In this document: piece by piece, positions 1 to 64,000 of the stretch | How the letters are laid out: each line of letters opens with the position of its first letter | How positions within the stretch are numbered: position 1 is the first letter of the stretch | DNA from: Eubacteriales bacterium | Lineage (GTDB): Bacteria > Bacillota > Clostridia > Oscillospirales > Oscillospiraceae | Length of the DNA: 64,000 nt | NCBI GenBank assembly: GCA_030536515.1 | Contig: JAUNPV010000003.1 | Location: forward strand, 78,282-142,281 | Direction: 5' to 3' | Notes under the pieces: model-generated | Seen by the model: the letters and a program-made list of their open reading frames with translations, nothing else | Database searches by the model: none | What the model was told of the DNA's origin: nothing | Position numbers and translations under genes: made by a program

Positions 1-105
1 CAAAAGCGGCCCCCTCGCCGGGGGCCGACGGAACGGATGAATCCGCTGCCTACGGGTGCGCCGGAATCGGTAAACAGAACAGCATTTGTTTTATGAGGAT
101 AACCA

Positions 106-705
106 ATGGACTTTTTGAAATTCTTCCGAAAAAAGCAGCCGGAGTTCCGGCCTGACCCTCAGGCGGCCACCTGGCTGAAAACCGCCCGGATGACCCGCCA
201 GCAGCGGCTGCGGCTGGGCAAATGGCTGCTGTACGCCGCCGCCATTCTGCTGGCCCTGGTGATTCAGGACGTGATTATGAGCAGGGTCCGCCTGTTTGGG
301 GCCACCACCGACCTGGCCGTCACGGTGATTCTGCTGATTGCCGTGCTGGAGGGCACGGAGGTGGGCAGCGTCTTTGTGCTCATCGCCTCCATTGTCTATT
401 ATTTCACCGGCACGGCCCCGGGGGCCTACTGCATTGGCCTTTTGACCTTCTTCGGCATCGGGGCGGCGCTGCTGCGGCAGATGTACCTCCACCGGAGCCG
501 GGGGGCCATCGTCCTGTGCGCCGGCCTTGCCCAGCTGGGCTATGAGCTGGGGCTGTACGGCCTGGGCATCTTCATGGGCCTGACCCGATGGGACCGGCTG
601 GGGGCCTTCGCCCTGACGGGGCTGCTGGGCCTGCTGGTGATGATACCCCTTTACCCCCTGATTGTGAAAATCGGCCTGATTGGAGGAAACACATGGAAAG
701 AATAA
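106..705 (+). CDS. mreD: Rod shape-determining membrane protein MreD
   Basis: 199-aa multi-TM protein (IQD..D.AVTVILLIA..EG pattern); stop overlaps the start of the PBP2 gene, as in mreD-mrdA. Confidence 0.75.
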   Translation: MDFLKFFRKKQPEFRPDPQAATWLKTARMTRQQRLRLGKWLLYAAAILLALVIQDVIMSRVRLFGATTDLAVTVILLIAVLEGTEVGSVFVLIASIVYYFTGTAPGAYCIGLLTFFGIGAALLRQMYLHRSRGAIVLCAGLAQLGYELGLYGLGIFMGLTRWDRLGAFALTGLLGLLVMIPLYPLIVKIGLIGGNTWKE

Positions 706-2855
706 GCCGCTTTCGGGCAATTTTGTTTTTTGTTCTCTTTGCCTTCGTGCTGATGCTGTTTGCCGGACGGCTGTTCGTCATGCAGATTATCGAAACCGAC
801 GGCAACAACGACAATACCCAGACCTACACCACCATCACCACCGTCCGTGCCGCCCGGGGCGACATTCTGGACCGCAATGGCAACGTCCTGGTGGGCAACC
901 GGGCCTCCTACGATTTGGTGTTCAACCACTACGTGGCCCGAAGCTACGGCGAGACCAACGAGGCGCTGTACCGCCTGATTCGCAAGTGCAACGAGCTGGG
1001 CATTGTCTATAACGACCACTTCCCCATCAGCAAAACCCGGCCCTTTGAGTACACCCTGGGGGAGTTCACCTCCTCCTGGCAGAGCCACTTCCAGAAGTTC
1101 ATGGTCAACCGGGAGCTGGACTCGGACATCACCGCCCCGCTGCTGCTGGACAAGCTCCGGGAGAGCTACAAAATCCCCGTCACCTGGTCCGAGGAGGATG
1201 CCCGGGCGGTGGTGGGCATCCGGTATGAGTTCGAGCTTCGGGGCATCACCAACCTGCCCACCTACACCTTCCTGGAGGACGTGTCCGACCAGGACCTGTC
1301 CACCCTGCTGGAGCTGAACATCCCCGGCCTGATGGTGGAATCCTCCACCGTCCGGGAGTACCACACCAAGTACGGCGCCCATATTCTGGGCTACTTAGGC
1401 GGCATGAGCGATGCCCAGTGGGCGGAGTTTAAGGAGCAGGGCTACTCCATGGATGCCATGGTGGGCCAGGCCGGCTTTGAGGAGGCCTTTGAGGACTACC
1501 TCCACGGCATCGACGGCCAGCGCGTGGACATTGTCTCCAAGGACGGCGCCATCATCAAGCAGTACTGGCGGGACAAGGTGGACGATACCGGCAAGAAAAT
1601 CGGCGTTTACTCCCCCATTGCCGGCAACAACGTGGAAACCACCATCGACATCACCCTCCAGGAGGTGACGGAGAAGGCCCTGGATGAGGTCCTGCGGAAC
1701 ATCCAGAGCACCGATGTCAACAAGGCCACCGGCGAAAAGCAGGGCCACGACGTTCAGGGCGGCGCAGCCGTGGTCATGGAGTGCAAAACCGGCAACATCC
1801 TGGCCTGCGCCTCCTGGCCCACCTACGACCTGGCCACCATGCGGGAGAACATGGTGGCCCTGTCCGAGGACCCTATGAAGCCCTTCTTCAACCGGGCCTT
1901 CGGCGCAGAGTACGCCCCCGGCTCTACCTACAAAATGTGCACCCTCATCGCCGCCATGGAAAACCGGAACAGTGCGGGAAATATCATCTTCTCCCCCGGC
2001 GAGGAAATCGTGGACACCGGTATCTTTGACAACGAGGACTACCCCGGCTTCCACCCCACCTGCCTGATTTGGACCTCCAACCCCGGCGTCACCCACGGCA
2101 CCCTGACGGCGGACAAGGCCCTGGCCTACTCCTGCAACGTCTTCTTCTACGAGCTGGGCGCACGGGTGAAATGGGAAATGCTGGACGAGACAGCCCAGAA
2201 GCTGGGCCTGGGCGAGCCCACCGGCATCGAGTTGGTGGAGAAAACCGGCCGGCGGAACAACCCCACCACCAAAAAGGAAGTCTATAAAACCGGCATCAAC
2301 GCCCAATTCTCCGGCGGCGACCGAATCTTAGGCGCCATCGGCCAGGCCGAGAACCGGTTCACCCCCCTGCAGCTGTGCGTTTACGCCTCCACCCTGGCCA
2401 ACAAGGGCACCCGGATGAAGGCCACCTTCTTAAGCCGGGTGGTGTCGTCAGACTACCGGAACCTCATTTTCGAAAACGCCCCCCAGATTGTCAGCCAGAT
2501 GGAGATGCAGTACACCACCATCGAGGCCTACTGGACGGGTATGCGGGAGGTCATCACCATCGTCGGCGGCACCGGCGCCAAGTTCTTCGGCGGCGCCCAG
2601 GACGTGATGAACGTCGACAGCAATAAATGGCCCATCGAGGACGGCGTCTGGCCCCTGAAGGACGAGGTCACCGTCTACGCCAAAACCGGCACCGCCCAGC
2701 ATTCCTCCGGCGGCTCCGACCACGGCGCTCTGCTCTGCTTCGCCCACCGCAAGGAGGAAACAGAGCCCGACATCGCCATCGCCGTCTTCGGCGAAAAAGC
2801 CGCCCACGGCAACTGGCTCACCCCCGTAGCCGAAAAAATCCTCATGGCCTACTAA
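693..2855 (+). CDS. mrdA: Class B penicillin-binding protein (PBP2/MrdA-like transpeptidase)
   Basis: N-terminal TM, RGDILDRNG dimerisation motif, SxxK (PGSTYK), SxN (SCN), KTG (AKTGT); start moved to ATG 693 after GGAGG. Confidence 0.9.
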   Translation: MERISRFRAILFFVLFAFVLMLFAGRLFVMQIIETDGNNDNTQTYTTITTVRAARGDILDRNGNVLVGNRASYDLVFNHYVARSYGETNEALYRLIRKCNELGIVYNDHFPISKTRPFEYTLGEFTSSWQSHFQKFMVNRELDSDITAPLLLDKLRESYKIPVTWSEEDARAVVGIRYEFELRGITNLPTYTFLEDVSDQDLSTLLELNIPGLMVESSTVREYHTKYGAHILGYLGGMSDAQWAEFKEQGYSMDAMVGQAGFEEAFEDYLHGIDGQRVDIVSKDGAIIKQYWRDKVDDTGKKIGVYSPIAGNNVETTIDITLQEVTEKALDEVLRNIQSTDVNKATGEKQGHDVQGGAAVVMECKTGNILACASWPTYDLATMRENMVALSEDPMKPFFNRAFGAEYAPGSTYKMCTLIAAMENRNSAGNIIFSPGEEIVDTGIFDNEDYPGFHPTCLIWTSNPGVTHGTLTADKALAYSCNVFFYELGARVKWEMLDETAQKLGLGEPTGIELVEKTGRRNNPTTKKEVYKTGINAQFSGGDRILGAIGQAENRFTPLQLCVYASTLANKGTRMKATFLSRVVSSDYRNLIFENAPQIVSQMEMQYTTIEAYWTGMREVITIVGGTGAKFFGGAQDVMNVDSNKWPIEDGVWPLKDEVTVYAKTGTAQHSSGGSDHGALLCFAHRKEETEPDIAIAVFGEKAAHGNWLTPVAEKILMAY

Positions 2856-2890
2856 TAATTGAACGCCGCCAGCGTGGTGACGGCTTTTGA

Positions 2891-2990
2891 GAAAAATATA
2901 GTATTTGCGAAAACCTGATAGGCTAAGCGAGTAGCTGATAGGGCGTTTGAGAACCAGATAGGATAAGCGAGAACCAAACCGGATAAGAAA
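2891..2990. repeat. Degenerate tandem repeat with 20-bp period (4-5 units, core GATAGG.TAAGCGAGAAC)
   Basis: Units 2911-2930, 2931-2950, 2951-2970, 2971-2990 align in register. Confidence 0.55.
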
Positions 2991-3018
2991 AATCGACCCC
3001 CACGGGGTCGATTTTTTT
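2989..3018 (+). terminator. Rho-independent terminator after mreD-PBP2
   Basis: AAAATCGACCCC-CAC-GGGGTCGATTTTTTT. Confidence 0.8.
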
Positions 3019-3025
3019 ACCCCCC

Positions 3026-3313
3026 CCCGTAGGGAACGGATTCATCCGTTCCGCAACCCACCCGCCCCGTAGGGAACGGATTCATCCGTTCCGCAACCCA
3101 CCAGCCCGTAGGGATCGGATTCATCCGTTCCAAAACCCACACCCCCCATGCGTAGGGACAGCCCTTGCGGCTGTCCGCGGAGCAAGGCCGTGCCCTACGG
3201 TTGCGGCCCCCTGGCGGGGGCCGACGGGAGGGTCAGTGACCCTCCCCTACATGGCTGGTCTGTAAGCGGCCCCCTGGCGGGGGCCGACGGGAGGGATAAT
3301 ATCCCTCCCCTAC
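3026..3313. repeat. Cluster of GTAG-tagged REP-like palindromes (BIME-like mosaic)
   Basis: Three tandem GTAGGGAACGGATTCATCCGTTCC units (3029, 3069, 3108), GTAGGGACAGCCCTTGCGGCTGTCC (3152), two inverted GGGAGGG..CCCTCCCCTAC units (about 3227, 3289). Confidence 0.85.
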
Positions 3314-3416
3314 GGTGGTGCGAACGGGTGGTTTCAAAAACCATCCGTTCTTTTTCTTGCTATCTCCCTGCAAATGGAGTATAATGGACCTATCCTGCGA
3401 AAGTGAGGGGCTTTTT

Positions 3417-4655
3417 ATGAAAAAAACCTTGAAAAACTACAGCTTTATCCTGTGTATGCTCCTGGGCATTGTGGGCGGCTGCGTTGTGGGCCTGGTCTGG
3501 CCGGACAGCGCCGGGGCCCTGGAGCCCCTGGGGACCATTTTCATCAACCTGATGTTCTGCCTGGTGGTGCCGATGGTGTTCAGTTCCATTGCCTCCGCCA
3601 TTGCCAATATGCCCAGCATGAAACGGGCGGGCCGGGTCATGGGCGTCACCGTGGCTACCTTCCTGGCCACCGCCGCCATTGCCTCCCTGGTGACGTATGT
3701 GGTGATTCGGGTGTTCCCCATCGTCACCGGCTCCTATGACGTGCCCGAGGCGGACCCCAGCGCCGTCATGGGTCTGGGGGATATGGTGGTCAGCTTCTTC
3801 ACCAAGCCGGACTTTGTGGAGCTGCTCAGCCGCCGGGCGGTGCTGCCCATGATTGTGTTTGCGGTAATTTTCGGCTTCGGCGTTCAGCTGTCCGGCGGGC
3901 CGGAGACCATGACCGCCAAGCTCCTGGCCGACGTGACCGCCTGCATTATGAACAGCGTGAAAATCGTCACCTACTATGCCCCCATCGGCTTTTTCGGCTT
4001 CTTCGCCTCCCTGGTTGCCACCCACGGCCGGGAGCTTATCGGCGACTACAGCCGGACCCTGATTCTCTACTACGTGCTGAGCTTTGTGTATATGTTCCTG
4101 TTCTTCCCCCTGTACGCCCGGTTCGGCGGCGGCAGGGGCGGCGCACGGGTGATGTTCAAGCACCTGTTTAAGCCCGCCGCCGTGTCCTTCGGCACCTGCT
4201 CCAGCGTGGCCACCATCCCCACCAACATGGAGGTTGCCCAGGAGACCGGCATCAGCAAGGATATCTCCAACATCGTCCTGCCCCTGGGGGCCACCATGCA
4301 TATGGACGGCTCCGCCATGGGCGCTATCATCAAGGTGGCCTTCCTGTTCGGAATGTTCGGCCAGGACTTCACCACCGGCCGGGCCCTGGCGGCCATTGCG
4401 GTGGCGGTGGTGTCCTCGGTGGCCATGTCCGGCATCCCCGGCGGCGGCGGCACCGGGGAGCTGGCCCTGTGCACCATCTTCTTCCCGGAGCACATGGCCG
4501 TGGCCTACCCCATGGCCCTGGCCCTGGGCAACCTCATCGACCCCCCCGCCACCATGGTCAACGCCGCCGGCGACTACGTAGTCAGCTTCATCGTGGAGCG
4601 CTTCGTAGACGGCAAGGACTGGCTGGAAAAGCAGCTGAAGAAGGAAAAAGTGTAA
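3417..4655 (+). CDS. Dicarboxylate/amino acid:cation symporter (DAACS family)
   Basis: Multi-TM; FGTCSSVATIP and GATMHMDGS motifs of the GltP/DctA family; start at ATG 3417. Confidence 0.88.
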   Translation: MKKTLKNYSFILCMLLGIVGGCVVGLVWPDSAGALEPLGTIFINLMFCLVVPMVFSSIASAIANMPSMKRAGRVMGVTVATFLATAAIASLVTYVVIRVFPIVTGSYDVPEADPSAVMGLGDMVVSFFTKPDFVELLSRRAVLPMIVFAVIFGFGVQLSGGPETMTAKLLADVTACIMNSVKIVTYYAPIGFFGFFASLVATHGRELIGDYSRTLILYYVLSFVYMFLFFPLYARFGGGRGGARVMFKHLFKPAAVSFGTCSSVATIPTNMEVAQETGISKDISNIVLPLGATMHMDGSAMGAIIKVAFLFGMFGQDFTTGRALAAIAVAVVSSVAMSGIPGGGGTGELALCTIFFPEHMAVAYPMALALGNLIDPPATMVNAAGDYVVSFIVERFVDGKDWLEKQLKKEKV

Positions 4656-4660
4656 ATTTG

Positions 4661-4693
4661 AACCGGCCGCTCCCAGAGAGCGGCCGGTTTTTT
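4661..4693 (+). terminator. Rho-independent terminator
   Basis: AACCGGCCGCTC-CCA-GAGAGCGGCCGGTT followed by a T run. Confidence 0.75.
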
Positions 4694-4715
4694 GTACAAT
4701 GTGGGTCTGCTGCCC

Positions 4716-4773
4716 AAAACCTTCCCCCGGGGGGAAGGTGCCCCAGTGTCGCAACACTGGGGCGGATGAGGAA
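4716..4773 (+). repeat. CCTTCCCCCGGGGGGAAGG-type double-hairpin repeat (family G, intact reference copy)
   Basis: AACCTTCCCCCGGGGGGAAGG + TGCCCCAGTGTCGCAACACTGGGGCGGATGAGG; related copies near 10120, 10267, 30344, 43269, 43535, 44786, 47580, 47736, 51808. Confidence 0.8.
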
Positions 4774-4959
4774 TGCGGGCAGTAACGTGATGTGCGGTAT
4801 AGGTACGTGCTTCCGCAAAGCTGTAAATATACCGTAGGGCGGCGTGCCCTCACGCCGCCGCTATGTTGGTCATCTGATGCGGCTGAATTTTACCCTTCAT
4901 GGCTCATAACTTCCCGGCGGCCTGAGGGCAGGCCGCCCTACGGGTGCAACAAAAAATTT

Positions 4960-5637
4960 TTAGCGGCGCAGTTTCCTTAGATATTCCTTCTGCTCCCCGG
5001 TAATCCGGTAGCTTTCCACTGCTTTTTGGATGGTTTTGTTATGGACCCAGGGTGCAAGGCGGTTCTGCTCCAAATAGGGAATGACAGCCTCCCACTGCTT
5101 GGCCAGGGCGGTGGCGAAGTACCAGGCGGCCATCATGTTTACATAATATTCTGAGCTTTCCACCGCCGCCACCCAATCGGGGTACGCCGGGGAAAAATCC
5201 CCGTCCAGGAAGTGGACCATCAGCATTTCCATGGCAAAGCGGACGGTGTAAGGCTCCCCGGCGGCGAGCCACCGCTGAATGTGGGGCAGCAACTCCTGCT
5301 TGTGCTTCCCAAAGCACTTGGGCCGCAGGGAATCGCAGGTGGCCCAGTTGTCAACGTAGGGCAGAAACCGCTCCACCTGGGCAAGGCAGGCTGAAAAATC
5401 CCGGAGTTCCCCAATCAGAAAGCCGTGGAGGTTGTTTTCCTCGTAGTATTCGTGGGGCAGGGCTTCCAGGAATGCCGCCGCCGGGGTCGTCCCCGCCAGT
5501 TCCTTCGCCATGCGCCGGAGGGAGGGAATTCGGACGCCGATGATGCGTTCCAAGTCGATGGTGGGCATCAGCCGGGCATGGAATTCCCGGTAGCCCGGGT
5601 CCCGGGCGGCAAACAGCAGGTTTTGAATTTCGGTCAT
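4960..5637 (-). CDS. alkD: DNA alkylation repair protein (AlkD-like)
   Basis: IIGVRIP, DNWATCD and YYVNMMAAWYFATAL motifs typical of AlkD HEAT-like repeats. Confidence 0.8.
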   Translation of the reverse strand: MTEIQNLLFAARDPGYREFHARLMPTIDLERIIGVRIPSLRRMAKELAGTTPAAAFLEALPHEYYEENNLHGFLIGELRDFSACLAQVERFLPYVDNWATCDSLRPKCFGKHKQELLPHIQRWLAAGEPYTVRFAMEMLMVHFLDGDFSPAYPDWVAAVESSEYYVNMMAAWYFATALAKQWEAVIPYLEQNRLAPWVHNKTIQKAVESYRITGEQKEYLRKLRR

Positions 5638-5692
5638 AATATAATCCCTTCACAAATCCGTAGGGCGGCCTGCCCCCAGGGGGGCATTATCG

Positions 5693-6820
5693 TCACAGGG
5701 TTTTCAAAAATGCTTCCATTCTGTCAAGTCCCTTCTCCAGCTCATCCATGGCGCAGCAGCAGGACAGGCGGATGTAGCCCTCGGCTCCAAAGCAGCTGCC
5801 GGGGACGGCGGCCACCCTGGCCTCTTGAATCATCCGGGTGCAGAACTCCGCCGAGGACAGGCCGAACCGCTCGATGCTGGGAAAGGCGTAAAAGGCTCCC
5901 TCGGGCCGGGGGAAATCAAGGCCCATGCCTTCCAGCCGGCGGCACAGATAGGCCCGGCGCTGGCGGTAGGCCTCCGCCATGGGGGTCGGGTCTTCCCGGA
6001 GGGCCGCCAGGGCGGCGTCCTGGATGAAGGTGGGCACGGCGGTGATGGTGGCGGCGCTGAGCAGCAGCAGCCGGTCCATGACATAGTCCGGGCAGGTGAG
6101 ATACCCCACCCGCCAGCCGGTCATGGCGTAGGGCTTGGAGAAGCTCTGGCAGAGAATCAGCCGGTCCGCCAGACCTTCATCCAGGGACAGGTCCGGGCAG
6201 TGGCCGTCGCACAGGGCGCTGTAGACGTTGTCCACCAGCAGGAAAATGGGCCGCCCGGCCACCGCCGCCTTGACGGCCGCCAGGCTGCTTTCGCTCAGCA
6301 CCACCCCGGTGGGGTTGTTGGGAGAATTCAGGATAATCGCCTTGGTTTTCGGGGTAATGGCGGCGTTCAGTGCCTCAAAGGTTATCTGAAAGCCGGTTTT
6401 CGTTAGGTCCAGAGGGACGGCCCGGCCTCCGGCGATGGTGGTGACGCTTTCGTAAAGACTGAAGCCGGGGGTGGGGATGATGACCTCCTCCCCGGGGTTC
6501 AGAATGCCCAGCAGCGCCGTGAACACCGCCTGACAGGCCCCCACGGTCACCAGCACCTGGCCCGGCTCTGTGTTGTGGCCCCGGGCGGTTTCGGCTTCCG
6601 CAATGGCCCGGCGGAGGGCCTCGTCGCCTTGGTTGGGGGCGTAGTGGGTCCGCCCGGCGGCCAGGGCCGCGGCGGCGGCATCCTTGACGGCCTGGGGGGT
6701 GTCAAAATCCGGCTCGCCGATGGTGAGCATGGCGCAGTCCGGGGTCTGCCTCGCCAGGTTGGTGTACACCCGGATGGCCGAGCGTTTTAAGGCTGTTAAG
6801 TTCTGATTTAACGGAATCAT
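5693..6820 (-). CDS. PLP-dependent class I/II aminotransferase, probably N-acetyl-L,L-diaminopimelate aminotransferase (DapX/PatA-like)
   Basis: GEPDF, NSPNNPTG, SFSKPYAMTGWRVG; co-oriented with an amidohydrolase, next to dapH. Confidence 0.8.
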   Translation of the reverse strand: MIPLNQNLTALKRSAIRVYTNLARQTPDCAMLTIGEPDFDTPQAVKDAAAAALAAGRTHYAPNQGDEALRRAIAEAETARGHNTEPGQVLVTVGACQAVFTALLGILNPGEEVIIPTPGFSLYESVTTIAGGRAVPLDLTKTGFQITFEALNAAITPKTKAIILNSPNNPTGVVLSESSLAAVKAAVAGRPIFLLVDNVYSALCDGHCPDLSLDEGLADRLILCQSFSKPYAMTGWRVGYLTCPDYVMDRLLLLSAATITAVPTFIQDAALAALREDPTPMAEAYRQRRAYLCRRLEGMGLDFPRPEGAFYAFPSIERFGLSSAEFCTRMIQEARVAAVPGSCFGAEGYIRLSCCCAMDELEKGLDRMEAFLKTL

Positions 6821-7905
6821 GGCAGCTTTTCCCCCAGTTCTTCAAAAAAATCTGCTCCCTTTTCCAGGACCCCCTCGTCAAAATCGAAGGTGTCCCCATG
6901 GAGCGCCGGGGTGTCCCCCACCCCCAGGAAGAAGAACATCCCGGGCAGATACCGCTGATACCAGGAAAAATCCTCGGCGGTCATGGCGGGCCTTTCCAAT
7001 TCCCGGAAGGCCATGACCTGCCGCACCCGGGCATAGAGTTCCGGGGGATTCATCACCGCCGGGTAGCCGCTGCTGAAGTGCAGGTCCATGGTGCAGCCGA
7101 ATTCCCGGCACACCCGGTCCCGGATGGACCGGAGGCCCTCCTGCAGACCCTCGAACACCTCGTCCTGGAAGGCCCGGAGGCTGCCCTCCAGATGGGCCTG
7201 GGCAGCCAGGGCGTTGCGGACGGTTCCGCTTTCGAACTTTCCGAATTTCAGCAGACGGAAGAATTTTTTCGGAAGCACCTGCTCCATGGTCATCGCTTCG
7301 GTGTAGAATTTCACCCCGGCGGCCAGGGCATCGATGCCCGCCTCCGCCCGGGCGATGTGGGCGGATTTCCCGAAAATATCCACGGTGACCTCGCAGGACC
7401 GGGCCATCAGCTCCCGGCACCGGCTGGCCATGACCCCGGCTTCCAGCCCCGGCCACAGGTGAAGGCCGAAAATGGCCCGGACGTTGTACTGCTCAAAAAC
7501 GCCGCTTTCGCAGATGTCCCTGGCCCCGCCGGTGGTCTCCTCGGCGCTCTGGAACACCAGCAGCACGTTGCGGGGGTAGGTTTTCTTTTCGCTGAGCCGC
7601 CGGGCCAGCTCCAAAAGGATGGCCATGTGGCCGTCGTGGCCGCAGGCGTGCATGGCCCCCGGGTGGAAAGATGCGTAGGCGGCCCCGGTCTGCTCGCAGA
7701 TGGGCAGGCCGTCGCAGTCCGCCCGGAAGGCCAGGGCCTCCGCCCGGCCAAAGTCAAACCAGGCGCACAGCCCCGTTTCCGCAGGGGAAAACACCCGGCA
7801 GTTCAGGGGTGCCAGGCTGCTTTTCAGATAGGCAAGGGTCTCGGGCAGGTCCCGGTCCAGCTCCGGGATTTGGTGAAGCGCCCGGCGGTCAGTTTTCAGC
7901 TGCAT
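6817..7905 (-). CDS. M20 amidohydrolase, probably N-acetyldiaminopimelate deacetylase (DapL/YkuR-like)
   Basis: FRADCD, MHACGHDGH, FQSAEE, AEDF motifs; start at ATG 7905 after GGAGG; divergent from dapH. Confidence 0.8.
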   Translation of the reverse strand: MQLKTDRRALHQIPELDRDLPETLAYLKSSLAPLNCRVFSPAETGLCAWFDFGRAEALAFRADCDGLPICEQTGAAYASFHPGAMHACGHDGHMAILLELARRLSEKKTYPRNVLLVFQSAEETTGGARDICESGVFEQYNVRAIFGLHLWPGLEAGVMASRCRELMARSCEVTVDIFGKSAHIARAEAGIDALAAGVKFYTEAMTMEQVLPKKFFRLLKFGKFESGTVRNALAAQAHLEGSLRAFQDEVFEGLQEGLRSIRDRVCREFGCTMDLHFSSGYPAVMNPPELYARVRQVMAFRELERPAMTAEDFSWYQRYLPGMFFFLGVGDTPALHGDTFDFDEGVLEKGADFFEELGEKLP

Positions 7906-8014
7906 CTTCTGCCCTCCTGATACAAATAATACTACATTATACGCTATTTCTGCCGGGCTGTCAATTTTCCGTCTTGAAATGGAGCGGAAAAAATGATACC
8001 ATAGCAGCAAACCG

Positions 8015-8101
8015 CAGGGCGGCCTGTGAATAATCGTATGATTGCCACCGGCAATCATTTTGATTTAGGATGTGCTGCGCACAGCACCACCTCAGGCCGC
8101 C
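8015..8101 (+). mobile_element. 62-bp cassette (8027-8088) inserted in the loop of a GGGCGGCCTG-ACCTCAGGCCGCC REP
   Basis: Removing 8027-8088 restores the REP seen intact at 41999-42024; related cassettes at 30498, 43287 and 49397. Confidence 0.7.
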
Positions 8102-8200
8102 GTCGGCGAAGCCGCATCATTTCGCCTGCCTCAATAGAGTGCAGATTTTGGCGGCCTGGGATCAGGCCGCCCTGCAATGTTGTAAAAAAAGGAGAAACCT

Positions 8201-8893
8201 ATGAACGCACAGGAAATCATTGAATACATCCGCACCTCGGAAAAAAAGACCCCGGTGAAGGTCTACGTCTGGGAAAAGACCCCGGTGGCCTTCCCCGGCT
8301 GCCGGGAGTTCCCCGCCGGACCGGGCTGCAAAATCGTCTTTGGCGACTGGGCCGACGTGGCCCCGGTGCTGGAGACGGGCGATTTTGACCACGTCGAAAT
8401 CGAAAACAGCTGCCGCAACTCCGCCATTCCCATGCTGGACATGAAAAACATCCCCGCCCGCATCGAGCCCGGCGCCATTATCCGGGAGCAGGTGGAGATT
8501 GGGAAAAACGCCGTGATTATGATGGGGGCCATTTTGAACATCGGCGCTGTGGTGGGCGAGGGCACCATGATTGACATGGGCGCCGTCCTGGGGGGCCGGG
8601 CCACCGTGGGCAAAAACTGCCACGTAGGCGCCGGAGCCGTGCTGGCCGGGGTCATCGAGCCTGCCTCCGCCACGCCGGTCATTGTGGAGGACGGGGTCCT
8701 CATCGGGGCCAACGCCGTGGTCATCGAGGGCTGCCGCATTGGCCGGGGGGCCGTGGTGGCCGCCGGAGCCGTGGTGGTGGAGGACGTTGCGCCGGACACC
8801 GTGGTAGCCGGCTGCCCCGCCCGGGTCATCAAGGTCAAGGACGAAAAAACCGCCGGAAAAACCGCCCTGGTGGATGCCCTGCGGGCATTATAA
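8201..8893 (+). CDS. dapH: 2,3,4,5-tetrahydropyridine-2,6-dicarboxylate N-acetyltransferase
   Basis: [21 protein letters not shown]-terminus, [20 protein letters not shown] and hexapeptide repeats. Confidence 0.92.
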
Positions 8894-8939
8894 GAACCAA
8901 CCATAGGTGAGGGATATCCGTTCCGAAAACCCACCAGCC

Positions 8940-9079
8940 CCCGTAGGGAACGGATTTATCCGTTCCGCAACCCACACCCCCATGCGTAGGGACAGCCCTT
9001 GCGGCTGTCCGCGGGGCGGGGCCTTTTGGGCGGTCACAATGGGGCAAACTGCCCGGACAGCCGCAAGGGCTGTCCCTAC
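8940..9079. repeat. GTAG REP cluster downstream of dapH
   Basis: GTAGGGAACGG unit (8943), GTAGGGACAGCC unit (8986) and its inverted copy ending at 9079. Confidence 0.85.
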
Positions 9080-9167
9080 GCGGGAATGATGCTGCACATT
9101 TTTTGCCCTCCGGAATACCATGGAATGAGCGGTGAATCGCTCAAGAAATTAACTCGGAGGTAATTTT

Positions 9168-9305
9168 ATGTGTAACAACAACGGTTTCTGCGGCTGCAAC
9201 ATCATCTGGATCATCATTCTGCTGCTCCTGTTCTGCGGCTGCGGCAACGGCATGGGCTTCTTTGGGGGCAACGGCTGCGACAACAACGGCTGCGGCTGCT
9301 GCTAA
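9168..9305 (+). CDS. 45-aa Cys/Gly/Asn-rich single-TM small protein (not in the ORF track)
   Basis: GGAGG RBS, ATG 9168, MCNNNGFCGCNIIWIIILLLLFCGCGNGMGFFGGNGCDNNGCGCC*, hairpin at 9312-9336. Confidence 0.75.
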   Translation: MCNNNGFCGCNIIWIIILLLLFCGCGNGMGFFGGNGCDNNGCGCC

Positions 9306-9347
9306 ATCAAGGCGGGCGTCCCGAAAGGGACGCCCAAGCTATTGCCT

Positions 9348-9797
9348 TTAATATTTCCGGCTGTAATAAATCTTAAAGCCAGCGGTGATGAGGCTGGAAA
9401 GAAAGACGCAGGCCAGGATGGTCAGGCTGACGGTGGGGTTAAAATATCCGGCGACAATGACGGCCACAATGCCCACAATCAAAATGGTCTGCAAGGCGGC
9501 CGCCTGGGCGCTGGAGATAATCTTGGCTTGGCGCTCGTCATTGGCCTTGGCGTAGAGCTTTTTCAGCCGCGTCTCACTGCGAAGGGCCAGAATGTTGATG
9601 ACGATGCCTGCAATAAACAGGGCCGTCACGCCGCCGGCAGCACCGGCAATGAAGCCGCTCCACATACTGTACCAGTGGCTGTCCTCCATGGCCGGGGCCA
9701 CCTGAATCACCACATACAGCTGCACGGCAATGAGTACCAGGGCCCCAATCAGCAGCAGGCCGGTTTCTCTTTTTAACTTTTCACGATACTTTTCCAC
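9348..9797 (-). CDS. Hypothetical four-TM membrane protein with a DER motif
   Basis: 149 aa, hydrophobic, directly downstream of an XRE regulator. Confidence 0.75.
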   Translation of the reverse strand: MEKYREKLKRETGLLLIGALVLIAVQLYVVIQVAPAMEDSHWYSMWSGFIAGAAGGVTALFIAGIVINILALRSETRLKKLYAKANDERQAKIISSAQAAALQTILIVGIVAVIVAGYFNPTVSLTILACVFLSSLITAGFKIYYSRKY

Positions 9798-9800
9798 GGT

Positions 9801-10004
9801 TTACTCCTCCAATTCAGAAAAATCAAACACTTCTTCAATGGTCAGCCCAAAATAATGGGCAATCTTCCAGGCCAGAGGCAGGGAGGCGGTGTACTTCCCC
9901 ACCTCAATGGAGGTGATGGTCTGCCGGGTGGTTCCCACCGCCTCCGCCAGCTCCTCCTGGGAGAGCTTGCGCCCCTTCCGAAGGGCACGGATGCTGTTGT
10001 TCAT
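9801..10004 (-). CDS. XRE/Cro-C1 helix-turn-helix transcriptional regulator
   Basis: LSQEELAEAVGTTRQTITSIEVGKYTASLPLAWKIA. Confidence 0.92.
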   Translation of the reverse strand: MNNSIRALRKGRKLSQEELAEAVGTTRQTITSIEVGKYTASLPLAWKIAHYFGLTIEEVFDFSELEE

Positions 10005-10028
10005 AGGGCTCGCTCCTTTGACTTTGCT

Positions 10029-10088
10029 AAGTTAACTTTGCATATTAAGTATAGTACACTTTGCAGAATATGTCAAGTAGGCTTTGCA
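10029..10088 (-). promoter_or_regulatory. SigA-type promoter (TTGACA-N17-TATACT) overlapped by three 14-bp operator-like repeats
   Basis: -35 at 10071-10076, -10 at 10048-10053; AAGTTAACTTTGCA, TAGTACACTTTGCA and AAGTAGGCTTTGCA at 10029, 10052, 10075 (23-bp period). Confidence 0.65.
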
Positions 10089-10530
10089 AAATTTTTGAAA
10101 AATGTTGAGCAGGAAAAAGCCTTCCCCCGGGGTGGTGCTCTGCGCAGCAGAGGGATGGCGTGCAGTTTAGGCAAGTACCATTTAACGGCAGTGCCAAAAA
10201 TCACCAACATATCGCCATCCCTCATCAGTCAAAAACACCCAGTCTGCGGACTGGGTGTTTTTGCCAGCTTCCCCCCGGGGGAAGCTATTTTGCGGCCCCG
10301 GGGGGAAGGCTTTGGTGGGGGGCTGCCGTTTTTTGGGCGGATTTGCTTCCTCAAGGGCGGGAAGGCACGGAACGGATAAATCCGTTCCCTACGGGATGCA
10401 AAAAAGGAGCGGCTTGCGCCGCTCCTTTCTTCTTTTTTGGCAACCGCACTGCGTTAGCGAGTGACCCACAGCGGTGTTGGTCCACCACCGAGGTTCGTAA
10501 CGAATTGTCTGCGGCGACTCGCCGCACGCC

Positions 10531-12663
10531 TTACATATCGAAGGGTTCCATGCTGAGGACGGGGTGGCCGACCTCGGTCAGGTAGTTCAGCAGGGCCTCG
10601 GGGTCCTCGGTGCAGATGGTCTCGTCGGCAATCATGTCGGTGAAGTTGTCCACGCCGTACATCTGCTTGGCAGTGGCATCCAGACGCTCACGCATCTGGT
10701 CCTTCAGCAGCTTGGGCAGCCAGACAATACGGCCGGGGCCGCCTTCGGCAGCGATGAACTTGTGAGAGGCGATGAAGTGCTTGCCGTGGCCCATGAAGCC
10801 GGGAGTCTGCACGCCGCCGCCGGTCATGGAGGCCATCTCGGAGAAGGTCATGCCCAGAGGAGTCATGCCGGCGTGCTCACGGCAGGTGATGACAACGCCC
10901 ATGGAGACAGGCTCCACGCCGCAGATACACTCGAAGCAGCCGCAGGAGGTCATGGGATCCTGGAACAGGGAGTACAGGGTCACGTGCTCCAGAGCGCCGT
11001 GGGAATACTTGGCAACGGCCTCGTCCACGGTCTCGTAACGGCCCAGCTTCTCGTCGATGCAGCCTTCCTTGACGATGGGCTGGCAGGGACCGGCGGGGTC
11101 CAGCTCCTTGGTGGCCTTGGCATCCAGCCAGGACACGGCGCCGCACAGGCCCAGACGCTCGGGGGTGACGATGCACACGTGGCTGGGGGAGAAGGCCTGG
11201 CACATGATGCAGGTGTAGTACTCGTTGACGGACTCGTCGGTCATGGAGGCCAGACGCTCGTCACGCTTGTCGAACACCTGGTTGGCGTGGGCACGCAGGA
11301 CCTTGTTCTGCTCGGCGTCCACAACAATCTTCACCTGGCACTTGTCCACAACGGCCTCGAACTCGTTCTTGACCTTGGCGTACAGCACCTCGCCCAGGTG
11401 ACGGAACTTGAAGCCGGCCTCGAAGTCGGCCTTGCTGATACGGACACGAATCATGTCACGCTGGCCGGTGTGCATCACGCCCTCGATGCAGTTAATCCAG
11501 GAGTGAATCTTACGCTCCATAACGGACTCGAAGTCGGGCTGCATGGCCTTGCCGGCCACCTCGACGGTGTAGCTGAGGGAAATCTTGGAGCCCACGGGGA
11601 TGTCGTCGATTTCGGGACCCACGACCTCAATCTTGTGGTCCTCGACCTCGCTGGCCTCCTTGGTCTGGACCAGCTCGAAGCAGTCCACACGGGAGCCGTC
11701 CACTTCCACCTGCATATCGCCACGGCGGATGATTTCGCCTTCGAAGGCGGAGGCGAAGGACACGGGAATGTCAATCTTGGTAATCTTCAGCTTGATGTTC
11801 CGGGCCTCCAGAGAGGTGGCGTTCCACTTGGAAACATCCAGCTGCTGAATCAGGGACTTGGGAACACGGAACATATTCTCCGTCTCGTTGGACACCACGG
11901 GGAAGCCCAGGGCGATGGCGCCTGCGCCGCAGGCCACAATCACGTCGTCCAGAGGCTTGAAGGCGTTGACGAAGGCGGGCACACGGTCCATGGTGTACTT
12001 CATCAGGGTGCCGGCGTCGCCGGGGGTCACGTTGCCGAAAATCAGAGCGGCACGCAGGGCGATGGACACCACGTGGATAACGGCGGTGACGTCATGGCCC
12101 AGGGGGACCACACGGACGTTGGCGCCGGTCTTGTAGTTCTTCTCAGCCAGCTGGTCGATGACGCCGCCCACCAGAGCGACAACCATGCCCTGACCCTGGT
12201 AGCTCTTAACCAGCTCCACGGCCTGGTCGGCGGACTCGGCAGCGCCCAGAATGACGGCCACGCCGGGAATATCGCCGGTGACCAGGGGCACGCCCAGGTT
12301 CCGGACGTAGGCATCGGGCACATGGCCGTAGCAGGGCTCCTCGTAGGGCGTTGCACCGTTCAGGTACTTCAGAGCCTCGATGAACTCAGCGCACAGAGCG
12401 GTGGCGACGCCGGACATGAAGGCGTCGTGCAGACGGTTTTCACGGGTCATCAGGCTCTTGACCACAGCCAGGGCGGCCTTCAGCTCACCCAGGTTGGTGA
12501 CCTTCACACCGGTGACGGCGTAGTAGCAGGGCAGGGCGTAGGCGGTGTCGGGGAAGGACACAGCCTGGCCCTCGCCGTACTGGGCAATGGCGTTATCAAT
12601 GGCAGCTTCGGTCAGGCCGTATACGGCATCGTTACCGCCAAAAACTCTTTCAAAAAGTGTCAC
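10531..12663 (-). CDS. acsB: Acetyl-CoA synthase subunit of CODH/ACS
   Basis: 710 aa; A-cluster ligand motifs CIMCQAFSPSHVC...LGLCGAVSW and TSCGCFE intact. Confidence 0.95.
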   Translation of the reverse strand: MTLFERVFGGNDAVYGLTEAAIDNAIAQYGEGQAVSFPDTAYALPCYYAVTGVKVTNLGELKAALAVVKSLMTRENRLHDAFMSGVATALCAEFIEALKYLNGATPYEEPCYGHVPDAYVRNLGVPLVTGDIPGVAVILGAAESADQAVELVKSYQGQGMVVALVGGVIDQLAEKNYKTGANVRVVPLGHDVTAVIHVVSIALRAALIFGNVTPGDAGTLMKYTMDRVPAFVNAFKPLDDVIVACGAGAIALGFPVVSNETENMFRVPKSLIQQLDVSKWNATSLEARNIKLKITKIDIPVSFASAFEGEIIRRGDMQVEVDGSRVDCFELVQTKEASEVEDHKIEVVGPEIDDIPVGSKISLSYTVEVAGKAMQPDFESVMERKIHSWINCIEGVMHTGQRDMIRVRISKADFEAGFKFRHLGEVLYAKVKNEFEAVVDKCQVKIVVDAEQNKVLRAHANQVFDKRDERLASMTDESVNEYYTCIMCQAFSPSHVCIVTPERLGLCGAVSWLDAKATKELDPAGPCQPIVKEGCIDEKLGRYETVDEAVAKYSHGALEHVTLYSLFQDPMTSCGCFECICGVEPVSMGVVITCREHAGMTPLGMTFSEMASMTGGGVQTPGFMGHGKHFIASHKFIAAEGGPGRIVWLPKLLKDQMRERLDATAKQMYGVDNFTDMIADETICTEDPEALLNYLTEVGHPVLSMEPFDM

Positions 12664-12674
12664 GGTATTTCCTC

Positions 12675-13445
12675 CTATTGTTCTTCACGATCCAGGATCG
12701 CTTTAATTTTCCGAATTTCTTCGATTGCCGTGGGGGAGCAGTCGTAGGGGGACATCCCCTGCCGGTCTGCGTCCATAATCTCCAGGTTGTAGTGCACCAT
12801 GCCAAGCAGGTCCTCGGCGGGAATGGAGCTGCGGACGAAGGCCTCGTCCTTTTCATCCCGGACCTTGTTGGCCACCACACGGACCCGCTGGACCCCCAGG
12901 TCGGCGGCCAGCCGCTTGACGTTGCGGTAGGTCTGGACGCTGCGGGCGCCGGGCTCGATGACCACGATGAACTCATCCATGTTGGCCGCCGTTCCCCGGC
13001 CCAGGTGCTCCAGGCCCGCCTCCATGTCCATAATCACCACATCATCCTTGCGGAAGGACAGGGCGGACAGGATGGACTTGAGCATCACGTGCTCGGGGCA
13101 GACGCAGCCGCTGCCGCCCACGTCCACGGTGCCCATGACCAGCAGCTTGACTCCGTTAATATCCTTGGAATATTTCTCGGGAATGTCGGCCACGTAGGGA
13201 TTGAGCTTGTAGAATCGGTTGGCGTCGGTGGCGCCGGTGCGCTCCTCCACCAGGGTGCGCATTTTGGAGATGGGGACAATCTGGTCCACCTCCTCCTGGG
13301 AAAGGCCGAGGGCCAGGCCCAGGTTGGCGTCGGGGTCCACGTCGGCGGCCAGGACGGTGCGTCCCTCGGCGGCGTAGAGCCGGGCCAGGGTGGACGACAG
13401 GGTGGTTTTACCCACGCCGCCCTTGCCGGTAATCGCTACTTTCAT
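12675..13445 (-). CDS. cooC: CODH nickel-insertion ATPase CooC/AcsF
   Basis: GKGGVGKT, DVDPD, GCVCPE, DMEAGLEHLGRGT. Confidence 0.93.
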   Translation of the reverse strand: MKVAITGKGGVGKTTLSSTLARLYAAEGRTVLAADVDPDANLGLALGLSQEEVDQIVPISKMRTLVEERTGATDANRFYKLNPYVADIPEKYSKDINGVKLLVMGTVDVGGSGCVCPEHVMLKSILSALSFRKDDVVIMDMEAGLEHLGRGTAANMDEFIVVIEPGARSVQTYRNVKRLAADLGVQRVRVVANKVRDEKDEAFVRSSIPAEDLLGMVHYNLEIMDADRQGMSPYDCSPTAIEEIRKIKAILDREEQ

Positions 13446-13507
13446 TGGAAAAGACCTCGTTTAAGTGATATATGTGCCAAATGACAGAAACGGTAAACGC
13501 TCCATAC

Positions 13508-13631
13508 TGTCATTGCGAGGAGCGAAGCGACGTGGCAATCCGTACTTTTGCAATGCTTTGCATTGCGTGGCGCTGTGCGCCACAAGAGAAGCGGATTGCC
13601 ACACCAGCTTGCCAGCTGGTTCGCAATGACA
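13508..13631. repeat. Inverted pair of TGTCATTGCG...GTGGCAATC repeats (family F) between cooS and cooC
   Basis: TGTCATTGCGAGGAGCGAAGCGACGTGGCAATC and an inverted partner ending TTCGCAATGACA; further copies at 27359, 27463 (inverted), 32298, 42063, 45723, 50374. Confidence 0.85.
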
Positions 13632-13682
13632 ATCTGTTTTTTTACTAAGTACCCTCTGTCAGAGCACTGGGGATTCTAAAAC

Positions 13683-15587
13683 TTAGATGCCCAGAGCGGC
13701 GCGCTTGGCCTCGATACGCTCGATCATCAGATCGCCCAGCTTCTCGATGTCCTGCTCCACGGTGTAGTTGGCTTCAACCCAATCCTTGACGCCGTGCTCG
13801 CCGGTCAGCCAGTCGCAGACCTCGGTGGAACCCTTGACGTAGGGGTCCACGCCCAGGAAGGTATCCAGGCCGGAGGCCACCACGTAGTTGCCGATGGAGA
13901 CAGCCTTCTCGGACATCCACTCGGGAGCGCAGCCCACAACAGGCAGCTGGGAGATGGGAATGCCGGAGTCCTTGGACAGCTCGGCGGCCAGAATCAGCAT
14001 ACGGGAGATATCCACGCAGGAGCCCATGTGCAGCACGGGAGGAATGTCAGCCAGCTCGCACACACGCTTCAGGCCGTCGCCGCAGTATTCCTTGGCCTTG
14101 ACGGGGTCCATGAGACCGGCCTTGGCGGCAGCCTGGGCGGAGCAGCCGGAGACAATCAGGATGATGTCGTTTTCCAGCAGCTTCTTCATCAGACCCACGT
14201 GAGCGGAGTCGGGACGGACCTTGGGGTTGTTGCAGCCGACCATGGCCACAGCGCCGCGGAGGACACCGGAGGTCACGCACTCCAGCAGAGGCTTGGTGGT
14301 GCCGAACTCGTCCACCTGAGAGTTGGCCACGCCGTCCAGGACCTTCACAATGGCCTCCACAGAGTAGCCCACACGGGCGTTCTGCTTCTGAGAGGGGATG
14401 TTGACCAGCTCGGGCTTGCGGTTCTTGAAGTTCTCAATGGCCATCTTGACGATTGCCTTGGCGTTCTCACCGGCGGTCTCGGCGTTGAAGCGGATGAACT
14501 CAGAGTCGGGCATCCGGGCGATGGGAGAGGTGGTGATGAACTTGGTGTGGAAGCACTTGCTGAGGGGGCCCAGTGCGGGGAAGATGCACTGCACGTCCAC
14601 AACAATGGCCTCGCAGGCGCCGGTGAGAACCACGTTCTCCTGGTTCAGGAAGTTACCGGCCATGGGGATGCCGTGACGCATGGCAACCTCGTTGGAGGTG
14701 CAGCACACGCCGGAAACGGTGATGCCCTTGGCACCCAGGCTCTTGGCGTAGGCGATCATCTCGGGGTCGTTTGCGTAGTGGACCACCATCTCGGACAGGG
14801 AGGGGTCATGGCCGTGGACGACGATGTTGACGTTGTCCTTCTCCATCACGCCGATGTTGGCGGTGGTGTCCAGGGGCTTGGGAGTGCCGAACAGGACGTC
14901 GGAGAACTCGGTGCCCATCATGGAGCCGCCCCAGCCGTCGGACAGGCCGCAGCGCAGAGCCTGGCGAATCAGAGCCTCAGGCAGAGAGGAGCAGCCCATG
15001 TGGGTCATGTGCAGAGCGGTGGCGACTTCACGGTCGATGGCCCGGGGCTCAATCTCAGCGTCATGCCACAGCTTCTGGGTGTGCTCGGGAGCACGCTTCA
15101 GGAAGCGCTGGGTGCCGAAGGGCTTGCCGTACTCCAGCAGGCCAATCTCAGCCATTTCGTGAGCCAGGTCGTAGATATCCTTGCCCTCGGTCTCCACGCC
15201 CCACTCGTGGGCAATGCGGATGAGCTTATCGGGGTCCTTGACGGTGTAGTTGCCGCCTTCCTTGGCCTGATGCAGGGTGTGCATAATCTCACGACCGTGG
15301 TCGGAGTGGGTTGCGGAACCGCCTGCGGTGAAGCGCAGGAAATTCCGGGCGACGATGCCGTGCACGTCGCAGCCGCAGATGCCGCGGGGAGATTTCTTGG
15401 TGATGCGGCAGGGTCCCATGGAGCAGATACGGCAGCAGGTGCCTGCCTCGCCGAAGCCGCAATGGGGGGTCTGGTTCTTGACCCGCTGCTGCCAGGTGTC
15501 AGCTCCAACCTTTTCTGCGTTTTCCAGCAGAGAGTTGGTGGCAGCTTCCATCTCCTCGATGGTGGTTAAAGATGCCCAATCCTTCAA
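13683..15587 (-). CDS. cooS: Anaerobic Ni,Fe carbon-monoxide dehydrogenase catalytic subunit
   Basis: CGFG..GTCCRICSMGPC..GICG (D/B clusters); C-cluster ligand motifs HGHDP, GVCCT, DVQC, GCNN, SGC, GSCVD and SEKA all present. Confidence 0.95.
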   Translation of the reverse strand: MKDWASLTTIEEMEAATNSLLENAEKVGADTWQQRVKNQTPHCGFGEAGTCCRICSMGPCRITKKSPRGICGCDVHGIVARNFLRFTAGGSATHSDHGREIMHTLHQAKEGGNYTVKDPDKLIRIAHEWGVETEGKDIYDLAHEMAEIGLLEYGKPFGTQRFLKRAPEHTQKLWHDAEIEPRAIDREVATALHMTHMGCSSLPEALIRQALRCGLSDGWGGSMMGTEFSDVLFGTPKPLDTTANIGVMEKDNVNIVVHGHDPSLSEMVVHYANDPEMIAYAKSLGAKGITVSGVCCTSNEVAMRHGIPMAGNFLNQENVVLTGACEAIVVDVQCIFPALGPLSKCFHTKFITTSPIARMPDSEFIRFNAETAGENAKAIVKMAIENFKNRKPELVNIPSQKQNARVGYSVEAIVKVLDGVANSQVDEFGTTKPLLECVTSGVLRGAVAMVGCNNPKVRPDSAHVGLMKKLLENDIILIVSGCSAQAAAKAGLMDPVKAKEYCGDGLKRVCELADIPPVLHMGSCVDISRMLILAAELSKDSGIPISQLPVVGCAPEWMSEKAVSIGNYVVASGLDTFLGVDPYVKGSTEVCDWLTGEHGVKDWVEANYTVEQDIEKLGDLMIERIEAKRAALGI

Positions 15588-15663
15588 AGTGATTTCCTCC
15601 TAATCAAATGATATTCAGACAAACCGATACGTGCACCATGTTTGTACACAATGTATCGATAAT

Positions 15664-15692
15664 ATTGTACTAATTTCGTGTAAAAATGTCAA
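15664..15692 (-). promoter_or_regulatory. SigA-type promoter of the cooS-cooC-acsB unit
   Basis: TTGACA (15687-15692) N17 TACAAT (15664-15669) on the minus strand. Confidence 0.65.
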
Positions 15693-15896
15693 CCGTAGAA
15701 TTAAACACATTTCCATGCTTTTTTCAATCCCCCAGGGGGGGATTTTTGGTGATTTTTATAAAGTGACTGAATATAGTGGCTTTTTGGACCAATAACCACA
15801 ATTTTTGCCAGCAAATAACGGGAGAAATTCCAGATTACTCCATCTTCTCACTTCGTATAAAATATACCAAACCTGTCGCTCCGCCCCCGCCGCCGG

Positions 15897-15925
15897 GCAT
15901 ATCCTTCCCCCGGCCGCCATAGGCT
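15897..15925 (+). promoter_or_regulatory. SigE-like sporulation promoter upstream of the D,D-carboxypeptidase gene
   Basis: GCATATC-N14-CATAGGCT resembles the B. subtilis SigE consensus (CATA..., CATAnnnT). Confidence 0.45.
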
Positions 15926-15951
15926 GTAGCACTTGAACGGGAGGGATGCGT

Positions 15952-17103
15952 ATGAAATGGATATCTTTGCTGGCGGTTGGCTTGCTGCTGCCGATGCTTG
16001 CGCTGCCGGTGCAGGCGGCGGGGCTGGAGGTGGCGGGGAAAAGCGCGGTGCTGATGGACGTGGCCACCGGGACGGTGCTGTATGAATCGAACCCCCATGA
16101 GCGCCTGGCCCCCGCCAGCGTCACCAAGGTTATGACCATGCTGCTGATTATGGAGGCCGTGGATTCCGGGAAAATCGGCTGGGAGGACACGGTCACCGCC
16201 TCCGAGGCCGCCGCGGCCAAGGGCGGCAGCCAAATCTACCTCAAGGCGGGGGAGCAGATGTCCGTCCGGGATATGCTCAAATCCATCGCCGTGTCCTCGG
16301 CCAACGACTGCGCCTGCGCCATGGCCGAGCACATCGCCGGGTCCGAGGGGGCCTTTGTGGCCATGATGAACGCCCGGGCCGGGGAGCTGGGGATGCAGGA
16401 CACCACCTTCGTCAACTGCACGGGCCTGGACGATGCCCCGGAGGCAGGGGAGCACAAAACCTCCGCCCACGACATCGCCCTCATGTCCCGGCAGCTTCTC
16501 AAATACCATCCGGACATCCAAAAATTCACCACCATCTGGATGGACACCGTGCGAAACGGGGCCTTCGGCCTGTCCAACACCAACAAGCTGGTCCGGTTTT
16601 ACCAGGGGGCCACGGGGCTGAAAACCGGCTTCACCGCCGCCGCCGGGTACTGCCTGTCCGCCTCGGCGGAGCGGGAGGGACTGGGACTCATCGCCGTGGT
16701 CATGGGTGCCCCCACCTCCAAGGAGCGAAACGCCGCCTGCAAGCAGCTGCTGGACTACGGCTTTGCCAACTTCGCCCTGGTGGCCCCGGAGCTGGAGGCG
16801 CTGCCGGAGGTGGCGGTGCGGCTGGGGCAGAGGCCGACGGTGGCCCTTCAAATGGGGGACAGCGCCGGGCTGCTGGTGGACAAGGCAAAGAAAAGCACGG
16901 TCTCCACCAGCCTCACCCTGGAGCCCGCCGTCACCGCCCCGGTGGCAAAGGGCCAGCGTCTGGGCACGGTCAAAATCCTGTCCGGCCAGGAGCTGCTGGC
17001 GGAAATCCCCCTGACCGCCGCCGAGGCCGTCCCCCGCCTGACCTGGGGAGAGCTGTACCGCAGCATCCTCCGCCGGACCTGCTGCGCCAAAGCAGACAGT
17101 TGA
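15952..17103 (+). CDS. dacF: D-alanyl-D-alanine carboxypeptidase (DacF-like, peptidase S11)
   Basis: Signal peptide, ASVTK, SAND, GLKTGFT, GGSQIYLK; start at ATG 15952. Confidence 0.85.
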   Translation: MKWISLLAVGLLLPMLALPVQAAGLEVAGKSAVLMDVATGTVLYESNPHERLAPASVTKVMTMLLIMEAVDSGKIGWEDTVTASEAAAAKGGSQIYLKAGEQMSVRDMLKSIAVSSANDCACAMAEHIAGSEGAFVAMMNARAGELGMQDTTFVNCTGLDDAPEAGEHKTSAHDIALMSRQLLKYHPDIQKFTTIWMDTVRNGAFGLSNTNKLVRFYQGATGLKTGFTAAAGYCLSASAEREGLGLIAVVMGAPTSKERNAACKQLLDYGFANFALVAPELEALPEVAVRLGQRPTVALQMGDSAGLLVDKAKKSTVSTSLTLEPAVTAPVAKGQRLGTVKILSGQELLAEIPLTAAEAVPRLTWGELYRSILRRTCCAKADS

Positions 17104-17162
17104 CTTTTTCCCCGGGAGCCGTATAATAGAAGAAAAAACGGCAAACAAAGGAGAAATGGACC

Positions 17163-18551
17163 ATGAAAAAGAACATCGCACCCTGGACCCCGGAAAAACT
17201 GCAATTCGGGTGCTTGATGGTGCTGGGGGTTATGGAGCTGGCGCTGGCGGCTTTTGGGCCGGGGCTGTCCTATCTTCCCTATTTTATTGTTGAAAAATTC
17301 AGCGCCGTTCCGGCCCTGGTATTTTTGGGATCGGTCCTGGTTTGTCGGCAGAGTCCGCTGGCAAAGCGGCATTTGCTGGCCGGAATCGGGGCGGTTGCCT
17401 GGATTTTGGCGGCACAGGTCATGCAGTATGTGGGCGGAGAAGCACCGGAAAACATCGGCATGAGCTGGGCGGCCTATCTCATGGTCTTTCCCTTTGCGGC
17501 GGTGGAGCAGGAGCGGGGCCGGGGTATGAAATGGATGGGCGGAGCCGCTGCGGCGGTGGGTGCACTGCTGACTCTTTATGCCGGTCTGCTGAAGCTGGGC
17601 GTCCTTGCGGATGGACCTGTCTATTGGGACGGTGCCCGTCTGAACGCCCTGTTCCACCCCAATATCACGGCCTGCCTGCTGATGATGGGACTTGCATTCT
17701 GCCTGATTTTTTGCTTCCGTGTACAGCAGCGCTGGCTCAAGGGCGTGCTGCTGGCAGCGGCGGCGCTGCAGTTTGCAGCCGTCGCACTGACCAACAGCCG
17801 CACCAATATTCTGATGACCTGCGCTCTGCTGGCGGGAATCGTGTTCTTCTGCATCTTCCGGGGCGGCTGGAAGCGGCTGCTTTTGGGCGGACTGGCAGCG
17901 GTGGTGGTCTTTGTCGGAGCGTTTGCCCTGACGGATGCGCTGTATGAGGCCCACTACAACCAGCTGGTGACCGAATATCTGGAAGAACAGGCCGCCGCAC
18001 AAGTGCCGGAGGCACTATCTCCCAGCAGCGCCAGCCAGGCCTCCGAGGCAGAGCCGGCAGTTAAGCTCCCGTCCCAAAGCGGCCAGGGGAGCCTTCTGAA
18101 TGACCTTCGGACCCTCAACGGCCGCACCGTCATCTGGGGCAGCGCCTTCCAGGCGGCACGGTGGAACTCCAACATCCTTCTGCGGGGAACAGCCTACGTA
18201 GGAACTGTCATTTCCACGGCCCAGGAAGCCAGGGGGTCCTTCCCGGTGGAGCACGCGCATAACTCCTGGGTTCAGATGCTGATGTCCTTCGGCCTTCCGG
18301 GGCTGATGATTGGCCTGTATTTTGGATTTCTGGCCCTTCGGGGGGCCCTGTGTCTGCTGCTTCGGCTGGATGTCCAGCTGTGGAAAAAAAGCGTCGCTCT
18401 GCTGGTGCTCTGTCTGCTGATGGCGGGCTTCCTGGAGCCGTCTTTGTTCACCGGCAGCGTTTTTTACCACTTCATCAACGTCATCTTCTTCCTCTGCACC
18501 GGCTATGTGGACCTGTGGCGGGAGGAGCTTCGGCACCCCGAAAGCCGATAA
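17163..18551 (+). CDS. O-antigen ligase/Wzy-like polytopic membrane protein
   Basis: HPN, TNSRT, GRTVIW and HAHNSWVQMLMSFGLPG motifs. Confidence 0.8.
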   Translation: MKKNIAPWTPEKLQFGCLMVLGVMELALAAFGPGLSYLPYFIVEKFSAVPALVFLGSVLVCRQSPLAKRHLLAGIGAVAWILAAQVMQYVGGEAPENIGMSWAAYLMVFPFAAVEQERGRGMKWMGGAAAAVGALLTLYAGLLKLGVLADGPVYWDGARLNALFHPNITACLLMMGLAFCLIFCFRVQQRWLKGVLLAAAALQFAAVALTNSRTNILMTCALLAGIVFFCIFRGGWKRLLLGGLAAVVVFVGAFALTDALYEAHYNQLVTEYLEEQAAAQVPEALSPSSASQASEAEPAVKLPSQSGQGSLLNDLRTLNGRTVIWGSAFQAARWNSNILLRGTAYVGTVISTAQEARGSFPVEHAHNSWVQMLMSFGLPGLMIGLYFGFLALRGALCLLLRLDVQLWKKSVALLVLCLLMAGFLEPSLFTGSVFYHFINVIFFLCTGYVDLWREELRHPESR

Positions 18552-18673
18552 CTGGATGCACCGGGAGGGCGTTTGCCCTTCCGGGCTTTTCTTTGGCGGG
18601 GCGGGGGAAGGGGGCTTCCGCAGAATTGCCATGAAAATTGTTGAAAATGGACTAATTTTTTAAGAAAACCCTC

Positions 18674-18756
18674 TTGCCAAACGAGGGAAAGGGTGGTATA
18701 CTAAGTACCGTAAGTAAGAATGTAGGCAAAGAGAGGGGCGCGCCCCTCTCTTTCTT
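18674..18756 (+). promoter_or_regulatory. SigA promoter and leader hairpin of the rimP-nusA-infB operon
   Basis: TTGCCA-N17-TATACT (18674-18702) with TG extension; AAAGAGAGGGGCGCGCCCCTCTCTTT hairpin before the RBS. Confidence 0.6.
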
Positions 18757-18778
18757 GTTAGCTTAGGAGGTTGAAACG

Positions 18779-19231
18779 ATGAAAGTGACCGATCTGGTTG
18801 CAGGGTTTGCAAAGCCCATTGTGGAAGCCCAGGGCTGTGAGCTTTGGGACGTGGAGTACGTCCGGGAGGGCAGCGAGTATTTCCTGCGGCTGTATCTGGA
18901 CAAGGAGGGCGGCGTGGACATTGCCGACTGCGAGGCCGTGTCCCGGGCCGTGGACCCCATCCTGGACGAAAAGGACCCCATTCCCGGCTCTTATCACTTC
19001 GAGGTCTGCTCGGCGGGCCTGGAGCGGCCCCTGAAGCGGCCCTCGGATTTTGAGCGGTTCCTGGGCAGCCTCATCACCGTCAAGCTCTACAGGCCCCGAA
19101 ACGGCCTGAAGGAGATTCCCTGCGTGCTGAAAGGCTACGATAACGGAAAGCTCACCGTGGAGGCGGGGAAGGAAACCATCACCTTCGAAAAATCCGAGGT
19201 CGCCCTGGTGCGGCTGCGGGTAGAGTTCTGA
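18779..19231 (+). CDS. rimP: Ribosome maturation factor RimP
   Basis: LRLYLDKEGGVDIADC, EVCSAGLERPLK. Confidence 0.95.
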   Translation: MKVTDLVAGFAKPIVEAQGCELWDVEYVREGSEYFLRLYLDKEGGVDIADCEAVSRAVDPILDEKDPIPGSYHFEVCSAGLERPLKRPSDFERFLGSLITVKLYRPRNGLKEIPCVLKGYDNGKLTVEAGKETITFEKSEVALVRLRVEF

Positions 19232-19386
19232 GTCCCCTGCGTAGGGGAGGGGCTTGCCCCCTCCCGGTCATTTCCTGGGGAAATGACGCCATTTTTCTCT
19301 GAAAAATGGCCGGACAGCCGCAAGGGCTGTCCCTACGCAATCAAATTATTATAAACACCATCTGAAACAGGAGGAAAATAAACATC

Positions 19387-20532
19387 ATGGCCAGAAATAC
19401 CAGAGCCAAGAAACAGACCGAGGCGCCGAAGGTTGACATCGGCGCGGAAATCTTCGCTTCCCTGCGGGAGCTGGAGAAGCTCAAGGGCATTCCCGTTGAT
19501 TACATGGTCGAGCGGCTGAAGCAGGCCCTGACCAACGCCTACCGGAAGGACCGGGAGGACCGCCGGGACGTCCCCGCCGACAATGTGGTGGTGGACCTGA
19601 GCGAGAAGGGCCTGGCAATGCACATTGTCAAGACCGCCGTGGAGGAGCTGGAGGACACCGCCCTGGAAATCCAGATTGACGCTGCCCGCCGCATCGTTCC
19701 CACCGCCCAGGTGGGCGACAGCATTTCCATCCCCGTGGACATCGCCAAGTTCGGCCGCATCGCCGCCCAGACCGCCAAGCAGGTGGTCATCCAGGGCATC
19801 CGGGAGGCTGAGCGGGGCGTGATGTACGAGTCCTATTCCAGCAAGGCCCAGGAGCTGCTCACCGGCACCGTTTTGCGCATCGACCCCGCCTCCGGCGATA
19901 TCTTCGTCCGCATCGGCCAGGGTAGCGATGCCTCCGACGCTGTGCTCCGGGCCTCTGAGCAGATTCCCGGCGAGCATTACACCGAGGGCGACCTGATCCG
20001 GGTCTATGTGCTGGAGGTCCATAAGGCCAACCGCGGACCCCTGGTCCACGTGTCCCGGACCCACCCCAACCTGGTGCGCCGGCTGTTCGAGCTGGAGACC
20101 CCAGAGATTGCCGAGGGCCAGGTGGAGGTCCGCAACATCGCAAGAGAGGCCGGCTCCCGGTCCAAGATGGCCGTCCGGGCCACCATGGAGGGCGTCGATC
20201 CTGTGGGCGCCTGCGTGGGTCCCCGGGGCGGCCGTGTGGGCGCTGTCGTGGAGGAGCTCCACGGCGAGAAGATTGACATTGTGGTCTGGAGCGAGGACCC
20301 CTGCGAGTATGTCCGGGCCGCCCTCAGCCCCGCCGATGTTGTCTCCGTCACCCTGATTCCCGGCCAGAAGGCCTGCCGGGTCATCGTGCCCGACGATCAG
20401 CTGTCCCTGGCCATTGGCAAGGAGGGCCAGAACGCCCGCCTGGCCGCCCGGCTCACCGGCTACAAAATCGACATCAAGCCCGCCTCCCAGGCCGCAGAGC
20501 TCCCCGCCCAGGCGGAGGCAGAGGAAGAATAA
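19387..20532 (+). CDS. nusA: Transcription termination factor NusA
   Basis: FGRIAAQTAKQV, SRTHPNLV, AREAGSRSK, AIGKEGQNARLAARLTG. Confidence 0.97.
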   Translation: MARNTRAKKQTEAPKVDIGAEIFASLRELEKLKGIPVDYMVERLKQALTNAYRKDREDRRDVPADNVVVDLSEKGLAMHIVKTAVEELEDTALEIQIDAARRIVPTAQVGDSISIPVDIAKFGRIAAQTAKQVVIQGIREAERGVMYESYSSKAQELLTGTVLRIDPASGDIFVRIGQGSDASDAVLRASEQIPGEHYTEGDLIRVYVLEVHKANRGPLVHVSRTHPNLVRRLFELETPEIAEGQVEVRNIAREAGSRSKMAVRATMEGVDPVGACVGPRGGRVGAVVEELHGEKIDIVVWSEDPCEYVRAALSPADVVSVTLIPGQKACRVIVPDDQLSLAIGKEGQNARLAARLTGYKIDIKPASQAAELPAQAEAEEE

Positions 20533-20547
20533 GCGGGAGGGGCGCTT

Positions 20548-20817
20548 ATGCAGAAGAAAATTCCCCAGAGGCAGTGCATGGGCTGCCGGGAGCGCAGGGA
20601 CAAGCGCAGTCTCATCCGGGTGGTCCGGGGGCCCGACGGGAACGTCACCCTGGATTTCAGCGGCAAGGCCCCCGGCCGGGGCGCTTACCTCTGCCCGGAC
20701 CCGGAATGCCTGAAAAAGGCCATCCGCTCCAAGGCGCTGGACCGGAGCCTGGAGGTAAGCATCCCCCAGGCGGTTTACGACCGGCTGGAAAAGGAAATGG
20801 AGGGGTCTCATGGATAA
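20548..20817 (+). CDS. ylxR: YlxR (RnpM) RNA-binding protein
   Basis: PQRQCMGCRE, GKAPGRGAYLC; position after nusA. Confidence 0.92.
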   Translation: MQKKIPQRQCMGCRERRDKRSLIRVVRGPDGNVTLDFSGKAPGRGAYLCPDPECLKKAIRSKALDRSLEVSIPQAVYDRLEKEMEGSHG

Positions 20818-21226
20818 GGCTCTGAATTATCTGGCCCTGGCCCGGAAGGGCGGGCTGTGCGAGCTGGGCGAGGAGCCTGTGGGTGCTGTGTCCCGGACCG
20901 GCAGGGCCTACGTGGTGCTGGTGGCGGGGGATGCCTCGGACCATACCTGGCGGCGGGCCAAGTCCTTCGTGTCCGGCTCGGAGCAGCAGTGCATCCGGCT
21001 GGAGGCCACCAAGGACCAGATGGGCCTGGCCGTGGGCCGGCAGTCCCTGGCCATCGCCGCCGTCACCGACGTGCAGCTGGCCCTGGCCCTGGTGAAGGCC
21101 CTGGAAAAGCCGGAGCGCTATAAGGACGCCCTGGAAATCCTGGAGGCCAAGGCCCAAAAGGCCAAAAAGCGCCAGGCCGAGGCCCGGGCCCACCAGAAAA
21201 ATGTCCGCAAAGGAAAGAAGCAGTAA
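20810..21226 (+). CDS. ylxQ: L7Ae-family protein YlxQ
   Basis: YLALARKGG, GEE, LVAGDAS; conserved position before infB. Confidence 0.8.
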   Translation: MDKALNYLALARKGGLCELGEEPVGAVSRTGRAYVVLVAGDASDHTWRRAKSFVSGSEQQCIRLEATKDQMGLAVGRQSLAIAAVTDVQLALALVKALEKPERYKDALEILEAKAQKAKKRQAEARAHQKNVRKGKKQ

Positions 21227-21260
21227 GCGGTTTGCGCTTTCCCCGAAGAAGGGAAGTCCC

Positions 21261-21343
21261 GTAGGGAACGGATTTATCCGTTCCGGAGGAAATGCTGTGA
21301 GCATATTCCATGTTCATGCGGAACGGATAAATCCGTTCCCTAC
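21261..21343. repeat. Inverted GTAG REP doublet between ylxQ and infB
   Basis: GTAGGGAACGGATTTATCCGTTCC at 21261-21284 and its reverse complement at 21320-21343. Confidence 0.9.
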
Positions 21344-21432
21344 AGGCCTGTCGGGAGAAAGCACAAATCAGAAATTGACCAAAATGAACGCCGGGAGCTT
21401 CTCGGCTACTACATTTGGAGGTGCGTTTATAG

Positions 21433-23817
21433 ATGAGTTTTGTTAAGTATCGTTTGAAAGAGGTGGCCGCCGACTTTGGCGTTGCGCCCAAGGATGTTGC
21501 GGAGATCATCTCCAAGTTTTATGAAAAGCCCAAGTCCAACACCCAGGTGCTCACCGATGCCGAGCTGAACGCCGTGTTTGACTACATGACCCAGAAGAAC
21601 CAGATTTCTTCCATGGAGCAGGTTTTCGCCGCCAAGCCCACCGCCCCCAAGGCCGAGGCTCCCAAGGCGGAGGCCCCCAAGGCCGATGGGCCCAGGGCGG
21701 AGGCAAAGCCCCGTCCCCAGAATCAGCAGAGCCGTCCTCAGGGCCAGCAGGCCCCCCGGCCCCAGAATCCCCAGAGCCGCCCCCAAGGCCAGAGCGCCCA
21801 GAAGCAGCCCAAGGCCGCCGAGCCGGAGCGCAAGCGGGAGCGCCGGGTGGTGGATACCTCCGCCGTCCAGGTCAACGCCGCCCGGTTTGACGACCATGCC
21901 GATTCCCTGATTTCTGAGCGTGCCCAGAATTACCAGGGCGGCAAGCAGCGCATCGGCAACAAGAACAAGAACCAGCAGAAGGGCGGCGGCAAGTTCAAGG
22001 GCAGCAAGGCCCGCAGCGAGGAGCAGGAGAAAATGCGCCGCCTCCAGATGGAGGTGGCCCGGAAGGCCCCCCTGACGGTTAAGATTCCCGAGGAGATTAC
22101 CGTAGGCGAGCTGGCCTCCCGGATGAAGAAAACCGCCGGTGAGGTCATCAAGACCCTGATGAAAAACGGCGTCATGGCCGCCATCAACCAGACCATCGAC
22201 TTCGACACCGCTGAATTTGTGGCCACCGAAATGGGCTGCAAGGTGGAGAAAGAGGTCACCGTCACCATCGAGGAGCAGATTATCGACGACCATGTGGACA
22301 CCGCCGAGGAGCTGGTGACCCGGGCCCCCGTGGTGGTGGTCATGGGCCACGTGGACCACGGCAAGACCTCTACCCTGGATGCCATCCGCAAGACCTCCGT
22401 CACCGCCGGAGAGGCCGGAGGCATCACCCAGCACATTGGCGCCTATACTGTGGATGTAAACGGCAATATGGTCACCTTCCTGGATACCCCCGGCCACGCC
22501 GCCTTTACCTCCATGCGTGCCCGTGGCGCCAAGTCCACCGACATCGCCATTCTGGTGGTGGCCGCCGACGACGGCATCATGCCCCAGACCATCGAGTCCA
22601 TCAACCACGCCAAGGCCGCCGAGGTGCCCATCATCGTGGCCATCAACAAGATGGACAAGCCCACCGCCAACCCCGATAAAATCAAGGAGCAGCTGACCAA
22701 GTATGACCTGGTGCCCGAGGAATGGGGCGGCGATACCATCATCGTGCCCATCTCCGCCAAGACCGGCATGGGCCTGGACGAGCTGCTGGAAATGGTCATC
22801 CTCACCGCTGAGGTCCAGGAGCTGAAGGCCAACCCCAACCGCCGGGCCAAGGGCACCGTTATCGAGGCCCGCCTGGACAAGACCCGTGGCCCCGTGGCCA
22901 CCCTGCTGGTCCAGAACGGCACCCTGAAGCAGGGCGATATCGTCATTGCCGGCACCGCCGTGGGCCGTGTCCGGGTGATGACCAACGACAAGGGCCGCAC
23001 CGTCAAAACCGCCGGACCCAGCGTGCCTGTGGAGATTACCGGCCTGGCTGAGGTCCCCACCCCCGGCGACGAGTTCAACGCCGTCACCGACGAGCGCATG
23101 GCCCGGGAGTTGGTGGAGCAGCGCCGTCAGGCCGCCAAGGATGCCGCCGCCAACGCCATGCAGAAGGTCACCCTGGATAACCTCTTTGCAAGAATGCAGG
23201 AGGGCGAGATGAAGGAGCTGCCCCTGATTGTCAAGGCCGACGTTCAGGGCTCCGCCGAGGCCATCAAGGCCTCCCTGGAGAAGATTTCCAACGAGGAGGT
23301 CCGGGTCCGGGTTATCCACGCCGGTGTAGGCGCTATCAACGAAAGCGACATTCTGCTGGCCTCCACCTCCGGCGCTATCGTCATCGGCTTCAACGTCCGC
23401 CCCGACGCCGCCGCCCAGGCCTCCGGCCAGCGGGCCAACGTGGATATGCGGTTCTACCGGGTTATCTACGATGCCATCGACGAAATTGAGGCCGCCATGA
23501 AGGGTATGCTGGCGCCCAAGTTCGAGGAAGTGGTCATCGGCCACGCCGAGGTCCGCATGACCTACAAGGTCTCCGCCATCGGCACCATCGCCGGCTGCAT
23601 GGTCAAGGACGGCAAGGTCACCCGGGACGGCCAGGTCCGTATCCTCCGGGACAACATCGTCATTCACGAGGGCGAAATCGGCTCCTTGCAGCGCTTCAAG
23701 GATGCCGTCAAGGAGGTCACCGCCGGCTACGAATGCGGCATGAGCATCTCCAAGTACAACGACATCAAGGAAGGCGACATCTTCGAGTGCTTCACCATGC
23801 AGGAAGTAAAGCGCTAA
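21433..23817 (+). CDS. infB: Translation initiation factor IF-2
   Basis: [27 protein letters not shown]; Pro/Gln-rich N-terminal linker. Confidence 0.98.
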
Positions 23818-23827
23818 CGCGCTGGTG

Positions 23828-24000
23828 AAAATCCCCTTCGGGGCTTTCCACCAAAGGGCTTGCAGCCTGCTTAGCGCATCATTTTTGCGGTGCAAAAATG
23901 ATACACACGCAGTCTGAGCGGAATTTTTGGCCAGGTACACGCCCCGGCCAAAAATGATTGAATTTTATTTCGCCGCTGCGGCGGCGAAACTCTGCGAGGC
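23828..24000 (+). repeat. Multi-hairpin element of about 175 bp (family H), copy 1
   Basis: Aligns with 29008-29182 and, more loosely, with 59318-59417; stems show compensatory changes. Confidence 0.7.
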
Positions 24001-24149
24001 CCTGCAGCGGTGAACTGTGACGATGATGGTTCCGTTTTCCAGTTATTCAAAATGTGCCGCAGGCACACCATACTTCTTCACGTTTCACTATTCACACAAA
24101 CTTGCCGCGCCGCCTGTGCGGCGCGGTAACTTGTTTTGGAGGATGCAAT

Positions 24150-24521
24150 ATGGCAACCAAACGAATCGTTCTCATTAACGAGGAAATCAAAAAGGAGCTT
24201 TCCAATCTCCTGCGGGCCGTCAAGGACCCCCGGGTCCAGGACACCATGATTTCCATTACCCGGGTGGAAACCACCCCGGACCTGCGCTATACCAAGGTAT
24301 ACGTCAGCTTTCTCCAGGAGGAGCGGGCGGCAAACGCCATGGCGGGCCTGAAATCCGCCGCCGGCTGGCTCCGCCGGGAGCTGGGCCGGAATTTGCAGCT
24401 GCGCTACAGCCCCCAGATTGTCTGGGCCCTGGACGACTCCATCACCTACGGCGCCAAAATGCTGGCGCTGATCAACTCCCTCGAGGTAAAGCATGATGAA
24501 GAAAAGCCTGACCAGAGCTGA
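24150..24521 (+). CDS. rbfA: Ribosome-binding factor A
   Basis: KDPRV, ITRVETTPDLRYTKVYVS; start at ATG 24150 after GGAGG. Confidence 0.95.
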   Translation: MATKRIVLINEEIKKELSNLLRAVKDPRVQDTMISITRVETTPDLRYTKVYVSFLQEERAANAMAGLKSAAGWLRRELGRNLQLRYSPQIVWALDDSITYGAKMLALINSLEVKHDEEKPDQS

Positions 24522-25449
24522 GGCCGCAGAATTTCTGCGCAGTCACGACAATTTTACCCTCCTGTCCCACCGCCGCCCGGACGGGGACACCGTGGGCTCC
24601 ACCGCCGCCCTGTGCTTAGGGCTGCGGCAACTGGGCAAAACCGCCCACGTGCTGCACAACGACGAGGTCACCGACCGCTTTGCCTGGCTCCATGAGGGCC
24701 TGACCAAGGCGGCGGCAGAGGAAGGGGACACCCTTGTGTCCGTGGACGTGGCCTCCCCATCCATGCTGCCCAAGGCCTTTGCCCCTCTGGCGGACAAAAT
24801 CGCCCTGCGCATCGACCACCACGGCTCGTCCACCTCCTTCACGCCGCTGGAGCTGGTGGACCCGATCAGCGCCTCCTGCGCCGAGCTCATCTGGGACCTG
24901 CTGGAGGCGCTGGAGGTCCGGCCCGACCGGGCCATTGCCCAGGCGGTGTACGTGGGAACCTCCACCGACACCGGGTGCTTCCGCTACTCCAACACCTCCG
25001 CCCACACCTTCGCCGTGGCCGCCAAGTGCGCCCAGGCCGGGGCCGGGGTGTATGAACTGAACCAGGAGCTGTTTGAAACCAACACCCTGGCCCGCTTAAA
25101 AATGCAGGCCTGGATGGTGGACCACATGAAGCTGCTGGGCGGCGGGAAGCTGGCCCTGTGCGCCATTCCCCGGGCCGTGGAGGAGGAGCTGGGAGTCACC
25201 CAGGACGATATGGACAACATTTCCTCCTTCCCCCGGACCGTGGCGGGGGTGTGCATGGCTGCCACCCTCCGGGAAAACGGGGAGGGGGACAGCAAGCTGT
25301 CCGTCCGGGCAATCCCGGGCTATGACGCTACCGCCGTCACCGAAAAATTCGGCGGCGGCGGCCACAAGGGGGCGGCGGGTGCCTTCCTGCACCTGCCCCT
25401 GGCGGAGGCGGCGGCGGCCGTGGAAAAGGCCCTGGTGGAGGAAGCATGA
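24493..25449 (+). CDS. nrnA: DHH/DHHA1 oligoribonuclease / pAp phosphatase
   Basis: HRRPDGD, VDVA, IDHH, TDTG, GGGGHKGAAG; start could be 24496. Confidence 0.88.
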   Translation: MMKKSLTRAEAAEFLRSHDNFTLLSHRRPDGDTVGSTAALCLGLRQLGKTAHVLHNDEVTDRFAWLHEGLTKAAAEEGDTLVSVDVASPSMLPKAFAPLADKIALRIDHHGSSTSFTPLELVDPISASCAELIWDLLEALEVRPDRAIAQAVYVGTSTDTGCFRYSNTSAHTFAVAAKCAQAGAGVYELNQELFETNTLARLKMQAWMVDHMKLLGGGKLALCAIPRAVEEELGVTQDDMDNISSFPRTVAGVCMAATLRENGEGDSKLSVRAIPGYDATAVTEKFGGGGHKGAAGAFLHLPLAEAAAAVEKALVEEA

Positions 25450-26312
25450 ACGGAATCGTCATTGTGGACAAGCCCCAGGACTGGACCAGCCAGGATGTGA
25501 CCGCAAGGCTGCGGCGGGTGTTCGCCACCCGCCGCATCGGCCACGGCGGCACATTGGACCCCATGGCCACCGGGGTGCTGCCGGTGTTCGTTGGCCGGGC
25601 CACCCGGGGTGTGGAATTTTTCGAGCACGCCGGGAAAACCTACGAGACCGTCCTGCGCTTAGGCCGCACCACCTCCACCGAGGACGTGTGGGGACAGACT
25701 CTGACCGAGTCTAAAGTGTCCGTCACCCGGGAACAGGCGGAGGCGGTTTTGGACCGCTTCCGGGGGGAGATTATGCAGATTCCGCCCATGTACTCGGCCC
25801 TGAAGGTAAACGGCCAGAAGCTCTGCGACCTGGCCCGGAAGGGCCGGGAGGTGGAGCGTCAGCCCCGGCCCATCACCATTTTTGAGCTGACCCTCCTGGA
25901 AATGGGGGAAAACACCCTCCGTCTCCGGGTCCGCTGCTCCAAGGGCACCTATATCCGGACCCTGTGCAAGGACATCGGGGCGGCCCTGGGCTGCGGCGGC
26001 TGCATGGAGGCCCTGCGCCGGGTCACGGCGGGGGAGTATACCATCGAGGAAGCCGTGCCCCTGGAGACCCTGCTGAATGCGGAGCATCCGGAGCAGTATC
26101 TCCGGGACGTGGACACCATGTTCCGCAATCACCCGGCCCTGACCCTGACGGCCAACCAGGAAAAGCGCTGCCGCAACGGCAACGCCTTCTCCCTGGACCG
26201 GCCCGACGGCACCTACCGGGCCTACAGCCAGACAGGAGAGTTTCTCATGCTGGCCAAGGTGGAGAGCGGAGTTATGTCAACCATTAAGAGCTTTTTTGAG
26301 GTTTCACCGTAG
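25446..26312 (+). CDS. truB: tRNA pseudouridine(55) synthase
   Basis: GHGGTLDPMATGVL, QIPPMYSALK, CSKGTYIRTL. Confidence 0.96.
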   Translation: MNGIVIVDKPQDWTSQDVTARLRRVFATRRIGHGGTLDPMATGVLPVFVGRATRGVEFFEHAGKTYETVLRLGRTTSTEDVWGQTLTESKVSVTREQAEAVLDRFRGEIMQIPPMYSALKVNGQKLCDLARKGREVERQPRPITIFELTLLEMGENTLRLRVRCSKGTYIRTLCKDIGAALGCGGCMEALRRVTAGEYTIEEAVPLETLLNAEHPEQYLRDVDTMFRNHPALTLTANQEKRCRNGNAFSLDRPDGTYRAYSQTGEFLMLAKVESGVMSTIKSFFEVSP

Positions 26313-26437
26313 GGAACGGATTTATCCGTTCCGTGGATTTGCATTGGTGCAAATCCGGCGGCGAAGCCCCGAAACCGCCATCCGGTTTTTCCGCTCATTG
26401 CCCATAACCGCCCGGAACGGATAAATCCGTTCCCTAC
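26309..26437. repeat. Inverted GTAG REP doublet between truB and ribF
   Basis: 26309-26332 and reverse complement 26414-26437; the truB stop TAG lies within the GTAG tag. Confidence 0.9.
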
Positions 26438-26465
26438 GGTGAATTTTTTGATTTTCGGTGAAACT

Positions 26466-27353
26466 ATGATACAAAAAACAATCTACGCCCTGGGGTTTTT
26501 TGACGGGGTGCATCTGGGCCATGCCGCTCTGCTGCGGACCTGTTTGTCTCTGGCCCGGGAGAATGGGTGCGATGCCGGGGTGGTGACCTTTGCGGCCCAC
26601 CCGGACACCCTGGTGCTGGGCAGCACCCCGGGGCTCATCAACACCGCCGCCGACCGGGAGCGGCTGCTGCGGCGGCTGTTCGCCATGGACACCGTGGTGA
26701 CCCTGCCCTTTGACGAGCACATGAAACATATGCCCTGGCAGGATTTTCTCCGGATGCTGCTGGACCGGTACGGCGCCGCCGGATTTGTCTGCGGCGAGGA
26801 TTTCCGCTTCGGCTTCCTTGGCCGGGGCGATGCCGGGTCCCTGGGGGCATTCTGCCGGGAAATGGGCCTTCCCTGGGCCGTTGTGCCGGAGCAGACCCTG
26901 GAGGGGGAGCGGATTTCCTCCACCCGGATTCGGGAGCGGCTGCAAAAGGGGGACATGGCCGGGGCCGTGCGGCTGCTGGGCCACCCCCACATCCTCACCG
27001 GCCCGGTGGTCCACGGCCACCAGCTGGGCCGGACCCTGGGCATTCCCACCGCCAATCTCCACCTGCCTGTGGAGCTGGCGGTGCCCAGATTCGGGGTCTA
27101 CGCCTGCCGGTGCAGCATCGATGGCCGGAGCTATCCCGCCGTCACCAACATTGGCACCCGGCCCACCGTTTCCGGCCGGGGCGTCACCGTGGAGCCCTGG
27201 ATTCTGGACTACGAGGGGGACCTCTACGGCCGGGAGCTGACTCTGGAATTCTTCGAATTTCTCCGCCCGGAGCAGAAATTCCCCTCTCTGGAGGCCATGA
27301 AAGAGGAAATCCACCGCAATGCGGCGCAGACCAGAAGAACTGTTCCCTGTTAA
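26466..27353 (+). CDS. ribF: Bifunctional riboflavin kinase/FAD synthetase
   Basis: GFFDGVHLGH, ISSTRIR, GRTLGIPTAN, TNIGTRPT; start at ATG 26466. Confidence 0.95.
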   Translation: MIQKTIYALGFFDGVHLGHAALLRTCLSLARENGCDAGVVTFAAHPDTLVLGSTPGLINTAADRERLLRRLFAMDTVVTLPFDEHMKHMPWQDFLRMLLDRYGAAGFVCGEDFRFGFLGRGDAGSLGAFCREMGLPWAVVPEQTLEGERISSTRIRERLQKGDMAGAVRLLGHPHILTGPVVHGHQLGRTLGIPTANLHLPVELAVPRFGVYACRCSIDGRSYPAVTNIGTRPTVSGRGVTVEPWILDYEGDLYGRELTLEFFEFLRPEQKFPSLEAMKEEIHRNAAQTRRTVPC

Positions 27354-27358
27354 AACCT

Positions 27359-27505
27359 TGTCATTGCGAACCAGTCCGCAGACTGGTGTGGCAATCCGTT
27401 TCCTTTTCATTTTTCCTTTGGAAAAATGAACTGGTTGGCCAAAGGCCAACCAGAGGGAATGCGGATTGCCACAGCCAGTGTTGCGACACTGGCTTCGCAA
27501 TGACA
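27359..27505. repeat. Inverted pair of TGTC-tagged repeats (family F)
   Basis: TGTCATTGCGAACCAGTCCGCAGACTGGTGTGGCAATC ... GATTGCCACAGCCAGTGTTGCGACACTGGCTTCGCAATGACA. Confidence 0.85.
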
Positions 27506-27599
27506 TGACGGGGAGCGTCCATAACGTTTACAATTCTCCACTTGTGTTGTGGGGAAAAATGCAGTATAATATTAAAAATTACGGAAGGGTGGGAACTCT

Positions 27600-28970
27600 A
27601 TGTCGCTTCACGACGAGGAAATGAAAAAGCGCCGTGAAAAACGGGAGGCCCAGCGCCGCCGCCAGGAGGCGGAGCGCAGAAGGCTCAGACGCAGGCTGAT
27701 GCTTGCAATTTTGCTGCTGGCGGCAGTGGGCGTAGGCATCTGGCTGCTCACCCGGAACGCCGGTGTCCGGGGCGTCAGCGCCGCCAGTCCGGAGCAGACG
27801 GCCCCGGTGGAGACCCAGGCCCCCACCGAAAGCGAGCACCCCCTGGTCCAGGACCCCATCACCACCGTCCACCTCAAGGCCGCCGGGGACCTGGTGGTCA
27901 CCGATGACGTGATCCAGGCAGGCGTGGCGGCGAACGGCTATGATTTTTCCAAGGTGTTCCAGGACGTGGTGCCCACCCTGGCCGATGCGGACCTGACGGT
28001 GATGAACTTCGAGGGCAACGTCTACGGGGAGAATTACGGCACGGCCACCTCCTGCGCCCCACCCAGGCTTTTGCAGGACCTCCGCTCTGCGGGCGTGGAT
28101 ATGCTGCAGATGGCCAACTCCTGCGTCATCAACAACGGCCTCATCGGCATGGAGTCCACGCTGAACGCCATCCGGGATGCCGGCATGGAGCCTCTGGGAG
28201 CCTTTGCCAATGAAAAGGAGTTCAAAACCTCCAAGGGCTACACCATCACCGATGTCCGGGGGGTGAAGATTGCCTTCGTGGCCTTCACCAAGGGCATGGG
28301 CGGCCGGGGTATGCCCGCCGGCAAGGAGAATCTGGTGAACCTTTTGTACACCGACTACGCCACCTCCTACCAGGAGCTGGACAAGACCCGCATTGAGACC
28401 ATTCTGAAAAACGTGGCGGCGGAAAAGCCGGACCTGACCGTTGCCATGGTCCACTGGGGCAGTGAGTACAACGAGACCATCAGCGAAACCCAGGAGGCTC
28501 TGGTGACCATCCTGAAAAAGCAGGGGGTGGACGTGATTCTGGGAACCCATCCCCACACCTTCCAGACCATCGACTATGACCAGGAGGCGGGGACGCTGGT
28601 GGTGTATTCCCTGGGGGACTTCTTCAGCGATGCCCAGCAGGGCGCTACCAACTACTCCATCATCCTGGATGTGGAGATTACCAAGGACGCCACCACCGGC
28701 ACCACCAAGGTGACGGGCTACGACTACACCCCCATCTACACCGTCAAGGACACGGAGTGCGGCGGCTTCCAGAAGGGCCAGCGGCGGGTGGTCCGGGTGG
28801 ACAAGACCATCGAGGCCTTCGACAAAAACTTCCTGGACAAGGTGACCCCGGCCTCCAAAAGCGCCATGGAGTACGCCCTGACCCGCATCGAGGAGCGAAA
28901 GCTGACCCAGGAGCAGAAGGACGAGCTGGCCAAGCAGCAGGAAGAGCAGGAAAAACAGGCCAAAGGCTAG
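27600..28970 (+). CDS. CapA/PGA_cap-family metallophosphoesterase-fold membrane-anchored protein
   Basis: N-terminal basic region plus TM; AAGD, NFEG, MAN, VHWGSEY, GTHPH, YSLGDF. Confidence 0.85.
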   Translation: MSLHDEEMKKRREKREAQRRRQEAERRRLRRRLMLAILLLAAVGVGIWLLTRNAGVRGVSAASPEQTAPVETQAPTESEHPLVQDPITTVHLKAAGDLVVTDDVIQAGVAANGYDFSKVFQDVVPTLADADLTVMNFEGNVYGENYGTATSCAPPRLLQDLRSAGVDMLQMANSCVINNGLIGMESTLNAIRDAGMEPLGAFANEKEFKTSKGYTITDVRGVKIAFVAFTKGMGGRGMPAGKENLVNLLYTDYATSYQELDKTRIETILKNVAAEKPDLTVAMVHWGSEYNETISETQEALVTILKKQGVDVILGTHPHTFQTIDYDQEAGTLVVYSLGDFFSDAQQGATNYSIILDVEITKDATTGTTKVTGYDYTPIYTVKDTECGGFQKGQRRVVRVDKTIEAFDKNFLDKVTPASKSAMEYALTRIEERKLTQEQKDELAKQQEEQEKQAKG

Positions 28971-29007
28971 CAAAAAAGGAGGGCGAAGCCCTCCTTTTTA
29001 TCCGTCT

Positions 29008-29182
29008 AAAATCCCCTGCGGGGCTTTTAGACGGTGGGGTTGCAGTCTGATTTGCGCACGCCTTGTGCGCCGCAGGCGCACAAAGCGCACACAATCAGCC
29101 TGAGAGGTATTTTCGGCCAGGTACACGCCCTGGCCGAAAATTTTGAATTTTTTTGCCGCTGCGGCGGCAAACTCTGCGAGGC
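29008..29182 (+). repeat. Multi-hairpin element (family H), copy 2
   Basis: Shares GGCCAGGTACACGCCC and GCCGCTGCGGCGGC..AAACTCTGCGAGG with 23828-24000. Confidence 0.7.
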
Positions 29183-29349
29183 TTATTGGGCACGCTGTGG
29201 TTGGCCTGCCGCCAAGAGGTTCTTTTGCAGAATAAAGGAAAACGGCCCCCAATGACAGGACGGATTTCTTTCGATTTATCTTGCTATTTGCGAGGCAAAC
29301 GGCTATAATATAGTTTGTATTACTGGCTATGAACCGGGAGGAAGTCTCC

Positions 29350-30342
29350 GTGGAGAAAAAGAAGATACTGCTGCTGACCACCGGCGGCACCATTGCATCC
29401 GTCCCCGGCGGGGAGGGGCTGGAGCCCCATCGCTCCGGGGTGATGGAGCGGGAGCTGGAGCAGCTGCGAACCTATTATGAAATCACCGTCCGGGACGTGA
29501 TGTGCCTGGACTCCTCCAACATCCGGCCGGAGGAATGGCAGCAGATTGCCGCCTGCGCCTTTGAAAACCGGGCCGGGTACGACGGCATCGTCATCTCCCA
29601 TGGCACCGACACCATGGCCTACACCGCCTCCGCCGTCACCTATATGCTGCCGGACATCGACCTGCCGGTGGTGTTCACCGGGTCCCAGCTGCCGCTGGCG
29701 GACGTGCTCAGCGACGGGCCGGACAATCTGCGCACCGCCTTTGCCATGGCGGCCTCGGGGTATCCGGGGGTGTTTCTGGCCTTTGACCGGAAGGTGATGC
29801 TGGGCTGCCGGGCGGTGAAGGTCCGGGCCTCGGGCTTTTCCGCCTTTGAAAGCGTCAACGCCCGCTATGCGGCCCGGGTCAGCAACCGGGGGCTGGAGGT
29901 GGACGAGACCGTCCTGCCCCGGCGGACCGGCCTGCCCCGGCTGTGCAATCACATCAGCAAGGAGGTTTTCCTGCTGAAGCTGACCCCGGGGCTGAACCCG
30001 GCGGTGTTTGATATGCTGGCGGCCATGGGCTACCGGGGCATCGTCATCGAGGCCTTCGGCCTGGGTGGGGTCAATGTGCTCCACAAGGGCCTGCGGGGCA
30101 TCCACCGGGCGGTGGAGGACGGCATCAGCGTGGTCATCACCACCCAGTGCCTTTACGACAGCGCCAATTTGCAGGTCTACCAGGTGGGCAACAAGCTGCT
30201 GGAGCTGGGGGTCATCCAGGGAAAGGACATGACCAGCGAGGCCGCCATGACCAAGCTCATGTGGGCCCTGGGCCAGGGCCTCAGCCAGGAGGAAATTGCA
30301 AGGCTCTTTGAAAAAAGCATTGCAGGTGAGATCACTGCGTAA
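29350..30342 (+). CDS. ansA: Type I (cytoplasmic) L-asparaginase
   Basis: TTGGTIAS, HGTDTM, TGSQ; GTG start at 29350 after GGAGG (ORF track start 29329). Confidence 0.9.
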   Translation: MEKKKILLLTTGGTIASVPGGEGLEPHRSGVMERELEQLRTYYEITVRDVMCLDSSNIRPEEWQQIAACAFENRAGYDGIVISHGTDTMAYTASAVTYMLPDIDLPVVFTGSQLPLADVLSDGPDNLRTAFAMAASGYPGVFLAFDRKVMLGCRAVKVRASGFSAFESVNARYAARVSNRGLEVDETVLPRRTGLPRLCNHISKEVFLLKLTPGLNPAVFDMLAAMGYRGIVIEAFGLGGVNVLHKGLRGIHRAVEDGISVVITTQCLYDSANLQVYQVGNKLLELGVIQGKDMTSEAAMTKLMWALGQGLSQEEIARLFEKSIAGEITA

Positions 30343-30497
30343 AGCCTTCCCCCTTGGGGGAAGGTGCCCCAGTTCGCAAACTGGGGCGGATGAGGGGCGT
30401 TACGTCTTTTGAGCTGCGGCACAGACGGACGCCGCCCCTTTTGCGTTCCTCAAGAAACGCACGCCCCTCATCCGTCACGGCTTGCGCCGTGCCACCT

Positions 30498-30560
30498 AGT
30501 AAATTAAGGAGCGATTGCCACTGGCAATCGACCTATTTTCATCTGCTGCGCAAAGCACAA
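30498..30560 (+). mobile_element. Cassette of about 62 bp inside a family-G hairpin
   Basis: GCCACCT|cassette|CCCCCGGGGGAAGG versus intact GCCACCTTCCCCCCGGGGGAAGG at about 47732. Confidence 0.7.
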
Positions 30561-30641
30561 CCCCCGGGGGAAGGCTGTACGGCTTCGCCGTCGGCACGGA
30601 TAAATCCGTGCCCTACGATTGAATAAAAGAGGAGGTAATCC

Positions 30642-32255
30642 ATGAACACCATTTACGTTACCGGCCACCGGAATCCGGATACGGACTCCATTGTGGCGGC
30701 CATTGCCTATGCCGCCCTGCGCAACGCCTGCGGCGACTGGGAATATGAGGCCGCCTGCCTGGGCCAGGTCTCCGACGAGACCCAGATTGTGCTGGACAAG
30801 TTCGGCTTCCAGGCACCCCAGCGGATTCACGATATGTACACCCAGGTCCGGGACCTGGATTTTGATGCCCCGCCGGTGCTGAACGCCGGGGTCACCGTGG
30901 GCCGGGCCTGGGCGGAGCTTCAGGACTTCTCCACCGTGGCCGCCGTGCCCGTGGCCCGGGAGGACGGCACCCTTCACGGCATTCTGTCCCGGACGGACGT
31001 GGCCAATTACAACATGGCCAGCATCAACGCCTGCATTCTGGAGGAGGTGCCCCTGTTCAATATGCTCTCCGTGCTGGAGGGCAAGGTCCTCAACGAGGCC
31101 GGGGAGTGCACCGACATGATTTCCGGCGAGGTCACCATCGCCCTGCCCCAGAGCCGGGAGAATCTGCTGTTTGGCAAGAAGGAGTCCGTGGTCCTGTGCG
31201 GCCACCAGCCGGATATGATTCGCCGGGCTCTGGAGCTGAACGTCAACTGCGTGGTGCTGTGCCAGGCGGAGCTGCCGGCGGAGCTGCGGGACTTCCCCAC
31301 GGAAACCTGCATTGTCTCCACCCCCTTTGATGCCTACCGGGCCGCAAGGCTCATTTTCCAGTCCACCCCCGTCAGCCGCATCTGCAACACCCAGGGTCTG
31401 GTGTGCTTCCACTTAGACGACCGGGTGGACGACGTCCGGGAGGCCATGCTGAACCACCGCCACCCCAGCTATCCCATTCTGGATGCCCAGGAGCGGGTGG
31501 TGGGCGTGCTGACCCGGTATCATCTGCTGCGTCCCCGCCGGAAGCGGGTGGTGCTGGTGGACCACAACGAGGCCTCCCAGTCCGTGCCCGGCCTGGAGGA
31601 GGCGGAGATTTTGGAGATTATCGACCACCACCGCCTGGCGGACATCCAGACCAACAACCCCATTTTCGTCCGCAACGAGCCGGTGGGCTCCACCAATACC
31701 ATCATCGCCGGAATGTTCCAGGACCGGGGCCTCATGCCCTCGACGAAGCTGGCGGGCCTCATGGCGGCGGCCATTGTGTCCGACACCGTCATGTTCAAAT
31801 CCCCCACCTGCACCATGCGGGATATCCGCACCGCCGAGCGGATGGCCCGGATTGCCAACATCTCCCTGGAGGACCTGGGCCGGGAGATTTTCTCCGCCGC
31901 CATTGTCCAGAAATCCCCGGAGGAAATCCTGTTCACCGACTACAAGGAGTTCCATATCGCCGGCCACGAGCTGGCCATTTCCCAGGTGACCTGTATGGAC
32001 AGCCCCACCGCCCTGCAGCGCAAGCCCGAGCTGATGAAGCTCATGCGCCAGCAGGCCAAGAAGCAGGGCTTCGATCTGGTGATGCTGATGCTCACCGACG
32101 TGCTGCGGGAGGGCACCCAAATCCTCTACGTAGGCGAGGACGAAACCATCCAGCAGGCCTTCGGCGTCACCCCCCGGGAAAACACAGCCTTCCTGCCGAA
32201 AATCATGAGCAGAAAAAAGCAGGTCATCCCCATGCTGTCCGCTCTGTGGGGCTAA
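30642..32255 (+). CDS. ppaC: Mn-dependent family II inorganic pyrophosphatase with CBS/DRTGG insert
   Basis: GHRNPDTDS, LVDHNE, IDHH, EPVGST, SDT; internal CBS-DRTGG region. Confidence 0.92.
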   Translation: MNTIYVTGHRNPDTDSIVAAIAYAALRNACGDWEYEAACLGQVSDETQIVLDKFGFQAPQRIHDMYTQVRDLDFDAPPVLNAGVTVGRAWAELQDFSTVAAVPVAREDGTLHGILSRTDVANYNMASINACILEEVPLFNMLSVLEGKVLNEAGECTDMISGEVTIALPQSRENLLFGKKESVVLCGHQPDMIRRALELNVNCVVLCQAELPAELRDFPTETCIVSTPFDAYRAARLIFQSTPVSRICNTQGLVCFHLDDRVDDVREAMLNHRHPSYPILDAQERVVGVLTRYHLLRPRRKRVVLVDHNEASQSVPGLEEAEILEIIDHHRLADIQTNNPIFVRNEPVGSTNTIIAGMFQDRGLMPSTKLAGLMAAAIVSDTVMFKSPTCTMRDIRTAERMARIANISLEDLGREIFSAAIVQKSPEEILFTDYKEFHIAGHELAISQVTCMDSPTALQRKPELMKLMRQQAKKQGFDLVMLMLTDVLREGTQILYVGEDETIQQAFGVTPRENTAFLPKIMSRKKQVIPMLSALWG

Positions 32256-32365
32256 TTTGAGGTAAGAAGTAAGAGTGAATAGTGAAGAGGTGGTCCCTGT
32301 CATTGCGAGGAGCGCAGCGACGTGGCAATCCGTTTCTCTATTCACATGGGAAAGGAAGTGGAAAT

Positions 32366-33319
32366 GTGAGTTTTTCCGCATTGCTTGGCAATGACCAATT
32401 AAAACGAAACCTGGAAGCCAGTTTGGGGAAAAACCATATTTCCCACTTCTATCTGATTTCCGGGCCGGTTGGGTCGGGGAAGCACACCCTGGCACGGCTG
32501 CTGGGGGCGGCGATTTTGTGCCAGGGGCGGGGCAAGCCCTGCCTTGGCTGCGGGCCCTGCCGGAAGGTGATGGACGGGAGCCACCCGGACTTCATCACCG
32601 TGGACGACCCGGAGAAGAAAACCGTCACCGTGGACCTGATTCGGGATGCCCGGGCGGATATTTACATCCAGCCCAACGAGTCCGACCACAAAATCTACCT
32701 CTTTCCCCGGGCCCAGGACATGGGCCTGCCGGGGCAGAACGCCCTGCTGAAGGTGCTGGAGGAGCCGCCGAAATACGGGGTGTTTCTTCTCCTGACGGAC
32801 AATCCTGACAAGCTCCTGCCAACTGTCCGCTCCCGGTGTACAGAGCTGAAGCTGCTGCCCCTGTCCGAAGATGTGCTTTCCCGGCAGCTCCGGGCGGATT
32901 TCCCCCAGGCGGCCGAGGCGGACATTTCCGCCGCCGTCGAGCGCAGCGGCGGCTTCCTGGGCCAGGCCCGGCAGCTTTTGGAGGGCGGCGGGGCCGTGCC
33001 GCCCCAGACCGAGGCCTTCGTCCGGGCCTTTGCCGCCCGGGATGCTCTGGCGCTGGTGCAGACCCTGGTGCCCATGGAAAAATGGAAGCGGGACGCTTTG
33101 CAGGAGATACTGGCCGCCTGGCTGGAGCTGACGGAAAGCGCCCTGGTCAGCCGGTCCGGCCTTCATGCGGCCTCGCCCCTGGCCCGGGAGCTGTCCCGGA
33201 TGAGAAGCGGCCCGGAGCTTCACGCCGCCGCCCAGGCCCTGCGCAAGGCCCGGGACTACACCGCCGCCAACGTCTCCCCCGCCGCTGTGTGCGGGTATCT
33301 TGCCTGGGCTTTACGGTAG
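32366..33319 (+). CDS. holB: DNA polymerase III delta' subunit
   Basis: GPVGSGKH, Cys4 zinc motif (C..C..C..C), HPD, QNALLKVLEEPP, TVRSRC; GTG start at 32366. Confidence 0.9.
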   Translation: MSFSALLGNDQLKRNLEASLGKNHISHFYLISGPVGSGKHTLARLLGAAILCQGRGKPCLGCGPCRKVMDGSHPDFITVDDPEKKTVTVDLIRDARADIYIQPNESDHKIYLFPRAQDMGLPGQNALLKVLEEPPKYGVFLLLTDNPDKLLPTVRSRCTELKLLPLSEDVLSRQLRADFPQAAEADISAAVERSGGFLGQARQLLEGGGAVPPQTEAFVRAFAARDALALVQTLVPMEKWKRDALQEILAAWLELTESALVSRSGLHAASPLARELSRMRSGPELHAAAQALRKARDYTAANVSPAAVCGYLAWALR

Positions 33320-33323
33320 CGCC

Positions 33324-33442
33324 GTAGGGAACGGATTTATCCGTTCCGTCGGCAAAGCCGCAGGTCCGCCCATCCCCCGTTGGGGACCAATTTTCTGATT
33401 TGCGAAGCGCAAATCAGCGGAACGGATAAATCCGTTCCCTAC
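33324..33442. repeat. Inverted GTAG REP doublet between holB and ricT
   Basis: 33324-33347 and reverse complement 33419-33442. Confidence 0.9.
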
Positions 33443-33500
33443 GTGATATGTGTCATTGTGAATGAAACGGCCCTGTGGCCGAGGATATAAGGAGAAATTC

Positions 33501-34748
33501 ATGGAAGAAACAAAAAGCCTGCCTGAGGCTGTTGAGGTGGTGGACATCCAGTTCCGCCCCGGGCAGAAGATTTATTTTTTTGACCCCGACGGGGCCAGCT
33601 TTCAAACCGGCGACCATGTGATCATCGACACCGCCCGGGGGGCGGAGTTCGGCACCTGCGCCGGGGGAAACCACAAAATTCCCCCCAAGGAGGTGGTGGC
33701 CCCCCTGCGGAAGGTCCTGCGCCGGGCCAACGCCCAGGACGAGCGGATCATCGCCGAAAACCGGGCCAGGGAAAAGCGGGCCTACGAGGTCTGTATGCAG
33801 AAAATTGGGGACCATGGCCTGGATATGCAGCTGGTGTCCGCCGAGTGCGCCTTTGACGGCAGCAAAATCCTGTTCTACTTCACCGCCGACGAGCGGGTGG
33901 ACTTCCGGGAGCTGGTGAAAAATCTGGCCTCGGTGTTCCACACCCGCATCGAGCTGCGGCAGATTGGCGTGCGGGACAAGGCCAAGATGGTGGGAGGCCT
34001 GGGCATCTGCGGCCGGCCCTTCTGCTGCGCCAGCTTCCTGGACGATTTCCAGCCGGTGTCCATCAAAATGGCCAAGACCCAGAATCTCAGCCTGAACCCC
34101 ACCAAAATTTCCGGCACCTGCGGCCGCCTCATGTGCTGCCTGAAATACGAGCAGGATGCCTACGAGGACCTGATTCGCTCCTCCCCCAAGGCCGACTCCT
34201 TCGTGGACACCCCCGAGGGCCGGGGCACCGTGGTGGACCTGGACCTGCTGCGCCAGCGGGTGAAGGTGCGCATGGAGGAGAACCCGGAGACCATCTCCGT
34301 CTTTGCCAACACCGACATTGCGGTGCTGCGAAACGGCAAGGCCAGGAAGAACGATCTCCCCATCCCGGCGGACCTGGCCCCCATTTCCGGCTCCGGCAAG
34401 CGGCCGGCCAAGCCTGTCCAGGAGGAGGCTATGCACCTGGAGCCCATCCGCTTCCGCTACAGCACCGAGCAGATTGTAGAGGAGGTCCCCGCCCCCGTGC
34501 AGCCGGAGCCGGAGGAGGAAAAGACCCCCGCCCGCCGCTCCCGCCGCCGCCGGGGAGACAGCCGCCCCCGCCAGGACAAGCCCAAGGCCCCCAAGCAGGA
34601 GGCCCCCAAGCAGGAACCGCCCCGGACCGACGCACCCAAGACCGATGCCGCCCCCCGGACCGAGGGCGACGCCCCGTCCAAGCCCCGCCGCCGCCCCAAC
34701 TACCGCCGCAGAAAGCCCAAGGCCCCCGGCGGCGGAGACACCCAGTAA
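33501..34748 (+). CDS. ricT: PSP1-domain protein RicT/YaaT with a long Pro/Arg-rich C-terminal tail
   Basis: FYFTADERVDFRELVK, RQIGVRD, GICGRPFCC, KISGTCGRLMCCLKYE; follows holB. Confidence 0.93.
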   Translation: MEETKSLPEAVEVVDIQFRPGQKIYFFDPDGASFQTGDHVIIDTARGAEFGTCAGGNHKIPPKEVVAPLRKVLRRANAQDERIIAENRAREKRAYEVCMQKIGDHGLDMQLVSAECAFDGSKILFYFTADERVDFRELVKNLASVFHTRIELRQIGVRDKAKMVGGLGICGRPFCCASFLDDFQPVSIKMAKTQNLSLNPTKISGTCGRLMCCLKYEQDAYEDLIRSSPKADSFVDTPEGRGTVVDLDLLRQRVKVRMEENPETISVFANTDIAVLRNGKARKNDLPIPADLAPISGSGKRPAKPVQEEAMHLEPIRFRYSTEQIVEEVPAPVQPEPEEEKTPARRSRRRRGDSRPRQDKPKAPKQEAPKQEPPRTDAPKTDAAPRTEGDAPSKPRRRPNYRRRKPKAPGGGDTQ

Positions 34749-34891
34749 AACGGGTTTCTCCCGGCAGAGAATCGCAAATTCAGAAACAACTAAGTTATTT
34801 GCGATGCTTGGCATCGCCCGATTTGCCTGCTGCAAATCGGCGGGAGGGTCACTGACCCTCCCCTACAGAGACTGCGAAAAAGGAACCTTAT

Positions 34892-36922
34892 ATGAGAAAA
34901 AAACTTCCCAAATTTCCCATCCCCGGGTGGCTGGCTGCCGTTGTGACGGCGGTGCTCTGCGAGGGGCTGCTGCACCTGTGGACGGCGGAGGCCCTGCTTC
35001 CGGCCAGATTCCTGACGGTGCTGGTGCTGGCGCTGGGCTTTGGCTGCCTGCTGGGCCAGGTGGTCAGCTTCCTGGGCCGAGGGGCCTGGGGCAAGGCGGT
35101 CACGGTGGTGCTGCTGGTGGCGGTTGCCGCCTGCTACCTGGTGTCCTTCTTTGTCTGGCAGTTTTTCCAGACCTTCATGTCCCCCATTACCATCCTCCGG
35201 GGGGCAGGCGGTGTGGCCACCGGCTTTGCCGGGGACGCTCTGACGCTGGTCGTCCGGGGGCTGTGGCGCATTGCGCTGATGCTTTTGCCTGCGCTGAGCT
35301 ATGCCCTGCTGGCCCGGCCGGTCCGGACCCAATGGCGGACAAGGTGGCTGACGCTGGTGCTGGCGCTGGCCGCCTATGGCCTGGGCTTTACCATGGTCCA
35401 GGCCCGGCCTGCCGACGCCGCCCGGCTGGGGGAGACCTATCAGTATGAAAGCGCTGTCAACGCCTTCGGCCTTCATGTGGCTGCGGTTTTGGACCTGGGC
35501 GGCGGCCAGCAGCAGGAGGACCCGGGTCCCCTGCTGCCGCCTGCGCCGCCGGCAGAGCCCACCGAGGCGGAGACCACCCCGCCCAGCGGCGAAACGGAGC
35601 CTGCGGTCATCGACTACGGCGAAAACAAGCTCTACGACTTTGACGCTCTGGCGGCCGCCGAATCCAACAGCCTCATCGCCCAGATTCACCAGGGGGTGGG
35701 TGCAGTGGAGCCCACCAAAAAGAACGAATACACCGGGCTTTTCCAGGGGAAAAACCTGATTTTCATTACCGCCGAGGCCTTCGCCAAGGAGGTCATCGAC
35801 CCGGAGCTGACCCCCACGCTGTACCGCCTGGCCAATCAGGGAGTCCGCTTTGACGACTTCTACCAGCCCAAGTGGGGGGCCGGAACCACCTCCGGGGAGT
35901 TTTCCAACCTGGTGGGGCTGGTGCCCACCAACGGCGGCTCGTGTATGCTGGAGGCCCACCAGCAGGACCTGTTCCTGACCATGGGCAAGCAGCTGCAAAA
36001 GCAGGGCTATTCCTCGGCGGCCTACCACAACAACGACTACAAATACTACGACCGGAACAAAAACCATCCCTTCCTGGGCTATGACTATTTCATGGGCTAC
36101 GGCAACGGCATGGAGGAGGGCGTGACCGGAGTCTGGCCCCAGAGCGATTTGGAGATGATTGACTTCACCATCCCCAAGCACCTGGACCACACCCCCTTCA
36201 ACCTGTACTATATGAGCGTCAGCGGCCACTCCACCTACTCCCAGAAAACCAACGCCATGGCCCGGAAGAACTACGATGAGGTGGCGGCCTTCTGCGAGAA
36301 AACCGGCAAGACCTGGTCTGAGCCCCTGAAATGCTACATGGCCGCCAACCTGGAGCTGGAAAAGGCCATGGCCTCCATGGTGCGCCAGCTGGAGGAGGCG
36401 GGGATTCTGGAGGATACGGTCATCGTCATCTCCCCGGACCACTTCCCCTACGGCCTGGAAAACACCAAGAGCCCCTCGGGCCAGGGCAACTGCCTGGACG
36501 AGCTGTACGGCTACAAGAGCACCAACTCCATGGAGCATGAGCACAACGCCCTGATTCTGTGGAGCCCCTGCCTGGAGGGCCGGGACATTGTGGTGTCCGA
36601 GCCCACCTACAGCCTGGACATTCTGCCCACCCTCTTAAACCTCTTTGGCCTGGACTACGACTCCCGGCTGCTGGTGGGCCGGGACGTGTTCTCCGGCGCA
36701 GAGCCTCTGGTGCTGTGGCCCAATTTCAGCTGGAAAACAGACCTGGGCTACTTCAACGCCTCCACCGGAGAGTTCCTCCCCACCGACGGCGCCCCCGCCG
36801 CCACTCAGGACTATATCAGCTGGGTCAGCCAGCTGGTCCAGTACAAAATCCGCTACTCCTCCCAGGTCCTGGACCGGGACTATTTCAATTATTTGTCCGC
36901 TGCTGTGAATGAAAGCCAATAA
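34892..36922 (+). CDS. LTA synthase-family (sulfatase-fold) membrane protein
   Basis: Five N-terminal TMs; NLIFITAEAF, TTSGEF, SGH, SPDHFPY. Confidence 0.85.
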   Translation: MRKKLPKFPIPGWLAAVVTAVLCEGLLHLWTAEALLPARFLTVLVLALGFGCLLGQVVSFLGRGAWGKAVTVVLLVAVAACYLVSFFVWQFFQTFMSPITILRGAGGVATGFAGDALTLVVRGLWRIALMLLPALSYALLARPVRTQWRTRWLTLVLALAAYGLGFTMVQARPADAARLGETYQYESAVNAFGLHVAAVLDLGGGQQQEDPGPLLPPAPPAEPTEAETTPPSGETEPAVIDYGENKLYDFDALAAAESNSLIAQIHQGVGAVEPTKKNEYTGLFQGKNLIFITAEAFAKEVIDPELTPTLYRLANQGVRFDDFYQPKWGAGTTSGEFSNLVGLVPTNGGSCMLEAHQQDLFLTMGKQLQKQGYSSAAYHNNDYKYYDRNKNHPFLGYDYFMGYGNGMEEGVTGVWPQSDLEMIDFTIPKHLDHTPFNLYYMSVSGHSTYSQKTNAMARKNYDEVAAFCEKTGKTWSEPLKCYMAANLELEKAMASMVRQLEEAGILEDTVIVISPDHFPYGLENTKSPSGQGNCLDELYGYKSTNSMEHEHNALILWSPCLEGRDIVVSEPTYSLDILPTLLNLFGLDYDSRLLVGRDVFSGAEPLVLWPNFSWKTDLGYFNASTGEFLPTDGAPAATQDYISWVSQLVQYKIRYSSQVLDRDYFNYLSAAVNESQ

Positions 36923-36970
36923 AAAATGCCCCGGAAGATCAATTCTTCCGGGGATTTTTTGGATATGCTG

Positions 36971-38128
36971 TTATTCTGAGTCGCCGAAGGGGGACAGGAA
37001 AAACCACGCCCCGCACCCCAGCAGCATCAGGCCTACGGCGGGGAAGCACAGCTCCGGGCCGGCGGCGGTGAGGGCGGCGGAGGCGAAAAGGGCCAGGATT
37101 TCCACCAGGTCTGCGCCCATGCTCAGAGTGGACAGGGCGGCGGCCCGGCTGTCCCCCAGGCCAAGGCGGTCCACAAAGGCGTTTTCCAGAGCACCGGCCC
37201 AGCAGCCGGGCACATCCAGCAGCAGGGGAAGCACCAGCATCACAGCGGCAGCGGGCAGAATGCGGTTGACAAAGCCCAGGACCCCCATGGCCGCCGCTGC
37301 CAGAGCGCAGAAAATGCCCACCATCCGGCCCCGGGGGAACCGGTCCAGAGCGGCGAGGACCCACTTTGCCAGCATCCCCACCAGGGAGTAGCCCAGAATG
37401 AGGGGGGACATCCACCCGGCGTCCACGCCGCAGTCCAGCAGCTTGTGGACATAAAAGAAGTTTATCAGCAGCCCGGCCACGGAAAACACCGCACCCAAGG
37501 CCACAAAATGCCGCCCCCGGCCCAGCAGCCGGACCATTTCGGGCAGCCTGGGAACCGGGCAGTGGGCGGACCGCCGCTCATCTGGCCGCAGCCCCAGGGC
37601 AAAGACCAGGGCGGCGGCGGAGGAGCAAAGGGTCCCCACCAGCAGCCCGGGGATGCCGAAGAAGCGGTAGATACCGGCGTAGGCCAGGGTGCTGGCAAGA
37701 AACCCAGCGGTCCCCCAGTTGGCGGAGTGGGCGGTTTTGGGGAGATAGGCCGCCTCGCCAAAGGCCTCATACAGGTAGGCATCGGCGGTGCCGGAGGAAA
37801 AGCAGAAGCACAGCCCCTCCAGCAGGGCTTCCGGAACAAACAGCCAGGGCTTTCTCAGCAGAAAGGCCGCCAGCAGCAGTCCCCGCGCCAGCAGCATCGC
37901 CCCCTGGGCCAGCACCAGGGTCCGCCGGTAGCCAATCCGGTCGGTGAGAATGCCCGTGGGGACCTCCCCCAAGAAGGTGGCAGCGGACAAAAGCCCCTGC
38001 AACAGGAAAAACTGGGACAGGGTCAGCCCCGCCTGGGTCCGCACCAGCAGAGCCGCCGGGGCGTAGAAAACAAGTCCCTGGCAGAGGCAGAGACCGTCAT
38101 AGCAGTCGAATTTTTTGATTTTTTGCAT
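36971..38128 (-). CDS. MFS transporter
   Basis: EVPTGILTDRIGYRRT motif A, SSGTADAYLYE; about 12 TM; start at ATG 38128. Confidence 0.88.
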   Translation of the reverse strand: MQKIKKFDCYDGLCLCQGLVFYAPAALLVRTQAGLTLSQFFLLQGLLSAATFLGEVPTGILTDRIGYRRTLVLAQGAMLLARGLLLAAFLLRKPWLFVPEALLEGLCFCFSSGTADAYLYEAFGEAAYLPKTAHSANWGTAGFLASTLAYAGIYRFFGIPGLLVGTLCSSAAALVFALGLRPDERRSAHCPVPRLPEMVRLLGRGRHFVALGAVFSVAGLLINFFYVHKLLDCGVDAGWMSPLILGYSLVGMLAKWVLAALDRFPRGRMVGIFCALAAAAMGVLGFVNRILPAAAVMLVLPLLLDVPGCWAGALENAFVDRLGLGDSRAAALSTLSMGADLVEILALFASAALTAAGPELCFPAVGLMLLGCGAWFFLSPFGDSE

Positions 38129-38365
38129 AAAAATACCCTTTCTCATCGTTGCATCAAAACAAAGCCGTCAGCGGCGGCTTGCTTTTCGGAACATGAGAAG
38201 GGTATTAACGGGTCACAGCGTCTGTCCTCCGGGGATGATTGATAAAGTTATTATAATGGGCCGGGGGTGAAAAGTCAAGCGCAGTCGGGCGGCCTGCCCT
38301 CAGGCCGCCCGACGGAGGATTTTTTGTGCTTATCGACTCTACTCGGCAAGCAAGCATGGCACGGG

Positions 38366-38533
38366 CCAAAGGCTCCCCTGTGTAAGGGGAGCTGTCACGG
38401 CACAGCCGTGACTGAGGGGTTGAAAAACTTCCCAATATTGAGCAGCCGGTAACACGGTACTATGGGGAAGTGCGGCAGAACAACCCCTCCGAGCGGCTTC
38501 GCCGCCCACCTCCCCTTACACAGGGGAGGCTTT
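38366..38533. repeat. Inverted pair of CTCCCCTGTGTAAGGGGAG double-hairpin repeats (architecture like family G)
   Basis: GGCTCCCCTGTGTAAGGGGAGCTGTC...GAGGGGTT and inverted AACCCCTC...CCTCCCCTTACACAGGGGAGGC. Confidence 0.7.
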
Positions 38534-38557
38534 GCTGCGTTAGCCCGATAAGCATAT

Positions 38558-39421
38558 TTATTTTTTCTCTTCCTCTTTTACTTCCTCCACCTTCCGGTTG
38601 ACGAACAGGTTTGCCGGGTTGTGGGGCTGGAAGCTCTGGTAGATCAGGATGGCGGTGGCGGTGAGGCAGCTGAGGGCGGCCAGGACCTGGCTGACCCGGA
38701 AGGGGCCCCAGTACAGGCTGTCCATCCGCAGGCCCTCGATGATGGCCCTGCCCAGGCCGTACCAGGCGGCGTAGCCCAGGGCAATCTGGCCGTCGTACCG
38801 GCGGTGCTTGGACAGGAAGTGCAGGCCGAAAAAGCCCACGGCGTTCCACAGGCTTTCATACAGGAAGGTGGGGTGGTAGTATTCGGTCAGGCCGGTTTCG
38901 GTGTTCAGCAGGCCCATGCGCATGAAGCACTCTGTGGGCGCGCCGAAGGCCTCCCGGTTGAAGAAGTTGCCCCACCGGCCGATGGACTGGCCGATGAGAA
39001 AGCCCAGCAGCACAATGTCCAGCACGGCGGCCACCTTCAGCTTTTTCACCCGGCACAGCACCAGAATGCCCACAATGGCCCCCAGAACGCCGCCGTAAAT
39101 GGCCAGGCCTCCCTCCCAGATGTACAGGGCGGTGATGGGCTCCTTGGCATAGTCCGCCCAGGAGAAGATGACATAGTAGGCCCGGGCGCAGACGATGGCA
39201 AAGGGGGTGACCCACAGGACCCCGTCCAGAATGTCGTCCTGCTTCAGGCCGAAGGACTTGCAGCGAATCATGGCGTAAATCACCGCCAGGAACAGGCCGA
39301 AGGCGATGACCACCCCGTAGTAGTACACGTGGAAGCCCCCCACCTCCATCAGCACCCGGCCGGGGTTTACGTCGATGCCGAAGGTGGGAAAGGTGATGTT
39401 GGCAAAATAGGCGTTGCTCAT
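38558..39421 (-). CDS. lgt: Prolipoprotein diacylglyceryl transferase
   Basis: YYYG, ARAYYV, WEGGLAIYGG, GQSIGRWGNFFNRE, HPTFLYES; start at ATG 39421. Confidence 0.96.
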   Translation of the reverse strand: MSNAYFANITFPTFGIDVNPGRVLMEVGGFHVYYYGVVIAFGLFLAVIYAMIRCKSFGLKQDDILDGVLWVTPFAIVCARAYYVIFSWADYAKEPITALYIWEGGLAIYGGVLGAIVGILVLCRVKKLKVAAVLDIVLLGFLIGQSIGRWGNFFNREAFGAPTECFMRMGLLNTETGLTEYYHPTFLYESLWNAVGFFGLHFLSKHRRYDGQIALGYAAWYGLGRAIIEGLRMDSLYWGPFRVSQVLAALSCLTATAILIYQSFQPHNPANLFVNRKVEEVKEEEKK

Positions 39422-40707
39422 AAAATCTCCTCTTTTTTCACAGGATAGATGATGGACAGGCTGGCGGCCTCGGCCCGGACCACCTGGGCCAGAAAGCACC
39501 GCAGCTCCTCCGCCTGGATGCTGCGGTACAGCTCCGGGAAGCGGAAGTAGTCGAATTTGGAAAAGTGGTAGGCGCAGATGCGAAAGCAGGTGGCGTCGAA
39601 GCTGTCAAGGCTGCGAATCCGGCGGCCCAGGGCGCTGCGCTTGAGCCGGAGAAACGCCTCCTCCGGGATGCCCTCCCGGACAAGCTCCCCGGCCCGGGCG
39701 ATAACCGCCTCCCGGACGGCCTCAGGCTCGTCACTGTCGCCGGAGCACATGAGCATGGCGCAGCCGTCGATGGTCTCAAAGCCGCCGCCGAAGGAGGAGT
39801 CGATGATTCCTTCCTCGTAAAGATGCAGATACAGGGCCGAGGACTCGCCGAACAGGGCCTCGGCGGCCAGGTCCGCCACCAGCTCCCGGCGGATGGCCTC
39901 GTCGCCGCTGTCCAGAGGCTGGGCCTTGAAGGCCAGGCTGAACATGGGCATGGCAACTTCCAAGCTGGCGGTGACCAGGGGCTGCCCGGCGGTCATGGCC
40001 TCGGCCTCCATGGGCAGCTTCTTCCCCACAGGCCGGGGCTGGGGGCCCAGAATTTCCAGGGCCGCCCGGGCCACCGCCGCCGGGTCCACGTCCCCCACCA
40101 CGCACAGCATCATGTTGCCCGGGGTGTAAAAGGCCCGGTGGCAGGCGTTCAGCACCTCCGGGGTGATTTCCCGGATGGTTTCGCTGGTGCCGAGAATGGG
40201 CAGGCGGACCTTGTGGGTCCGGTACAGGGCCTCCATCAGATTTTCAAACACCACCGTGTCCGGGGCATCCAGGTTCATGCCAATCTCCTGGTCGATGATG
40301 CCCTGCTCCTTTTGGACGCTTTCCTCTGTAAAATAGGGGGTGGACACAAATTCCAGCAGCAGCCGCAGGCACTGGTCAAAATGCTCGGTGCAGGAAAAAT
40401 AGTAGGCGGTGAGGTCGTAGCTGGTGAAGGCGTTGACCATGGCCCCCAGAGCCGCAAACTCCGCCGACACGTCCCGGTCCCCGGGCAGGTCGAACATTTT
40501 ATGCTCCAAAAAGTGGGCCACACCGGCGGGCACGTGATATTCCGCCCCATCCAGGGTAAAATCCAGGTGGATGGAGCCAAAGTCGGTGACGAAATAGGCT
40601 AGCTTCTTGCTGAAGCCGGTCCGGGGGACCACCGCCACCGTCAGGCCGTTGGAAAGCCGGTCCAGGTAAACGGTTTCGTCCAGCTCGGGGTAATCGGTCG
40701 GGTTCAT
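39418..40707 (-). CDS. ymfH: M16 zinc peptidase (YmfH-like)
   Basis: GVAHFLEHKMF (HXXEH), NAFTS, KEQGIIDQEI. Confidence 0.88.
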   Translation of the reverse strand: MNPTDYPELDETVYLDRLSNGLTVAVVPRTGFSKKLAYFVTDFGSIHLDFTLDGAEYHVPAGVAHFLEHKMFDLPGDRDVSAEFAALGAMVNAFTSYDLTAYYFSCTEHFDQCLRLLLEFVSTPYFTEESVQKEQGIIDQEIGMNLDAPDTVVFENLMEALYRTHKVRLPILGTSETIREITPEVLNACHRAFYTPGNMMLCVVGDVDPAAVARAALEILGPQPRPVGKKLPMEAEAMTAGQPLVTASLEVAMPMFSLAFKAQPLDSGDEAIRRELVADLAAEALFGESSALYLHLYEEGIIDSSFGGGFETIDGCAMLMCSGDSDEPEAVREAVIARAGELVREGIPEEAFLRLKRSALGRRIRSLDSFDATCFRICAYHFSKFDYFRFPELYRSIQAEELRCFLAQVVRAEAASLSIIYPVKKEEIL

Positions 40708-41969
40708 TGGCTCTCTCCTTTCAGAAAATAGGTGGTGTCCAGGCTCAGTGTGCTGGCGGCGGCCACCACCTGGTCCTTGGTCACGGCCTCCACTGCCGCC
40801 ATGTACTGCTGGGGACTCAGGTCCAAGCCGCTTAAGGCGGCGGTGGCGTAGTAGCCCTCGATGGAGCCCGGGGAATCGTGGGTGGAGCGCAGGGAGGAGA
40901 CAATGGCGGCCTTGGCAGCCTCCAGCTCCCGGTCCGTGATGTCCCCGGCCTGGCAGGCGGCCAGCTGGCGCAGGCTCTCCTCCCGGGTCAGGGCCTCCTT
41001 GTCAAAGTCGATGCCGGCGGACAGGACCACAATTCCCTTGGAGCTGTGGTAGCTGGAGCCGATGGAGTAGCACAGGGACAGCTTCTCCCGGAGGTTCATA
41101 AACAGCTTGGAGGTCATTCCGGCACCGAGCACGGTGTTCATCACCTGCATGGCGGGGAACCGGGGGTCCCGGCAGGTGATGGGAGTGGTGAAGCCCATGC
41201 ACAGCTTCCCCTGGGACACGTCCAGCCGTTCGCTGACGTACCCGCCCCGGCAGGGCCGGAAGGCGGACTGGGGCGCAAGGGGGGCAGCGTTCCGGTCCAG
41301 CCGGGACAGCAGGGGCATCAGCAGCTCCGCCACCGCCTGGGGCTGGGCGGGGCCGACGTAGAAAAGCTGGATGGGGCTGGCGGTGAGGCTGAGGCTGTAG
41401 TGGGAAAGCAGGTCCTCCGGGGTGATGGCCGCCACCTGGGCAGGCTCCCCCAGCCGGGGAATGCCGAAGCTGTCCTCCCGGCACATGGTTTTCAGCATCC
41501 GGTTCATGGCGTAGATGCGCTTGTCGTTGCGCTCGGATTCGATGGTGGAAATCAGGTTTTTCTTCTCGCTTTCCACGAAGGCAGGGAGAAAGCCGCCGTT
41601 TTCCTGGGGAAAATCCAGGAGCAGCTCCTGCAAAAAGGCAATCATAGGCCCCAGCACCCGGTCCCCGGGCAGGGCAAACCGGTCGTCCATGAAGCCGCAG
41701 TACAGCCCGGTGGTCTGGTAGTCCCCCACCCGGCGGACCAGGGGGGAGACGGAGGCACCGTACAGCTCGTCTAAGCGCTGGGTGATGGCCCGCAGGTCCG
41801 GGTGGGCCCGGGTGCCCCGGAGCAGCACCGTGGGCAGCAGGGCATTCCGGGGGGCGGCAGCGCCGGACATGGGCTGCACCAGCTGAAAGCTGAGACACCC
41901 CTGCTTGAACCGGCTGTCCCGGAAGCACCGCAGGGTAACCCCGGGCAGAAGGGAAATGGTTTGCATCAT
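40704..41969 (-). CDS. ymfF: M16 peptidase, non-catalytic partner (YmfF-like)
   Basis: SKLFMNLREKLSLCY, no HXXEH; paired with ymfH. Confidence 0.85.
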   Translation of the reverse strand: MMQTISLLPGVTLRCFRDSRFKQGCLSFQLVQPMSGAAAPRNALLPTVLLRGTRAHPDLRAITQRLDELYGASVSPLVRRVGDYQTTGLYCGFMDDRFALPGDRVLGPMIAFLQELLLDFPQENGGFLPAFVESEKKNLISTIESERNDKRIYAMNRMLKTMCREDSFGIPRLGEPAQVAAITPEDLLSHYSLSLTASPIQLFYVGPAQPQAVAELLMPLLSRLDRNAAPLAPQSAFRPCRGGYVSERLDVSQGKLCMGFTTPITCRDPRFPAMQVMNTVLGAGMTSKLFMNLREKLSLCYSIGSSYHSSKGIVVLSAGIDFDKEALTREESLRQLAACQAGDITDRELEAAKAAIVSSLRSTHDSPGSIEGYYATAALSGLDLSPQQYMAAVEAVTKDQVVAAASTLSLDTTYFLKGESQ

Positions 41970-41998
41970 AATCTTCTCCTTAAACATATCACAGCACC

Positions 41999-42165
41999 GT
42001 AGGGCGGCCTGACCTCAGGCCGCCACAACGTTGGATGACTGAGTGCTAAACGTATGGAATCATGTCATTGCGAAGCCAGTGCCGGGCGCTGGCTGTAGCA
42101 ATCCGTTTCCCATTCGCATTTCCCATATGGGAAATGCGTGGCGGCCTGCGGTCAGGCCGCCCTAC
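41999..42165. repeat. Inverted GTAG REP doublet (GGCGGCCTG family) enclosing a TGTC-type unit
   Basis: 41999-42024, 42063-42105 and 42140-42165. Confidence 0.85.
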
Positions 42166-42328
42166 GGGTGCGTCAAAACTGGAAATCAGCACACGTAATT
42201 AGTATTATATACCAAATTTCCGAAAATAGGAAGTGGTACACAAAAAATTTAGACTTTTTCTGTTGCCATTTTTCTTGTTTTACGATAATATATAAGGTAG
42301 GAATTTTGAAATCAGGAGGCTGACCGCC

Positions 42329-43255
42329 ATGGCATGGCTGGAAATCACCGTTGAAACCACGCCCAGGCAGATTGGCGCCGCTGTGGCGGGGCTGACCGCC
42401 CGGGGCTTTTCCGACCTGGTCATCGAGGACCAGGGGGAGTTTGAGACCTTTTTGGAGGAAAACCGGGCCTATTGGGATTACATTGACGAAAACCTGCAGC
42501 AGCAGCTCCAGGGCCTGTCCCGGGTGAAGCTGTATCTGGAGGACGACGACCGGGCGGGCATGGAGCGGCTGGAGGCGGCGGTCAAAGAGCTGGGCCTGCC
42601 CATGACCGTCCAGCCCCTGCCGGACACCGACTGGTCCGAGAGCTGGAAGGACAGCTATCCCCCCCAGGAGGTGGGGAAAAACCTGGTGGTGCTGCCCTGC
42701 TGGCTGGCCCAGGAGCCCACGGACCGGACAAGGGTGATTCTGGACCCGGGCCTGACCTTCGGCACCGGGGCCCATCCCTCCACCCAGATGGTCATGGAGA
42801 CCATGGAGGAGGTGGTCCGGCCCGGCTACCGCTGCCTGGACTTAGGCAGCGGCAGCGGCATTCTGTCCATCACCGCCCTGGCCCTGGGGGCCGGGAGCGC
42901 CGTGGGCGTGGACATCGACCCCAAGGCCGAGGACATCGCCCGGGAAAACGCCGCCTACAACGGCATCACCGATGCCTTCACCGCCCTGACCGGCAACGTC
43001 ACCGAGGATAAGGCCCTGATGGAATCCCTGTCCGCCGGAAGCTACGATTTGGTGCTGGTGAACATCGTGGCCGATGTGATTATCGGCCTGGCTCCCATTC
43101 TGCCGGACTTTTTGGGGGAGAATACCACCCTTATCTGCTCCGGCATTCTGGACACCCGGCTGGAGGACGTAAAAAAAACCCTCACCGAAGCGGGCCTGCG
43201 CATTACCCAGGTCAAGGCCAAAGAGGACTGGCGCTGCGTGGTGGCAGGCTGGTAA
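42329..43255 (+). CDS. prmA: Ribosomal protein L11 methyltransferase
   Basis: LDPGLTFGTGAHPST, LDLGSGSGILS, NIVADVI. Confidence 0.95.
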   Translation: MAWLEITVETTPRQIGAAVAGLTARGFSDLVIEDQGEFETFLEENRAYWDYIDENLQQQLQGLSRVKLYLEDDDRAGMERLEAAVKELGLPMTVQPLPDTDWSESWKDSYPPQEVGKNLVVLPCWLAQEPTDRTRVILDPGLTFGTGAHPSTQMVMETMEEVVRPGYRCLDLGSGSGILSITALALGAGSAVGVDIDPKAEDIARENAAYNGITDAFTALTGNVTEDKALMESLSAGSYDLVLVNIVADVIIGLAPILPDFLGENTTLICSGILDTRLEDVKKTLTEAGLRITQVKAKEDWRCVVAGW

Positions 43256-43286
43256 ACGAATGCACCCCAAAACCTTCCCCCGGGGG

Positions 43287-43350
43287 TGGTGCTCTGCGCA
43301 GCAGATAAAAATACCAATGGTTGCCGGTGGCAACCATACCTTAATTTAAT
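43287..43350 (-). mobile_element. Cassette of about 62 bp inside a family-G hairpin (minus orientation)
   Basis: CCTTCCCCCGGGGG|64 bp|AGGTGCCCCAGT versus intact CCTTCCCCCGGGGGGAAGGTGCCCCAGT at about 4721. Confidence 0.75.
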
Positions 43351-43614
43351 AGGTGCCCCAGTGTCGCTACACTGGGGCGGATGAGGAATGCGGGCGGTAA
43401 CGTTATGTGTTGAATACGTAAGTGCCTGCTGAATCTTAACATATTCTACGCACGAACGCATCTGTCAACGTAGGTTCCTTCCCGCATTCCTCATCCGTCA
43501 TCCTGTCCCAGTGTGCGCACTGGAACAGGATGCCACCTTCCCCCCGGGGGAAGGTATTCGCCCTACCGCACCGCTCATAATGAGCGTCGCCCTCATCTGC
43601 ACTCGGCCACCTTC

Positions 43615-43670
43615 TCTCCGCAAGGGGGACGCCGCATCTGTAAGCCGCTGAAGCGGCAACAGCTGCGCAG
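43615..43670 (+). mobile_element. 56-bp second-type cassette inside a family-G hairpin
   Basis: CCACCTTC|56 bp|CCCCGGGGGAAGG; near-identical copy at 52043-52098. Confidence 0.7.
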
Positions 43671-43729
43671 CCCCGGGGGAAGGTTTGGATGCTCTGTCTT
43701 ACATTAAATAAAATCATAAGGAGAAACCT

Positions 43730-44779
43730 ATGTCTATCCCTTATCGTACCCGGCGGGTACTGAAACGAATCGGGACCGTTCTCGGCGTGCTGGTGCTGGT
43801 GACGGTGGTGTTTTGGCTGTGTTGGGTCATCTGGCTCCAGCGGTATGTGGTCTACAGTGACGAGGGCGTGAGCCTGGACTTTGAGCAGTCCTCCTACGGC
43901 CTCACCGGTCAGGTGGCCGTGCCCCCTCAGGCGGAGGAGAATATTTCCATCTTCTTCAACGAGGGCGCCGATGCCATCAACACCGGCAACGAAATGGAGC
44001 AGCTGAACGGCTACTATATCACCAGCGAAATGTTCCAGAAGGACATGGCAACGGTGCTGACCAACATCGAGCGGCTCCCGGCGGGGACCGCTGTGATGAT
44101 TGATATGAAGGGCCCCTTCGGCTCGTTCTTCTACGAGTCCAACCTCAACGACTCCCTGACCTCCGCCAGCACCGACATTGCGGCGGTGGCCAAGCTGGTG
44201 GAGCGGCTGAAAACCAAGGGCTTTTACACCATCGCCCGAATCAGCGCCTTCCGGGACCGGACCTTCGGCGAAAACCACGTCACCAGCGGCCTGTATATGC
44301 TCAGCCGGGCGGGACTGTGGATGGACGAGGACGGTATGTACTGGCTGGACCCCACCAACTCCTCCACCACCAACTGGATCAGCTCCGTCGCCCTGGAGCT
44401 GAAGGATTTGGGCTTCAACGAGGTGATGCTGGCGGACTTCCGGTTCCCCACCTCCGACAAGTATATCTTCGAGGGGGACAAGGATGCCGCCCTCCAGACG
44501 GCGGCCACCAAGCTGATGGAGGCCTGCGCCGCCGAGGACTTTGTGCTGACCTTCTGCGTGGATTCCCCCTCCTTCCAGCTGCCCGAGGGCCGGTGCCGGA
44601 TGTGCCTGCTGGATGTGGACCCCAACAGCGTGGAGTCCAAGGCCAACATGACGGAGCTGGAGGAAAAGGAAATCCGCCTGGTATTCCTCTCCGACTCCGC
44701 CGACACCCGCTACGATGCCTACGGAATCCTGCGCTCCATCATGGTGTCCGAGGAAGTGGAGGCCAGAAAAGGCAACTAA
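43730..44779 (+). CDS. Membrane-anchored putative glycoside hydrolase (DUF4015-like)
   Basis: N-terminal TM; DMKGPFG, IARISAFRD, WLDP, GFNEVMLADFRFP. Confidence 0.65.
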   Translation: MSIPYRTRRVLKRIGTVLGVLVLVTVVFWLCWVIWLQRYVVYSDEGVSLDFEQSSYGLTGQVAVPPQAEENISIFFNEGADAINTGNEMEQLNGYYITSEMFQKDMATVLTNIERLPAGTAVMIDMKGPFGSFFYESNLNDSLTSASTDIAAVAKLVERLKTKGFYTIARISAFRDRTFGENHVTSGLYMLSRAGLWMDEDGMYWLDPTNSSTTNWISSVALELKDLGFNEVMLADFRFPTSDKYIFEGDKDAALQTAATKLMEACAAEDFVLTFCVDSPSFQLPEGRCRMCLLDVDPNSVESKANMTELEEKEIRLVFLSDSADTRYDAYGILRSIMVSEEVEARKGN

Positions 44780-44946
44780 AAAAGGCTTCCCCCTGGGGGG
44801 AAGCTGTCATGGCCTGGGGCCATGACGGATGAAGGGTGTCTGCCTGCGGAACAGCGCAAACAGGGGGATGCCCTTCTTCATCTCGACTTCCCCCAAGGGG
44901 GGAGCGCAGCAGAGAAAATTTGAAAAAGAAGTCATTCAGGAGTTTT

Positions 44947-45654
44947 ATGATTTACGACAATGAAACATTCTTTGGCGAATACGCCAAAATGTCCCGCAGT
45001 ACCCAGGGGCTGGCAGGGGCGGGAGAGTGGCACCAGCTGGAAGGGCTGATGCCGGACATGGCAGGGAAGGCCGTCCTGGACCTGGGCTGCGGCTACGGCT
45101 GGCACTGCGGCTATGCCCTGGACCATGGGGCGGTCCGGGTGCTGGGCATTGATGCCAGCGAAAAAATGCTGGCAGCGGCTGAGCAGCGGAACCCCGGCCC
45201 CACCTACCGGCTCTGCGGCCTGGAGGAATACGAATACCCGGCGGAGCAGTGGGACGCTGTGGTGTCCAACCTGGTGCTGCACTATGTGGCGGACCTGGCG
45301 GATATTTTCCATAAAATCCACCGAACCTTAAAGCCCGGCGGGGTGCTGGTGTTCAACATTGAGCATCCGGTGTTCACCGCCGGGGTCCGGGAGGACTGGA
45401 TTTACGACCGGGAGGGCCGCCCCCAGTGCTGGCCGGTGGACGATTACTACATCGAGGGCCCCCGCCAGACTGTGTTTCTGGGCTGCCAGGTGGAAAAGCA
45501 GCACCACACCCTGCAAACCATCGTCATGGGTCTGCTGAAGGCAGGCTTCACGTTGGAGGCCCTGGAGGAGGCCCGCCCCTCGGCGGAAATGCTCCCCCTC
45601 ATGCCCGAGGAGCAAAAGCGGCCCATGATGCTGCTGATTCGTGGAAGAAAATGA
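44947..45654 (+). CDS. Class I SAM-dependent methyltransferase
   Basis: VLDLGCGYGWHC, SNLVLHYV, LKPGG; start at ATG 44947. Confidence 0.9.
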   Translation: MIYDNETFFGEYAKMSRSTQGLAGAGEWHQLEGLMPDMAGKAVLDLGCGYGWHCGYALDHGAVRVLGIDASEKMLAAAEQRNPGPTYRLCGLEEYEYPAEQWDAVVSNLVLHYVADLADIFHKIHRTLKPGGVLVFNIEHPVFTAGVREDWIYDREGRPQCWPVDDYYIEGPRQTVFLGCQVEKQHHTLQTIVMGLLKAGFTLEALEEARPSAEMLPLMPEEQKRPMMLLIRGRK

Positions 45655-45872
45655 AGAATCCCCTTCAATCCACGCTTTTGTGCCGGTCGAAGGGGATTTT
45701 CATAGCATCAAAAAATTTAGAATGTCATTGCGAGCCAGTCCTCAGACTGGCGTGGCAATCCGCCTCCCTCTGCTTGGTGCATAGCACCAAGCAGTTCATT
45801 TTTCCTTCTATAGCTATAGTCAATACAAACCAATGGGGGAGGGTCAGTGACCCTCCCCTACAGTATTCAATT

Positions 45873-46667
45873 TTATTCTGCGCTGAACAGCACCCGGTCG
45901 GAGCTCATGCCCTGGCTGTGGAAGGCCTTCAGCAGGTCCTCGGCGGTGGCCTTTTGCCTGGCCTCGCCGGACAGCTCGAACACCACCCGGCCGTCCTTCA
46001 TCATCATGGTCCGGTTGCCCAAGGCCAGGGCCGAGGGGATGTTGTGGGTAATCATCAGACAGGTGATGCGGTTTTCGGCTACGATTTTCTGGGTGAGGGA
46101 CAGCACCTTCGCCGCTGTGGCCGGGTCCAGGGCGGCGGTGTGCTCGTCCAGCAGCAGCAGCTTGGGGGTCACCAGGGTGGCCATCAGCAGGGTCAGGGCC
46201 TGGCGCTGGCCGCCGGAGAGCAGACCCACGGGATGGTTCATCCGGTCCTCCAGCCCCAGCTCCAGCAGGGACAGCCGGTCCCGGAAGTTCCGCCGGTCGG
46301 CACCCGTGACCATGGAGAAGGGGGACCGGCGCTCCGATGCCCGGAGGTAGGCCAGGGCCAGATTTTCCTCGATGGTCATGTTGGGGGCGGTGCCCTTCAG
46401 GGGGTCCTGGAACAGGCGGCCGATGTATTTGCTGCGCCGGTAGTCCGGCTGGCCGGTGATGTCCTCCCCGTCCAGAAGAATGCGGCCCTCGTCCACCGGG
46501 AAGGCCCCGGCGATGGAGGCAAACAGGGTGGACTTGCCCGCCCCGTTGGAGCCGAGAATGGTGACAAAATCCCCGGCCTCCAGGTGGAGGCTTACGTTGT
46601 TCAGCGCCCGCTTTTCATTGACGGTGCCGGGGTTGAAGGTTTTGCAGATGCCTTGCAGAGTCAGCAT
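45873..46667 (-). CDS. ABC transporter ATP-binding protein
   Basis: GSNGAGKS, FQDP, LSGGQRQAL, LLLLDEHTAALDP; true start at ATG 46667 (C-terminal part of ORF 45873..47687). Confidence 0.93.
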   Translation of the reverse strand: MLTLQGICKTFNPGTVNEKRALNNVSLHLEAGDFVTILGSNGAGKSTLFASIAGAFPVDEGRILLDGEDITGQPDYRRSKYIGRLFQDPLKGTAPNMTIEENLALAYLRASERRSPFSMVTGADRRNFRDRLSLLELGLEDRMNHPVGLLSGGQRQALTLLMATLVTPKLLLLDEHTAALDPATAAKVLSLTQKIVAENRITCLMITHNIPSALALGNRTMMMKDGRVVFELSGEARQKATAEDLLKAFHSQGMSSDRVLFSAE

Positions 46668-47542
46668 TGGGCGCCTCCTTTCACTTTGGGCCGGCGGATG
46701 GCAGGCAGGCCGATGGCCAGAGCCACAATGGCGGCGGAAATCAGCTTCAGACATTCGCTGGGCAGGTCCAGCCGCAGGGCCAGGGCCATGATGAACCGGT
46801 AGAGGATGGAGCCCAGCACGGCCCCCAGGGCCCTGCGCCACAGCTTCCCGTGGGGCAGAATGGTCTCGCCGATGATGAGGGAGGCCAGGCCGATAATCAC
46901 CATGCCGGAGCCCAGGCTGATGTCGGCGGTTTTCTGGTACTGGGCCAGCACCGCCCCGCTGAGGGCCGTCAGGGCGTTGGCAACGGACAGGCCCACGGTG
47001 ATGGTGAAGCCGGTGTTGATGGAGGAGGCCCGGACCATATCCGGATTGTCCCCGGTGGCCCGGATGGACAGCCCCAGCCGGGTGTTCAGAAATACCACCA
47101 GCAGGGCAGCCGCCAGGGCGGTGACCAGGGCGGTGGGCAGCAGCTTGTAAAGCTGGCCCAGCAGCGGCTGCATGGCGGTAAAGACGGTGGGGTTTTTCAT
47201 CATGTTGACGTTGGAGGAAAAGCCCATCACCGCCAGATTCACGGTGTAAAGGCCGGTGTTGGTGATGATACCGGCGAGGATGGAGGGAATTTTCAGCTTG
47301 GTCTGCAAAGCGGCGGTGACGGCCCCGGCGCAGGCCCCGGCGGCCATGGCGGCAGGCAGGGCCAGAAAGGGGTGCCCCGCCACCGCCACAGTGGCGGACA
47401 CGGCGCAGCCCAGGGTGAAGGACCCGTCGGTGGTCATGTCGGCGATGTTCAGCACCCGAAAGCTGAGAAACAGCGCCAGGGCCACCAGGGCGTAAATGCA
47501 CCCCAGCTCCAGGGCGCTGAAAAGAACGGCGGATGAAATCAT
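46661..47542 (-). CDS. ABC transporter permease (probable tryptophan transporter)
   Basis: DMTTDGSFTLG, GLSIRATGDN, GSGMVIIGLAS. Confidence 0.9.
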   Translation of the reverse strand: MISSAVLFSALELGCIYALVALALFLSFRVLNIADMTTDGSFTLGCAVSATVAVAGHPFLALPAAMAAGACAGAVTAALQTKLKIPSILAGIITNTGLYTVNLAVMGFSSNVNMMKNPTVFTAMQPLLGQLYKLLPTALVTALAAALLVVFLNTRLGLSIRATGDNPDMVRASSINTGFTITVGLSVANALTALSGAVLAQYQKTADISLGSGMVIIGLASLIIGETILPHGKLWRRALGAVLGSILYRFIMALALRLDLPSECLKLISAAIVALAIGLPAIRRPKVKGGAQC

Positions 47543-47782
47543 GGTTGTTTGCTCCTTGTCTTACGTCTTGCGCCGTCCAAAACCTTCCCCCGGGGGGAAG
47601 GTGGCAAAGGCCGACGCAAGGCGGACTTTGACGGAAGAGGAACGGCGAAATCTTATCATTTGTACGCACAAATGGCGGTATATGCAATGTTTAACATATC
47701 GCCGTTCCTCTTCCGACCTCGCTTACGCTCGGCCACCTTCCCCCCGGGGGAAGGTTTTGAGGGTGCGATGCTTTCTTTTACA

Positions 47783-48757
47783 TTATTCCCCCGTGACGAC
47801 CTCCTTGACGGTGTTTGCCATGGCGGCGAAGGGGGCGTAGTCCAGGGCAAGGGCCTGGGCGGTTTCGGTGTTGACGGTGATGATGCCGCCCTCCATCACG
47901 TGGAAGGGGGTGATTTCCCCGCCCTGGAGGATGTCGAAGGCCATGTCGGCGGTTTTATAGCCCAGCTCCGTGTAGTTGACGCCGCATGTGGCGAAGGCCC
48001 CGGAGAGGACGAAGGAGTCGGCGCCGGTGTAGTGGGGGATGCCGGCGGCGTTCAGAATTTCGGCCACGGCGCTTTCGGCGGCCATAATCTTGTTGTCGGT
48101 GGGGGTGAACACGGCGTCCACCCGATCCACCATGGCGGAGGCGGCGGCGATGACCTCGTCGGCGGTGGTGCCGGTTTTTTCAAGGTATGCGATGCCCTTG
48201 CTGTCCAGATATTCCTTGGCCTGGGCAATGGGGGTGGCGGAGTTGTCCTCAGAGTTGCTGTAGAGCAGGCCCACGGTCTGGATGTCCGGCTGGACGGCGA
48301 GCATCATGTCCAGAATGAAGGGGGTGTTCAGCGCGTCGGACACGCCGGTGACGTTGGAAAGGCCGGTGAGACCGGCGGTCTCCGGGTCGGAAATGGCGGC
48401 GTAGACAATGGGAATGTTCTTGCCCTCGGCGGCGGTGACCATATACTGGGCGGCGGTGGTGGCAATGGGAATCAGCAGGTCGCAGCCGTCGCCTACGGCC
48501 TGGGCGCCGATCTGGCCCAGCACGGCGGTGTCGCCCTGGCCGTTAAAGACCTGGATTTCCACGGAGTCGGTCATGCCGGCCTCGGCAATGCGCTCGGTTA
48601 GACGGGTCTGAATGGCGGCGCAGATTTCATCCAGGGAGGAGTGCTCCACCTGCTGGACAATGGCGATTTTCTTGACCCCGCCGTCCTTGGCGGCGCAGCC
48701 GGTGAGCATCGAGAGGGCCATTACGAGAGTTAACATAACACAAATCATCTTTTTCAT
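47783..48757 (-). CDS. ABC transporter substrate-binding lipoprotein (probable tryptophan-binding)
   Basis: Lipobox LTGC; QQVEHSSLD, IATTAAQ, TPTDN. Confidence 0.9.
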   Translation of the reverse strand: MKKMICVMLTLVMALSMLTGCAAKDGGVKKIAIVQQVEHSSLDEICAAIQTRLTERIAEAGMTDSVEIQVFNGQGDTAVLGQIGAQAVGDGCDLLIPIATTAAQYMVTAAEGKNIPIVYAAISDPETAGLTGLSNVTGVSDALNTPFILDMMLAVQPDIQTVGLLYSNSEDNSATPIAQAKEYLDSKGIAYLEKTGTTADEVIAAASAMVDRVDAVFTPTDNKIMAAESAVAEILNAAGIPHYTGADSFVLSGAFATCGVNYTELGYKTADMAFDILQGGEITPFHVMEGGIITVNTETAQALALDYAPFAAMANTVKEVVTGE

Positions 48758-48961
48758 AACAAATTCTCCTTTTCAGATGTTGGTTGGTCGGACGGTCGGA
48801 CGGTCAGCCCCGCCATCGCCTGCCGGGTGCTTTTGTCATAACAATTTCCCCTTTCCAAAGTTTGACCCATCTGTAGGGCGGCCTGCCCCCAGGCCGCCGT
48901 CGGCGTCAGCCGAAGCGGTTTTCGACGTTCCAGTTGGAGGCTGCCCTGCGAGTGTGTTAAA

Positions 48962-49225
48962 ATGAAAAAAGCCCTTGTTCCCCGAAGGGAACAAGGACAG
49001 AAAATGCTTCTGCGGTACCACCTTGTTTGCCGATGAATCGGCCGCCTCATCACGGCGCAAGCACGCCGTCTGCCCGTAACGCTGGCAATGCGTCAGAGGA
49101 TACTTGGGCGAACCCGTTCTCCCTGCCCTCAGCGGCCCATTTGCCAGATCGCCTTTCGCTCCGCTCTCAGCCCCCGGAGCTCTCTGTGGATGCGCACCCT
49201 GGTTTTACTCCCGCTTCACTGGTTT
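48962..49225 (-). ncRNA. T-box riboswitch with probable Trp (UGG) specifier
   Basis: Minus strand: AGUA, AGAGA, GGCUGAGA apical motif, specifier loop CAAAUGGG, T-box AAGGUGGUACCGC, terminator CCUUGUUCCC-UUCG-GGGAACAAGG plus U run; TTGACA-N17-TTTAAT promoter at 49244-49272. Confidence 0.88.
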
Positions 49226-49314
49226 CAAAACTATGTTATGCCTATTAAACAACAAAAGTGTCCGTTTGTCAAGTACTTTTTTTCACAGCCTGCGGACAAA
49301 ATGTAAAATATCCG

Positions 49315-49690
49315 TAGGGGAGGGATAATATCCCTCCCGTCGGCCCCCGGCGAGGGGGCCGCTTACAGAGCGACCATCCTGTAGGGGAGGGTCACTATAA
49401 ATTAAGGAGCGATTGCCACTGGCAATCGTTCTATTTTCATCTGCTGCGCAGAGCACCGCCCACCCGTCGGCCCCCGCCAGGGGGCCGCAACCGGCTTTCC
49501 TTATTGGAAAGTCGGTTCATTGTCCACGGCATTACTTTGTTAAATGCTCAGTCCCATTAGATTTATTCGAAAATCCTCGCCGGATTTTCGGCGGGAGGGT
49601 CAGTGACCCTCCCCTACTGGCATGGCAATCTGTTGTTTCCCCGAAAATCCCATTGGATTTTCGGCGGGAGGGATAATATCCCTCCCCTAC
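49315..49690. repeat. GTAG REP cluster (GGGAGGGTCACTGACCCTCCC family) downstream of lexA; one unit is interrupted by the 62-bp-type cassette at 49397-49457
   Basis: Units near 49315, 49381 (interrupted), 49593 and 49666. Confidence 0.8.
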
Positions 49691-49698
49691 AAAGGAAC

Positions 49699-50274
49699 TC
49701 AATATTCCCGGACAACGCCCTTGACGATGCCGATGATTTTGGCAAAGGTGCCGTCGATGGGGCAATAGCTGTCGTTTTCCGGCATGAGCCAGATTTCGCC
49801 GCCCCGGCGGCGCAGGCGCTTGACGGTGGCCTCGTCCTCGATGCGTGCCACCACAATCTGGCCGTCGTCGGCGGTGTCCTGGGGGCGCACCACCACCAGG
49901 TCGCCGCTGAGAATGCCGGCGTTGATCATGCTGTCCCCCCGGACCCGGAGGGCGAAGCAGCGGGGGTCGCTCCAGGGCATGGTGCCCTCCTGGTTTTCCA
50001 CCGCCAGAATGGGCAGGCCCGCCGTGACCACGCCCACAATGGGAATCTGCCCGGGCCGGACGCCGGTGACCAGGGCCCGCTTGCGGCCCTTGGCCCCGGG
50101 GGCCTGGAGGAAGCCCTTGTCCTGAAGGGCCTGCAGATGATAGCTGACAGAGGCAGTGGACTTGAGGCCCACTGCGGCGCCAATCTCCCGGACGGAGGGG
50201 GAGAAGCCGTTTTCGGCGATGAATTGGTTTACATAATCCATAATTTCCTGGGCCTTATTGCTGGTTCTGGGCAT
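49699..50274 (-). CDS. lexA: SOS repressor LexA
   Basis: PSVREIGAAVGLKST, VTAGLP cleavage site, VRGDSM (Ser), ATVK (Lys). Confidence 0.96.
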   Translation of the reverse strand: MPRTSNKAQEIMDYVNQFIAENGFSPSVREIGAAVGLKSTASVSYHLQALQDKGFLQAPGAKGRKRALVTGVRPGQIPIVGVVTAGLPILAVENQEGTMPWSDPRCFALRVRGDSMINAGILSGDLVVVRPQDTADDGQIVVARIEDEATVKRLRRRGGEIWLMPENDSYCPIDGTFAKIIGIVKGVVREY

Positions 50275-50538
50275 AATGGCGCCTCCTTACGTTCGTTTTT
50301 TTAATTATAGCACAAATGAACGAAAAAGGAAAGCCCCAATATTAGGAAATGTGTTTATCGAAATAAAGCAGCCTGTCATTGCGATGCAATCCGCTTTCCC
50401 ATGTTTTCCAAAGGAAAACATGGGCGGCGGCCTGAGGGCAGGCCGCCCTACAGTTTTTTGAGCAAACCTGAGAAGCATTTTCGGAAAAATCAGGCGCCCG
50501 GGGGACTATACTGTAGGGGAGGGATGCGTGTGGAGAAA

Positions 50539-50976
50539 ATGGATGCAAGCCTGGAGCGCCGGGTCTGGCAGCGGGTGAGCCGGGGGCCCCAGCCCCAGCG
50601 GGAGGACCTGCGGCCTCTGGTCCAGGCCGCCCGGGAGGCGGCGGGGGACTACCGGTTTCTGGCGGCCCACCTCACCGGCGCTGCCGGGGACCAGGCCAAG
50701 CGCCTGTACGAGCTGGCCCAAGACACGGCGGCGTGCCTGCGGGGGGTCCAGCTGCTCCGGGGGGCGGCCCCGGGAAAGCAGGGGCCTGTGCCGGGAGGCC
50801 AGAGCGGCCTGCGGCCGGTGCTGGAGCGCAGCTGCCGCCGGGCCAGGACCATGGCCGGGGAGTACATGGCCAGGTCCGCCGACCCGGAATGTGGCCCGGT
50901 GTTCATGGCCCTGGCCCAGCGGGAGCAGGATGCCTTCGGCAGGTTGGTGAGCCTGCTGGGGCAGACGGGGGGATAG
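50539..50976 (+). CDS. Hypothetical helical protein, ferritin-like/spore-associated pattern
   Basis: GGAG RBS; GC3-biased; repeated Y..LA / E..H-like helices (ERRVWQRV, DYRFLA, EYMARS). Confidence 0.6.
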   Translation: MDASLERRVWQRVSRGPQPQREDLRPLVQAAREAAGDYRFLAAHLTGAAGDQAKRLYELAQDTAACLRGVQLLRGAAPGKQGPVPGGQSGLRPVLERSCRRARTMAGEYMARSADPECGPVFMALAQREQDAFGRLVSLLGQTGG

Positions 50977-51091
50977 GGGCTGGGGAAAAAATACTGGGGC
51001 GCAGCCAACAGTCCTACGGACTGCCGTCTGCGCCCCAGGGAAATCTCCCACGGCCTAAAAACGTGCCACTGGCACGTTTTCTTAACGGCCT

Positions 51092-51177
51092 TTCGATTCC
51101 CGTACGGGACCATGCAAAAAAAGACGGCTGCTTTAGCAGCCGCCTTTTTTTGCATGGTGACCCGTACGGGAATCGAA
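51092..51177. other. Long hairpin made of an inverted copy of the tRNA-Glu 3' end, the terminator, and the tRNA 3' end itself
   Basis: TTCGATTCCCGTACGGG-ACCATGCAAAAAAAG pairs with CTTTTTTTGCATGGT-GA-CCCGTACGGGAATCGAA. Confidence 0.85.
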
Positions 51178-51229
51178 CCCATGTTACCGCCGTGAAAGGG
51201 CGGTGTCTTAACCGCTTGACCAACGGGCC
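51155..51229 (-). tRNA. tRNA-Glu (TTC), CCA encoded
   Basis: GGCCCGTTGGTCAAGCGGTTAAGACACCGCCCTTTCACGGCGGTAACATGGGTTCGATTCCCGTACGGGTCACCA. Confidence 0.97.
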
Positions 51230-51305
51230 TGGTAGCGGCAATCTGATTCGAACAGATGACATACCGGGTATGAACCGGCTACTCTACCAACTGAGTTATG
51301 CCGCC
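51230..51305 (-). tRNA. tRNA-Met (CAT), elongator type, CCA encoded
   Basis: GGCGGCATAACTCAGTTGGTAGAGTAGCCGGTTCATACCCGGTATGTCATCTGTTCGAATCAGATTGCCGCTACCA. Confidence 0.93.
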
Positions 51306-51348
51306 ATGTGGTCAAGATGATCTCGGCACCGCCGAAACCAGCTTCATT

Positions 51349-51377
51349 ATTATAGCGGCAGGAAGCCCGTTTGTCAA
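51349..51377 (-). promoter_or_regulatory. Consensus SigA promoter of the tRNA pair
   Basis: TTGACA (51372-51377) N17 TATAAT (51349-51354). Confidence 0.85.
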
Positions 51378-51436
51378 GTGTTATTTTATGGTTTTTCCAA
51401 GAAAAAACTGGGAATCCTTCTTTTGAGGTGATTTCT

Positions 51437-51805
51437 TTGAAAATATGGAAAAAGCTGGGGCTTTTCACCCTGGGCGGCGGGGCCTATGTTGGGCTGGAGC
51501 TGCTCTGGCGGGGCCGGAGCCATGGCAGTATGTTCGCCGCCGGGGGCCTGTGCTTCCTGCTGCTGGGAAAAATCGGGAAGCGGGAGCTGCCTTTGGCGGC
51601 CCGGCTGCTGCTGGGGGCGGCGGCCATCACGGCGGTGGAGCTGGCGGCGGGGCTGCTGGTGAACCGGGACTTCGCCGTCTGGGACTACCGAAGCCTCCCG
51701 GGCAATTTCCTGGGGCAGATATGCCCGCTGTATTCGTGCTTGTGGCTCCCGGTGGCCTGGGCGGGGATGGAGCTGTACCGGGCGGCGGAAAAACGGATGC
51801 ACTGA
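51437..51805 (+). CDS. Small membrane protein (putative ABC-permease-like family)
   Basis: TTG start after GAGG; GG.AYVGLELLWRGRSH, E...G..VN....WDY....NFLGQIC. Confidence 0.75.
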   Translation: MKIWKKLGLFTLGGGAYVGLELLWRGRSHGSMFAAGGLCFLLLGKIGKRELPLAARLLLGAAAITAVELAAGLLVNRDFAVWDYRSLPGNFLGQICPLYSCLWLPVAWAGMELYRAAEKRMH

Positions 51806-51874
51806 TAAAAACCTTCCCCCGGGGGGAAGGTGCCCCCGAAGGGGGCGGATGAGGGATGGCGATACTTAGAAATG

Positions 51875-51988
51875 AGTGAAGAAGTAATCGTGAATAGTGA
51901 AGATGTAAGGTGTGGCTTCGCCACTTATTTTAATTCATCGGCGAAGCCGATACCTCACCTCTTACTTCTTCACTATTCACTCTTCACT
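51875..51988. repeat. Inverted pair of purine-rich AGTGAA(G/T) heptamer-like runs inside a family-G doublet
   Basis: AGTGAAGAAGTAATCGTGAATAGTGAAG ... CTTACTTCTTCACTATTCACTCTTCACT; a related run at 32259-32291. Confidence 0.65.
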
Positions 51989-52344
51989 AAAAACCAGGTG
52001 CACGCCATCCCTCATCCGTCTTGCCTTCGGCAATCCACCTTCTCCCCGCAAGGGGGACGCCGCATCCGTAAGCCGCTGAAGCGGCAACGGCTGCGCGGCC
52101 CCCGGGGGAAGGTATTGGGGGTGCGGCGCAAAAATTGGCCCCCACTTTCCGTGGGGGCCGTTGGTTTATGCTTCTTTCAGGGGCAGGGGGGAGATGACGG
52201 GGGTGCCGTCCCGGTTCAGCAGGGGCGTCAGGCCGCCTCTGTTGCCGTTGAATTGGAACAGGTAATTGACGCCGGTCTGCTTATCCACCCAGATTTCCAT
52301 GCCGCTCACGATGCCCTGGGAATAAACTTTGACGAAGCGGTCCA

Positions 52345-53262
52345 TTACTCCTTGACACCTTCCACAATGCCGTTGGCGAGACCCACCAGGCCCTGCATTT
52401 CGCTGGGAATGATAATCTTGGTGGCCTTGCCGTCGGCCACCTTCTGCATGGCCTCAATGGCCTTCAGGCGCAGCACGGAGTCGTTGGGTGCCTTCTCGTT
52501 CAGCAGGGCCAGGGAATCGGCGGTGGCCTTCTGGACGGCCAGAATGGCCTGGGCCTGGCCGTCGGCCCGGAGGATGGCGGCCTGTTTTTCGGCCTCGGCC
52601 TTCAAAATGGCGGCTTCCTTTTCGGCGGTGGCCCGGAGAATGGCGGATTCCTTCTCGCCCTCGGCCACCAGAATGGCGGACTTCTTCTGGCCCTCGGCCT
52701 GGAGGATAGCCTGCCGGCGGTCGCGCTCGGCCTTCATCTGCTTTTCCATGGAGCTCTGGATGTCGGCGGGGGGCAGGATGTTTTTCAGCTCCACCCGGTT
52801 GACCTTGATGCCCCAGGGGTCGGTGGCCTCGTCCAGGATGGCCCGCATTTTGGTGTTGACCACGTCCCGGCTGGTGAGGGTCTGGTCCAGCTCCAGCTCG
52901 CCGATGATGTTACGCAGGGTGGTGGCCGTCAGGGTCTCCATGGCGGCCATGGGCTGCTCCACGCCGTAGGCGTACAGCTTGGGGTCGGTAATCTGGAAGT
53001 AGACAACGGTGTCAATCTGCATGGTCACGTTGTCCTTGGTGATGACGGGCTGGGGGGGATAGTCCAGGACCTGCTCTTTCAGGGATACCTTCCGGGAGAT
53101 GCGGTCAAAGAAGGGGACCTTGAAGTGCAGGCCCACGCCCCAGACGGTGTGGAAGCCGCCCAGACGCTCGATGACATAGGCCCGGGACTGCTGGACCACG
53201 TGGATGCTGCGAACGGCAATGAGAAATGCAATGATAACCAGTGCGATGATAACAAATGCCAT
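52345..53262 (-). CDS. SPFH/band-7 (stomatin-like) protein
   Basis: VIERLG, VITKDNV, TLRNIIG, WGIKVNRVELK, AER..R..IL.AEG. Confidence 0.95.
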   Translation of the reverse strand: MAFVIIALVIIAFLIAVRSIHVVQQSRAYVIERLGGFHTVWGVGLHFKVPFFDRISRKVSLKEQVLDYPPQPVITKDNVTMQIDTVVYFQITDPKLYAYGVEQPMAAMETLTATTLRNIIGELELDQTLTSRDVVNTKMRAILDEATDPWGIKVNRVELKNILPPADIQSSMEKQMKAERDRRQAILQAEGQKKSAILVAEGEKESAILRATAEKEAAILKAEAEKQAAILRADGQAQAILAVQKATADSLALLNEKAPNDSVLRLKAIEAMQKVADGKATKIIIPSEMQGLVGLANGIVEGVKE

Positions 53263-53283
53263 ATTCTTACCTCCTGTATGTTG

Positions 53284-53730
53284 TTAAACGACGGACACTT
53301 CTGCGGGACTGACGTAAACCTTCACGCCTTCGACACGGTCTGCCTTGATGCGCTGGCCCACGGGGATGGGGTCTCCGGAGGTGCTGCGGGCGGACCAGAC
53401 CATGGCCCCCAGCTTTACCTGACCCTGGGCGGTGACGTTGTCGATGGCCTCGGTGACCAGGCCCTCGGCGCCGATGACGGCGTCCACATTGGTCTTGACG
53501 GCCCTGGGGGCCACAAGCCGCCGGGACAGCGGCCGCAGAGCAGCCAGCAGCACCGCAGACACCACCACAAACACGGCAATCTGGAGCCACAGCGCCCCGT
53601 GGAACAGGGCCACCACCAGCGCAGCCAGGGCGCCTGCGGCGAACCACAGGGAGATCATGGTCACGGTTGCGGCCTCCGCCGCCAGAAACACCACCAGCAG
53701 CACCAGCCAAATAATGACAGCCAAATCCAT
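53284..53730 (-). CDS. NfeD-family protein
   Basis: TM N-terminus, C-terminal OB fold (G.V....WSARS); upstream of SPFH. Confidence 0.9.
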   Translation of the reverse strand: MDLAVIIWLVLLVVFLAAEAATVTMISLWFAAGALAALVVALFHGALWLQIAVFVVVSAVLLAALRPLSRRLVAPRAVKTNVDAVIGAEGLVTEAIDNVTAQGQVKLGAMVWSARSTSGDPIPVGQRIKADRVEGVKVYVSPAEVSVV

Positions 53731-54091
53731 ATTGGTTCCTCCCTTCTGATTTGGGTGGTTATATCATAACAGAAACGTTGGCGGCAGTCAACTGAACAAA
53801 AGCAGAAAATTCGGTAAAATTTGGATAAAATACACAAACAAACGGGACAAACCGGGGCCAAACCGGCGGCGGGGCAAGTTATGGCCTTAAATCAGTAAAA
53901 GTTTATCGAAACGACGGATTTTTTTGCATCCTCCGGGCCCTTTGGGGTTGGGGCGTAAACGATATCGCCTTTTGGCGGAACGCCCCGGGAATTTTGGCGG
54001 AAAAAGTTCGAAATCGTGGTCAATTCCGTCTTTTTGTATCGATAAAAACGGCTCGATGAGAAATTTTTTGTGGATTCTGCTTGAAACGGGG

Positions 54092-54120
54092 TGGACAAAG
54101 GGGAGAAAATGCGGTATGAT
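54092..54120 (+). promoter_or_regulatory. Putative SigA promoter of the rnf operon
   Basis: TGGACA-N17-TATGAT. Confidence 0.5.
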
Positions 54121-54174
54121 GTATCTTGTGAAAAGTGCGGACTTGTCCGCGAAATTTGAAAGAGGTGAAGAACT

Positions 54175-55497
54175 ATGGCGTTTTCTTTTTTCGGCGGGGT
54201 CCATCCCAAAGAAAATAAGTGGTACGCTTGCGACAAGGAAACTGCGGTATTCCCGGAGCCTGACATCGTGGTGATTCCCATGTCCCAGCATATCGGCGCC
54301 CCCTGCAAGCCGTTGGTGAAAAAGGGCGATCTTGTGACCGTTGGCCAGAAGATCGGCGACAATCAGGGCCTTTGCGTTCCGGTCCACGCTTCCGTGTCCG
54401 GTAAGGTCAAGGCCGTGGAGTCCCGGCCCCACACCAGCGGCACCAATGTTTTGAGCGTGGTCATTGAAAATGACCACCAGCATACCCTGTGCGAGGATGT
54501 AAAGCCCCGTTCTCAGGAGGATGTGGAAAAGCTGACCAACGACGAGCTGATCGGCATCATCCGGGAGGGCGGCATCGTGGGCATGGGCGGCGCAACCTTC
54601 CCCACCCACGTCAAGCTCTCCGGCGGCGTGGGCAAGGTGGACACCGTCATTGTCAATGCCGGCGAGTGCGAGCCCTACATAACCTCCGACGACCGGCTGT
54701 GCCGGGAGCAGCCGGAGAAGCTGATTGCCGGACTGAAGATTATCATGCGCATCTTCGGCCTGAAGGAGGGCCACATCGGCATCGAGGACAACAAGCCCGA
54801 GGCCATCGCCGCCCTGCAAAGGGCCTCCCAGGGGGACGACAGCATCATCCTGGATGTGCTGCCTGCCAAGTACCCCCAGGGCGCTGAAAAGCAACTGATT
54901 TACGCCGTCACCGGCCGGGAGGTCCCCTCCGGCGGCCTGCCTGCCGCCGTTGGCTGCGCCGTGTTCAATGCGGCCACCTGCAAGGCCATTCACGACGTGG
55001 TCTACGACGGCCTGCCCCTGATTCACCGGATTGTCACCGTTTCCGGCGACATCATCATGGAGCCGAAAAACCTGCTGGTGCCCATCGGCACCTCCTTTAA
55101 CGCCCTGCTGGAGGCCTGCGGCCACTCCGAGAACCCCTACAAGGTCCTCTCCGGCGGCCCCATGATGGGCGTGGCCCAGTACGACCTCAGCGTGCCCACC
55201 ATCAAGGGTGTCAACGCCGTCACCGTTCTGGGCAGGCGCAACGACTACGCCGTGGCCGCCCCCCACTGCCTGCGCTGCGGCAAGTGCATCGACGTGTGTC
55301 CCATGAAGCTGATGCCCGTGATGATGTACAAGGCCTTCCAGAGCCAGGATGTGGAGGACATGAAGGCCAACAACATCATGGACTGCATCGAGTGCGGCAG
55401 CTGTGCTTACAACTGTCCCGCCAGCGTGCCGCTGGTGCTGGGCTTCCGGGTGGCCAAGCAGGTCATCCGCAATGCCAGCGCCAAGGCGAAGAAATAA
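54175..55497 (+). CDS. rnfC: Rnf complex subunit C
   Basis: GGVHP, GIVGMGGATFPTH, NAGECEPY, YPQGAEK, two CxxCxxCxxxCP. Confidence 0.96.
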   Translation: MAFSFFGGVHPKENKWYACDKETAVFPEPDIVVIPMSQHIGAPCKPLVKKGDLVTVGQKIGDNQGLCVPVHASVSGKVKAVESRPHTSGTNVLSVVIENDHQHTLCEDVKPRSQEDVEKLTNDELIGIIREGGIVGMGGATFPTHVKLSGGVGKVDTVIVNAGECEPYITSDDRLCREQPEKLIAGLKIIMRIFGLKEGHIGIEDNKPEAIAALQRASQGDDSIILDVLPAKYPQGAEKQLIYAVTGREVPSGGLPAAVGCAVFNAATCKAIHDVVYDGLPLIHRIVTVSGDIIMEPKNLLVPIGTSFNALLEACGHSENPYKVLSGGPMMGVAQYDLSVPTIKGVNAVTVLGRRNDYAVAAPHCLRCGKCIDVCPMKLMPVMMYKAFQSQDVEDMKANNIMDCIECGSCAYNCPASVPLVLGFRVAKQVIRNASAKAKK

Positions 55498-55511
55498 GGA
55501 GGTGGAGCGAT

Positions 55512-56510
55512 ATGGCACAGATGAAATATTTTTATGAGCTGACCATTTCCAGCTCTCCCCACGCCCATTCCAGCGTGACGACTCAGACCATCATGCGGGA
55601 TGTGCTCATTGCCCTGACCCCGGCCCTGATTGGCTCAATTTACTTCTTTGGCTTCCGGGCGCTGCTGGTGACCCTGGTGTCCGCCGCCGCCTGCGTGTTT
55701 TTCGAGTGGGGCTACTGCCGCCTGATGAAGAAGCCTGTGATGGTTTACGACCTGTCCGCCGTGGTTACCGGCGTGCTGCTGGCCTTTGTCTGCCCGGTCA
55801 CCATTCCCTACTGGACCATTATCCTGGGGGACCTGTTCGCCATTGTGCTGGTCAAGCAGCTTTTCGGCGGCCTGGGCCAGAACTTTGTCAACCCCGCCCT
55901 GGCGGGCCGGGCCTTTATGTTCAGCTGGCCCGTGCTGATGAACACCTGGGTGAAGGTGGGCTATGAGAACGCCGCCGGGCTTCTGTCCTCCGCCGACGCC
56001 GTCACCGCCGCCACCCCCATGGCCGCCATGCACCAGGGCGTGATGCCCGAGGCCGGTGTTATGGACCTGCTGCTGGGCAGCGTGGGCGGCTCTCTGGGCG
56101 AGACCTCCGCACTGCTGCTGCTCATCGGCTTTGCCTATCTTCTGTACCGGCAGGTCATTACCGCCCGGATTCCCCTGGCCTTCATCGGCACCGTGGCGGT
56201 GCTGACCTTCCTGTTCCCCCAGGGCAATCCCCGCATCGACTGGATGCTCTGCCAGGTCCTGGGCGGCGGCCTCATGCTGGGCGCTGTTTTCATGGCCACC
56301 GACTACGTCACCTCCCCCGTCACCAAGCTGGGCCAGATTGTCTTTGGCGTGGGCTGCGGTGTCATTACGGTGCTCATCCGCTACTTCGGCGGCTACAGCG
56401 AGGGCGTGTCCTACGCCATTTTGGTGATGAATGCCTGTGTGGTGCTGCTGGATAAGCTGGGCCGTCCTGTGAAGTTCGGCGCACCGAAAAAGGAGGCGGC
56501 TAAGAAATGA
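55512..56510 (+). CDS. rnfD: Rnf complex subunit D
   Basis: SSSPH, GGLGQNFVNPAL, TAATP (FMN-Thr), ATDYVTSP; start at ATG 55512. Confidence 0.95.
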   Translation: MAQMKYFYELTISSSPHAHSSVTTQTIMRDVLIALTPALIGSIYFFGFRALLVTLVSAAACVFFEWGYCRLMKKPVMVYDLSAVVTGVLLAFVCPVTIPYWTIILGDLFAIVLVKQLFGGLGQNFVNPALAGRAFMFSWPVLMNTWVKVGYENAAGLLSSADAVTAATPMAAMHQGVMPEAGVMDLLLGSVGGSLGETSALLLLIGFAYLLYRQVITARIPLAFIGTVAVLTFLFPQGNPRIDWMLCQVLGGGLMLGAVFMATDYVTSPVTKLGQIVFGVGCGVITVLIRYFGGYSEGVSYAILVMNACVVLLDKLGRPVKFGAPKKEAAKK

Positions 56511-57058
56511 AAACGGAATCCACTGTGAAATTTGTGCTCCGGCTGGCTCTGACCCTGTTCGCCATCACCGCTGTGGTGGCCGGGTGCCTGGCCGGTGTCA
56601 ACGCCATTACAGAGCCCAGAATTGCGGCGCTGAATGAAGAAAAGACCCAGGCCGCCATCGAGGCGGTGCTCCCCGGCGGCGGCACGCTGGCCGGAACCTG
56701 GAGTGATTCCACGGGCTTTGTGTCCAAGGTCTACGAGTCCGACACCGGCTACGCCGTGGAGGTCAAGCCCAACGGCTTTGACAACACCATCACCATGATG
56801 GTGGGCGTGGACAAGGCTGGCAAGGTCCTGGGCATTTCCGTCATCTCCCACACCGAGACTGCGGGCTTGGGCGCGACCTGCGCCGCCAAGACCGCCGCAG
56901 GCGAGGCCTTCCGGGACCAGTTTGCGGGCATGAGCGGCCAGGTGGCCGTCACCAAGGACGGAGGCAGCGTGGATGCCATCACCGGCGCCACCATTACCTC
57001 CCGGGCCGTCTGCGCAGGCGTCAATGCGGCTCTGGAATGCGTCGCCAACATGGGCTAA
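56507..57058 (+). CDS. rnfG: Rnf complex subunit G
   Basis: ETAGLG, DAITGATITS (FMN-Thr). Confidence 0.93.
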   Translation: MKTESTVKFVLRLALTLFAITAVVAGCLAGVNAITEPRIAALNEEKTQAAIEAVLPGGGTLAGTWSDSTGFVSKVYESDTGYAVEVKPNGFDNTITMMVGVDKAGKVLGISVISHTETAGLGATCAAKTAAGEAFRDQFAGMSGQVAVTKDGGSVDAITGATITSRAVCAGVNAALECVANMG

Positions 57059-57071
57059 GGAGGTGCTCTGA

Positions 57072-57716
57072 ATGAATTTTAAGAAACAGTTCAAGGAGGG
57101 CCTGCTGACCAAGAACCCGGTCACCGTCCAGCTGCTGGGTATGTGCTCTACCCTGGCCATTACCACCAGCCTGTTCAACGGCATCGGCATGGGCCTGTCG
57201 GTCCTGGTGATTCTCACCTGCTCCAATATCCTCATTTCCGCTCTGCGCAAGGTCATTCCCAACCAAATCCGGATCGCCGCCTACATTGTCATCATTGCAG
57301 GCTTCGTCACCATTGTGGATTTGCTGCTGAAGGCCTTTATCCCCGCCCTGTCGGAAAACCTGGGCGTGTTCATCCCCCTGATTGTGGTCAACTGCATCGT
57401 CCTGGGCCGGGCCGAGGCCTTTGCCTCCAAGAATACGGTCCTGGCCTCCGCCGTGGACGGCATTACCCAGGGCATCGGCTACACCGTGGCTCTGGTGATT
57501 ATGTGCGTCATCCGGGAGCTGCTGGGCTCCGGCACCTTCGGCGGCGGGCTCTTAAACGGCGGCGAGGGCATCCGCATCATCCCTGCCCAGTTCCCCGCCA
57601 TGCAGATGGTCATGCCTGTGGGCGGTTTCCTGGTGCTGGGCTGCGTTATCGCCGGGTCCCAGTGGCTGATGAAGCATCTGGAAAAAACAAGTAAGAAGAA
57701 GGAGGCTGTGAAATAA
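57072..57716 (+). CDS. rnfE: Rnf complex subunit E
   Basis: NPV..QLLGMCSTLA, FIPLIVVNCIVLGRAEAFA. Confidence 0.95.
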   Translation: MNFKKQFKEGLLTKNPVTVQLLGMCSTLAITTSLFNGIGMGLSVLVILTCSNILISALRKVIPNQIRIAAYIVIIAGFVTIVDLLLKAFIPALSENLGVFIPLIVVNCIVLGRAEAFASKNTVLASAVDGITQGIGYTVALVIMCVIRELLGSGTFGGGLLNGGEGIRIIPAQFPAMQMVMPVGGFLVLGCVIAGSQWLMKHLEKTSKKKEAVK

Positions 57717-58294
57717 TGGAAGCGATTTTCGGAATTATTCTCAGCGCCATTCTCAGCCAGAACTTCATTCTGGTGAAATTCTACGGCATCTGTCCCTTCA
57801 TGGGCGTGTCCAAGAAGATTGACACCGCCCTGGGCATGGGCATGGCCGTCACCTTCGTCATGGCCCTGGCCTCCGCCGCCTGCTATGCAGTGAATCTGCT
57901 GCTGGTGGCCCTGGATTTGGCCTACTTGCAGACCGTCACCTTCATTCTGGTGATTGCCGCCATCGTCCAGGTGGTGGAGATGTTCCTGAAAAAGAGCGTC
58001 CCCGCCCTTTACAAGGCTCTGGGCGTGTTCCTGCCCCTGATTACCACCAACTGCGCCGTGCTGGGCGTGGTGCTGGTGAACGTGCAGAACGGCTACAACT
58101 TCCTGCTGAGCGTGATTAACGGCGCCGCCGGCGGCCTGGGCTTCACCCTGGCCATCGTCCTGTTCGCCTCCGTCCGGGAGCGGGTGAACCGCTCTGAGTG
58201 CCCCGAGTGCTTCAAGGGCTTCCCCATTGCCCTGATCACCGCCGGCCTGCTGGCCCTGGGCTTCATGGGCTTCTCCGGCCTGAAAATTTTCTAA
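57716..58294 (+). CDS. rnfA: Rnf complex subunit A
   Basis: FYGICPFMGVS, FLPLITTNCAVLG. Confidence 0.95.
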   Translation: MEAIFGIILSAILSQNFILVKFYGICPFMGVSKKIDTALGMGMAVTFVMALASAACYAVNLLLVALDLAYLQTVTFILVIAAIVQVVEMFLKKSVPALYKALGVFLPLITTNCAVLGVVLVNVQNGYNFLLSVINGAAGGLGFTLAIVLFASVRERVNRSECPECFKGFPIALITAGLLALGFMGFSGLKIF

Positions 58295-58310
58295 AGGGGA
58301 GGAAGTAGTT

Positions 58311-59180
58311 ATGGATATTATCATTGCAATTGCCATTCTGGGCGGCCTGGCCCTGATTTTCGGCCTGGTGCTGGCCGCCGCATCCAAGGTCTTCTATGTG
58401 GAGACCGACCCCCGGCTGGACCAGCTCAACGAGTGCCTCCCCGGCGCCAACTGCGGCGGCTGCGGCTATGCCGGCTGCTCCGCCTATGCCGAGGCCGTGT
58501 TCAACGGCGAGGCGGAAATCGGCAAGTGCGCCTCCGGCGGCAACGCCTGCGCCCAGGCCATGGCGGCCATTATGGGCGTGAAGGCGGAAACCGTCACCCG
58601 GCGGGTGGCCATGGTCCGCTGCTCCGGCGAGAAGATTTTCGACAAGGACGGCAGCCAGATTAAGGGCGCCAAGGTCAAGGGCAACTACCAGGGCTTCCAC
58701 GACTGCCTGGCCGCCTCCAAGGTGGGCGGCAACGGCCCCCTGTCCTGCAAGTACGGCTGCCTGGGCTTCGGCACCTGCACCAAGGTGTGCAAGTACGGGG
58801 CCATCAAGGTGGTCAACGGCGTGGCCAAGGTGGACGAGAGCCTGTGCGTGGGCTGCATGGCCTGCGCCAACGTGTGCCCCCGTCACCTGATTGTGCCGGT
58901 GGAGCCTGACCGGAACGTGGTCATCGCCTGCGCCTCCCTGGCCAAGGGCGCTGTTACCACCCGGGGCTGCACCGTGGGCTGCATCGGCTGCGGCCTGTGC
59001 AAGAAGGTCTGCCCCGAGGGAGCCATCACCGTGGAAAACAACCTGGCGGTCATCGACTACACCAAGTGCACCAACTGCGGCAAATGCGCCACCGTCTGCC
59101 CCAAGCACCTGATTCAGGATTCCAACGTGGAAAACCTGGGCGAGCCCATCGCCCAGCCCCTGAACGGACCCAGCGTATAA
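58311..59180 (+). CDS. rnfB: Rnf complex subunit B (polyferredoxin)
   Basis: LPGANCGGCGYAGC and multiple CxxCxxCxxxCP motifs. Confidence 0.95.
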   Translation: MDIIIAIAILGGLALIFGLVLAAASKVFYVETDPRLDQLNECLPGANCGGCGYAGCSAYAEAVFNGEAEIGKCASGGNACAQAMAAIMGVKAETVTRRVAMVRCSGEKIFDKDGSQIKGAKVKGNYQGFHDCLAASKVGGNGPLSCKYGCLGFGTCTKVCKYGAIKVVNGVAKVDESLCVGCMACANVCPRHLIVPVEPDRNVVIACASLAKGAVTTRGCTVGCIGCGLCKKVCPEGAITVENNLAVIDYTKCTNCGKCATVCPKHLIQDSNVENLGEPIAQPLNGPSV

Positions 59181-59189
59181 TCCTTTTGG

Positions 59190-59222
59190 AGAGGACCTGC
59201 CAGGGGCAGGTCCTCTTTTTTT
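59190..59222 (+). terminator. rnf operon terminator
   Basis: AGAGGACCTGCC-AG-GGGCAGGTCCTCT followed by a T run. Confidence 0.85.
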
Positions 59223-59435
59223 ATGCTCCGCTGTGGAAAAATTCCTTACCCTATGGTATAATACTATTTCTTAATAAAAATCTTTAAGAAGATTTTTATT
59301 AGCCAGCCTGGCGGCTGGGGGGCTTTCCGCCGGAATCAGAAAAACAAGTTTTTCTGATTCCCACGCAACGCCCCAAAGAAATGTATTGACTTCATTTTTA
59401 ATCGCCTGCGGCGATTAGGCGGCTAAAAGCCGCCC

Positions 59436-59459
59436 AATAAAACGATAAATCGTTTTATT
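59436..59459. promoter_or_regulatory. Perfect 11-bp-arm palindrome just upstream of a TATAAT (59469-59474)
   Basis: AATAAAACGAT-AA-ATCGTTTTATT. Confidence 0.55.
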
Positions 59460-59508
59460 AAAAATTCGTATAATGACAGAAAAATTCTGAAAGGGGGCGC
59501 TGTCTGGG

Positions 59509-62025
59509 ATGAAAAGCAGCCTGATTCTGGGCATTTTGGCCCATGTGGATGCCGGGAAGACCACGCTTTCTGAGGCGCTGCTGTATGTCGGCGGGGCGCG
59601 GCGGACGCTGGGGCGGGTGGACCATGGGGATGCCTGCCTGGACACTCACCAGCTGGAACGGGCCCGGGGCATTACCATTTTCTCCAAGCAGGCGAGGCTG
59701 GAGACCGCCACCCGGGAGATTACCCTGGTGGACACCCCGGGTCATGTGGATTTTTCCGCCGAGGCCGAGCGGACCCTGGGGGTGCTGGACTGCGCCGTGC
59801 TGGTCATCAGCGGCACCGATTCCGTCCAGGCCCACACCCTGACCCTCTGGCGGCTGCTGGAGCGATACCGGGTGCCCACCTTCCTGTTCGTCAGCAAAAT
59901 GGACCTGGCCGGGGCGGACCGGGGGCGGGTCCTGGGGGATTTGCAGCGGCAGCTGAGCCCGGGCTGTGTGGATTTTTCGGCCAGTCCGGAGGAAATTGCC
60001 GAAAACGCCGCCCTGCTGGACGAGGCGTTGCTGGAAAACTATCTGGAAACCGGCACGGTCACCCCCGGCAACCTCCGGGGGCTGATTGCCCGGCGGCGGC
60101 TGTTTCCCTGCTGCTTTGGCTCGGGGCTGCGGCTGGACGGGGTGGCGGATTTTCTCGCCGTGCTGGACCGGTTCGCCCCGGAACAGACCTATGGGGAGGC
60201 CTTCGCCGCCCGGGTGTATAAAATCTCCCGGGACCCCCAGGGCAGCCGCCTGACCTGGCTGAAGGTCACCGGCGGCAGCCTGAAGGTCCGGTCTGCAATT
60301 TGTTATGTAAACCCAAAGGGGGAGCAAAAGGAGGAGAAGGCCCTTCAGCTGCGGCTGTACACCGCCGACAAATTCACCGCCCCCGAGGAGATTTTCGCCG
60401 GTCAGACCGCCGCCGTCACCGGCCTTTCCGAGACCTTCGCCGGCCAGGCCCTGGGGGCGGAGCCGAACCCTCTGGCCCCGGCGCTGGAGCCGGTGATGAC
60501 CTACCGGGTGAACCTGCCCCAGGGGGCGGACCCGGCCACCGTCATGCCAAAGCTGCGGCAGCTGGAAGAGGAGGACCCCCAGCTCCACCTGCTCTGGGAA
60601 AACGGCCAGATTCACGTGCAGATGATGGGCAAGGTCCAGCTGGAAATTTTCCGCTCTCTGGTTTCCCAGCGGTTCGGCCTGGATATCCAGCTGGACGACC
60701 GGCGGATTTTCTACAAGGAGACCATTTTGGACACCGTGGAGGGCGTGGGCCACTTTGAGCCTCTGCGCCACTATGCCGAGTGCCACCTGCTTTTGGAGCC
60801 CCTGCCCCGGGGCCGGGGGATGGAATTTGCCACGGTCTGCCCCACGGACGTGCTGGATGCGGGGTATCAGCGGCTGATTCTGACCCATCTGGAGGAAAAG
60901 GTCCACCGTGGGGTCCTCACCGGGGCCCCCATCACCGACATGAAAATCACATTGCTGGTGGGCAAGGCCCATTTGAAGCACACCGAGGGCGGCGACTTCC
61001 GCCAGGCCACCTACCGGGCGGTCCGCCAGGGGCTGATGCAGGCAAAATCCCAGCTTTTGGAGCCCTGGTACGACTTTGCCCTGACCCTGCCGACGGAGCA
61101 GGTGGGCCGGGCCATCACCGACATCCGGACCATGGGCGGCGAATTTGACCCGCCGGAGACCCAGGGGGGCCTCTCCACCCTGAGAGGCCAGGTCCCCGCC
61201 GCCGAGGTCCGGGACTATGCCGACACCGTGGCCGCCTACACCCAGGGCCGAGGGCGGCTCCAGCTGAGCCTCCACGGCTACGCCCCCTGCCACAACCAGC
61301 AGGCGGTGGTGGAGGCCCTGGGCTACGACCCCTGCGCCGACCTTGACAACACCCCGGACTCGGTGTTCTGCGCCCACGGGGCGGGCTTCACCGTGAAGTG
61401 GGACCGGGTGAAGGAGTATATGCACCTGGAAAGCGGCCTGAAGCAGGCCCGGCCGCCCCAGCTGCTCTCCCGGAACCTGGCCCTGGACGAGAAGGAGCTG
61501 GAAAAAATCATGGAGCGGGAGTTCGGCCCCGTGAAAACCATCCTCTACCGGCCTGTCACCCAGCCCGCCACCGAGGAGGTGACCATCCGGCCGCCCAAGG
61601 ACCGCTACATCATCGTGGACGGCTACAACATCATCTTCGCCTGGGAGGACTTGGCCCGGACCGCAAAAAGCGACCTGGATGCCGCCCGGCGGCAGCTGTG
61701 CGACGCTCTGGCGAGCTACGCTGGCTTCACCAAAACCCGGCTGGTGGTGGTATTTGACGGCTACAAACAGAAGGGAAATCCCGGCGAAAAGTCCCGTTTT
61801 CACAACATTCAGGTGGTGTACACCAGAGAGGGCGAGACCGCCGATGCCTACATCGAGGCCCTGGCGGACACCATCGGCCCCAGCTTTGCGGTGCGGGTGG
61901 CCACCTCCGACGCGCTGGTCCAGCTGTCCTCCTTCCGAAGCGGCGTGCTCAGAATGTCCGCCCGGGAGCTGCGGGAGGACGTGGACCGGGCCAGGGAGGA
62001 AATGAAAGAACATTTTTTGAAATAA
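59509..62025 (+). CDS. EF-G/Tet-like translational GTPase fused to a C-terminal YacP/Rae1-type NYN domain
   Basis: AHVDAGKT, RGITI, DTPGH, SKMD; GHFEPLRHYAE; C-terminal IVDGYN..VVFDG..ETADAYIE..VATSD. Confidence 0.88.
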   Translation: MKSSLILGILAHVDAGKTTLSEALLYVGGARRTLGRVDHGDACLDTHQLERARGITIFSKQARLETATREITLVDTPGHVDFSAEAERTLGVLDCAVLVISGTDSVQAHTLTLWRLLERYRVPTFLFVSKMDLAGADRGRVLGDLQRQLSPGCVDFSASPEEIAENAALLDEALLENYLETGTVTPGNLRGLIARRRLFPCCFGSGLRLDGVADFLAVLDRFAPEQTYGEAFAARVYKISRDPQGSRLTWLKVTGGSLKVRSAICYVNPKGEQKEEKALQLRLYTADKFTAPEEIFAGQTAAVTGLSETFAGQALGAEPNPLAPALEPVMTYRVNLPQGADPATVMPKLRQLEEEDPQLHLLWENGQIHVQMMGKVQLEIFRSLVSQRFGLDIQLDDRRIFYKETILDTVEGVGHFEPLRHYAECHLLLEPLPRGRGMEFATVCPTDVLDAGYQRLILTHLEEKVHRGVLTGAPITDMKITLLVGKAHLKHTEGGDFRQATYRAVRQGLMQAKSQLLEPWYDFALTLPTEQVGRAITDIRTMGGEFDPPETQGGLSTLRGQVPAAEVRDYADTVAAYTQGRGRLQLSLHGYAPCHNQQAVVEALGYDPCADLDNTPDSVFCAHGAGFTVKWDRVKEYMHLESGLKQARPPQLLSRNLALDEKELEKIMEREFGPVKTILYRPVTQPATEEVTIRPPKDRYIIVDGYNIIFAWEDLARTAKSDLDAARRQLCDALASYAGFTKTRLVVVFDGYKQKGNPGEKSRFHNIQVVYTREGETADAYIEALADTIGPSFAVRVATSDALVQLSSFRSGVLRMSARELREDVDRAREEMKEHFLK

Positions 62026-62178
62026 TTCTTCCCTTTTCTGCCCCAATCCGTTACAATAGTAGGGAACGGATTCATCCGTTCCGCCGGAACGGCCATCCGG
62101 TTTTCCCGCAGACGGCGGCCTGAGGGCAGGCCGCCCCGCAGGATGTCGATAAAATTACGTAAAAACAGGAGGTATCCC

Positions 62179-62631
62179 ATGAGCGTACCATATCAGCCAG
62201 ACCCCAAGCTGGAGCAGCGGGAGGCCAAGCAGGCCCGGCAGGACCGCTGGACCGACCACTTTTTCCGCCGCACCCTGCACATCATCGAGCGCTTCATCGC
62301 CCTGCTGACCATTCTGGCATTGCTGGCGGCCCTGTGCCTGGAGGTTGTCAGCATGGTCACCGAGCCGGGGTACTTCTCCGATGTCAGCCATGTGCTGCAC
62401 AATCTGCTGGGCATTGTGGTGGGCCTGGAATTTGTCCGGATGCTCATCGACACCACCCCTGCCAACATTTTGGAGGTCCTCACCGTGGCCATCACCCGCC
62501 ACGTGATTCTCAGCCACGACGACCCCCTAAGCAACATCGCCTCCATCGCCTGCATCGCCGGCCTGTTCGCCATCCGCCGCTTCCTGGTCCGCCGCAGCGA
62601 GCTGCAGGAGGAAATGGTGGAGGTGGAGTAG
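62179..62631 (+). CDS. PsiE-like small membrane protein
   Basis: GGAGG RBS; TMs with LEFVRML ... AITRHVI pattern. Confidence 0.6.
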   Translation: MSVPYQPDPKLEQREAKQARQDRWTDHFFRRTLHIIERFIALLTILALLAALCLEVVSMVTEPGYFSDVSHVLHNLLGIVVGLEFVRMLIDTTPANILEVLTVAITRHVILSHDDPLSNIASIACIAGLFAIRRFLVRRSELQEEMVEVE

Positions 62632-62703
62632 CACCTGCTGCCGGAACGCAACACACCCCAAAGCCAAAGGGCTTTGGGGTGTGTTGCGGTTATACCAGAA
62701 TGT

Positions 62704-63732
62704 TCATCCCAGGCAGCCGCCGCAGGGCTTGTAGCCTGCTTCGACTGCCTCCTCGTAGGTGCCGAAGGTGACCTGGTTTTTTTCGGCGGGGAGGCTGGCG
62801 CAGTCCGGGGCGTGGAAGACCTTGGAGTTTTTGTTGCCGATGTAGACCGTGGGGGCGGCGGGCTCGGCGTTGTCCGGGTTGGCGCTCTGGTCGTCCCAGG
62901 TGAAGCTGACCTCCCGGCCGTCAGACCGGGCCACGATGGTGCCCAGCCTGTCGGTCCGCAGAACGGTGACCCCCGCCTGGTTCAGCCGGGACAGGGGCTC
63001 GTCGTGGGGGTGGCCGTAGGTGTTGCCGGTGCCCACGGAGATGACCGCATATTCGGGGTCCACCTCGTAGAGGAAGCGGTAGCCGGTGGAGGAATTGGAG
63101 CCGTGGTGGCCCACCTTCAGCACGTCGGCCCGGACGCTGGCCCCGCTGTCCAGAATGTCGGTCTCCGACTGGGTCTCGGCATCGCCGGTGAACAGGAAGG
63201 CGGTGTCCCCATAGACCGCCCGGAGGACGATGGAGGTGTCGTTGGTCTCGGCATAGGATTTCACCGGCCCCAGTACCGTCAGGGAGGCCTCCCCCAGGGT
63301 CAGCTGGTCGCCGGGGCTGGGAATGGTGATTTCCAGGCCCTGCTGGTCGGTATAGTAGACAAATTTGTCGAAAATGTTGGAGGAATAGGTGCGGGTGGGG
63401 GCGTAGACCCCGGCGGTGGGGTACACCGCCAGCACGGCGGGCAGACCGCCTACGTGGTCCTCGTGGGCGTGGGTGCAGACCAGGGCCTTCAGCTCCCGGA
63501 CCCCCTGCTGCTCCAGGTAGGTCACCACCAGGTCGCTGTCCTCCCGGTTGCCGCCGTCGATGAGCATAAATTCCCCGCCGCATTCCAGCAAAATGGAATC
63601 CGCCTGGCCCACGTCGATGTAGTGAACGGTAAGCCCATCCCCGGAAACCGGCGACGGAGCCGGGGCCTCCAGCCGGCAGCCGGAAAGGGTCAGGGCCAGA
63701 AGCAGAAGAAGGGCAAAGAGTTTCTTTTTCAT
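62704..63732 (-). CDS. ComEC/Rec2-like metallo-beta-lactamase-fold lipoprotein with a C-terminal Ada-like zinc domain
   Basis: Lipobox LSGC; DVGQAD, THAHEDHVGG, TGD, LKVGHHGS; FH..DC...GYKPCGGC. Confidence 0.88.
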   Translation of the reverse strand: MKKKLFALLLLLALTLSGCRLEAPAPSPVSGDGLTVHYIDVGQADSILLECGGEFMLIDGGNREDSDLVVTYLEQQGVRELKALVCTHAHEDHVGGLPAVLAVYPTAGVYAPTRTYSSNIFDKFVYYTDQQGLEITIPSPGDQLTLGEASLTVLGPVKSYAETNDTSIVLRAVYGDTAFLFTGDAETQSETDILDSGASVRADVLKVGHHGSNSSTGYRFLYEVDPEYAVISVGTGNTYGHPHDEPLSRLNQAGVTVLRTDRLGTIVARSDGREVSFTWDDQSANPDNAEPAAPTVYIGNKNSKVFHAPDCASLPAEKNQVTFGTYEEAVEAGYKPCGGCLG

Positions 63733-63758
63733 AATAGGTTCCTTCCTGTGACAGCACC

Positions 63759-63867
63759 GTAGGGCGGCCTGCCCCCAGGCCGCCGCAGCGTGACGAAATA
63801 GAATCGTTACAGATGTGGCTGCGTCCCAAAACGAGCTGCCCGGCGGCCTGAGGGCAGGCCGCCCTAC
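63759..63867. repeat. Inverted GTAG REP doublet (GGCGGCCTG family)
   Basis: 63759-63784 and reverse complement 63842-63867. Confidence 0.88.
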
Positions 63868-63888
63868 GGATGGGCAGTGTATTGGGCG

Positions 63889-64000
63889 TCAGTCCGGATA
63901 GTTCAGCAAAGCGTCCCTTTCGTTGGGGAGCGTTTCATCCATGACCAGCTCCAGCAGGCGGTTCAGGCGCTGGCCGATGGCCCGGCCCTCATAGCCCTGC
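63889..64000 (-). CDS. cca: 3' end of a gene running off the window, probably CCA tRNA nucleotidyltransferase
   Basis: Translates as ..QGYEGRAIGQRLNRLLELVMDETLPNERDALLNYPD*, which fits the CCA-enzyme C-terminal pattern; only 36 aa visible. Confidence 0.55.
   Translation of the reverse strand, partial: QGYEGRAIGQRLNRLLELVMDETLPNERDALLNYPD

Follow-up and report, generated by a model that had tools for sequence, protein, structure and literature searches.

A 64,000-nucleotide window of the genome of a member of the uncultured gut genus Faecousia (family Oscillospiraceae) contains several copies of a short, structured and non-coding module that has entered unrelated, pre-existing palindromic repeats many times independently, at their tips or in the adjoining arm and in both orientations, and for which natural populations of a related species remain polymorphic. 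The window corresponds to C27:78282-142281 (contig:positions) in a genome of 2.63 Mb, assembled in 48 contigs with 58.5% G+C and rated 98% complete. The module is a miniature non-autonomous mobile element, but a member of no named family. We lean towards the view that this non-coding mini-element of ~60-65 nt, which has neither terminal inverted repeats nor target duplications, is moved in trans by single-strand nicking and joining.

A preliminary description of the window had listed four full copies and one truncated end, and all five were located there by direct reading and with an nhmmer profile; the profile search of the window gave no copy beyond these. Copy 1 (8027-8088, + strand, followed by AC at 8089-8090) extends from TGAATAATCG to a GCACC end within CACAGCACC and lies in the loop of a REP of the GTAGGGCGGCC type (host C). 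The 5' arm of this REP (GCAGGGCGGCCTG, 8013-8026) pairs with CAGGCCGCC at 8093-8101, the 3' arm as a whole being CTCAGGCCGCC (8091-8101), and an empty, inverted partner REP of the same family (GGCGGCCTGGGATCAGGCCGCCCTGC) is found at 8143-8168 (all + strand). Copy 2 (30500-30561, + strand, TAAATTAAGG..GCAAAGCACAAC) is preceded by a filler AG at 30498-30499 and sits in host A, previously called family G, of which the module-free form is CACCTTCCCCCCGGGGGAAGG. Copy 3 (43348-43286, - strand, TAAATTAAGGTATGGTTGCC..GCACCAC), with a filler AT at 43350-43349, is also in host A, and the same module sequence occurs in three host-A copies with differing inner hairpins. Copy 4 (49398-49459, + strand, TAAATTAAGG..GCAGAGCACCGC) lies in a GTAGGGGAGGGTCAC REP (host B), and its module sequence is also present, identical, in the host-A copy at C36:38315. 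The 5'-truncated copy (10132-10151, - strand) keeps hairpin 2 and GCACCAC and is fused directly to the left arm of host A; two others of that kind are located at C7:11632 and C43:21488.

The module is 60-65 nt long, contains no open reading frame and is comprised of two small hairpins. The shared layout described earlier, with an AT-rich left end, a central palindrome and a defined right end, proved to be real, and consists of a TRAATTAWGG leader, hairpin 1, a T-rich spacer, hairpin 2, and GCACC followed by RC. Hairpin 1 is built on a GATTGCC-NCN-GGCAATC core, lengthened to 8-11 pairs, and hairpin 2 consists of five pairs with a TGC loop. The right end is sharp, with GCACC+RC present in 76 of 77 copies in the source genome, 113 of 117 in other species and 189 of 194 overall, whereas the AT-rich left end is poorly defined. 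Terminal inverted repeats are absent, the left TRAATTAWGG not being complementary to the right GCACCRC. Among 171 distinct sequences from many species, stem pairing is maintained at 94-99% via compensatory changes, which comprise AT to CG or GC, GC to AT, and TA to CG in hairpin 1, and GC to CG and CG to TA in hairpin 2. A further 88 T-G wobbles in hairpin 2 and 38 G-T wobbles in hairpin 1 are paired on the + strand only; on the other strand the G-T wobbles would be A-C mismatches, so that the structure is kept on the + strand. The folding z-score is -3.9 for the + strand, which forms the two hairpins when treated as single-stranded DNA, compared with -3.2 for the - strand, and in the folded + strand the host arms close around the two hairpins. 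Read on the - strand, the right-end junction is G(T/C)^GGTGC in every copy, a heptamer and cut position that we take to be the same as those of the F-plasmid oriT nic site, GGTGT^GGTGCTTT.

Covariation in both stems, RNA-like G-T wobbles on one strand only and folding that beats that of shuffled sequences would also be expected of a functional cassette, namely a structured RNA, or an intrinsic terminator working in both directions, that was brought into the repeats by selection and would have spread for its usefulness to the host, not by selfish mobility. Hairpin 1 is preceded by an A-rich stretch, followed by a T-rich one and was flagged by a terminator scan. We consider this explanation improbable, as the module shows no bias of orientation (++ 16, -- 17, +- 22, -+ 19) or position relative to flanking genes, which also speaks against an mRNA element, and nearly all copies are inside repeats and not beside a particular class of gene. 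Copy 1, moreover, lies between a conserved promoter-like core and an RBS, where a terminator would be harmful. At the gathering threshold of Rfam 15 the window yielded two tRNAs only, and two module copies searched at E values up to 10 gave nothing relevant, so that no Rfam family accounts for the structure. Function also does not explain how the block entered its sites; as a by-product, the module may have a terminator or RNA role. With respect to replication strand, where an IS200/IS605-derived element would be biased towards the lagging-strand template, gene-bias and GC-skew proxies left most copies of this draft assembly unassignable.

A genome-wide search with the nhmmer profile, built from the four window copies, identified 81-82 full-length copies, and a reversed-pattern control gave 0 matches in 101 genomes. 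The claim that the module is found only inside other repeats holds genome-wide for at least 78 of the 82 copies, which are nested in seven or more unrelated repeat families. Of the rest, one is degenerate, one is a chimera, one lies in an imperfect hairpin that is unique, and one has a hairpin host that recurs as a repeat in other species. Classification of the 82 profile matches by their flanks assigned 29 copies to host A (CCTCATCCG, a variable hairpin, CACC and the palindrome CCTTCCCCCCGGGGGAAGG), 21 to host B (a GTAGGGG[AC]GGG REP), eight to host C, six to host D (a 315-bp non-coding repeat), nine to host E (a 260-bp REP doublet), four to host F, and two to host G (a GTAG REP entered on its other strand), the other four being those just mentioned. 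In all these hosts, module-free members far outnumber filled ones. Host B has 220 pattern copies, 25 of them filled, and the host-C family has 165 copies. For host A, ~120 out of 149 pattern matches were judged by eye to be genuine, about a dozen of the module-free matches being chance matches in coding sequence, and 13 copies count as filled by a strict motif test as compared with the 29 obtained from the host classification. The three host families that had been named from the window are thus real and abundant, each with many empty members. Perfect stems of at least 6 bp flank the module in 45% of cases here and 24% elsewhere, compared with 8-11% in controls, which is a moderate enrichment; several hosts are imperfect, or were entered in an arm instead of the loop.

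The junctions were analyzed by cutting the module out in silico and seeking the resulting 22-mer elsewhere in the genome. Exact empty sites were found for five hosts (B, C, D, F, and G). For host B these are gcgggttatca^acccgcccgtc (three occurrences) and gagggtcactg^accctcccgcc (14 occurrences), for copy 1 in host C agggcggcctg^acctcaggccg (21 occurrences in the genome), and for host D tacaaattcca^cacttgcagtc (13 occurrences), with one empty 22-mer each for hosts F and G. Removal of the module had been said to restore the host to within a few nucleotides; restoration is exact for copy 1 and other members of the copy-4 family, and within two bases for host A, where AW stands in place of the TC found in the empty form. 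In another species (G021), GG is likewise lost at the junction. Consistent with the earlier proposal, no target duplication was found at the exact empty sites. At the right junction the terminal C or AC of the module overlaps the base or bases with which the target begins, and 0-5 additional AT-rich bases are present at the left.

The insertion points are located at the boundary between loop and 3' arm in host B, at the boundary between 5' arm and loop in host C, in the loop in hosts E and G, three bases past a hairpin in host D, and, for host A, inside a perfect palindrome, in its 5' arm. Left flanks end in CCTA, ACTA, ATCA, CCTG, TCCA, GCGA or GGGC, without a conserved 4-5-nt target. This pattern of insertion fits the suggestion that hairpins are targeted by their structure, but in 64 of 77 copies a C directly follows the junction, which leaves room for a sequence preference. 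CACCT or TCACT is found directly before the junction in hosts A, F, and B, and CCA^C in host D, all of which resemble the CACC-R^C of the module itself. A second cassette, unrelated to the module and not part of it, is also found in host A. This structured 56-nt cassette (CTCCCCGCAAGGGGGACGCC..GGCTGCGCAG) has 27 copies genome-wide, only in the host-A palindrome, and occurs in host-A copies of the window at 43615-43670 (+ strand) and 52043-52098. It always sits at CCTTC^CCCCCGGGGGAAGG, has its right junction in common with the 62-nt module, and is oriented one way relative to the rest of host A in 22 cases and the other way in five.

Within the youngest subfamily, modules differing by 0-2 bases occur in the unrelated hosts A and B, which have no homology to one another beyond a few bases. 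Among 100 other Faecousia species, 38 carry 1-30 copies in species-specific subfamilies, a distribution that is patchy and burst-like, and none was found in 16 other families of the order, represented by one genome each; the genomes compared are mostly incomplete MAGs, from which mobile genes are often absent. Across species, the hosts of the module number in the dozens, and both orientations occur. With respect to GTAG, 27 copies are forward and four reverse in the source genome, with eight forward and 11 reverse elsewhere, and in G021 the module lies inside the host-E REP family in the orientation opposite to that in the source genome. No gene family recurs as a neighbor of the module, the one large cluster being composed of spurious open reading frames that read through it.

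The comparison that had been set beforehand as decisive, between filled and empty alleles, was obtained at one orthologous locus in a related species, not among strains of the source genome's species. A metagenome scan with the gene beside copy 3 as the query gave a best identity of 75% to that gene, and hence no contigs conspecific with the source genome; it also gave conspecific contigs of a related species, with 96-99% identity extending for >1 kb to either side. Two of these contigs (L179 and L181) carry a filled allele, CCACCT[ GTACATTATGG..GGAGCACCA ]CCCTCTCAGGGGAAGG, and contig L176 and MAG contig L233 carry the empty allele, CCACCT[TC]CCCTCTCAGGGGAAGG, with flanks that match almost throughout, bar two other short variable stretches. 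Two bases are lost at the filled site and none are duplicated, and the homology on the left extends for ~6 bases, followed by a locus-specific hairpin. The empty allele is the family consensus, so the filled allele is derived, or a product of conversion. Two further loci were filled in every contig sampled. Taken together, the absence of a reading frame and of a recurring neighbor gene, the exact empty sites, the identical copies in unrelated hosts, the patchy spread and the orthologous filled/empty pair support well the earlier proposal of a non-autonomous element.

These data also bear on a different explanation, in which the block is immobile alone, made a few moves by illegitimate recombination or template switching at stalled hairpins, and was then multiplied by gene conversion and host mobility. 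Within host D, and likewise within host E, the copies are identical, with 13-16 differences from all others, which indicates that they were captured once and then amplified with the host. All 21 host-B copies are in one orientation although the target is palindromic, and part of the spread may thus be gene conversion or host amplification. Chimeras formed at short common words (C11:74463 and C27:73029), the use of the same host-A junction by a second, unrelated cassette, and the failure to find an enzyme would also fit a passive block. The same is true of the junctions, which are fuzzy by 1-2 bases and overlap the target by 1-2 bases at the right; this variation and the two-base loss in host A are untypical of precise transposases and would fit template switching. 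A passive block would nevertheless have no reason to conserve stems, loops and GCACCRC, with compensatory change, across >35 species, and a separate illegitimate event would be needed for each of the dozens of unrelated hosts. Moreover, modules with 0-2 differences are shared by hosts A and B without homology beyond a few bases, and the left homology at the polymorphic locus is only ~6 bases before the locus-specific hairpin. We regard passive spread, the chief rival, as an unlikely explanation overall.

If the module is instead moved by nicking and joining, the + strand would be the active form and would be handled as single-stranded DNA. The hairpins, chiefly that of the right end (the 5-bp hairpin, TGC loop, GCACC and the junction before RC), would be the site of recognition and cleavage for a protein supplied in trans. 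This protein would nick and rejoin single-stranded DNA, cutting a fixed few bases past hairpin 2-GCACC, by a logic that may resemble that of HUH enzymes, as in TnpA at the right ends of IS200/IS605, RAYT, the Rep protein at the 3' ends of IS91 and Helitron, and cutting at oriT. Hairpin tips and the C-rich start of the 3' arm would provide a single-stranded target. Joining would be exact at the right end, with one or two bases (C or AC) common to module and target, and sloppier at the left, with 0-5 extra bases or two target bases lost. Inside the larger mobile repeats (hosts D and E), the module also travels with its host. Against this mechanism are the lack of an enzyme among the candidates found, the lack of a conserved target in the left flank, and the 1-2-base slack of the junctions. 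A bolder version, which we put forward only tentatively, is that the module may be the minimal substrate of an undescribed nick-and-join system, with hairpin 2-GCACC^RC as its nic site and a ~62-nt single-stranded DNA circle, released from between two such sites, that would be re-joined at tips with a CACC-N^C-like context; the enzyme could be new and HUH-like, or a host, ICE or phage protein acting off target.

A longer autonomous element had been suggested as a check, and no long element bounded by both module ends was found. Nor did hosts D and E lead to an autonomous parent, both being non-coding repeats of 260-315 bp. The suggestion that the module hijacks REP-processing HUH nucleases found no support: the source genome has no Y1 or RAYT match, over 100 genomes the module is not distributed as Y1 is, no GTAG tag is carried by hosts A, D, and F, and RAYTs occur without the module. 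In related species, inverted GTAG REPs of the type present in the source genome are located on either side of RAYTs. Among 11 RAYT-like loci in these species, the flanks shown are mostly plain GTAG REPs and none has the module, which lies 1-1.4 kb from a RAYT in only two of the 16 loci fetched. The source genome itself holds >500 GTAG-tagged REPs, yet its 98%-complete assembly gave no Y1_Tnp/RAYT match.

The other candidates were equally unrewarding. Six IS200-type loci of the genus are without module-like ends, and the score for TnpB was below the cut-off. The single IS110 transposase of the source genome has no similarity to the module, the module-rich genomes G001, G015, G068, G079, G103, and G105 have no full-length IS110 match above the curated cut-off, and IS110 presence does not track the module across the 100 genomes. 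No match to Y2_Tnp, the transposase of IS91-type elements, was found in the genome, the control genomes being likewise without a match, and TrwC and Rep_trans relaxases gave no match; two PF03432 relaxases are present, with no module-like site nearby. The genome encodes three group II intron reverse transcriptases, and the introns have no similarity to the module. A reading of hairpin 1 as domain V was rejected for its lack of a bulge, of a GNRA loop and of sequence similarity. Thus, no mover was identified among RAYT, IS200, IS110, group II introns, IS91 and relaxases.

The presence of reverse transcriptase genes would be compatible with a retro-element, whereby the + strand is transcribed and one of the three intron reverse transcriptases copies it into nicked hairpin DNA from the conserved 3' end. 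The precise 3' end with its subterminal hairpin, the variable 5' junction and the three 5'-truncated copies would suit such a route, but copies that are 3'-truncated or chimeric exist too (two, compared with the three truncated at the 5' end), and on this tally the idea that copying starts at the right end was dropped as a main argument. Given also that the module does not resemble the introns, that it lacks both an A-tail and a target duplication, and that half of the copies are antisense to the surrounding genes, we view a retro-element as highly improbable. The host-E REP family has a terminal arm, GGATTGCCAC, that matches the arm GATTGCCAC of hairpin 1 as a word, and two chimeric copies (C11:74463-74482 and C27:73029-73092, outside the window) are joined exactly at that word or at GGCAAT.

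No literature on repeats of Faecousia was found, and the module was compared with small elements of other bacteria. The small dispersed repeats SDR4-6 of Nostoc and its relatives, reportedly described by Elhai and colleagues in 2008, are said to be nested in other repeats, without target duplication and without a known enzyme. The module resembles them as a very small non-coding repeat nested in repeats, with no duplication and no enzyme. The SDRs differ in being 21-27 nt long, cyanobacterial and grouped into the sequence families SDR1-8, whereas the module is 60-65 nt long and asymmetric, with two covarying hairpins and a sharp 3' end, and is found in a Firmicute. IS91/ISCR elements and Helitrons have a conserved 3' subterminal hairpin near a short terminal consensus, an ill-defined 5' end, and neither inverted repeats nor duplications. 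The module likewise has a subterminal 3' hairpin a few bases from a terminal consensus, a poor 5' end and no duplication, but there is no Y2 gene here, its flanks are without a GTTC/CTTG or A^T target, and it is one to two orders of magnitude smaller. From MITEs derived from DDE elements it differs in the absence of both terminal inverted repeats and target-site duplication.

PATEs are non-autonomous derivatives of IS200/IS605, moved by "peel-and-paste" HUH Y1 enzymes (PMC6006769, PMC10055086, PMC3119063). The module has in common with these the lack of terminal inverted repeats and of duplication, asymmetric ends with different subterminal hairpins and, on the mechanism favored here, one active strand and a single-stranded target, and differs in having no conserved 4-5-nt left target, no ends shared with a tnpA/tnpB element, a size several times smaller and no Y1 gene here. 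The ssr9 module of ISPpu9 (IS110 family) from Pseudomonas putida is a non-coding module that enters REPs (PMC12288879), and IS elements that target REPs are reported by Tobes & Pareja 2006, as cited in PMC3116915. Like ssr9, the present module is non-coding, lacks inverted repeats and would spread into REPs with an enzyme encoded elsewhere; unlike ssr9, which has end boxes common with its IS and one specific REP target, it matches no IS with the same ends and has many unrelated targets. Its hosts are high-copy intergenic hairpin repeats of the kind known from REP/REPIN-RAYT systems (PMC3733652, PMC3116915, PMC2817692), in which REPs have also been found sitting inside other palindromes (Di Nocera et al., PMC3733652). 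The module itself has no GTAG/CGTC tag and is composed of two unlike hairpins, not of one palindrome or of palindromes paired as an inverted doublet; it is not found flanking RAYT genes, and it is guest and not host. As the features that define each of these named families are not all present, the module is not assigned to any. By analogy, it would be nearest in its workings to an IS200/IS605 PATE or a miniature rolling-circle element, and in its lifestyle to the cyanobacterial SDRs and to the nesting of REPs in palindromes.

At ~62 nt, the module would rank with the smallest mobile elements of bacteria for which there is evidence, at the population level, of gain or loss. It lives almost only inside other selfish repeats, and can thus be seen as a second-order parasite. 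Its distribution marks REP-type hairpins as hot spots of ongoing small-scale genome change in an abundant uncultured genus of the human and animal gut, one copy being situated in a gene's 5' leader and others being carried by phage genomes. The sharp right end provides a concrete substrate for fishing out an enzyme, and the answer, whether a nuclease or template switching, bears on how short palindromic repeats multiply and diversify. Should the nick-and-join system be real, bacterial hairpin repeats would serve quite generally as entry points for a whole layer of tiny elements that parasitize other parasites. In practice such elements disrupt assembly, with many copies found at contig ends in related MAGs.

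Twenty-one predicted viral contigs (IMG/VR, L241-L261) carry the module, again in REP-like hosts, and phages could thus carry it between strains; by their look, some of these copies lie between open reading frames resembling phage structural genes. Copies are otherwise single units, with one tandem dimer known. This head-to-tail dimer, in a water-buffalo MAG (L088:4880-4985), is joined as GCACC-AC-CAAACTAATG, the junction expected of a circular or tandem intermediate. REPs vary further in the intergenic region after a DUF4015 gene in the conspecific contigs L179, L176, L233, L175, and L180, where several REPs differ within one 500-nt spacer. Two contigs have CCAGTG-TGCGC-ACTGG at one REP tip where another has CCAGTGAC-GGCG-GTCACTGG, and REP loops are also the points at which whole segments have been exchanged.

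An exact-protein look-up for the genes beside copies 1 and 2 returned no record. In the region at 7921-8200, the REP pair containing copy 1 separates a promoter-like core (gtcaattt..cttg..gatggtaggata) from the RBS that serves the gene at 8201. This core is conserved in 11 other species, and the whole REP pair is absent from the orthologous intergenic region of all 11, which makes this comparison uninformative on the module alone. The same region is only 106-168 nt long in the other species, except for one with an unrelated 417-nt insert, indicating that the leader of the gene at 8201 has gained ~170 nt of hairpins.

Follow-up and report, generated by a model that had tools for sequence, protein, structure and literature searches.

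Why would an operon of cooS, cooC and acsB lie apart from the genes that should supply its methyl group? The question is raised by a minus-strand operon at positions 10531–15587 of the window (the whole 64,000-nucleotide stretch of DNA that was analysed). Its promoter is close to consensus, a terminator follows it and the ligands of every metal cluster are present, and neither acsC, acsD and acsE nor the methyl-branch genes adjoin the trio. The genome belongs to Faecousia (Oscillospiraceae), an uncultured gut bacterium, and is 98% complete in 48 contigs. Our analysis suggests that the operon forms the carbonyl-branch module in a Wood-Ljungdahl pathway distributed over three loci and complete except for formate dehydrogenase (Fdh). 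We assign this reading a probability of about 85%.

Genes and signals of the operon

The features of the region are listed in Table 1. CooS scored 611.7 bits as a whole protein against TIGR01702 (cut-off 478) and 563.9 bits against Pfam Prismane. It starts at a TTG codon (15587) with an AGGAGG Shine-Dalgarno sequence ahead of it. The D/B-cluster cysteine block occupies residues 43–73, and the C-cluster motifs are HGH (258–260), CCT (295–297), VQC (332–334), GCNN (451–454), SGC (480–482) and GSCVD (522–526). The closest PDB entry was the CODH of the Clostridium autoethanogenum CODH/ACS (6ytt_B/9fzy_B, 730 bits), with which the B-, C- and D-cluster ligands are aligned. Genome-wide, CooS is the sole CODH. 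Another Prismane match, on contig C11, was considered as a second CODH and rejected, as it is a hybrid-cluster protein/hydroxylamine reductase.

Table 1. Features of the cooS-cooC-acsB region, in window coordinates.
Feature	Position	Strand	Details
XRE HTH gene	9801–10004	−	Operon flank
Intrinsic terminator 3′ of acsB	10397–10437	−	GGAGCGGC-GCAA-GCCGCTCC then TTTTTT; GC-rich hairpin and T-run
acsB (AcsB1), acetyl-CoA synthase with A-cluster, 710 aa	10531–12663	−	NF040764 and three Pfam domains
cooC, CooC-type Ni-insertion P-loop ATPase, 256 aa	12675–13445	−	Pfam CbiA/AAA_31
cooS-cooC spacer, 237 nt	13446–13682		TGTC-tagged palindromic REP-like element, read from sequence
cooS/acsA, Ni-CODH catalytic subunit, 634 aa	13683–15587	−	TIGR01702 and Pfam Prismane
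Sigma-70-type operon promoter	15664–15692	−	TTGACA-17 nt-TACAAT; 11/12 consensus matches; about 77 nt upstream of the cooS start
DacF-type S11 carboxypeptidase gene	15946–17103	+	Operon flank

CooC has a deviant Walker A P-loop (GKGGVGKT, residues 7–14) and a metal-binding CxC motif (CVC, 114–116). No curated NCBIfam model was passed by this protein, which gave general MinD/ParA-type matches only. It shares 54–91% identity with its counterpart between cooS and acsB in other Clostridia, among them the genome that matches Acetobacterium woodii by its acsB1 coordinates, and this position of cooC is kept in 79 of 80 relatives. Because the cooS-cooC spacer measures only about 6–130 nt in three relatives, the REP-like element represents an insertion within the operon; it could affect co-transcription.

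AcsB1 scored 1015 bits against NF040764 (cut-off 800) and contains all three domains, namely CODH_A_N (PF18537; CODH-docking), CdhC (PF03598) and ACS_CODH_B_C (PF19436; C-terminal A-cluster). Its A-cluster reads C485-x2-C488-x8-C497-x9-C507 with C574-G-C576 as the CGC Ni site. AcsB1 matched PDB 6ytt_A with 875 bits, and the ligands are aligned with 6ytt_A and 1mjg_M. A genome-wide search showed that it is the only full-length ACS gene, with one further remnant of 291 aa.

A preliminary description of this DNA had proposed three genes with intact C-, B-, D- and A-cluster ligand motifs, a SigA-type promoter of their own and unrelated flanks (an XRE module and dacF). The motif positions and the PDB alignments confirm the first of these points, and the promoter and both flanking genes were found as described. 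Five promoter-like sites were observed in the 6.2-kb region, against 1.5 expected from shuffles. The hairpin of the acsB terminator is symmetric, so that termination in both directions is possible. DacF, DapH or M20 flanks were common to only 4 of 80 related loci; thus, the flanks are uninformative on function.

Partner genes on other contigs and their conservation

The operon lies on contig C27, and we found the missing partners on other contigs. On C17 the gene order is metF-acsF-acsD-acsC::acsE-(acsB remnant)-acsV, with AcsD (NF040759, 460 bits), AcsV (NF040756, 904 bits) and MetF (Pfam MTHFR, 213 bits) all recognised. The acsC::acsE gene is a single ORF of 758 aa that matches both NF003195 (513 bits) and NF040758 (469 bits). 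Contig C30 carries fhs-fchA-folD (fhs, 943 bits). Hence the CoFeSP subunits AcsC and AcsD, the methyltransferase AcsE, the reactivase AcsV and the methyl branch (Fhs, FchA/FolD and MetF) are all encoded. The genome also holds two rnfC genes, two [FeFe]-hydrogenase genes (one beside a NuoF-like gene), PFOR and acetate kinase, and so has genes for energy conservation, electron input and acetate formation. Contig C13 encodes an MFS transporter, a corrinoid protein, a methyl-THF:corrinoid methyltransferase, a RamA-like activase, a DUF2284 protein and a URO-D-family methyltransferase.

The genome search that had been proposed for acsC, acsD, acsE, fhs, folD, metF, metV, fdh and hydrogenases therefore returned all of them except metV (no PF12225 match) and fdh. 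No match to TIGR01591 or PF00384 and no molybdopterin enzyme was detected in this 98% complete genome. Pyruvate formate-lyase (PFL), a FocA-type formate channel and the glycine-cleavage T protein (GcvT) were likewise not found in the genome. The earlier view of a unit without CoFeSP, methyltransferase and methyl-branch genes is thus right for the locus and wrong for the organism. Its suggestion of an under-recognised gut acetogen with a split cluster is correct as to the split, but this group has already been recognised (PMC11338639; bioRxiv 10.1101/2024.08.15.608071).

The layout is conserved. As far as the contigs reach, the trio is kept in all 80 related loci, and acsD, acsC::acsE, acsV and metF were absent within 10 kb of it in each of these loci. 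Among 101 sampled Faecousia genomes, AcsB was detected in 93, AcsE in 83 and Fdh in only 8; in the high-quality genomes of the genus AcsE was present in 22 of 22. Both modules are joined in one cluster in other genera (G488, G539, G390 and family f89), which indicates that the Faecousia layout is a split of a conventional cluster.

The fusion of AcsE to the C-terminus of AcsC occurs in this genome, and at least six further genera of Oscillospiraceae share it. In a previous survey, acsE was "not detected" in 78% of the Oscillospirales genomes (PMC11338639), and the fusion probably accounts for these calls. AcsE is then not missing in these bacteria but fused to AcsC, where gene-level KO calls overlook it, and an apparent gap in the published Oscillospirales pathway reconstruction is removed. 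Word searches of the literature for an AcsC-AcsE fusion returned nothing relevant, which does not prove that no such paper exists.

Most Faecousia have two acsB genes, one after cooS-cooC and one after acsC::acsE. In the genome studied here the second copy (AcsB2, on C17) is a fast-evolving N-terminal domain of 291 aa on a long branch. A tblastn search of C17 with an intact AcsB2 matched nothing beyond residues 1–292, and the space where the remainder would sit is occupied by REP-like repeats, a small HTH gene and a small ORF. The ORF is more likely a decaying remnant than a conserved new gene. A conserved family of stand-alone AcsB N-domain proteins was considered and rejected: a search of proteins of 160–509 aa returned the same ORF, one 67% relative and otherwise mostly fragment-like AcsB pieces from short contigs of 1–5 kb. 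In a quick AcsB tree, the CODH-linked and CoFeSP-linked clades were separate in Oscillospiraceae.

Proposed role of the operon

Based on these genes, the three loci may cooperate as follows. CooS, loaded with nickel by CooC, would reduce CO2 to CO with reduced ferredoxin, and the CODH/ACS tunnel would conduct the CO to the AcsB A-cluster. There AcsB would join CO, CoA and a methyl group brought by the CoFeSP. The methyl-delivering protein would consist of AcsD and the AcsC::AcsE fusion, which carries its own methyl-THF methyltransferase; both are encoded on C17. Also encoded there are MetF, the reactivase AcsV and, as a second maturase, AcsF, and C30 carries Fhs-FchA-FolD. As encoded, a purely reductive route from CO2 to acetate is not possible. 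Because Fdh, PFL, FocA and GcvT are absent, the methyl branch must be fed by formate that is imported or obtained by cross-feeding, or by methyl-THF of another origin. The flux is most likely reductive, with the pathway acting as an acetate-making electron sink.

The source of the methyl groups leaves room for another explanation. The corrinoid methyltransferase system of C13 may make methyl-THF from a methylated dietary compound, whose methyl groups CODH/ACS would condense with CO2-derived CO, and part of the methyls would be oxidised only to formate. The C13 gene set itself, the lack of Fdh, PFL, FocA and GcvT, and the presence of the reversible enzymes Fhs, FchA, FolD and MetF are in accord with such a route. 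However, C13-like methyl-THF methyltransferase genes were found in only about 17 of the 101 Faecousia genomes, whereas nearly the whole genus has the pathway; thus, this route cannot be the general solution, and we consider it rather unlikely as the main methyl source here. As it would still use AcsE and CoFeSP, it is a variant of the three-locus pathway and not a stand-alone CODH/ACS. A broader proposal, which we put forward only tentatively, is that Faecousia lacking Fdh, PFL, FocA and Gcv do not convert CO2 to acetate but scavenge methyl groups or formate as an electron sink. At the core of this sink would be an AcsC::AcsE fusion specific to the clade, in which the methyl-THF methyltransferase is tethered to the B12 domain, as it is in MetH. 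Cross-fed formate, or a corrinoid demethylase system like that of C13, would supply the methyl group, and the CODH-docking N-domain of the 291-aa AcsB2 might still bind CooS and modulate CODH/ACS.

The preliminary description had named another methyl donor or acetyl-CoA cleavage as an alternative, and with acsD, acsC::acsE and acsV in the same genome neither is needed. Were the enzyme to run mainly in reverse, acetyl-CoA would be cleaved, its carbonyl would become CO2, and its methyl would leave through MetF, FolD and Fhs as formate, to be excreted or passed to a partner. Every step is reversible, the route would naturally end in formate where Fdh is lacking, Fhs running backward yields ATP, and the hydrogenases and Rnf could dispose of the electrons. 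However, thermodynamics disfavour this direction unless H2 and formate are kept very low by a partner, and PFOR with acetate kinase is typical of an acetate producer. Moreover, the abundance and pathway expression of rumen Faecousia rise as H2 accumulates, which is reductive behaviour (bioRxiv 10.1101/2024.08.15.608071). Reversal as the main mode is therefore improbable. Less probable still is a CODH/ACS that truly stands alone, with a donor other than CoFeSP for its methyl group, or with no donor. This idea draws on local gene order only, namely on the lack of CoFeSP and methyltransferase genes within 10 kb of the trio here and in the 80 relatives, and it is already contradicted by the genome content. 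The acsD, acsC::acsE and acsV genes are intact, the high-quality genomes of the genus all have AcsE, and CoFeSP genes are contiguous with cooS-cooC-acsB in other genera. In addition, AcsB1 is the only full-length ACS; if it did not work with CoFeSP, the CoFeSP genes would be left without a partner. With acsD, acsC::acsE, metF and the further genes on C17 and C30, the stand-alone reading fails the test that the preliminary description had set for it, and the operon is part of an ordinary pathway to acetate with a split layout.

In human and animal guts, Faecousia ranks among the most prevalent carriers of CODH/ACS, and as a candidate sink for hydrogen or formate it would compete with methanogens. 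Correct annotation of its pathway is thus of practical value.

Comparison with known systems

The closest described case is the human-gut Oscillospirales context of the "WLP-type". Its authors reported cooS-cooC-acsB apart from acsCDE, named Faecousia as a CODH/ACS carrier with an Fdh-less pathway, and detected transcripts of the pathway genes in gut metatranscriptomes (Microb Genom 2024, PMC11338639). Faecousia has also been named a putative rumen acetogen, and rumen Ca. Faecousia up-regulates the pathway under methanogen inhibition (bioRxiv 10.1101/2024.08.15.608071). Our genome agrees with the 2024 report in the genus, the three-gene order, the location of acsCDE outside the cooS neighbourhood and the lack of Fdh, Pfl and FdhC. 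Both the split layout and the absence of Fdh are therefore published, and the operon itself is nothing new. However, acsE was mostly not detected in that study, whereas here AcsE is the C-terminal half of the 758-aa AcsC::AcsE. Neither a second acsB nor the loss of that copy is mentioned in that report; here the second acsB is reduced.

Among solved structures, the C. autoethanogenum CODH/ACS (PDB 6ytt; CODH/ACS-CoFeSP, 9fzy-9g03) is the best relative of CooS, of AcsB and of the AcsC part of the fusion (468 bits). Its CODH is likewise of the short 630-aa type, and all cluster ligands align. However, C. autoethanogenum has one acs cluster with separate AcsC and AcsE, in contrast to the three loci and the fusion found here.

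Cluster III of A. woodii is cooC1-acsV-orf1-orf2-acsD-acsC-acsE-acsA-cooC2-acsB1 (PMC3315566, PMC6925170). Its 3′ end, acsA-cooC2-acsB1, has the same order as our operon, and the preliminary description was correct in placing acsA-cooC-acsB at the end of the Acetobacterium-type cluster (PMC6925170). The genome that matches A. woodii by acsB coordinates also has a second, solitary acsB. However, the A. woodii trio is contiguous with acsCDE, and A. woodii has HDCR/Fdh and RnfC2-MetVF; none of these was found here. Gut Lachnospiraceae acetogens (isolate TWA4, Blautia hydrogenotrophica and Ruminococcus obeum; PMC4275979) have two-acsB core clusters, and most Faecousia likewise have two acsB paralogues per genome, whereas in this genome only the N-terminal domain of the second copy is left, 291 aa in length and on a long branch.

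The three-gene CODH/ACS operon

Three open reading frames, cooS, cooC and acsB, occupy the minus strand of the window from 10531 to 15587. The nearest solved structures are those of the Clostridium autoethanogenum CODH/ACS (6ytt/9fzy), with scores of 730 bits for CooS and 875 bits for AcsB. In the profile search, AcsB comprised a CODH-docking N domain, CdhC and a C-terminal A-cluster domain, and its A-cluster ligands are C485/C488/C497/C507 and C574-G-C576. CooS has the D/B-cluster cysteine block at residues 43-73 and the His/Cys motifs of the C-cluster (HGH 258, CCT 295, VQC 332, GCNN 451, SGC 480, GSCVD 522). The ATPase carries a GKGGVGKT P-loop and CxC at 114-116, as CooC should. Every metal ligand listed in a preliminary description was thus found in the three sequences.

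The TTG start of cooS has AGGAGG upstream, and the trio is flanked by an XRE HTH gene and a DacF-type carboxypeptidase. The three-gene operon with its ligands, promoter and flanks, as first described, was borne out in full detail. The gap between cooS and cooC, filled by an inserted REP-like element, measures 237 nt in the window versus about 6-130 nt in relatives.

Features of the operon and of related genes in the genome (contig named where outside the window)
Feature	Position	Strand	Remarks
Promoter	15692-15664	minus	TTGACA-17-TACAAT, 11/12 match
cooS	13683-15587	minus	634 aa; anaerobic Ni-CODH catalytic subunit; TIGR01702 611.7 bits, cut-off 478; Pfam Prismane
REP-like element	13446-13682		cooS-cooC gap, inside operon; TGTC-tagged, palindromic, ~237 nt
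cooC	12675-13445	minus	256 aa; MinD/ParA-class P-loop ATPase
acsB	10531-12663	minus	710 aa; bacterial acetyl-CoA synthase; NF040764 1015 bits, cut-off 800
Hairpin and T-run	~10437-10397		3' of acsB; GC-rich
rnfC copy 1	~54181-55473 (C27:132462-133754)		full-length
rnfC copy 2	C31:3691-4974		full-length
metF	C17 3894-4823
acsF	C17 4976-5773		second CooC-type maturase
acsD	C17 5887-6915		NF040759, 460 bits
acsC::acsE	C17 (locus L003) 6936-9212		758 aa; first 441 residues AcsC (NF003195, 513 bits), last 259 AcsE (NF040758, 469 bits)
RAYT-like ORF	C17 (locus L003) ~9404-9799		REP-associated tyrosine transposase; NF047646 58 bits, below cut-off 80
acsB N-domain ORF	C17 (locus L003) 10441-11316		291 aa; AcsB N-terminal domain match only
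acsV/RACo	C17 12224-14152		904 bits
Corrinoid methyltransferase system	C13:36913-44137 (locus L177:4914-12138)

Partner genes and the split cluster

The trio had been regarded as a stand-alone unit, either of an under-recognised gut acetogen with a split cluster or of CODH/ACS serving another methyl donor or acetyl-CoA cleavage. The window corresponds to C27:78282-142281 of the genome assembly (2.63 Mb, 48 contigs, 98% complete), which we searched for acsC/acsD/acsE, fhs, folD, metF, fdh and hydrogenases, as the preliminary description had proposed. The first six were all found on C17 and C30. Contig C17 carries, co-oriented, metF, acsF, acsD, acsC::acsE (a fused AcsC and AcsE ORF), an acsB N-domain ORF and acsV; fhs-fchA-folD is located on C30. 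With these partner genes the split cluster stands and the stand-alone unit falls. As for energy and formate genes, two [FeFe]-hydrogenases were present, one adjoining a NuoF-like gene, and neither fdh nor any molybdopterin enzyme was detected in this assembly. PFOR and acetate kinase genes were also found. Because the other Prismane-family gene of the genome is a hybrid-cluster protein, the window cooS is its sole CODH. With two rnfC genes, both full-length (515 and 522 bits), this 2.6-Mb genome possibly encodes two Rnf complexes.

Two modules, cooS-cooC-acsB and acsF-acsD-acsC-acsE-acsB-acsV, recur across Oscillospiraceae and other Clostridia. They are contiguous in some genera (G488, G390, G539 and family f89), in the order cooS-cooC-acsB-acsD-acsC-acsE-acsB-acsV in G488 and cooS-cooC-acsB-acsF-acsD-...-acsE-acsB-acsV in f89. 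Since the modules lie on separate contigs in Faecousia, the genus of this genome, and are contiguous in other genera, the Faecousia layout is, judged from gene order, a conventional cluster that has been split.

In the tree, the CODH-linked AcsB of Faecousia groups with that of f52, a different family within the class (L164 of genome G842, L166 and L176 of G794; 74% identity, support 98-99), and not with that of other Oscillospiraceae genera, to which it is only 62-70% identical. This grouping hints that the cooS-cooC-acsB module has been exchanged horizontally. Genome G794 has two acsB genes in tandem.

The AcsC::AcsE fusion and the second acsB

Along its full length, the 758-aa ORF matches first the large subunit of CoFeSP (corrinoid iron-sulfur protein) and then the methyltransferase MeTr: residues 1-440 align with 9fzy_F and residues 503-756 with 1f6y/2e7f. 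The linker of about 50 residues is in-frame, Ala/Lys/Glu-rich and without stop codons. All five Faecousia loci inspected carry the fusion, as do at least six other genera of Oscillospiraceae; in seven further genera and in families f66, f89 and f93, acsC and acsE are unfused, with a stop codon and then a short intergenic spacer between them. A gut CODH survey reported that acsE "was not detected in 78% of the Oscillospirales genomes" (PMC11338639). It is likely that the fusion explains these missing calls, because a gene called as acsC conceals the AcsE domain; the fusion would then repair a published gap in the Oscillospirales pathway. Word searches of the literature found no paper describing it.

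CODH-linked and CoFeSP-linked acsB form separate, well-supported clades in the Oscillospiraceae tree and are about 59% identical. Two copies occur in 16/22 high-quality Faecousia genomes, in gut Lachnospiraceae acetogens (PMC4275979), and in a genome that agrees with Acetobacterium woodii in its acsB coordinates. In the present genome the CoFeSP-linked copy is reduced to its first 291 codons, the CODH-docking N-terminal domain, with the frame still open; nothing of the other two domains is left. At 0.62 substitutions per site, its end branch is five times the median of 0.12. In a search of 5.8 billion proteins, its best relative reached only 67% identity, against 90-92% for many relatives of the adjacent AcsC::AcsE. 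The ORF is therefore probably a decaying remnant. If the copy is a remnant, the window acsB would be the only functional ACS gene and would have to work with the C17 corrinoid protein. The RAYT-like ORF sits between acsC::acsE and the remnant and adjoins GTAGGG-type hairpins.

Methyl supply and the published record

From established CODH/ACS biochemistry and the solved C. autoethanogenum complexes, we infer the following mechanism for this organism. The CooS C-cluster would reduce CO2 to CO with electrons from ferredoxin, itself reduced by PFOR or a bifurcating hydrogenase, and a tunnel within the protein would carry the CO to the Ni-Ni-[4Fe4S] A-cluster of AcsB. In the fusion, the AcsE part would transfer the methyl group of methyl-THF to cobalt in the B12 domain of AcsC, and from there it would reach the A-cluster; the acetyl-CoA released would yield acetate, with a gain of ATP. 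CooC and AcsF would load nickel, and AcsV would re-reduce oxidised corrinoid.

Pyruvate formate-lyase, the FocA/FdhC channel, MetV and glycine-cleavage T protein were not found in the 98% complete genome. Because Fdh, Pfl, FocA and Gcv are all missing, no recognisable gene encodes a C1 source for Fhs. The simplest idea, which is also the literature's proposal, is that cross-fed formate enters via a putative carrier. A formate-independent source could be the C13 system, which comprises an MFS transporter, an MtgC/MtbC-like corrinoid protein, a methyl-THF:corrinoid methyltransferase (NF005719, 344 bits), a LysR regulator, a RamA-like reductive activase, a DUF2284 protein and a URO-D-family methyltransferase, and could feed methyl-THF directly; however, comparable genes are limited to about 17 of the 101 Faecousia genomes sampled. 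Running the pathway in reverse fits less well, both with the gene content and with rumen data, in which Ca. Faecousia is the main putative hydrogenotrophic acetogen and is stimulated upon methanogen inhibition (bioRxiv 10.1101/2024.08.15.608071). The rumen Ca. Faecousia of that study possess HDCR.

Relatives of the window AcsB with 78-91% identity come from MAGs labelled Candidatus Faecousia, Oscillospiraceae or CAG-110 that were recovered from the guts of humans, chickens, rabbits and ruminants. Among 101 sampled Faecousia genomes, AcsB was detected in 93, AcsE in 83 (22/22 of the high-quality genomes) and Fdh in only 8. Within the reach of their contigs, all 80 related loci keep the trio, and acsD, acsC::acsE, acsV and metF are absent near it in every one (up to 10 kb flank each). 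The outer flanks vary, and the DacF, DapH or M20 neighbours of the window recur in only 4/80 loci.

The 2024 survey (PMC11338639) identified Faecousia as the main Oscillospirales CODH carrier (282/446 genomes), so that "under-recognised" has been overtaken by the published record. It reported that the consecutive cooS-cooC-acsB order is retained in all genera, that acsCDE lies outside the cooS neighbourhood in 7/8 Oscillospirales genera, that the pathway in the gut as a rule lacks Fdh, and that fdh, pfl and fdhC homologues are missing from Faecousia. Our tallies are consistent with these statements. Because the survey covers this arrangement and our tallies agree, the window trio, though correctly described, is not new: it is a known, genus-wide arrangement.

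Follow-up and report, generated by a model that had tools for sequence, protein, structure and literature searches.

The structured element in the spacer between infB and rbfA is very probably a gene-less MITE of ~203 bp that has the same 15-bp ends as an insertion sequence of the IS1182 family, is moved in trans and inserts at hairpins. That we are dealing with a new, abundant IS1182-type MITE and not with a new RNA is well supported. Two copies of the element lie in the window, by which we mean the whole 64,000-nucleotide stretch of DNA that was analysed (G000:C27:78282-142281); the genome searched is the 48-contig, 2.63-Mb metagenome assembly from which this stretch comes. The element contains no gene, and the only IS1182-type transposase homologue of the genome lies elsewhere, on contig C43. 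Its interior is a chain of four hairpins with a small tail stem.

The two copies in the window

From 24 copies of this genome we built a covariance model (R1), which detects exactly two copies in the window, A (188 bits) and B (207 bits), the features of which are collected in Table 1. An earlier, sequence-only reading of the window had reported that 23828-24000 and 29008-29182 align end to end, and our alignment agrees with this: copies A and B (23815-24010 and 28995-29195) align over their entire length with 83% column identity, and the stem differences that the reading listed are borne out. The same reading had also named 59318-59417 as a diverged relative and had counted three copies in total. 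Neither statement survived a search of the genome. No R1 match was obtained at 59318-59417 even at E <= 10, and we rejected this site as a third copy, the only sequence in common with the element being words of 11-13 bases; it is part of a separate, hairpin-rich repeat of ~141 bp (window 59300-59440) that has ~10 genome copies of 85-89% identity. The count of three is at the same time a large underestimate, as BLAST and iterated nhmmer searches found ~26 full-length copies, 6 long variants of ~290-310 bp and some fragments in the genome to which the window belongs.

Table 1. Features of the two window copies and of the adjoining terminator-like hairpin, in window coordinates
Feature	Position	Strand	Remarks
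MITE copy A	23818..24015	+	infB-rbfA spacer; covariance model match 188 bits, model positions 1-203
Copy A hairpin 1	23823..23853	+	inner part of left inverted repeat, TGGTGAAAA, pairs with TTTCCACCA; the pairing encloses a small CCCC/GGGG hairpin
Copy A hairpin 2	23878..23902	+	most variable stem of the family
Copy A hairpin 3	23923..23955	+	apical sequence GGTACACGCCC conserved; loop kept across the genus
Copy A hairpin 4	23968..23989	+	TTTCGCCGC / GCGGCGAAA
Copy A conserved tail	23987..24000	+	AAACTCTGCGAGGC; invariant in 24/24 same-genome copies
MITE copy B	28998..29197	+	covariance model match 207 bits; four hairpins all present
Copy B hairpins	29002-29034, ~29060-29086, 29109-29141, 29152-29171	+	from the alignment
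Copy B tail	29169-29182	+	from the alignment
Copy B right inverted-repeat remnant	29183-29197	+	11/15 positions as in the TTTTTTGACACGCTG variant
Terminator-like hairpin of upstream 456-aa gene	28972..28999	+	abuts copy B

Alignment with the other copies shows an intact core and degenerate ends in copy A; the limit of the core is probably at 24004, the right inverted repeat having probably suffered an internal deletion. Folded as single-stranded DNA, copy A reaches -50.4 kcal/mol as opposed to -34.3 +/- 3.4 kcal/mol for 200 shuffled sequences (z = -4.8), a better fold than that of any of the 200 shuffles. The terminal inverted repeats, degenerate in copy A, are partially preserved in copy B, and no target duplication was found at either copy. 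The hairpin that adjoins copy B, downstream of the 456-aa gene (ORF 27600..28970), is of the kind next to which this MITE family inserts. Copies A and B are diverged members of the family with decayed ends.

Both copies were probably inserted in this lineage only, and no copy was found at the same loci in the related species checked. Copy A sits inside the infB-rbfA operon in sense orientation, and no R1 match was found at the infB loci of the 13 closest relatives; 11 relatives allowed a reconstruction of the infB-rbfA spacer, which measures 50-416 bp in them and usually contains one conserved hairpin. For the locus of copy B, 15 relatives gave no convincing match, and no copy at the loci of A and B was found to be common to two species among the relatives checked. 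The infB-rbfA spacer of this genome is itself a pile-up of repeats: a ~50-bp repeat with ~20 partial genome copies (24045-24095) lies between copy A and the ancestral hairpin of the spacer, and this GC-rich hairpin (24102-24129, GCCGCGCCGC...GCGGCGCGG), found downstream of copy A and of the further short repeat, recurs in most of the relatives examined. It scans as terminator-like and may serve as an internal attenuator or as a processing site of the operon.

A family of copies with the ends of an IS1182-family insertion sequence

Within the genome, a subfamily of 12 copies is 98-100% identical, which indicates a recent burst. Long variants (G000:C17:337948-338258, C38:20637-20946, C38:27261-27571, C43:97825-98135 and C35:26643-26952) carry two nested inserts, one of 63 bp after hairpin 2 and one of 45 bp in the loop of hairpin 3, and variants with both inserts have moved as single units; ~10 other places in the genome also contain the first half of the 63-bp insert. 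Outside this genome, R1 matches were obtained for 42 of the 150 genomes sampled from the genus (19 of 34 if only those of high quality are counted), with up to at least 16 copies per genome among the matches listed. A pattern composed of the hairpin-3 loop and the tail was found in at least 119 stretches, many of them from unnamed Oscillospiraceae, and the titles of the matches include Faecousia, Candidatus Scatomorpha, Limivicinus, Oscillibacter, Papillibacter cinnamivorans DSM 12816 and Brotocaccenecus cirricatena. The four-hairpin architecture is kept in the copies from these genera.

The ends of the 12-copy subfamily, CAGyCTGTCGAAAAA ... TTTTTCGAyGCCCTG, form an imperfect 15-bp inverted repeat, and in 38 of 70 copies 10-12 of 15 positions agree when the left end is compared with the reverse-complemented right end. 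When the subfamily was aligned together with its flanks, the host DNA next to the element proved to be duplicated on both sides. We compiled 68 distinct insertion sites from this genome and its relatives. At 36 of these sites there is an anchored duplication of 17-40 bp (no more than 2 mismatches), and all 36 duplicated segments fold as hairpins; shorter repeats of 4-10 bp occur at 11 sites, and no duplication was detectable at the remaining 21, both window copies among them. Recently inserted copies have a terminator hairpin on one side and its duplicate on the other. Downstream of the conserved gene next to the recent copy at C25:19387, a single terminator hairpin without the element is seen in nine relatives, where this genome has the element with a copy of the hairpin on either side. 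Gene context was assigned with a rough codon-usage model, as longest-ORF calling was unreliable (it chose an antisense ORF over infB). By this model, placement is mostly after the 3' ends of genes (10 convergent, 20 tandem and 1 divergent context), and the tandem contexts, with 13 sense and 7 antisense copies, reveal no orientation bias.

Some sites depart from the simple pattern. At G000:C38:20637-20946 and at L069 (G002:C32) the duplicated hairpins differ only by an inverted loop (GTCA vs TGAC and TTTTT vs AAAAA, respectively), which suggests either that the palindrome was rearranged internally or that the duplication was inverted and not direct. A MITE copy (G000:C5:47602-47804) and an insertion sequence (L097, G089:C85) each have a different hairpin on either side and no duplication, as would fit recombination between copies or a repair step in which one hairpin was lost.

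When the terminal repeat was sought outside the known copies, the search led to an insertion sequence of 1588 bp (G000:C43:83116-84703), the ends of which are CTGCCTGTCGAAAAA and TTTCTCGACAAACTG and the flanks of which are a duplicated 24-bp hairpin. It has 17 of 19 terminal bases in common with the MITE. Its ORF matches the NCBIfam model NF033551 (IS1182 family) with 307.8 bits (cut-off 270) and, in addition, Pfam DDE_Tnp_1_6, DDE_Tnp_1 and DUF772. This is the only IS1182-type transposase gene of the assembly and it contains a single in-frame TAG at codon 71 (L031:601-603, G000:C43), so that no intact IS1182-type transposase was found in the genome's own 48 contigs, metagenome assemblies of this kind tending to lose insertion sequences; uninterrupted gene matches are present in some relatives, e.g. 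G024 and G166. IS1182-type transposase genes were found in 20 of the 150 sampled genomes of the genus. The full insertion sequences of relatives are 1.51-1.60 kb long and carry the inverted-repeat variants of the MITE subfamilies, e.g. TTTTTTGACAAGCTG, and three of them are surrounded by clear duplicated hairpins of 25-33 bp. In the MITE as in the insertion sequence, the A-run of the inverted repeat contains the start of a hairpin. What the two have in common is confined to ~20-25 bp per end, and no similarity was detected between their interiors. The MITE is present in 8 of the 20 genomes with the insertion sequence and in 34 of the 130 without it, a weak co-occurrence that is uninformative because metagenome assemblies lose insertion sequences. 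One further full insertion sequence of the IS1182 type (L100, G134:C51, ~1178-2691) has at least 45 bp of host DNA repeated on its two sides, the orientation being inverted and not direct, and was apparently inserted at the centre of a long palindrome.

Because the 15-bp terminal inverted repeats of the MITE are also those of the insertion sequence, we infer that the DDE transposase of the IS1182-family insertion sequence moves the MITE in trans. Points against the main reading are the interrupted transposase gene, the dissimilar interiors, the weak co-occurrence and the 21 sites at which no duplication was detectable. Both MITE and insertion sequence insert at the foot of palindromic hairpins, mostly terminators. 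In the mechanism that we propose, the transposase would join each 3' end of the element to the target at points that are staggered, and where the points of strand transfer flank the palindrome, gap repair would duplicate the whole hairpin; the duplication is 17-40 bp long at hairpin sites and 4-10 bp at non-hairpin sites. So long and variable a stagger suggests that the transposase recognises its target in the form of an extruded hairpin or cruciform, in which the two feet are close together. Duplication of the whole palindrome would correspond to pathway b of the model put forward for IS1272 (PMC5678879).

Internal hairpins and alternative readings

The sequence-only reading had also proposed that the stems covary through compensatory base changes, and with many more copies the proposal held. 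In 70 distinct copies from ~35 species aligned to the model, 97.1% of stem cells are paired. Changes on both sides were seen in 32 of 51 pairs (shuffles 15.2 +/- 1.9; 9-18 when partners were slid), and 281 cells are double-changed as compared to 56 in shuffles. Both sides are changed in 9 of 12 pairs of helix 1, in 9 of 9 pairs of helix 3 (hairpin 2 of copy A) and in 6 of 8 pairs of helix 5 (hairpin 4). A structure-blind alignment of 62 copies (MAFFT followed by RNAalifold) arrived at these hairpins too, 37 of the 48 pairs being compensated, and in this run the 3-bp mini-stem of the tail (CTC/GAG, replaced by TTC/GAA in 8 copies) covaries as well, pair 190/198 being scored as covarying. Intermediates changed on one side only are almost absent. 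The idea that the two terminal repeats covary in a three-way manner with the 3' arm of hairpin 1 was also considered and was dropped, as the repeat variants mix freely among the 70 copies, 10 of which combine a left GTCGAAA with a right GTCAAAA.

Among the 3338 stem cells there are 18 G:T, 24 A:C and 71 other mismatches. As G:T is no commoner than A:C, the constraint is equal on both strands, a pattern to be expected of hairpins or palindromes in DNA and not seen in typical structured RNAs. The unpaired segments GGTACACGCCC, AAACTCTGCGAGGC and GCAGyCTG are nearly invariant within the genus. In diverged copies, A and B included, the unpaired ends (CAG... and the right inverted repeat) are decayed and the core hairpins and motifs are intact. 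This conservation of the interior, which extends to loops and linkers and across genera, is greater than a passive MITE needs.

The reading made from the window had ascribed the covariation to selection on structure, as in a multicopy structured ncRNA or a mobile element of single-stranded DNA. Its general part can be kept, in that complementarity is conserved and the element is mobile, but neither of the two mechanisms named for it fits. That the family is an ncRNA, either an sRNA gene or a cis-acting element, with a transcript on which selection would act to maintain the stems, is very improbable: the strong covariation in four stems, the conserved loops and linkers, an architecture kept across genera and the sense orientation of copy A within the infB-rbfA operon would all suit it, but there is no excess of G:T over A:C (18 vs 24 of 3338 cells), as would be expected of an RNA, and no orientation bias (13 sense vs 7 antisense copies). 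When Rfam 15 was searched, two tRNAs were all that the window gave at gathering scores, and copy A had no credible match even at E <= 10; no promoter-like or terminator-like site was found inside the element on either strand. The terminator copies that bracket recently inserted copies, and the lack of copies at the same loci in the relatives checked, likewise speak against an RNA. We consider it still more improbable that the element moves as single-stranded DNA in the manner of REP/RAYT or IS200/IS605 elements, the hairpins of which are recognised by an HUH tyrosine transposase. Strict Watson-Crick complementarity is expected of such DNA hairpins, but the recent copies show both terminal inverted repeats of 15 bp and duplicated targets, neither of which HUH-type elements make, and their ends match those of a DDE-type insertion sequence with the same insertion signature. 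There is no GTAG foot either, which the alignment of same-genome copies bears out as the earlier reading had said. A Cas1- or casposase-like integrase, the CRISPR repeat duplication of which looks alike, was set aside in view of the insertion sequence that has matching ends and the same signature.

The remaining alternatives accept the MITE and differ on what maintains its interior. The compensatory changes might be mutational and not selected, template switching during replication copying one arm onto the other; the near absence of one-sided intermediates, the constraint that is equal on both strands and the two duplication pairs that differ only by an inverted loop, by which events within palindromes do occur here, are in keeping with this. 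Template switching would not, however, conserve the unpaired GGTACACGCCC, AAACTCTGCGAGGC and GCAGyCTG across genera, and the lengths and positions of the stems are conserved while their sequences change, and we regard this origin of the changes as unlikely. A takeover of the interior by the host, for instance as a protein-binding, nucleoid or transcription-insulating module that is selected in place, appears less likely again. It would agree with the motifs conserved across Oscillospiraceae and with the diverged copies, A and B included, that keep the core while their unpaired ends decay, but no same-locus copy common to different species was found, and divergence between subfamily lineages that are still mobile explains the same pattern. 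We favour an IS1182-type MITE in which the Watson-Crick compensation of the interior would reflect a constraint at the level of DNA, acting through lineages still able to transpose, and not RNA. A more specific and rather speculative proposal is that the four-hairpin interior is a module of folded DNA (or RNA) that IS1182-type transposition needs, e.g. if the donor must be extruded as hairpins or a cruciform like the target, or one that the host keeps for its own use. If true, it would explain the constant loops and linkers and the covarying stems across Oscillospiraceae genera as well as a core that outlasts the ends.

Relation to known elements

The MITE explains a large share of the intergenic hairpin repeats in these uncultured gut Oscillospiraceae, and it should serve as a warning to annotators that strong covariation of stems in a multicopy element need not denote an RNA gene. 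It also provides many natural cases of whole-hairpin duplication by IS1182-type elements, for which hairpin deletion is reported in staphylococci, and such duplication supports the view that the transposase reads the shape of DNA and not its sequence. Since cultured carriers are available (Faecousia intestinalis, Papillibacter cinnamivorans and Brotocaccenecus cirricatena), the need for the internal hairpins in transposition is testable.

Several families of small bacterial repeats resemble the element in part. Correia elements of Neisseria, ERIC, RUP and BOX are small, abundant, intergenic and gene-less, with inverted ends and conserved secondary structure; their duplications are short and fixed, such as TA, they are not known to target or duplicate whole hairpins, and for several of them an effect at the RNA level is documented. 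The MITE described here is likewise small, gene-less and structured. With REP sequences and REPINs it has in common that abundant intergenic hairpin repeats carry compensated stems. REPINs lack DDE-type terminal inverted repeats, produce no target duplication, possess a GTAG-type foot and need an HUH enzyme (RAYT), whereas the present family has inverted repeats, duplications and a DDE partner.

Hairpin targeting by the IS1182 family and duplication of a whole hairpin by an insertion sequence are both already published. According to the account in PMC3317919, IS1630 of Mycoplasma fermentans (IS30 family) duplicates a whole inverted repeat (Calcutt et al. 1999, J Bacteriol 181:7597), with flanking duplications of 16-26 bp; it differs from the MITE in that it is an autonomous insertion sequence with an IS30-family transposase. 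The closest counterparts are IS1272 and the composite TnSha1, members of the IS1182 family in staphylococci that target terminator hairpins and remove them (PMC4923244, PMC5678879); pathway b in Fig. 13 of PMC5678879 is the branch of the model that predicts that an entire stem-loop is duplicated. Like them, the MITE has a partner transposase of the IS1182 family (NF033551) and inserts at the foot of the stem of hairpins that have no sequence consensus and are mostly terminators. Unlike IS1272 and TnSha1, in which the hairpin is reported to be deleted or replaced and not duplicated, it has duplicated the whole hairpin at 36 of 68 sites, and it is a 203-bp derivative without a gene, the structured interior of which is unrelated to the insertion sequence.

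Follow-up and report, generated by a model that had tools for sequence, protein, structure and literature searches.

The window analysed here is a stretch of 64,000 nt (contig C27:78282-142281 of genome G000) from a Faecousia species whose assembly comprises 2.63 Mb in 48 contigs, with 58.5% GC and 98% completeness; gene identity to the nearest species does not exceed 80%. One of its intergenic regions, 43255-43730, is 475 bp long and consists almost entirely of nested repeats, whereas in the closest species (G033, G032, G119) the same two genes are separated by only 40-90 bp, which indicates that these repeats were all added in this lineage. This region holds the first of two copies of a 56-nt cassette, called here cassette A, that is inserted in a palindrome of the repeat family G; a second cassette, B, is found in palindromes of the same family and in other hosts (Table 1). 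The letters of cassette A are TCTCCGCAAGG...CAACAGCTGCGCAG in copy 1 and TCCCCGCAAGG...CAACGGCTGCGCGG in copy 2, and both copies show the same flank scheme, CCACCTTC on the left and CCCC(C)GGGGGAAGG on the right. The existence of these two copies, and of their flanks, had been put forward in a sequence-only reading of the window and was borne out when the window was read again; the 51-nt core pattern of the cassette matches exactly two sites in the window and none in 100 shuffles. That reading had named a single duplicated locus with no other inserts as the outcome that would count against it. The flanks outside the G arms differ between the two copies, which are therefore not one duplicated locus, and other inserts do exist. 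The orientation of the two copies with respect to the flanking genes is not constant.

Table 1 Cassettes and host repeats located in the window
Feature	Position in the window	Strand	Description
Cassette B, third host	8027..8088 (C27 + 86322)	+	Tip of GCAGGGCGGCC...GGCCGCC REP-type hairpin
Cassette B in G palindrome	30498..30560	+	After CCACCT, before CCCCCGGGGGAAGG
Family-G composite element	43273..43555	.	Left G with reversed cassette B; right G empty
Cassette B in G palindrome	43287..43350	-	62-64 nt; subtype with GGTTGCC....GGCAACC hairpin; central hairpin and T run terminator-like
Empty family-G palindrome	43536..43554	.	CCTTCCCCCCGGGGGAAGG; paralogous empty site 60 nt upstream of cassette A copy 1
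Left arm of host family-G palindrome, copy 1	43607..43614	+	CCACCTTC; terminates decayed composite right end GCCCTCATCTGCACTCGGCC
Cassette A copy 1	43615..43670	+	56 nt; lower stem with compensated variant CTG...CAG (paired change C-G to U-A)
C run and right arm of host G palindrome, copy 1	43671..43683	+	CCCCGGGGGAAGG
Cassette B, different host	49397..49461 (G000:C27:127678-127742)	+	Tip of GTAGGGGAGGG...CCCACCC REP-type hairpin
Whole family-G composite element	51812..52112	.	Empty G (51812-51830), hairpin, CGGATGAGGGATGGCGA, centre, GCCATCCCTCATCCG, hairpin, cassette A-filled G
Left arm of host G palindrome, copy 2	52035..52042	+	CCACCTTC; preceded by CCCTCATCCG and hairpin CTTGCCTTCGGCAAT
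Cassette A copy 2	52043..52098	+	56 nt; subvariant a2, 3' end GCGCGG
C run and right arm of host G palindrome, copy 2	52099..52112	+	CCCCCGGGGGAAGG

Host palindromes and cassettes in the genome

Family G is the outermost hairpin of a composite repeat of 150-300 bp, in which the order of the modules is G, a variable hairpin H, CGGATGAGG(GATGGCGA or AATGCGGG), the centre, the inverse of these, and G. The genome contains four small ORFs of the DUF559 family (PF04480). One of them, G000:C4:3251-3571, encodes a protein of 133 aa (124.5 bits), with a Vsr-like nuclease fold, and sits exactly within a complete family-G composite, C4:3164-3670 (= L084:1414-1920), in the order G, hairpin, CGGATGAGGGATGGCGA, ORF, TCGCCATCCCTCATCAG, hairpin, G. 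This arrangement indicates that family G is the MITE-like version, without the gene, of a small element that bears a nuclease, and the composite at C4:3164-3670 is likely the autonomous parent of roughly 125 gene-less family-G composites. As regards the host only, G thus qualifies as a DUF559-nuclease-associated palindromic repeat, given that the same terminal modules flank the small DUF559 gene. The other three ORFs are C4:5897-6211, C9:135-449 and C17:29397-29591; this third one is truncated and adjoins a CCTCATCAG-hairpin-G' end.

Cassette A is present in 29-31 copies in the genome, every one of them within the family-G palindrome CCTTCCCCCCGGGGGAAGG. The genome-wide extraction of family-G copies, a check that had been suggested along with the two window copies, gave upon grouping of the inserts ~30 palindromes with cassette A, about 25-34 with cassette B and about 200-250 empty ones, so that each cassette occupies approximately one tenth of the G sites. 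The intact palindrome reads CCTT + 6 C + 5 G + AAGG at the right end of the composite and CCTT + 5 C + 6 G at the left end. When filled by cassette A it reads CCTT-C-(T/C)C-[CCCGCAAGG...GCTGCGC(A/G)G]-CC-CCC-GGGGG, with one C fewer and six Gs at left-end sites; each arm type (6C5G and 5C6G) retains its own G count, the host loses nothing, and the gain in length is 56 nt. Given that the junction sits in a run of C it can be read in two ways, as a 56-nt insert after CCTTC or as a 54-nt core with a 2-nt repeat (CC). The cassette always reads 5'-3' towards the C run, and it is found in the proximal arm, beside the inner modules of the composite, in about 20 cases, in the outer or distal arm in 5, and in a stand-alone G in at least one.

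The copies of cassette A are nearly identical and form four subvariants of 4-6 identical members each. Copies of identical sequence adjoin 6-9 different neighbouring hairpins; the seven copies of subvariant a2 (end GCGCGG) adjoin six different H hairpins. In one composite subfamily, 9 different H sequences were observed at 10 A-bearing ends, and 54 at 98 empty ends. The H diversity of the A-bearing ends is as great as that of the empty ends, which is at odds with one founder insertion that was then amplified together with its composite; the hosts had already diversified when cassette A spread among them. Some co-inheritance of the cassette with its host exists, since all five distal-arm copies bear TAAA/GAAA loops. 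An exact-protein look-up for strain-level alleles of the locus gave a sole other assembly, one contig of 1.5 kb, filled and broken inside the cassette; for the second flanking protein this look-up gave no record.

The same set of checks included larger, gene-bearing inserts at the G site, and one was found outside the window, at G000:C43:20664-21539, where a G palindrome is split by an AT-rich segment of 0.87 kb. The segment carries an ORF for a GNAT acetyltransferase (PF13302, E 2.5e-21) and an apparent C-terminal remnant of an IS30-type transposase; of cassette B only the right third remains, beside the right G arm. Two 'orphan' left arms of G (C4:9615 and C42:10719) were considered as sites of large inserts and rejected, both being truncations.

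Of the 65 copies of cassette B in this genome, 25 reside in G and 40 at the tips of other hairpins, which belong to at least four families; together with G the host families number at least five. Cassette B is also present in 5 of 18 sampled congeners. Its insertion is not clean, for it replaces 2-4 apical nucleotides of the host, and its 3' end (..CTGCGCAGAGCACCR) faces the C run in most hosts (about two thirds of the copies here). The two cassettes had been described as unrelated and as landing within 1-2 nt of each other. They are unrelated overall, except for the octamer CTGCGCAG at the 3' junction, the only sequence common to both, and for their shared orientation towards the C run. As to the landing points, they are 2 nt apart as written, but the true distance is 2-6 nt, because the A junction may lie in the C run anywhere between CCTTC^ and the dyad. 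Within cassette B at window positions 43317-43337 the central hairpin and its T-rich spacer (TGGTATTTTT / TTCTATTTTCAT) score as similar to an intrinsic terminator on both strands, a prediction according to which B may serve as a portable terminator. The 3' mini-hairpin of B, NNNGC-TGC-GCNNN, covaries across subtypes (TCTGC/GCAGA, TCCGC/GCGGA, TGTGC/GCACA, TGCGC/GCGCA).

Relatives of cassette A in other Faecousia species

When cassette A and its arms were used as a query against 400 other Faecousia species, matches were obtained in 32 of them, all spanning the cassette only, at 81-89% identity. In these relatives the layout of the cassette is CCCGCAAGGGGTATGCCGCATCCGTAAG-stem/loop-CAACGGCTGCGC(A/T)A, and it sits at the tip of a palindromic repeat of ~176 nt, K, that is unrelated to G and has 35-66 or more scored copies per genome, numbers that, like all copy numbers in other genomes, are lower bounds given that many assemblies are incomplete or fragmented. 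The empty K reads ...GGAATACTGTATGTATTTCC... (L046-L049, L052-L054) and the filled K, with slashes at the junctions, reads ...TGTA / CCCGC...GCGCAATA / TTTCC... (L050, L051, L056, L057). The difference is 58 nt, readable as a 56-nt core with TA on both sides. In one species, tandem arrays of two and three units with the structure TA-core-TA-core-TA occur in K (L055, L045), and in two more species, G119 and G169, the cassette is found in further contexts (L058, L075). At least four full copies of K are present in the genome studied here, all of them empty. The preferred host of A-type cassettes therefore differs between species, being K in many Faecousia and G here, and from its presence or absence in both K and G we conclude that cassette A is a discrete unit. 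Its ends are fixed, paralogous copies of two host repeats unrelated to each other either contain it or lack it, and it forms tandem arrays. The comparison of empty and filled sites rests on paralogous and not on orthologous sites, and the direction of the change, insertion or precise loss, is one that we infer; an orthologous comparison between K-rich species, whose genes are 76-84% identical, found no intergenic synteny.

Two K copies of one species (G289; L081:4855-5021 and 14120-14349) are 95-99% identical to those of another (G335), while the flanking genes are 76-84% identical. The higher similarity of the repeats suggests either an exchange of miniature repeats between species or a very strong constraint. 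In another species (G300) three matches to the cobalamin riboswitch lie beside a filled K (L042:930-1431 and 2480-2635); they are unrelated to the cassette.

Folding and conservation of cassette A

Cassette A and the G arms are predicted to fold jointly into one long imperfect hairpin (-49.4 kcal/mol, z = -4.7 as RNA; -27.7 kcal/mol, z = -4.5 as DNA), and according to this model the insertion would lengthen the host hairpin rather than break it. Pairing was examined in an alignment of 29 distinct cassette sequences from 26 species, in which 99% of the cells at 14 tested pairs are standard pairs, and controls with the pairing slid are 32-48% paired. Changes on both sides were observed at 4 pairs, a value reached by none of 500 shuffles; the CTG/CAG variant of window copy 1 is one of these double changes. 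The long hairpin of cassette A is thus kept through compensatory changes, and the pairing fits a DNA or an RNA hairpin alike. Palindromic DNA can also retain its pairing by hairpin-templated repair, without selection.

The apical stem occurs in at least eight fully paired versions in this alignment (GCCGC/GCGGC, GCAGC/GCTGC, GCCAGC/GCTGGC, GCCGGC/GCCGGC, GTCGTC/GACGAC, GGCGGC/GCCGCC, AGCAGC/GCTGCT and GCCAGT/ACTGGC). In contrast to this freely varying stem, the lower stem does not vary in primary sequence over at least 26 species, and GCCGCATCCGTAA and AACGGCTGCGC are nearly invariant in the alignment, which suggests a sequence-specific recognition by some factor. The covariance models of Rfam 15 did not match the cassette at the gathering score or at E up to 10, nor the K-borne copies at E up to 0.01; a known RNA family or ribozyme was accordingly rejected.

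Candidate enzymes and comparison with known systems

No gene for a Y1_Tnp/RAYT protein (PF01797) was matched in this genome, which is 98% complete, under conditions in which the controls do match, and only one of five cassette-rich relatives has a Y1_Tnp gene; mobilisation by a RAYT or IS200 transposase was rejected on these grounds. The single IS110 copy lies in an unrelated AT-rich island that has neither a G palindrome nor cassette-like ends, and the sole weak match to TnpB is a zinc-ribbon membrane protein, so both were discarded. DUF559 explains the host G, but it was also rejected as mobiliser of cassette A, since in K-rich species it is missing or not small. An all-against-all comparison of the 4032 ORFs gave no multi-copy ORF or transposase in the assembly, where no parent IS with ends matching the cassette was found either, and no cleavage or integration enzyme for G was identified. 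A phage origin was dismissed because viral contigs contain no exact match for A or B; in JGI metagenome contigs cassette A gave no match.

REP, BIME and REPIN sequences are short GC-rich intergenic palindromes with hundreds of copies, inverted doublets and associated RAYT transposases (PMC3116915, PMC3337134). Apart from the RAYT, the repeats described here share these traits, and they are likewise non-autonomous, with a pairing that is kept by compensatory changes. Cassette A differs in that it is not itself a dispersed hairpin but a second-order insert in the tips of other repeats, and the host G is tied to a DUF559 nuclease gene instead of a RAYT, a gene absent from this genome; moreover, the cassette lacks the 5' GTAG-type foot of REP and is never free, all copies being inside G. 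Classical bacterial MITEs with a TA target duplication include Correia/NEMIS and Nezha, of the IS630 type (PMC3184786). Common features are the lack of autonomy, the stable fold and, in K, the TA on both sides of the cassette together with the empty and filled paralogous sites; in G, however, the flanking dinucleotide is CC and not TA, and the cassette has about one third of the size of typical MITEs. Terminal inverted repeats that match those of an IS are lacking, and the two ends of cassette A, CCCGCAAGG and GCTGCGCAG, do not form an inverted pair either. As a target duplication at the cassette borders, a repeat of 2 nt (TA or CC) would fit, with ambiguous junctions.

PATEs derived from IS200/IS605 insert 3' of one fixed target of 4-5 nt, without duplication, by means of a Y1 transposase. 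In contrast, the left flanks of cassette A vary (CTTC in G, TGTA in K, TTTA in G169, GCAC in G119) and the Y1 gene is missing. Integron attC sites are imperfect palindromes of about 55-60 nt that act as a folded single strand, and their cassettes stack in tandem. The size, the imperfect palindrome and the tandem stacking at one site are shared with cassette A, but its sites are hundreds of dispersed palindromes in place of one attI, and by eye no RYYYAAC / GTTRRRY (R''/R') boxes are present at the cassette ends in the 29-sequence alignment. Judged by the defining features that were tested, cassette A does not qualify as a REP-RAYT element, an IS200/IS605 PATE, a classical MITE or an attC site.

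The SDR families of heterocystous cyanobacteria, SDR1-8 in Nostocales, are reportedly very small non-coding units that form hairpins and are nested in one another or in other repeats. The likeness to these tiny nested hairpin units is by analogy only, for they belong to another phylum, sequence and size class; SDRs are not known to have a mobilising enzyme, and none was found for the cassettes.

In the account of Tobes and Pareja (2006) as relayed by PMC3184786, IS1397 inserts into PU loops, and IS621 and IS1594, of the IS110 family, target REP hairpins. As in those cases, repeated palindromes are here a specific landing site, and the 2-nt core on both sides that is typical of IS110 compares with TA and CC. 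Those elements are autonomous, 1-1.5 kb long and carry a transposase gene, unlike the insert of 54-58 nt without an ORF described here. The system works like the REP-targeting insertion of IS1397 and IS621 (PMC3184786), but is gene-less. No published description of the cassettes, or of repeats in Faecousia, was found in the literature.

Discussion

The occurrence of cassette A in G and K, and of cassette B in at least five hairpin families, indicates that the cassettes are the movable units and that palindrome tips are their landing places. The starting proposal was that the G stem is a recurrent site for different small cargoes, comparable to an att site. Its first part stands, inasmuch as two non-coding cassettes are inserted at nearly the same place, each in about one tenth of the G copies. 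A dedicated site, however, does not agree with the 40 of 65 copies of B that reside in at least four other families, or with the A-type cassettes found in K and in two further contexts elsewhere. The common factor of the landing sites is the palindrome tip, and the insertion specificity seems to travel with the cassette. The best explanation is that cassette A is a local copy of a genus-wide family of protein-less, hairpin-forming modules of ~55 nt that were secondarily inserted in the apical part of longer palindromic repeats.

Regarding the process, we consider it reasonably probable that a discrete non-autonomous module is inserted in a secondary, site-directed manner near an extruded or single-stranded palindrome tip, and that the factor responsible acts in trans and recognises the lower stem, which is invariant. 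The palindrome would extrude as a hairpin or cruciform, or would be single-stranded at the replication fork; the enzyme would recognise the lower stem of the cassette (GCCGCATCCGTAAG / CAACGGCTGCGC) and join the cassette near the tip. If an identical dinucleotide flanks the insert at either end (TA in K and CC in G, the junctions being ambiguous), it could stem from a recombinase whose core spans 2 nt or from a cut staggered by 2 nt, and from either of them tandem stacking would also be expected. The inserted cassette would extend the stem of its host coaxially, so that the hairpin would be lengthened and not destroyed. A broader version of this proposal, which we hold only tentatively, is that both A and B are substrates of a hitherto undescribed structure-directed integration system that places protein-less modules of ~55-65 nt at extruded palindrome tips, with a 2-nt core and a species-dependent choice of target. 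If true, the cassettes would form a further level of mobile DNA, a second tier that has other miniature mobile elements as its hosts and passes from species to species.

It is unlikely, in our view, that no dedicated mobile element is involved and that an apical module is copied between palindromes by template switching or short-patch gene conversion at stalled tips, with a microhomology of 2-5 nt. Such copying would agree with junctions that show identities of 2 nt only (TA, CC), with the 2-4 host nucleotides replaced by cassette B, with the failure to find a transposase with the hairpin modules common to several repeat families and with the recurrence of the first 21 nt of A in the units ACCTTCCCCCGCAAGGGGGGACGCCGCACCCCAAT described below; the tandem arrays could come from slippage. 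Nonetheless, the ends of the cassette do not change between four unrelated host contexts or between species, a regularity that untargeted switching would not yield, the G arms provide only 9-14 bp of homology, and a lower stem that stays invariant over at least 26 species while the apical stem is free suggests recognition by a factor. A G stem that is itself att-like, cut by a G-specific enzyme such as the DUF559 nuclease of the parent element and open to any small cargo, would account for two cassettes and one gene-bearing segment of 0.87 kb that share almost one position in G, itself the terminal palindrome of an element with a DUF559 nuclease gene. We judge it very improbable, because neither cassette is confined to G, A-type cassettes thrive where no DUF559 gene is detectable in the species, and the about 55-60 filled sites contain only two cassette families and not many cargoes.

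The cassette could instead be an optional functional part of the repeat, such as an RNA or DNA hairpin that binds a protein or a structure that stabilises or terminates mRNA, which entered G once or twice and spread with whole composites, its conservation being due to selection and not to recent movement. The strong conservation of the lower stem and the internal loop, with covariation elsewhere, would be expected from such a part, the loops are like stable RNA tetraloops (GCAA, UGAA, GAAA, UUCG), and the loops shared by the five distal-arm copies reveal some co-inheritance. This explanation appears quite improbable in view of the identical subvariants in hosts with unrelated neighbouring hairpins and different inner modules, and of the same cassette in unrelated hosts of other species, in empty and filled copies; the lack of an Rfam match and the inconstant orientation of the two window copies relative to the flanking genes also speak against it. 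Site-directed insertion of a discrete module is the reading that we prefer.

Intergenic palindromes such as REP, BIME and MITE are usually treated as the end products of one mobilising enzyme. The cassettes represent a layer of smaller non-coding modules that uses those palindromes as a habitat, with precise ends, empty and filled sites, tandem stacking and a host that varies by species. If the process is enzymatic, it would amount to a compact reaction of DNA insertion that is guided by structure and whose recognition core, of 26 nt, is invariant. Nested repeats of this kind inflate intergenic regions, as in the gap that holds copy 1, and break short-read assemblies; they probably also affect terminators and the ends of mRNAs in this gut genus, which is common although uncultured.

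Two kinds of tandem unit were also noticed in this genome. Units of 35 nt, ACCTTCCCCCGCAAGGGGGGACGCCGCACCCCAAT, lie upstream of left-end G palindromes on the C2 reverse strand near 21286, and similar ones at C18:2210 and in C32. They share with cassette A its first 21 nt (CCCGCAAGGGGGACGCCGCA), joined here to CCCCAATA, the usual flank of G, and are perhaps recombinant or abortive cassette ends. Units of 46 nt, AGAGCTGTCACCGCAGGTGACTGAGAGGGGTGGTTCTCCCTTTGGG, are repeated without spacers at two contig ends, on the reverse strand of C12 (78338-78520) and at C9:42-130.
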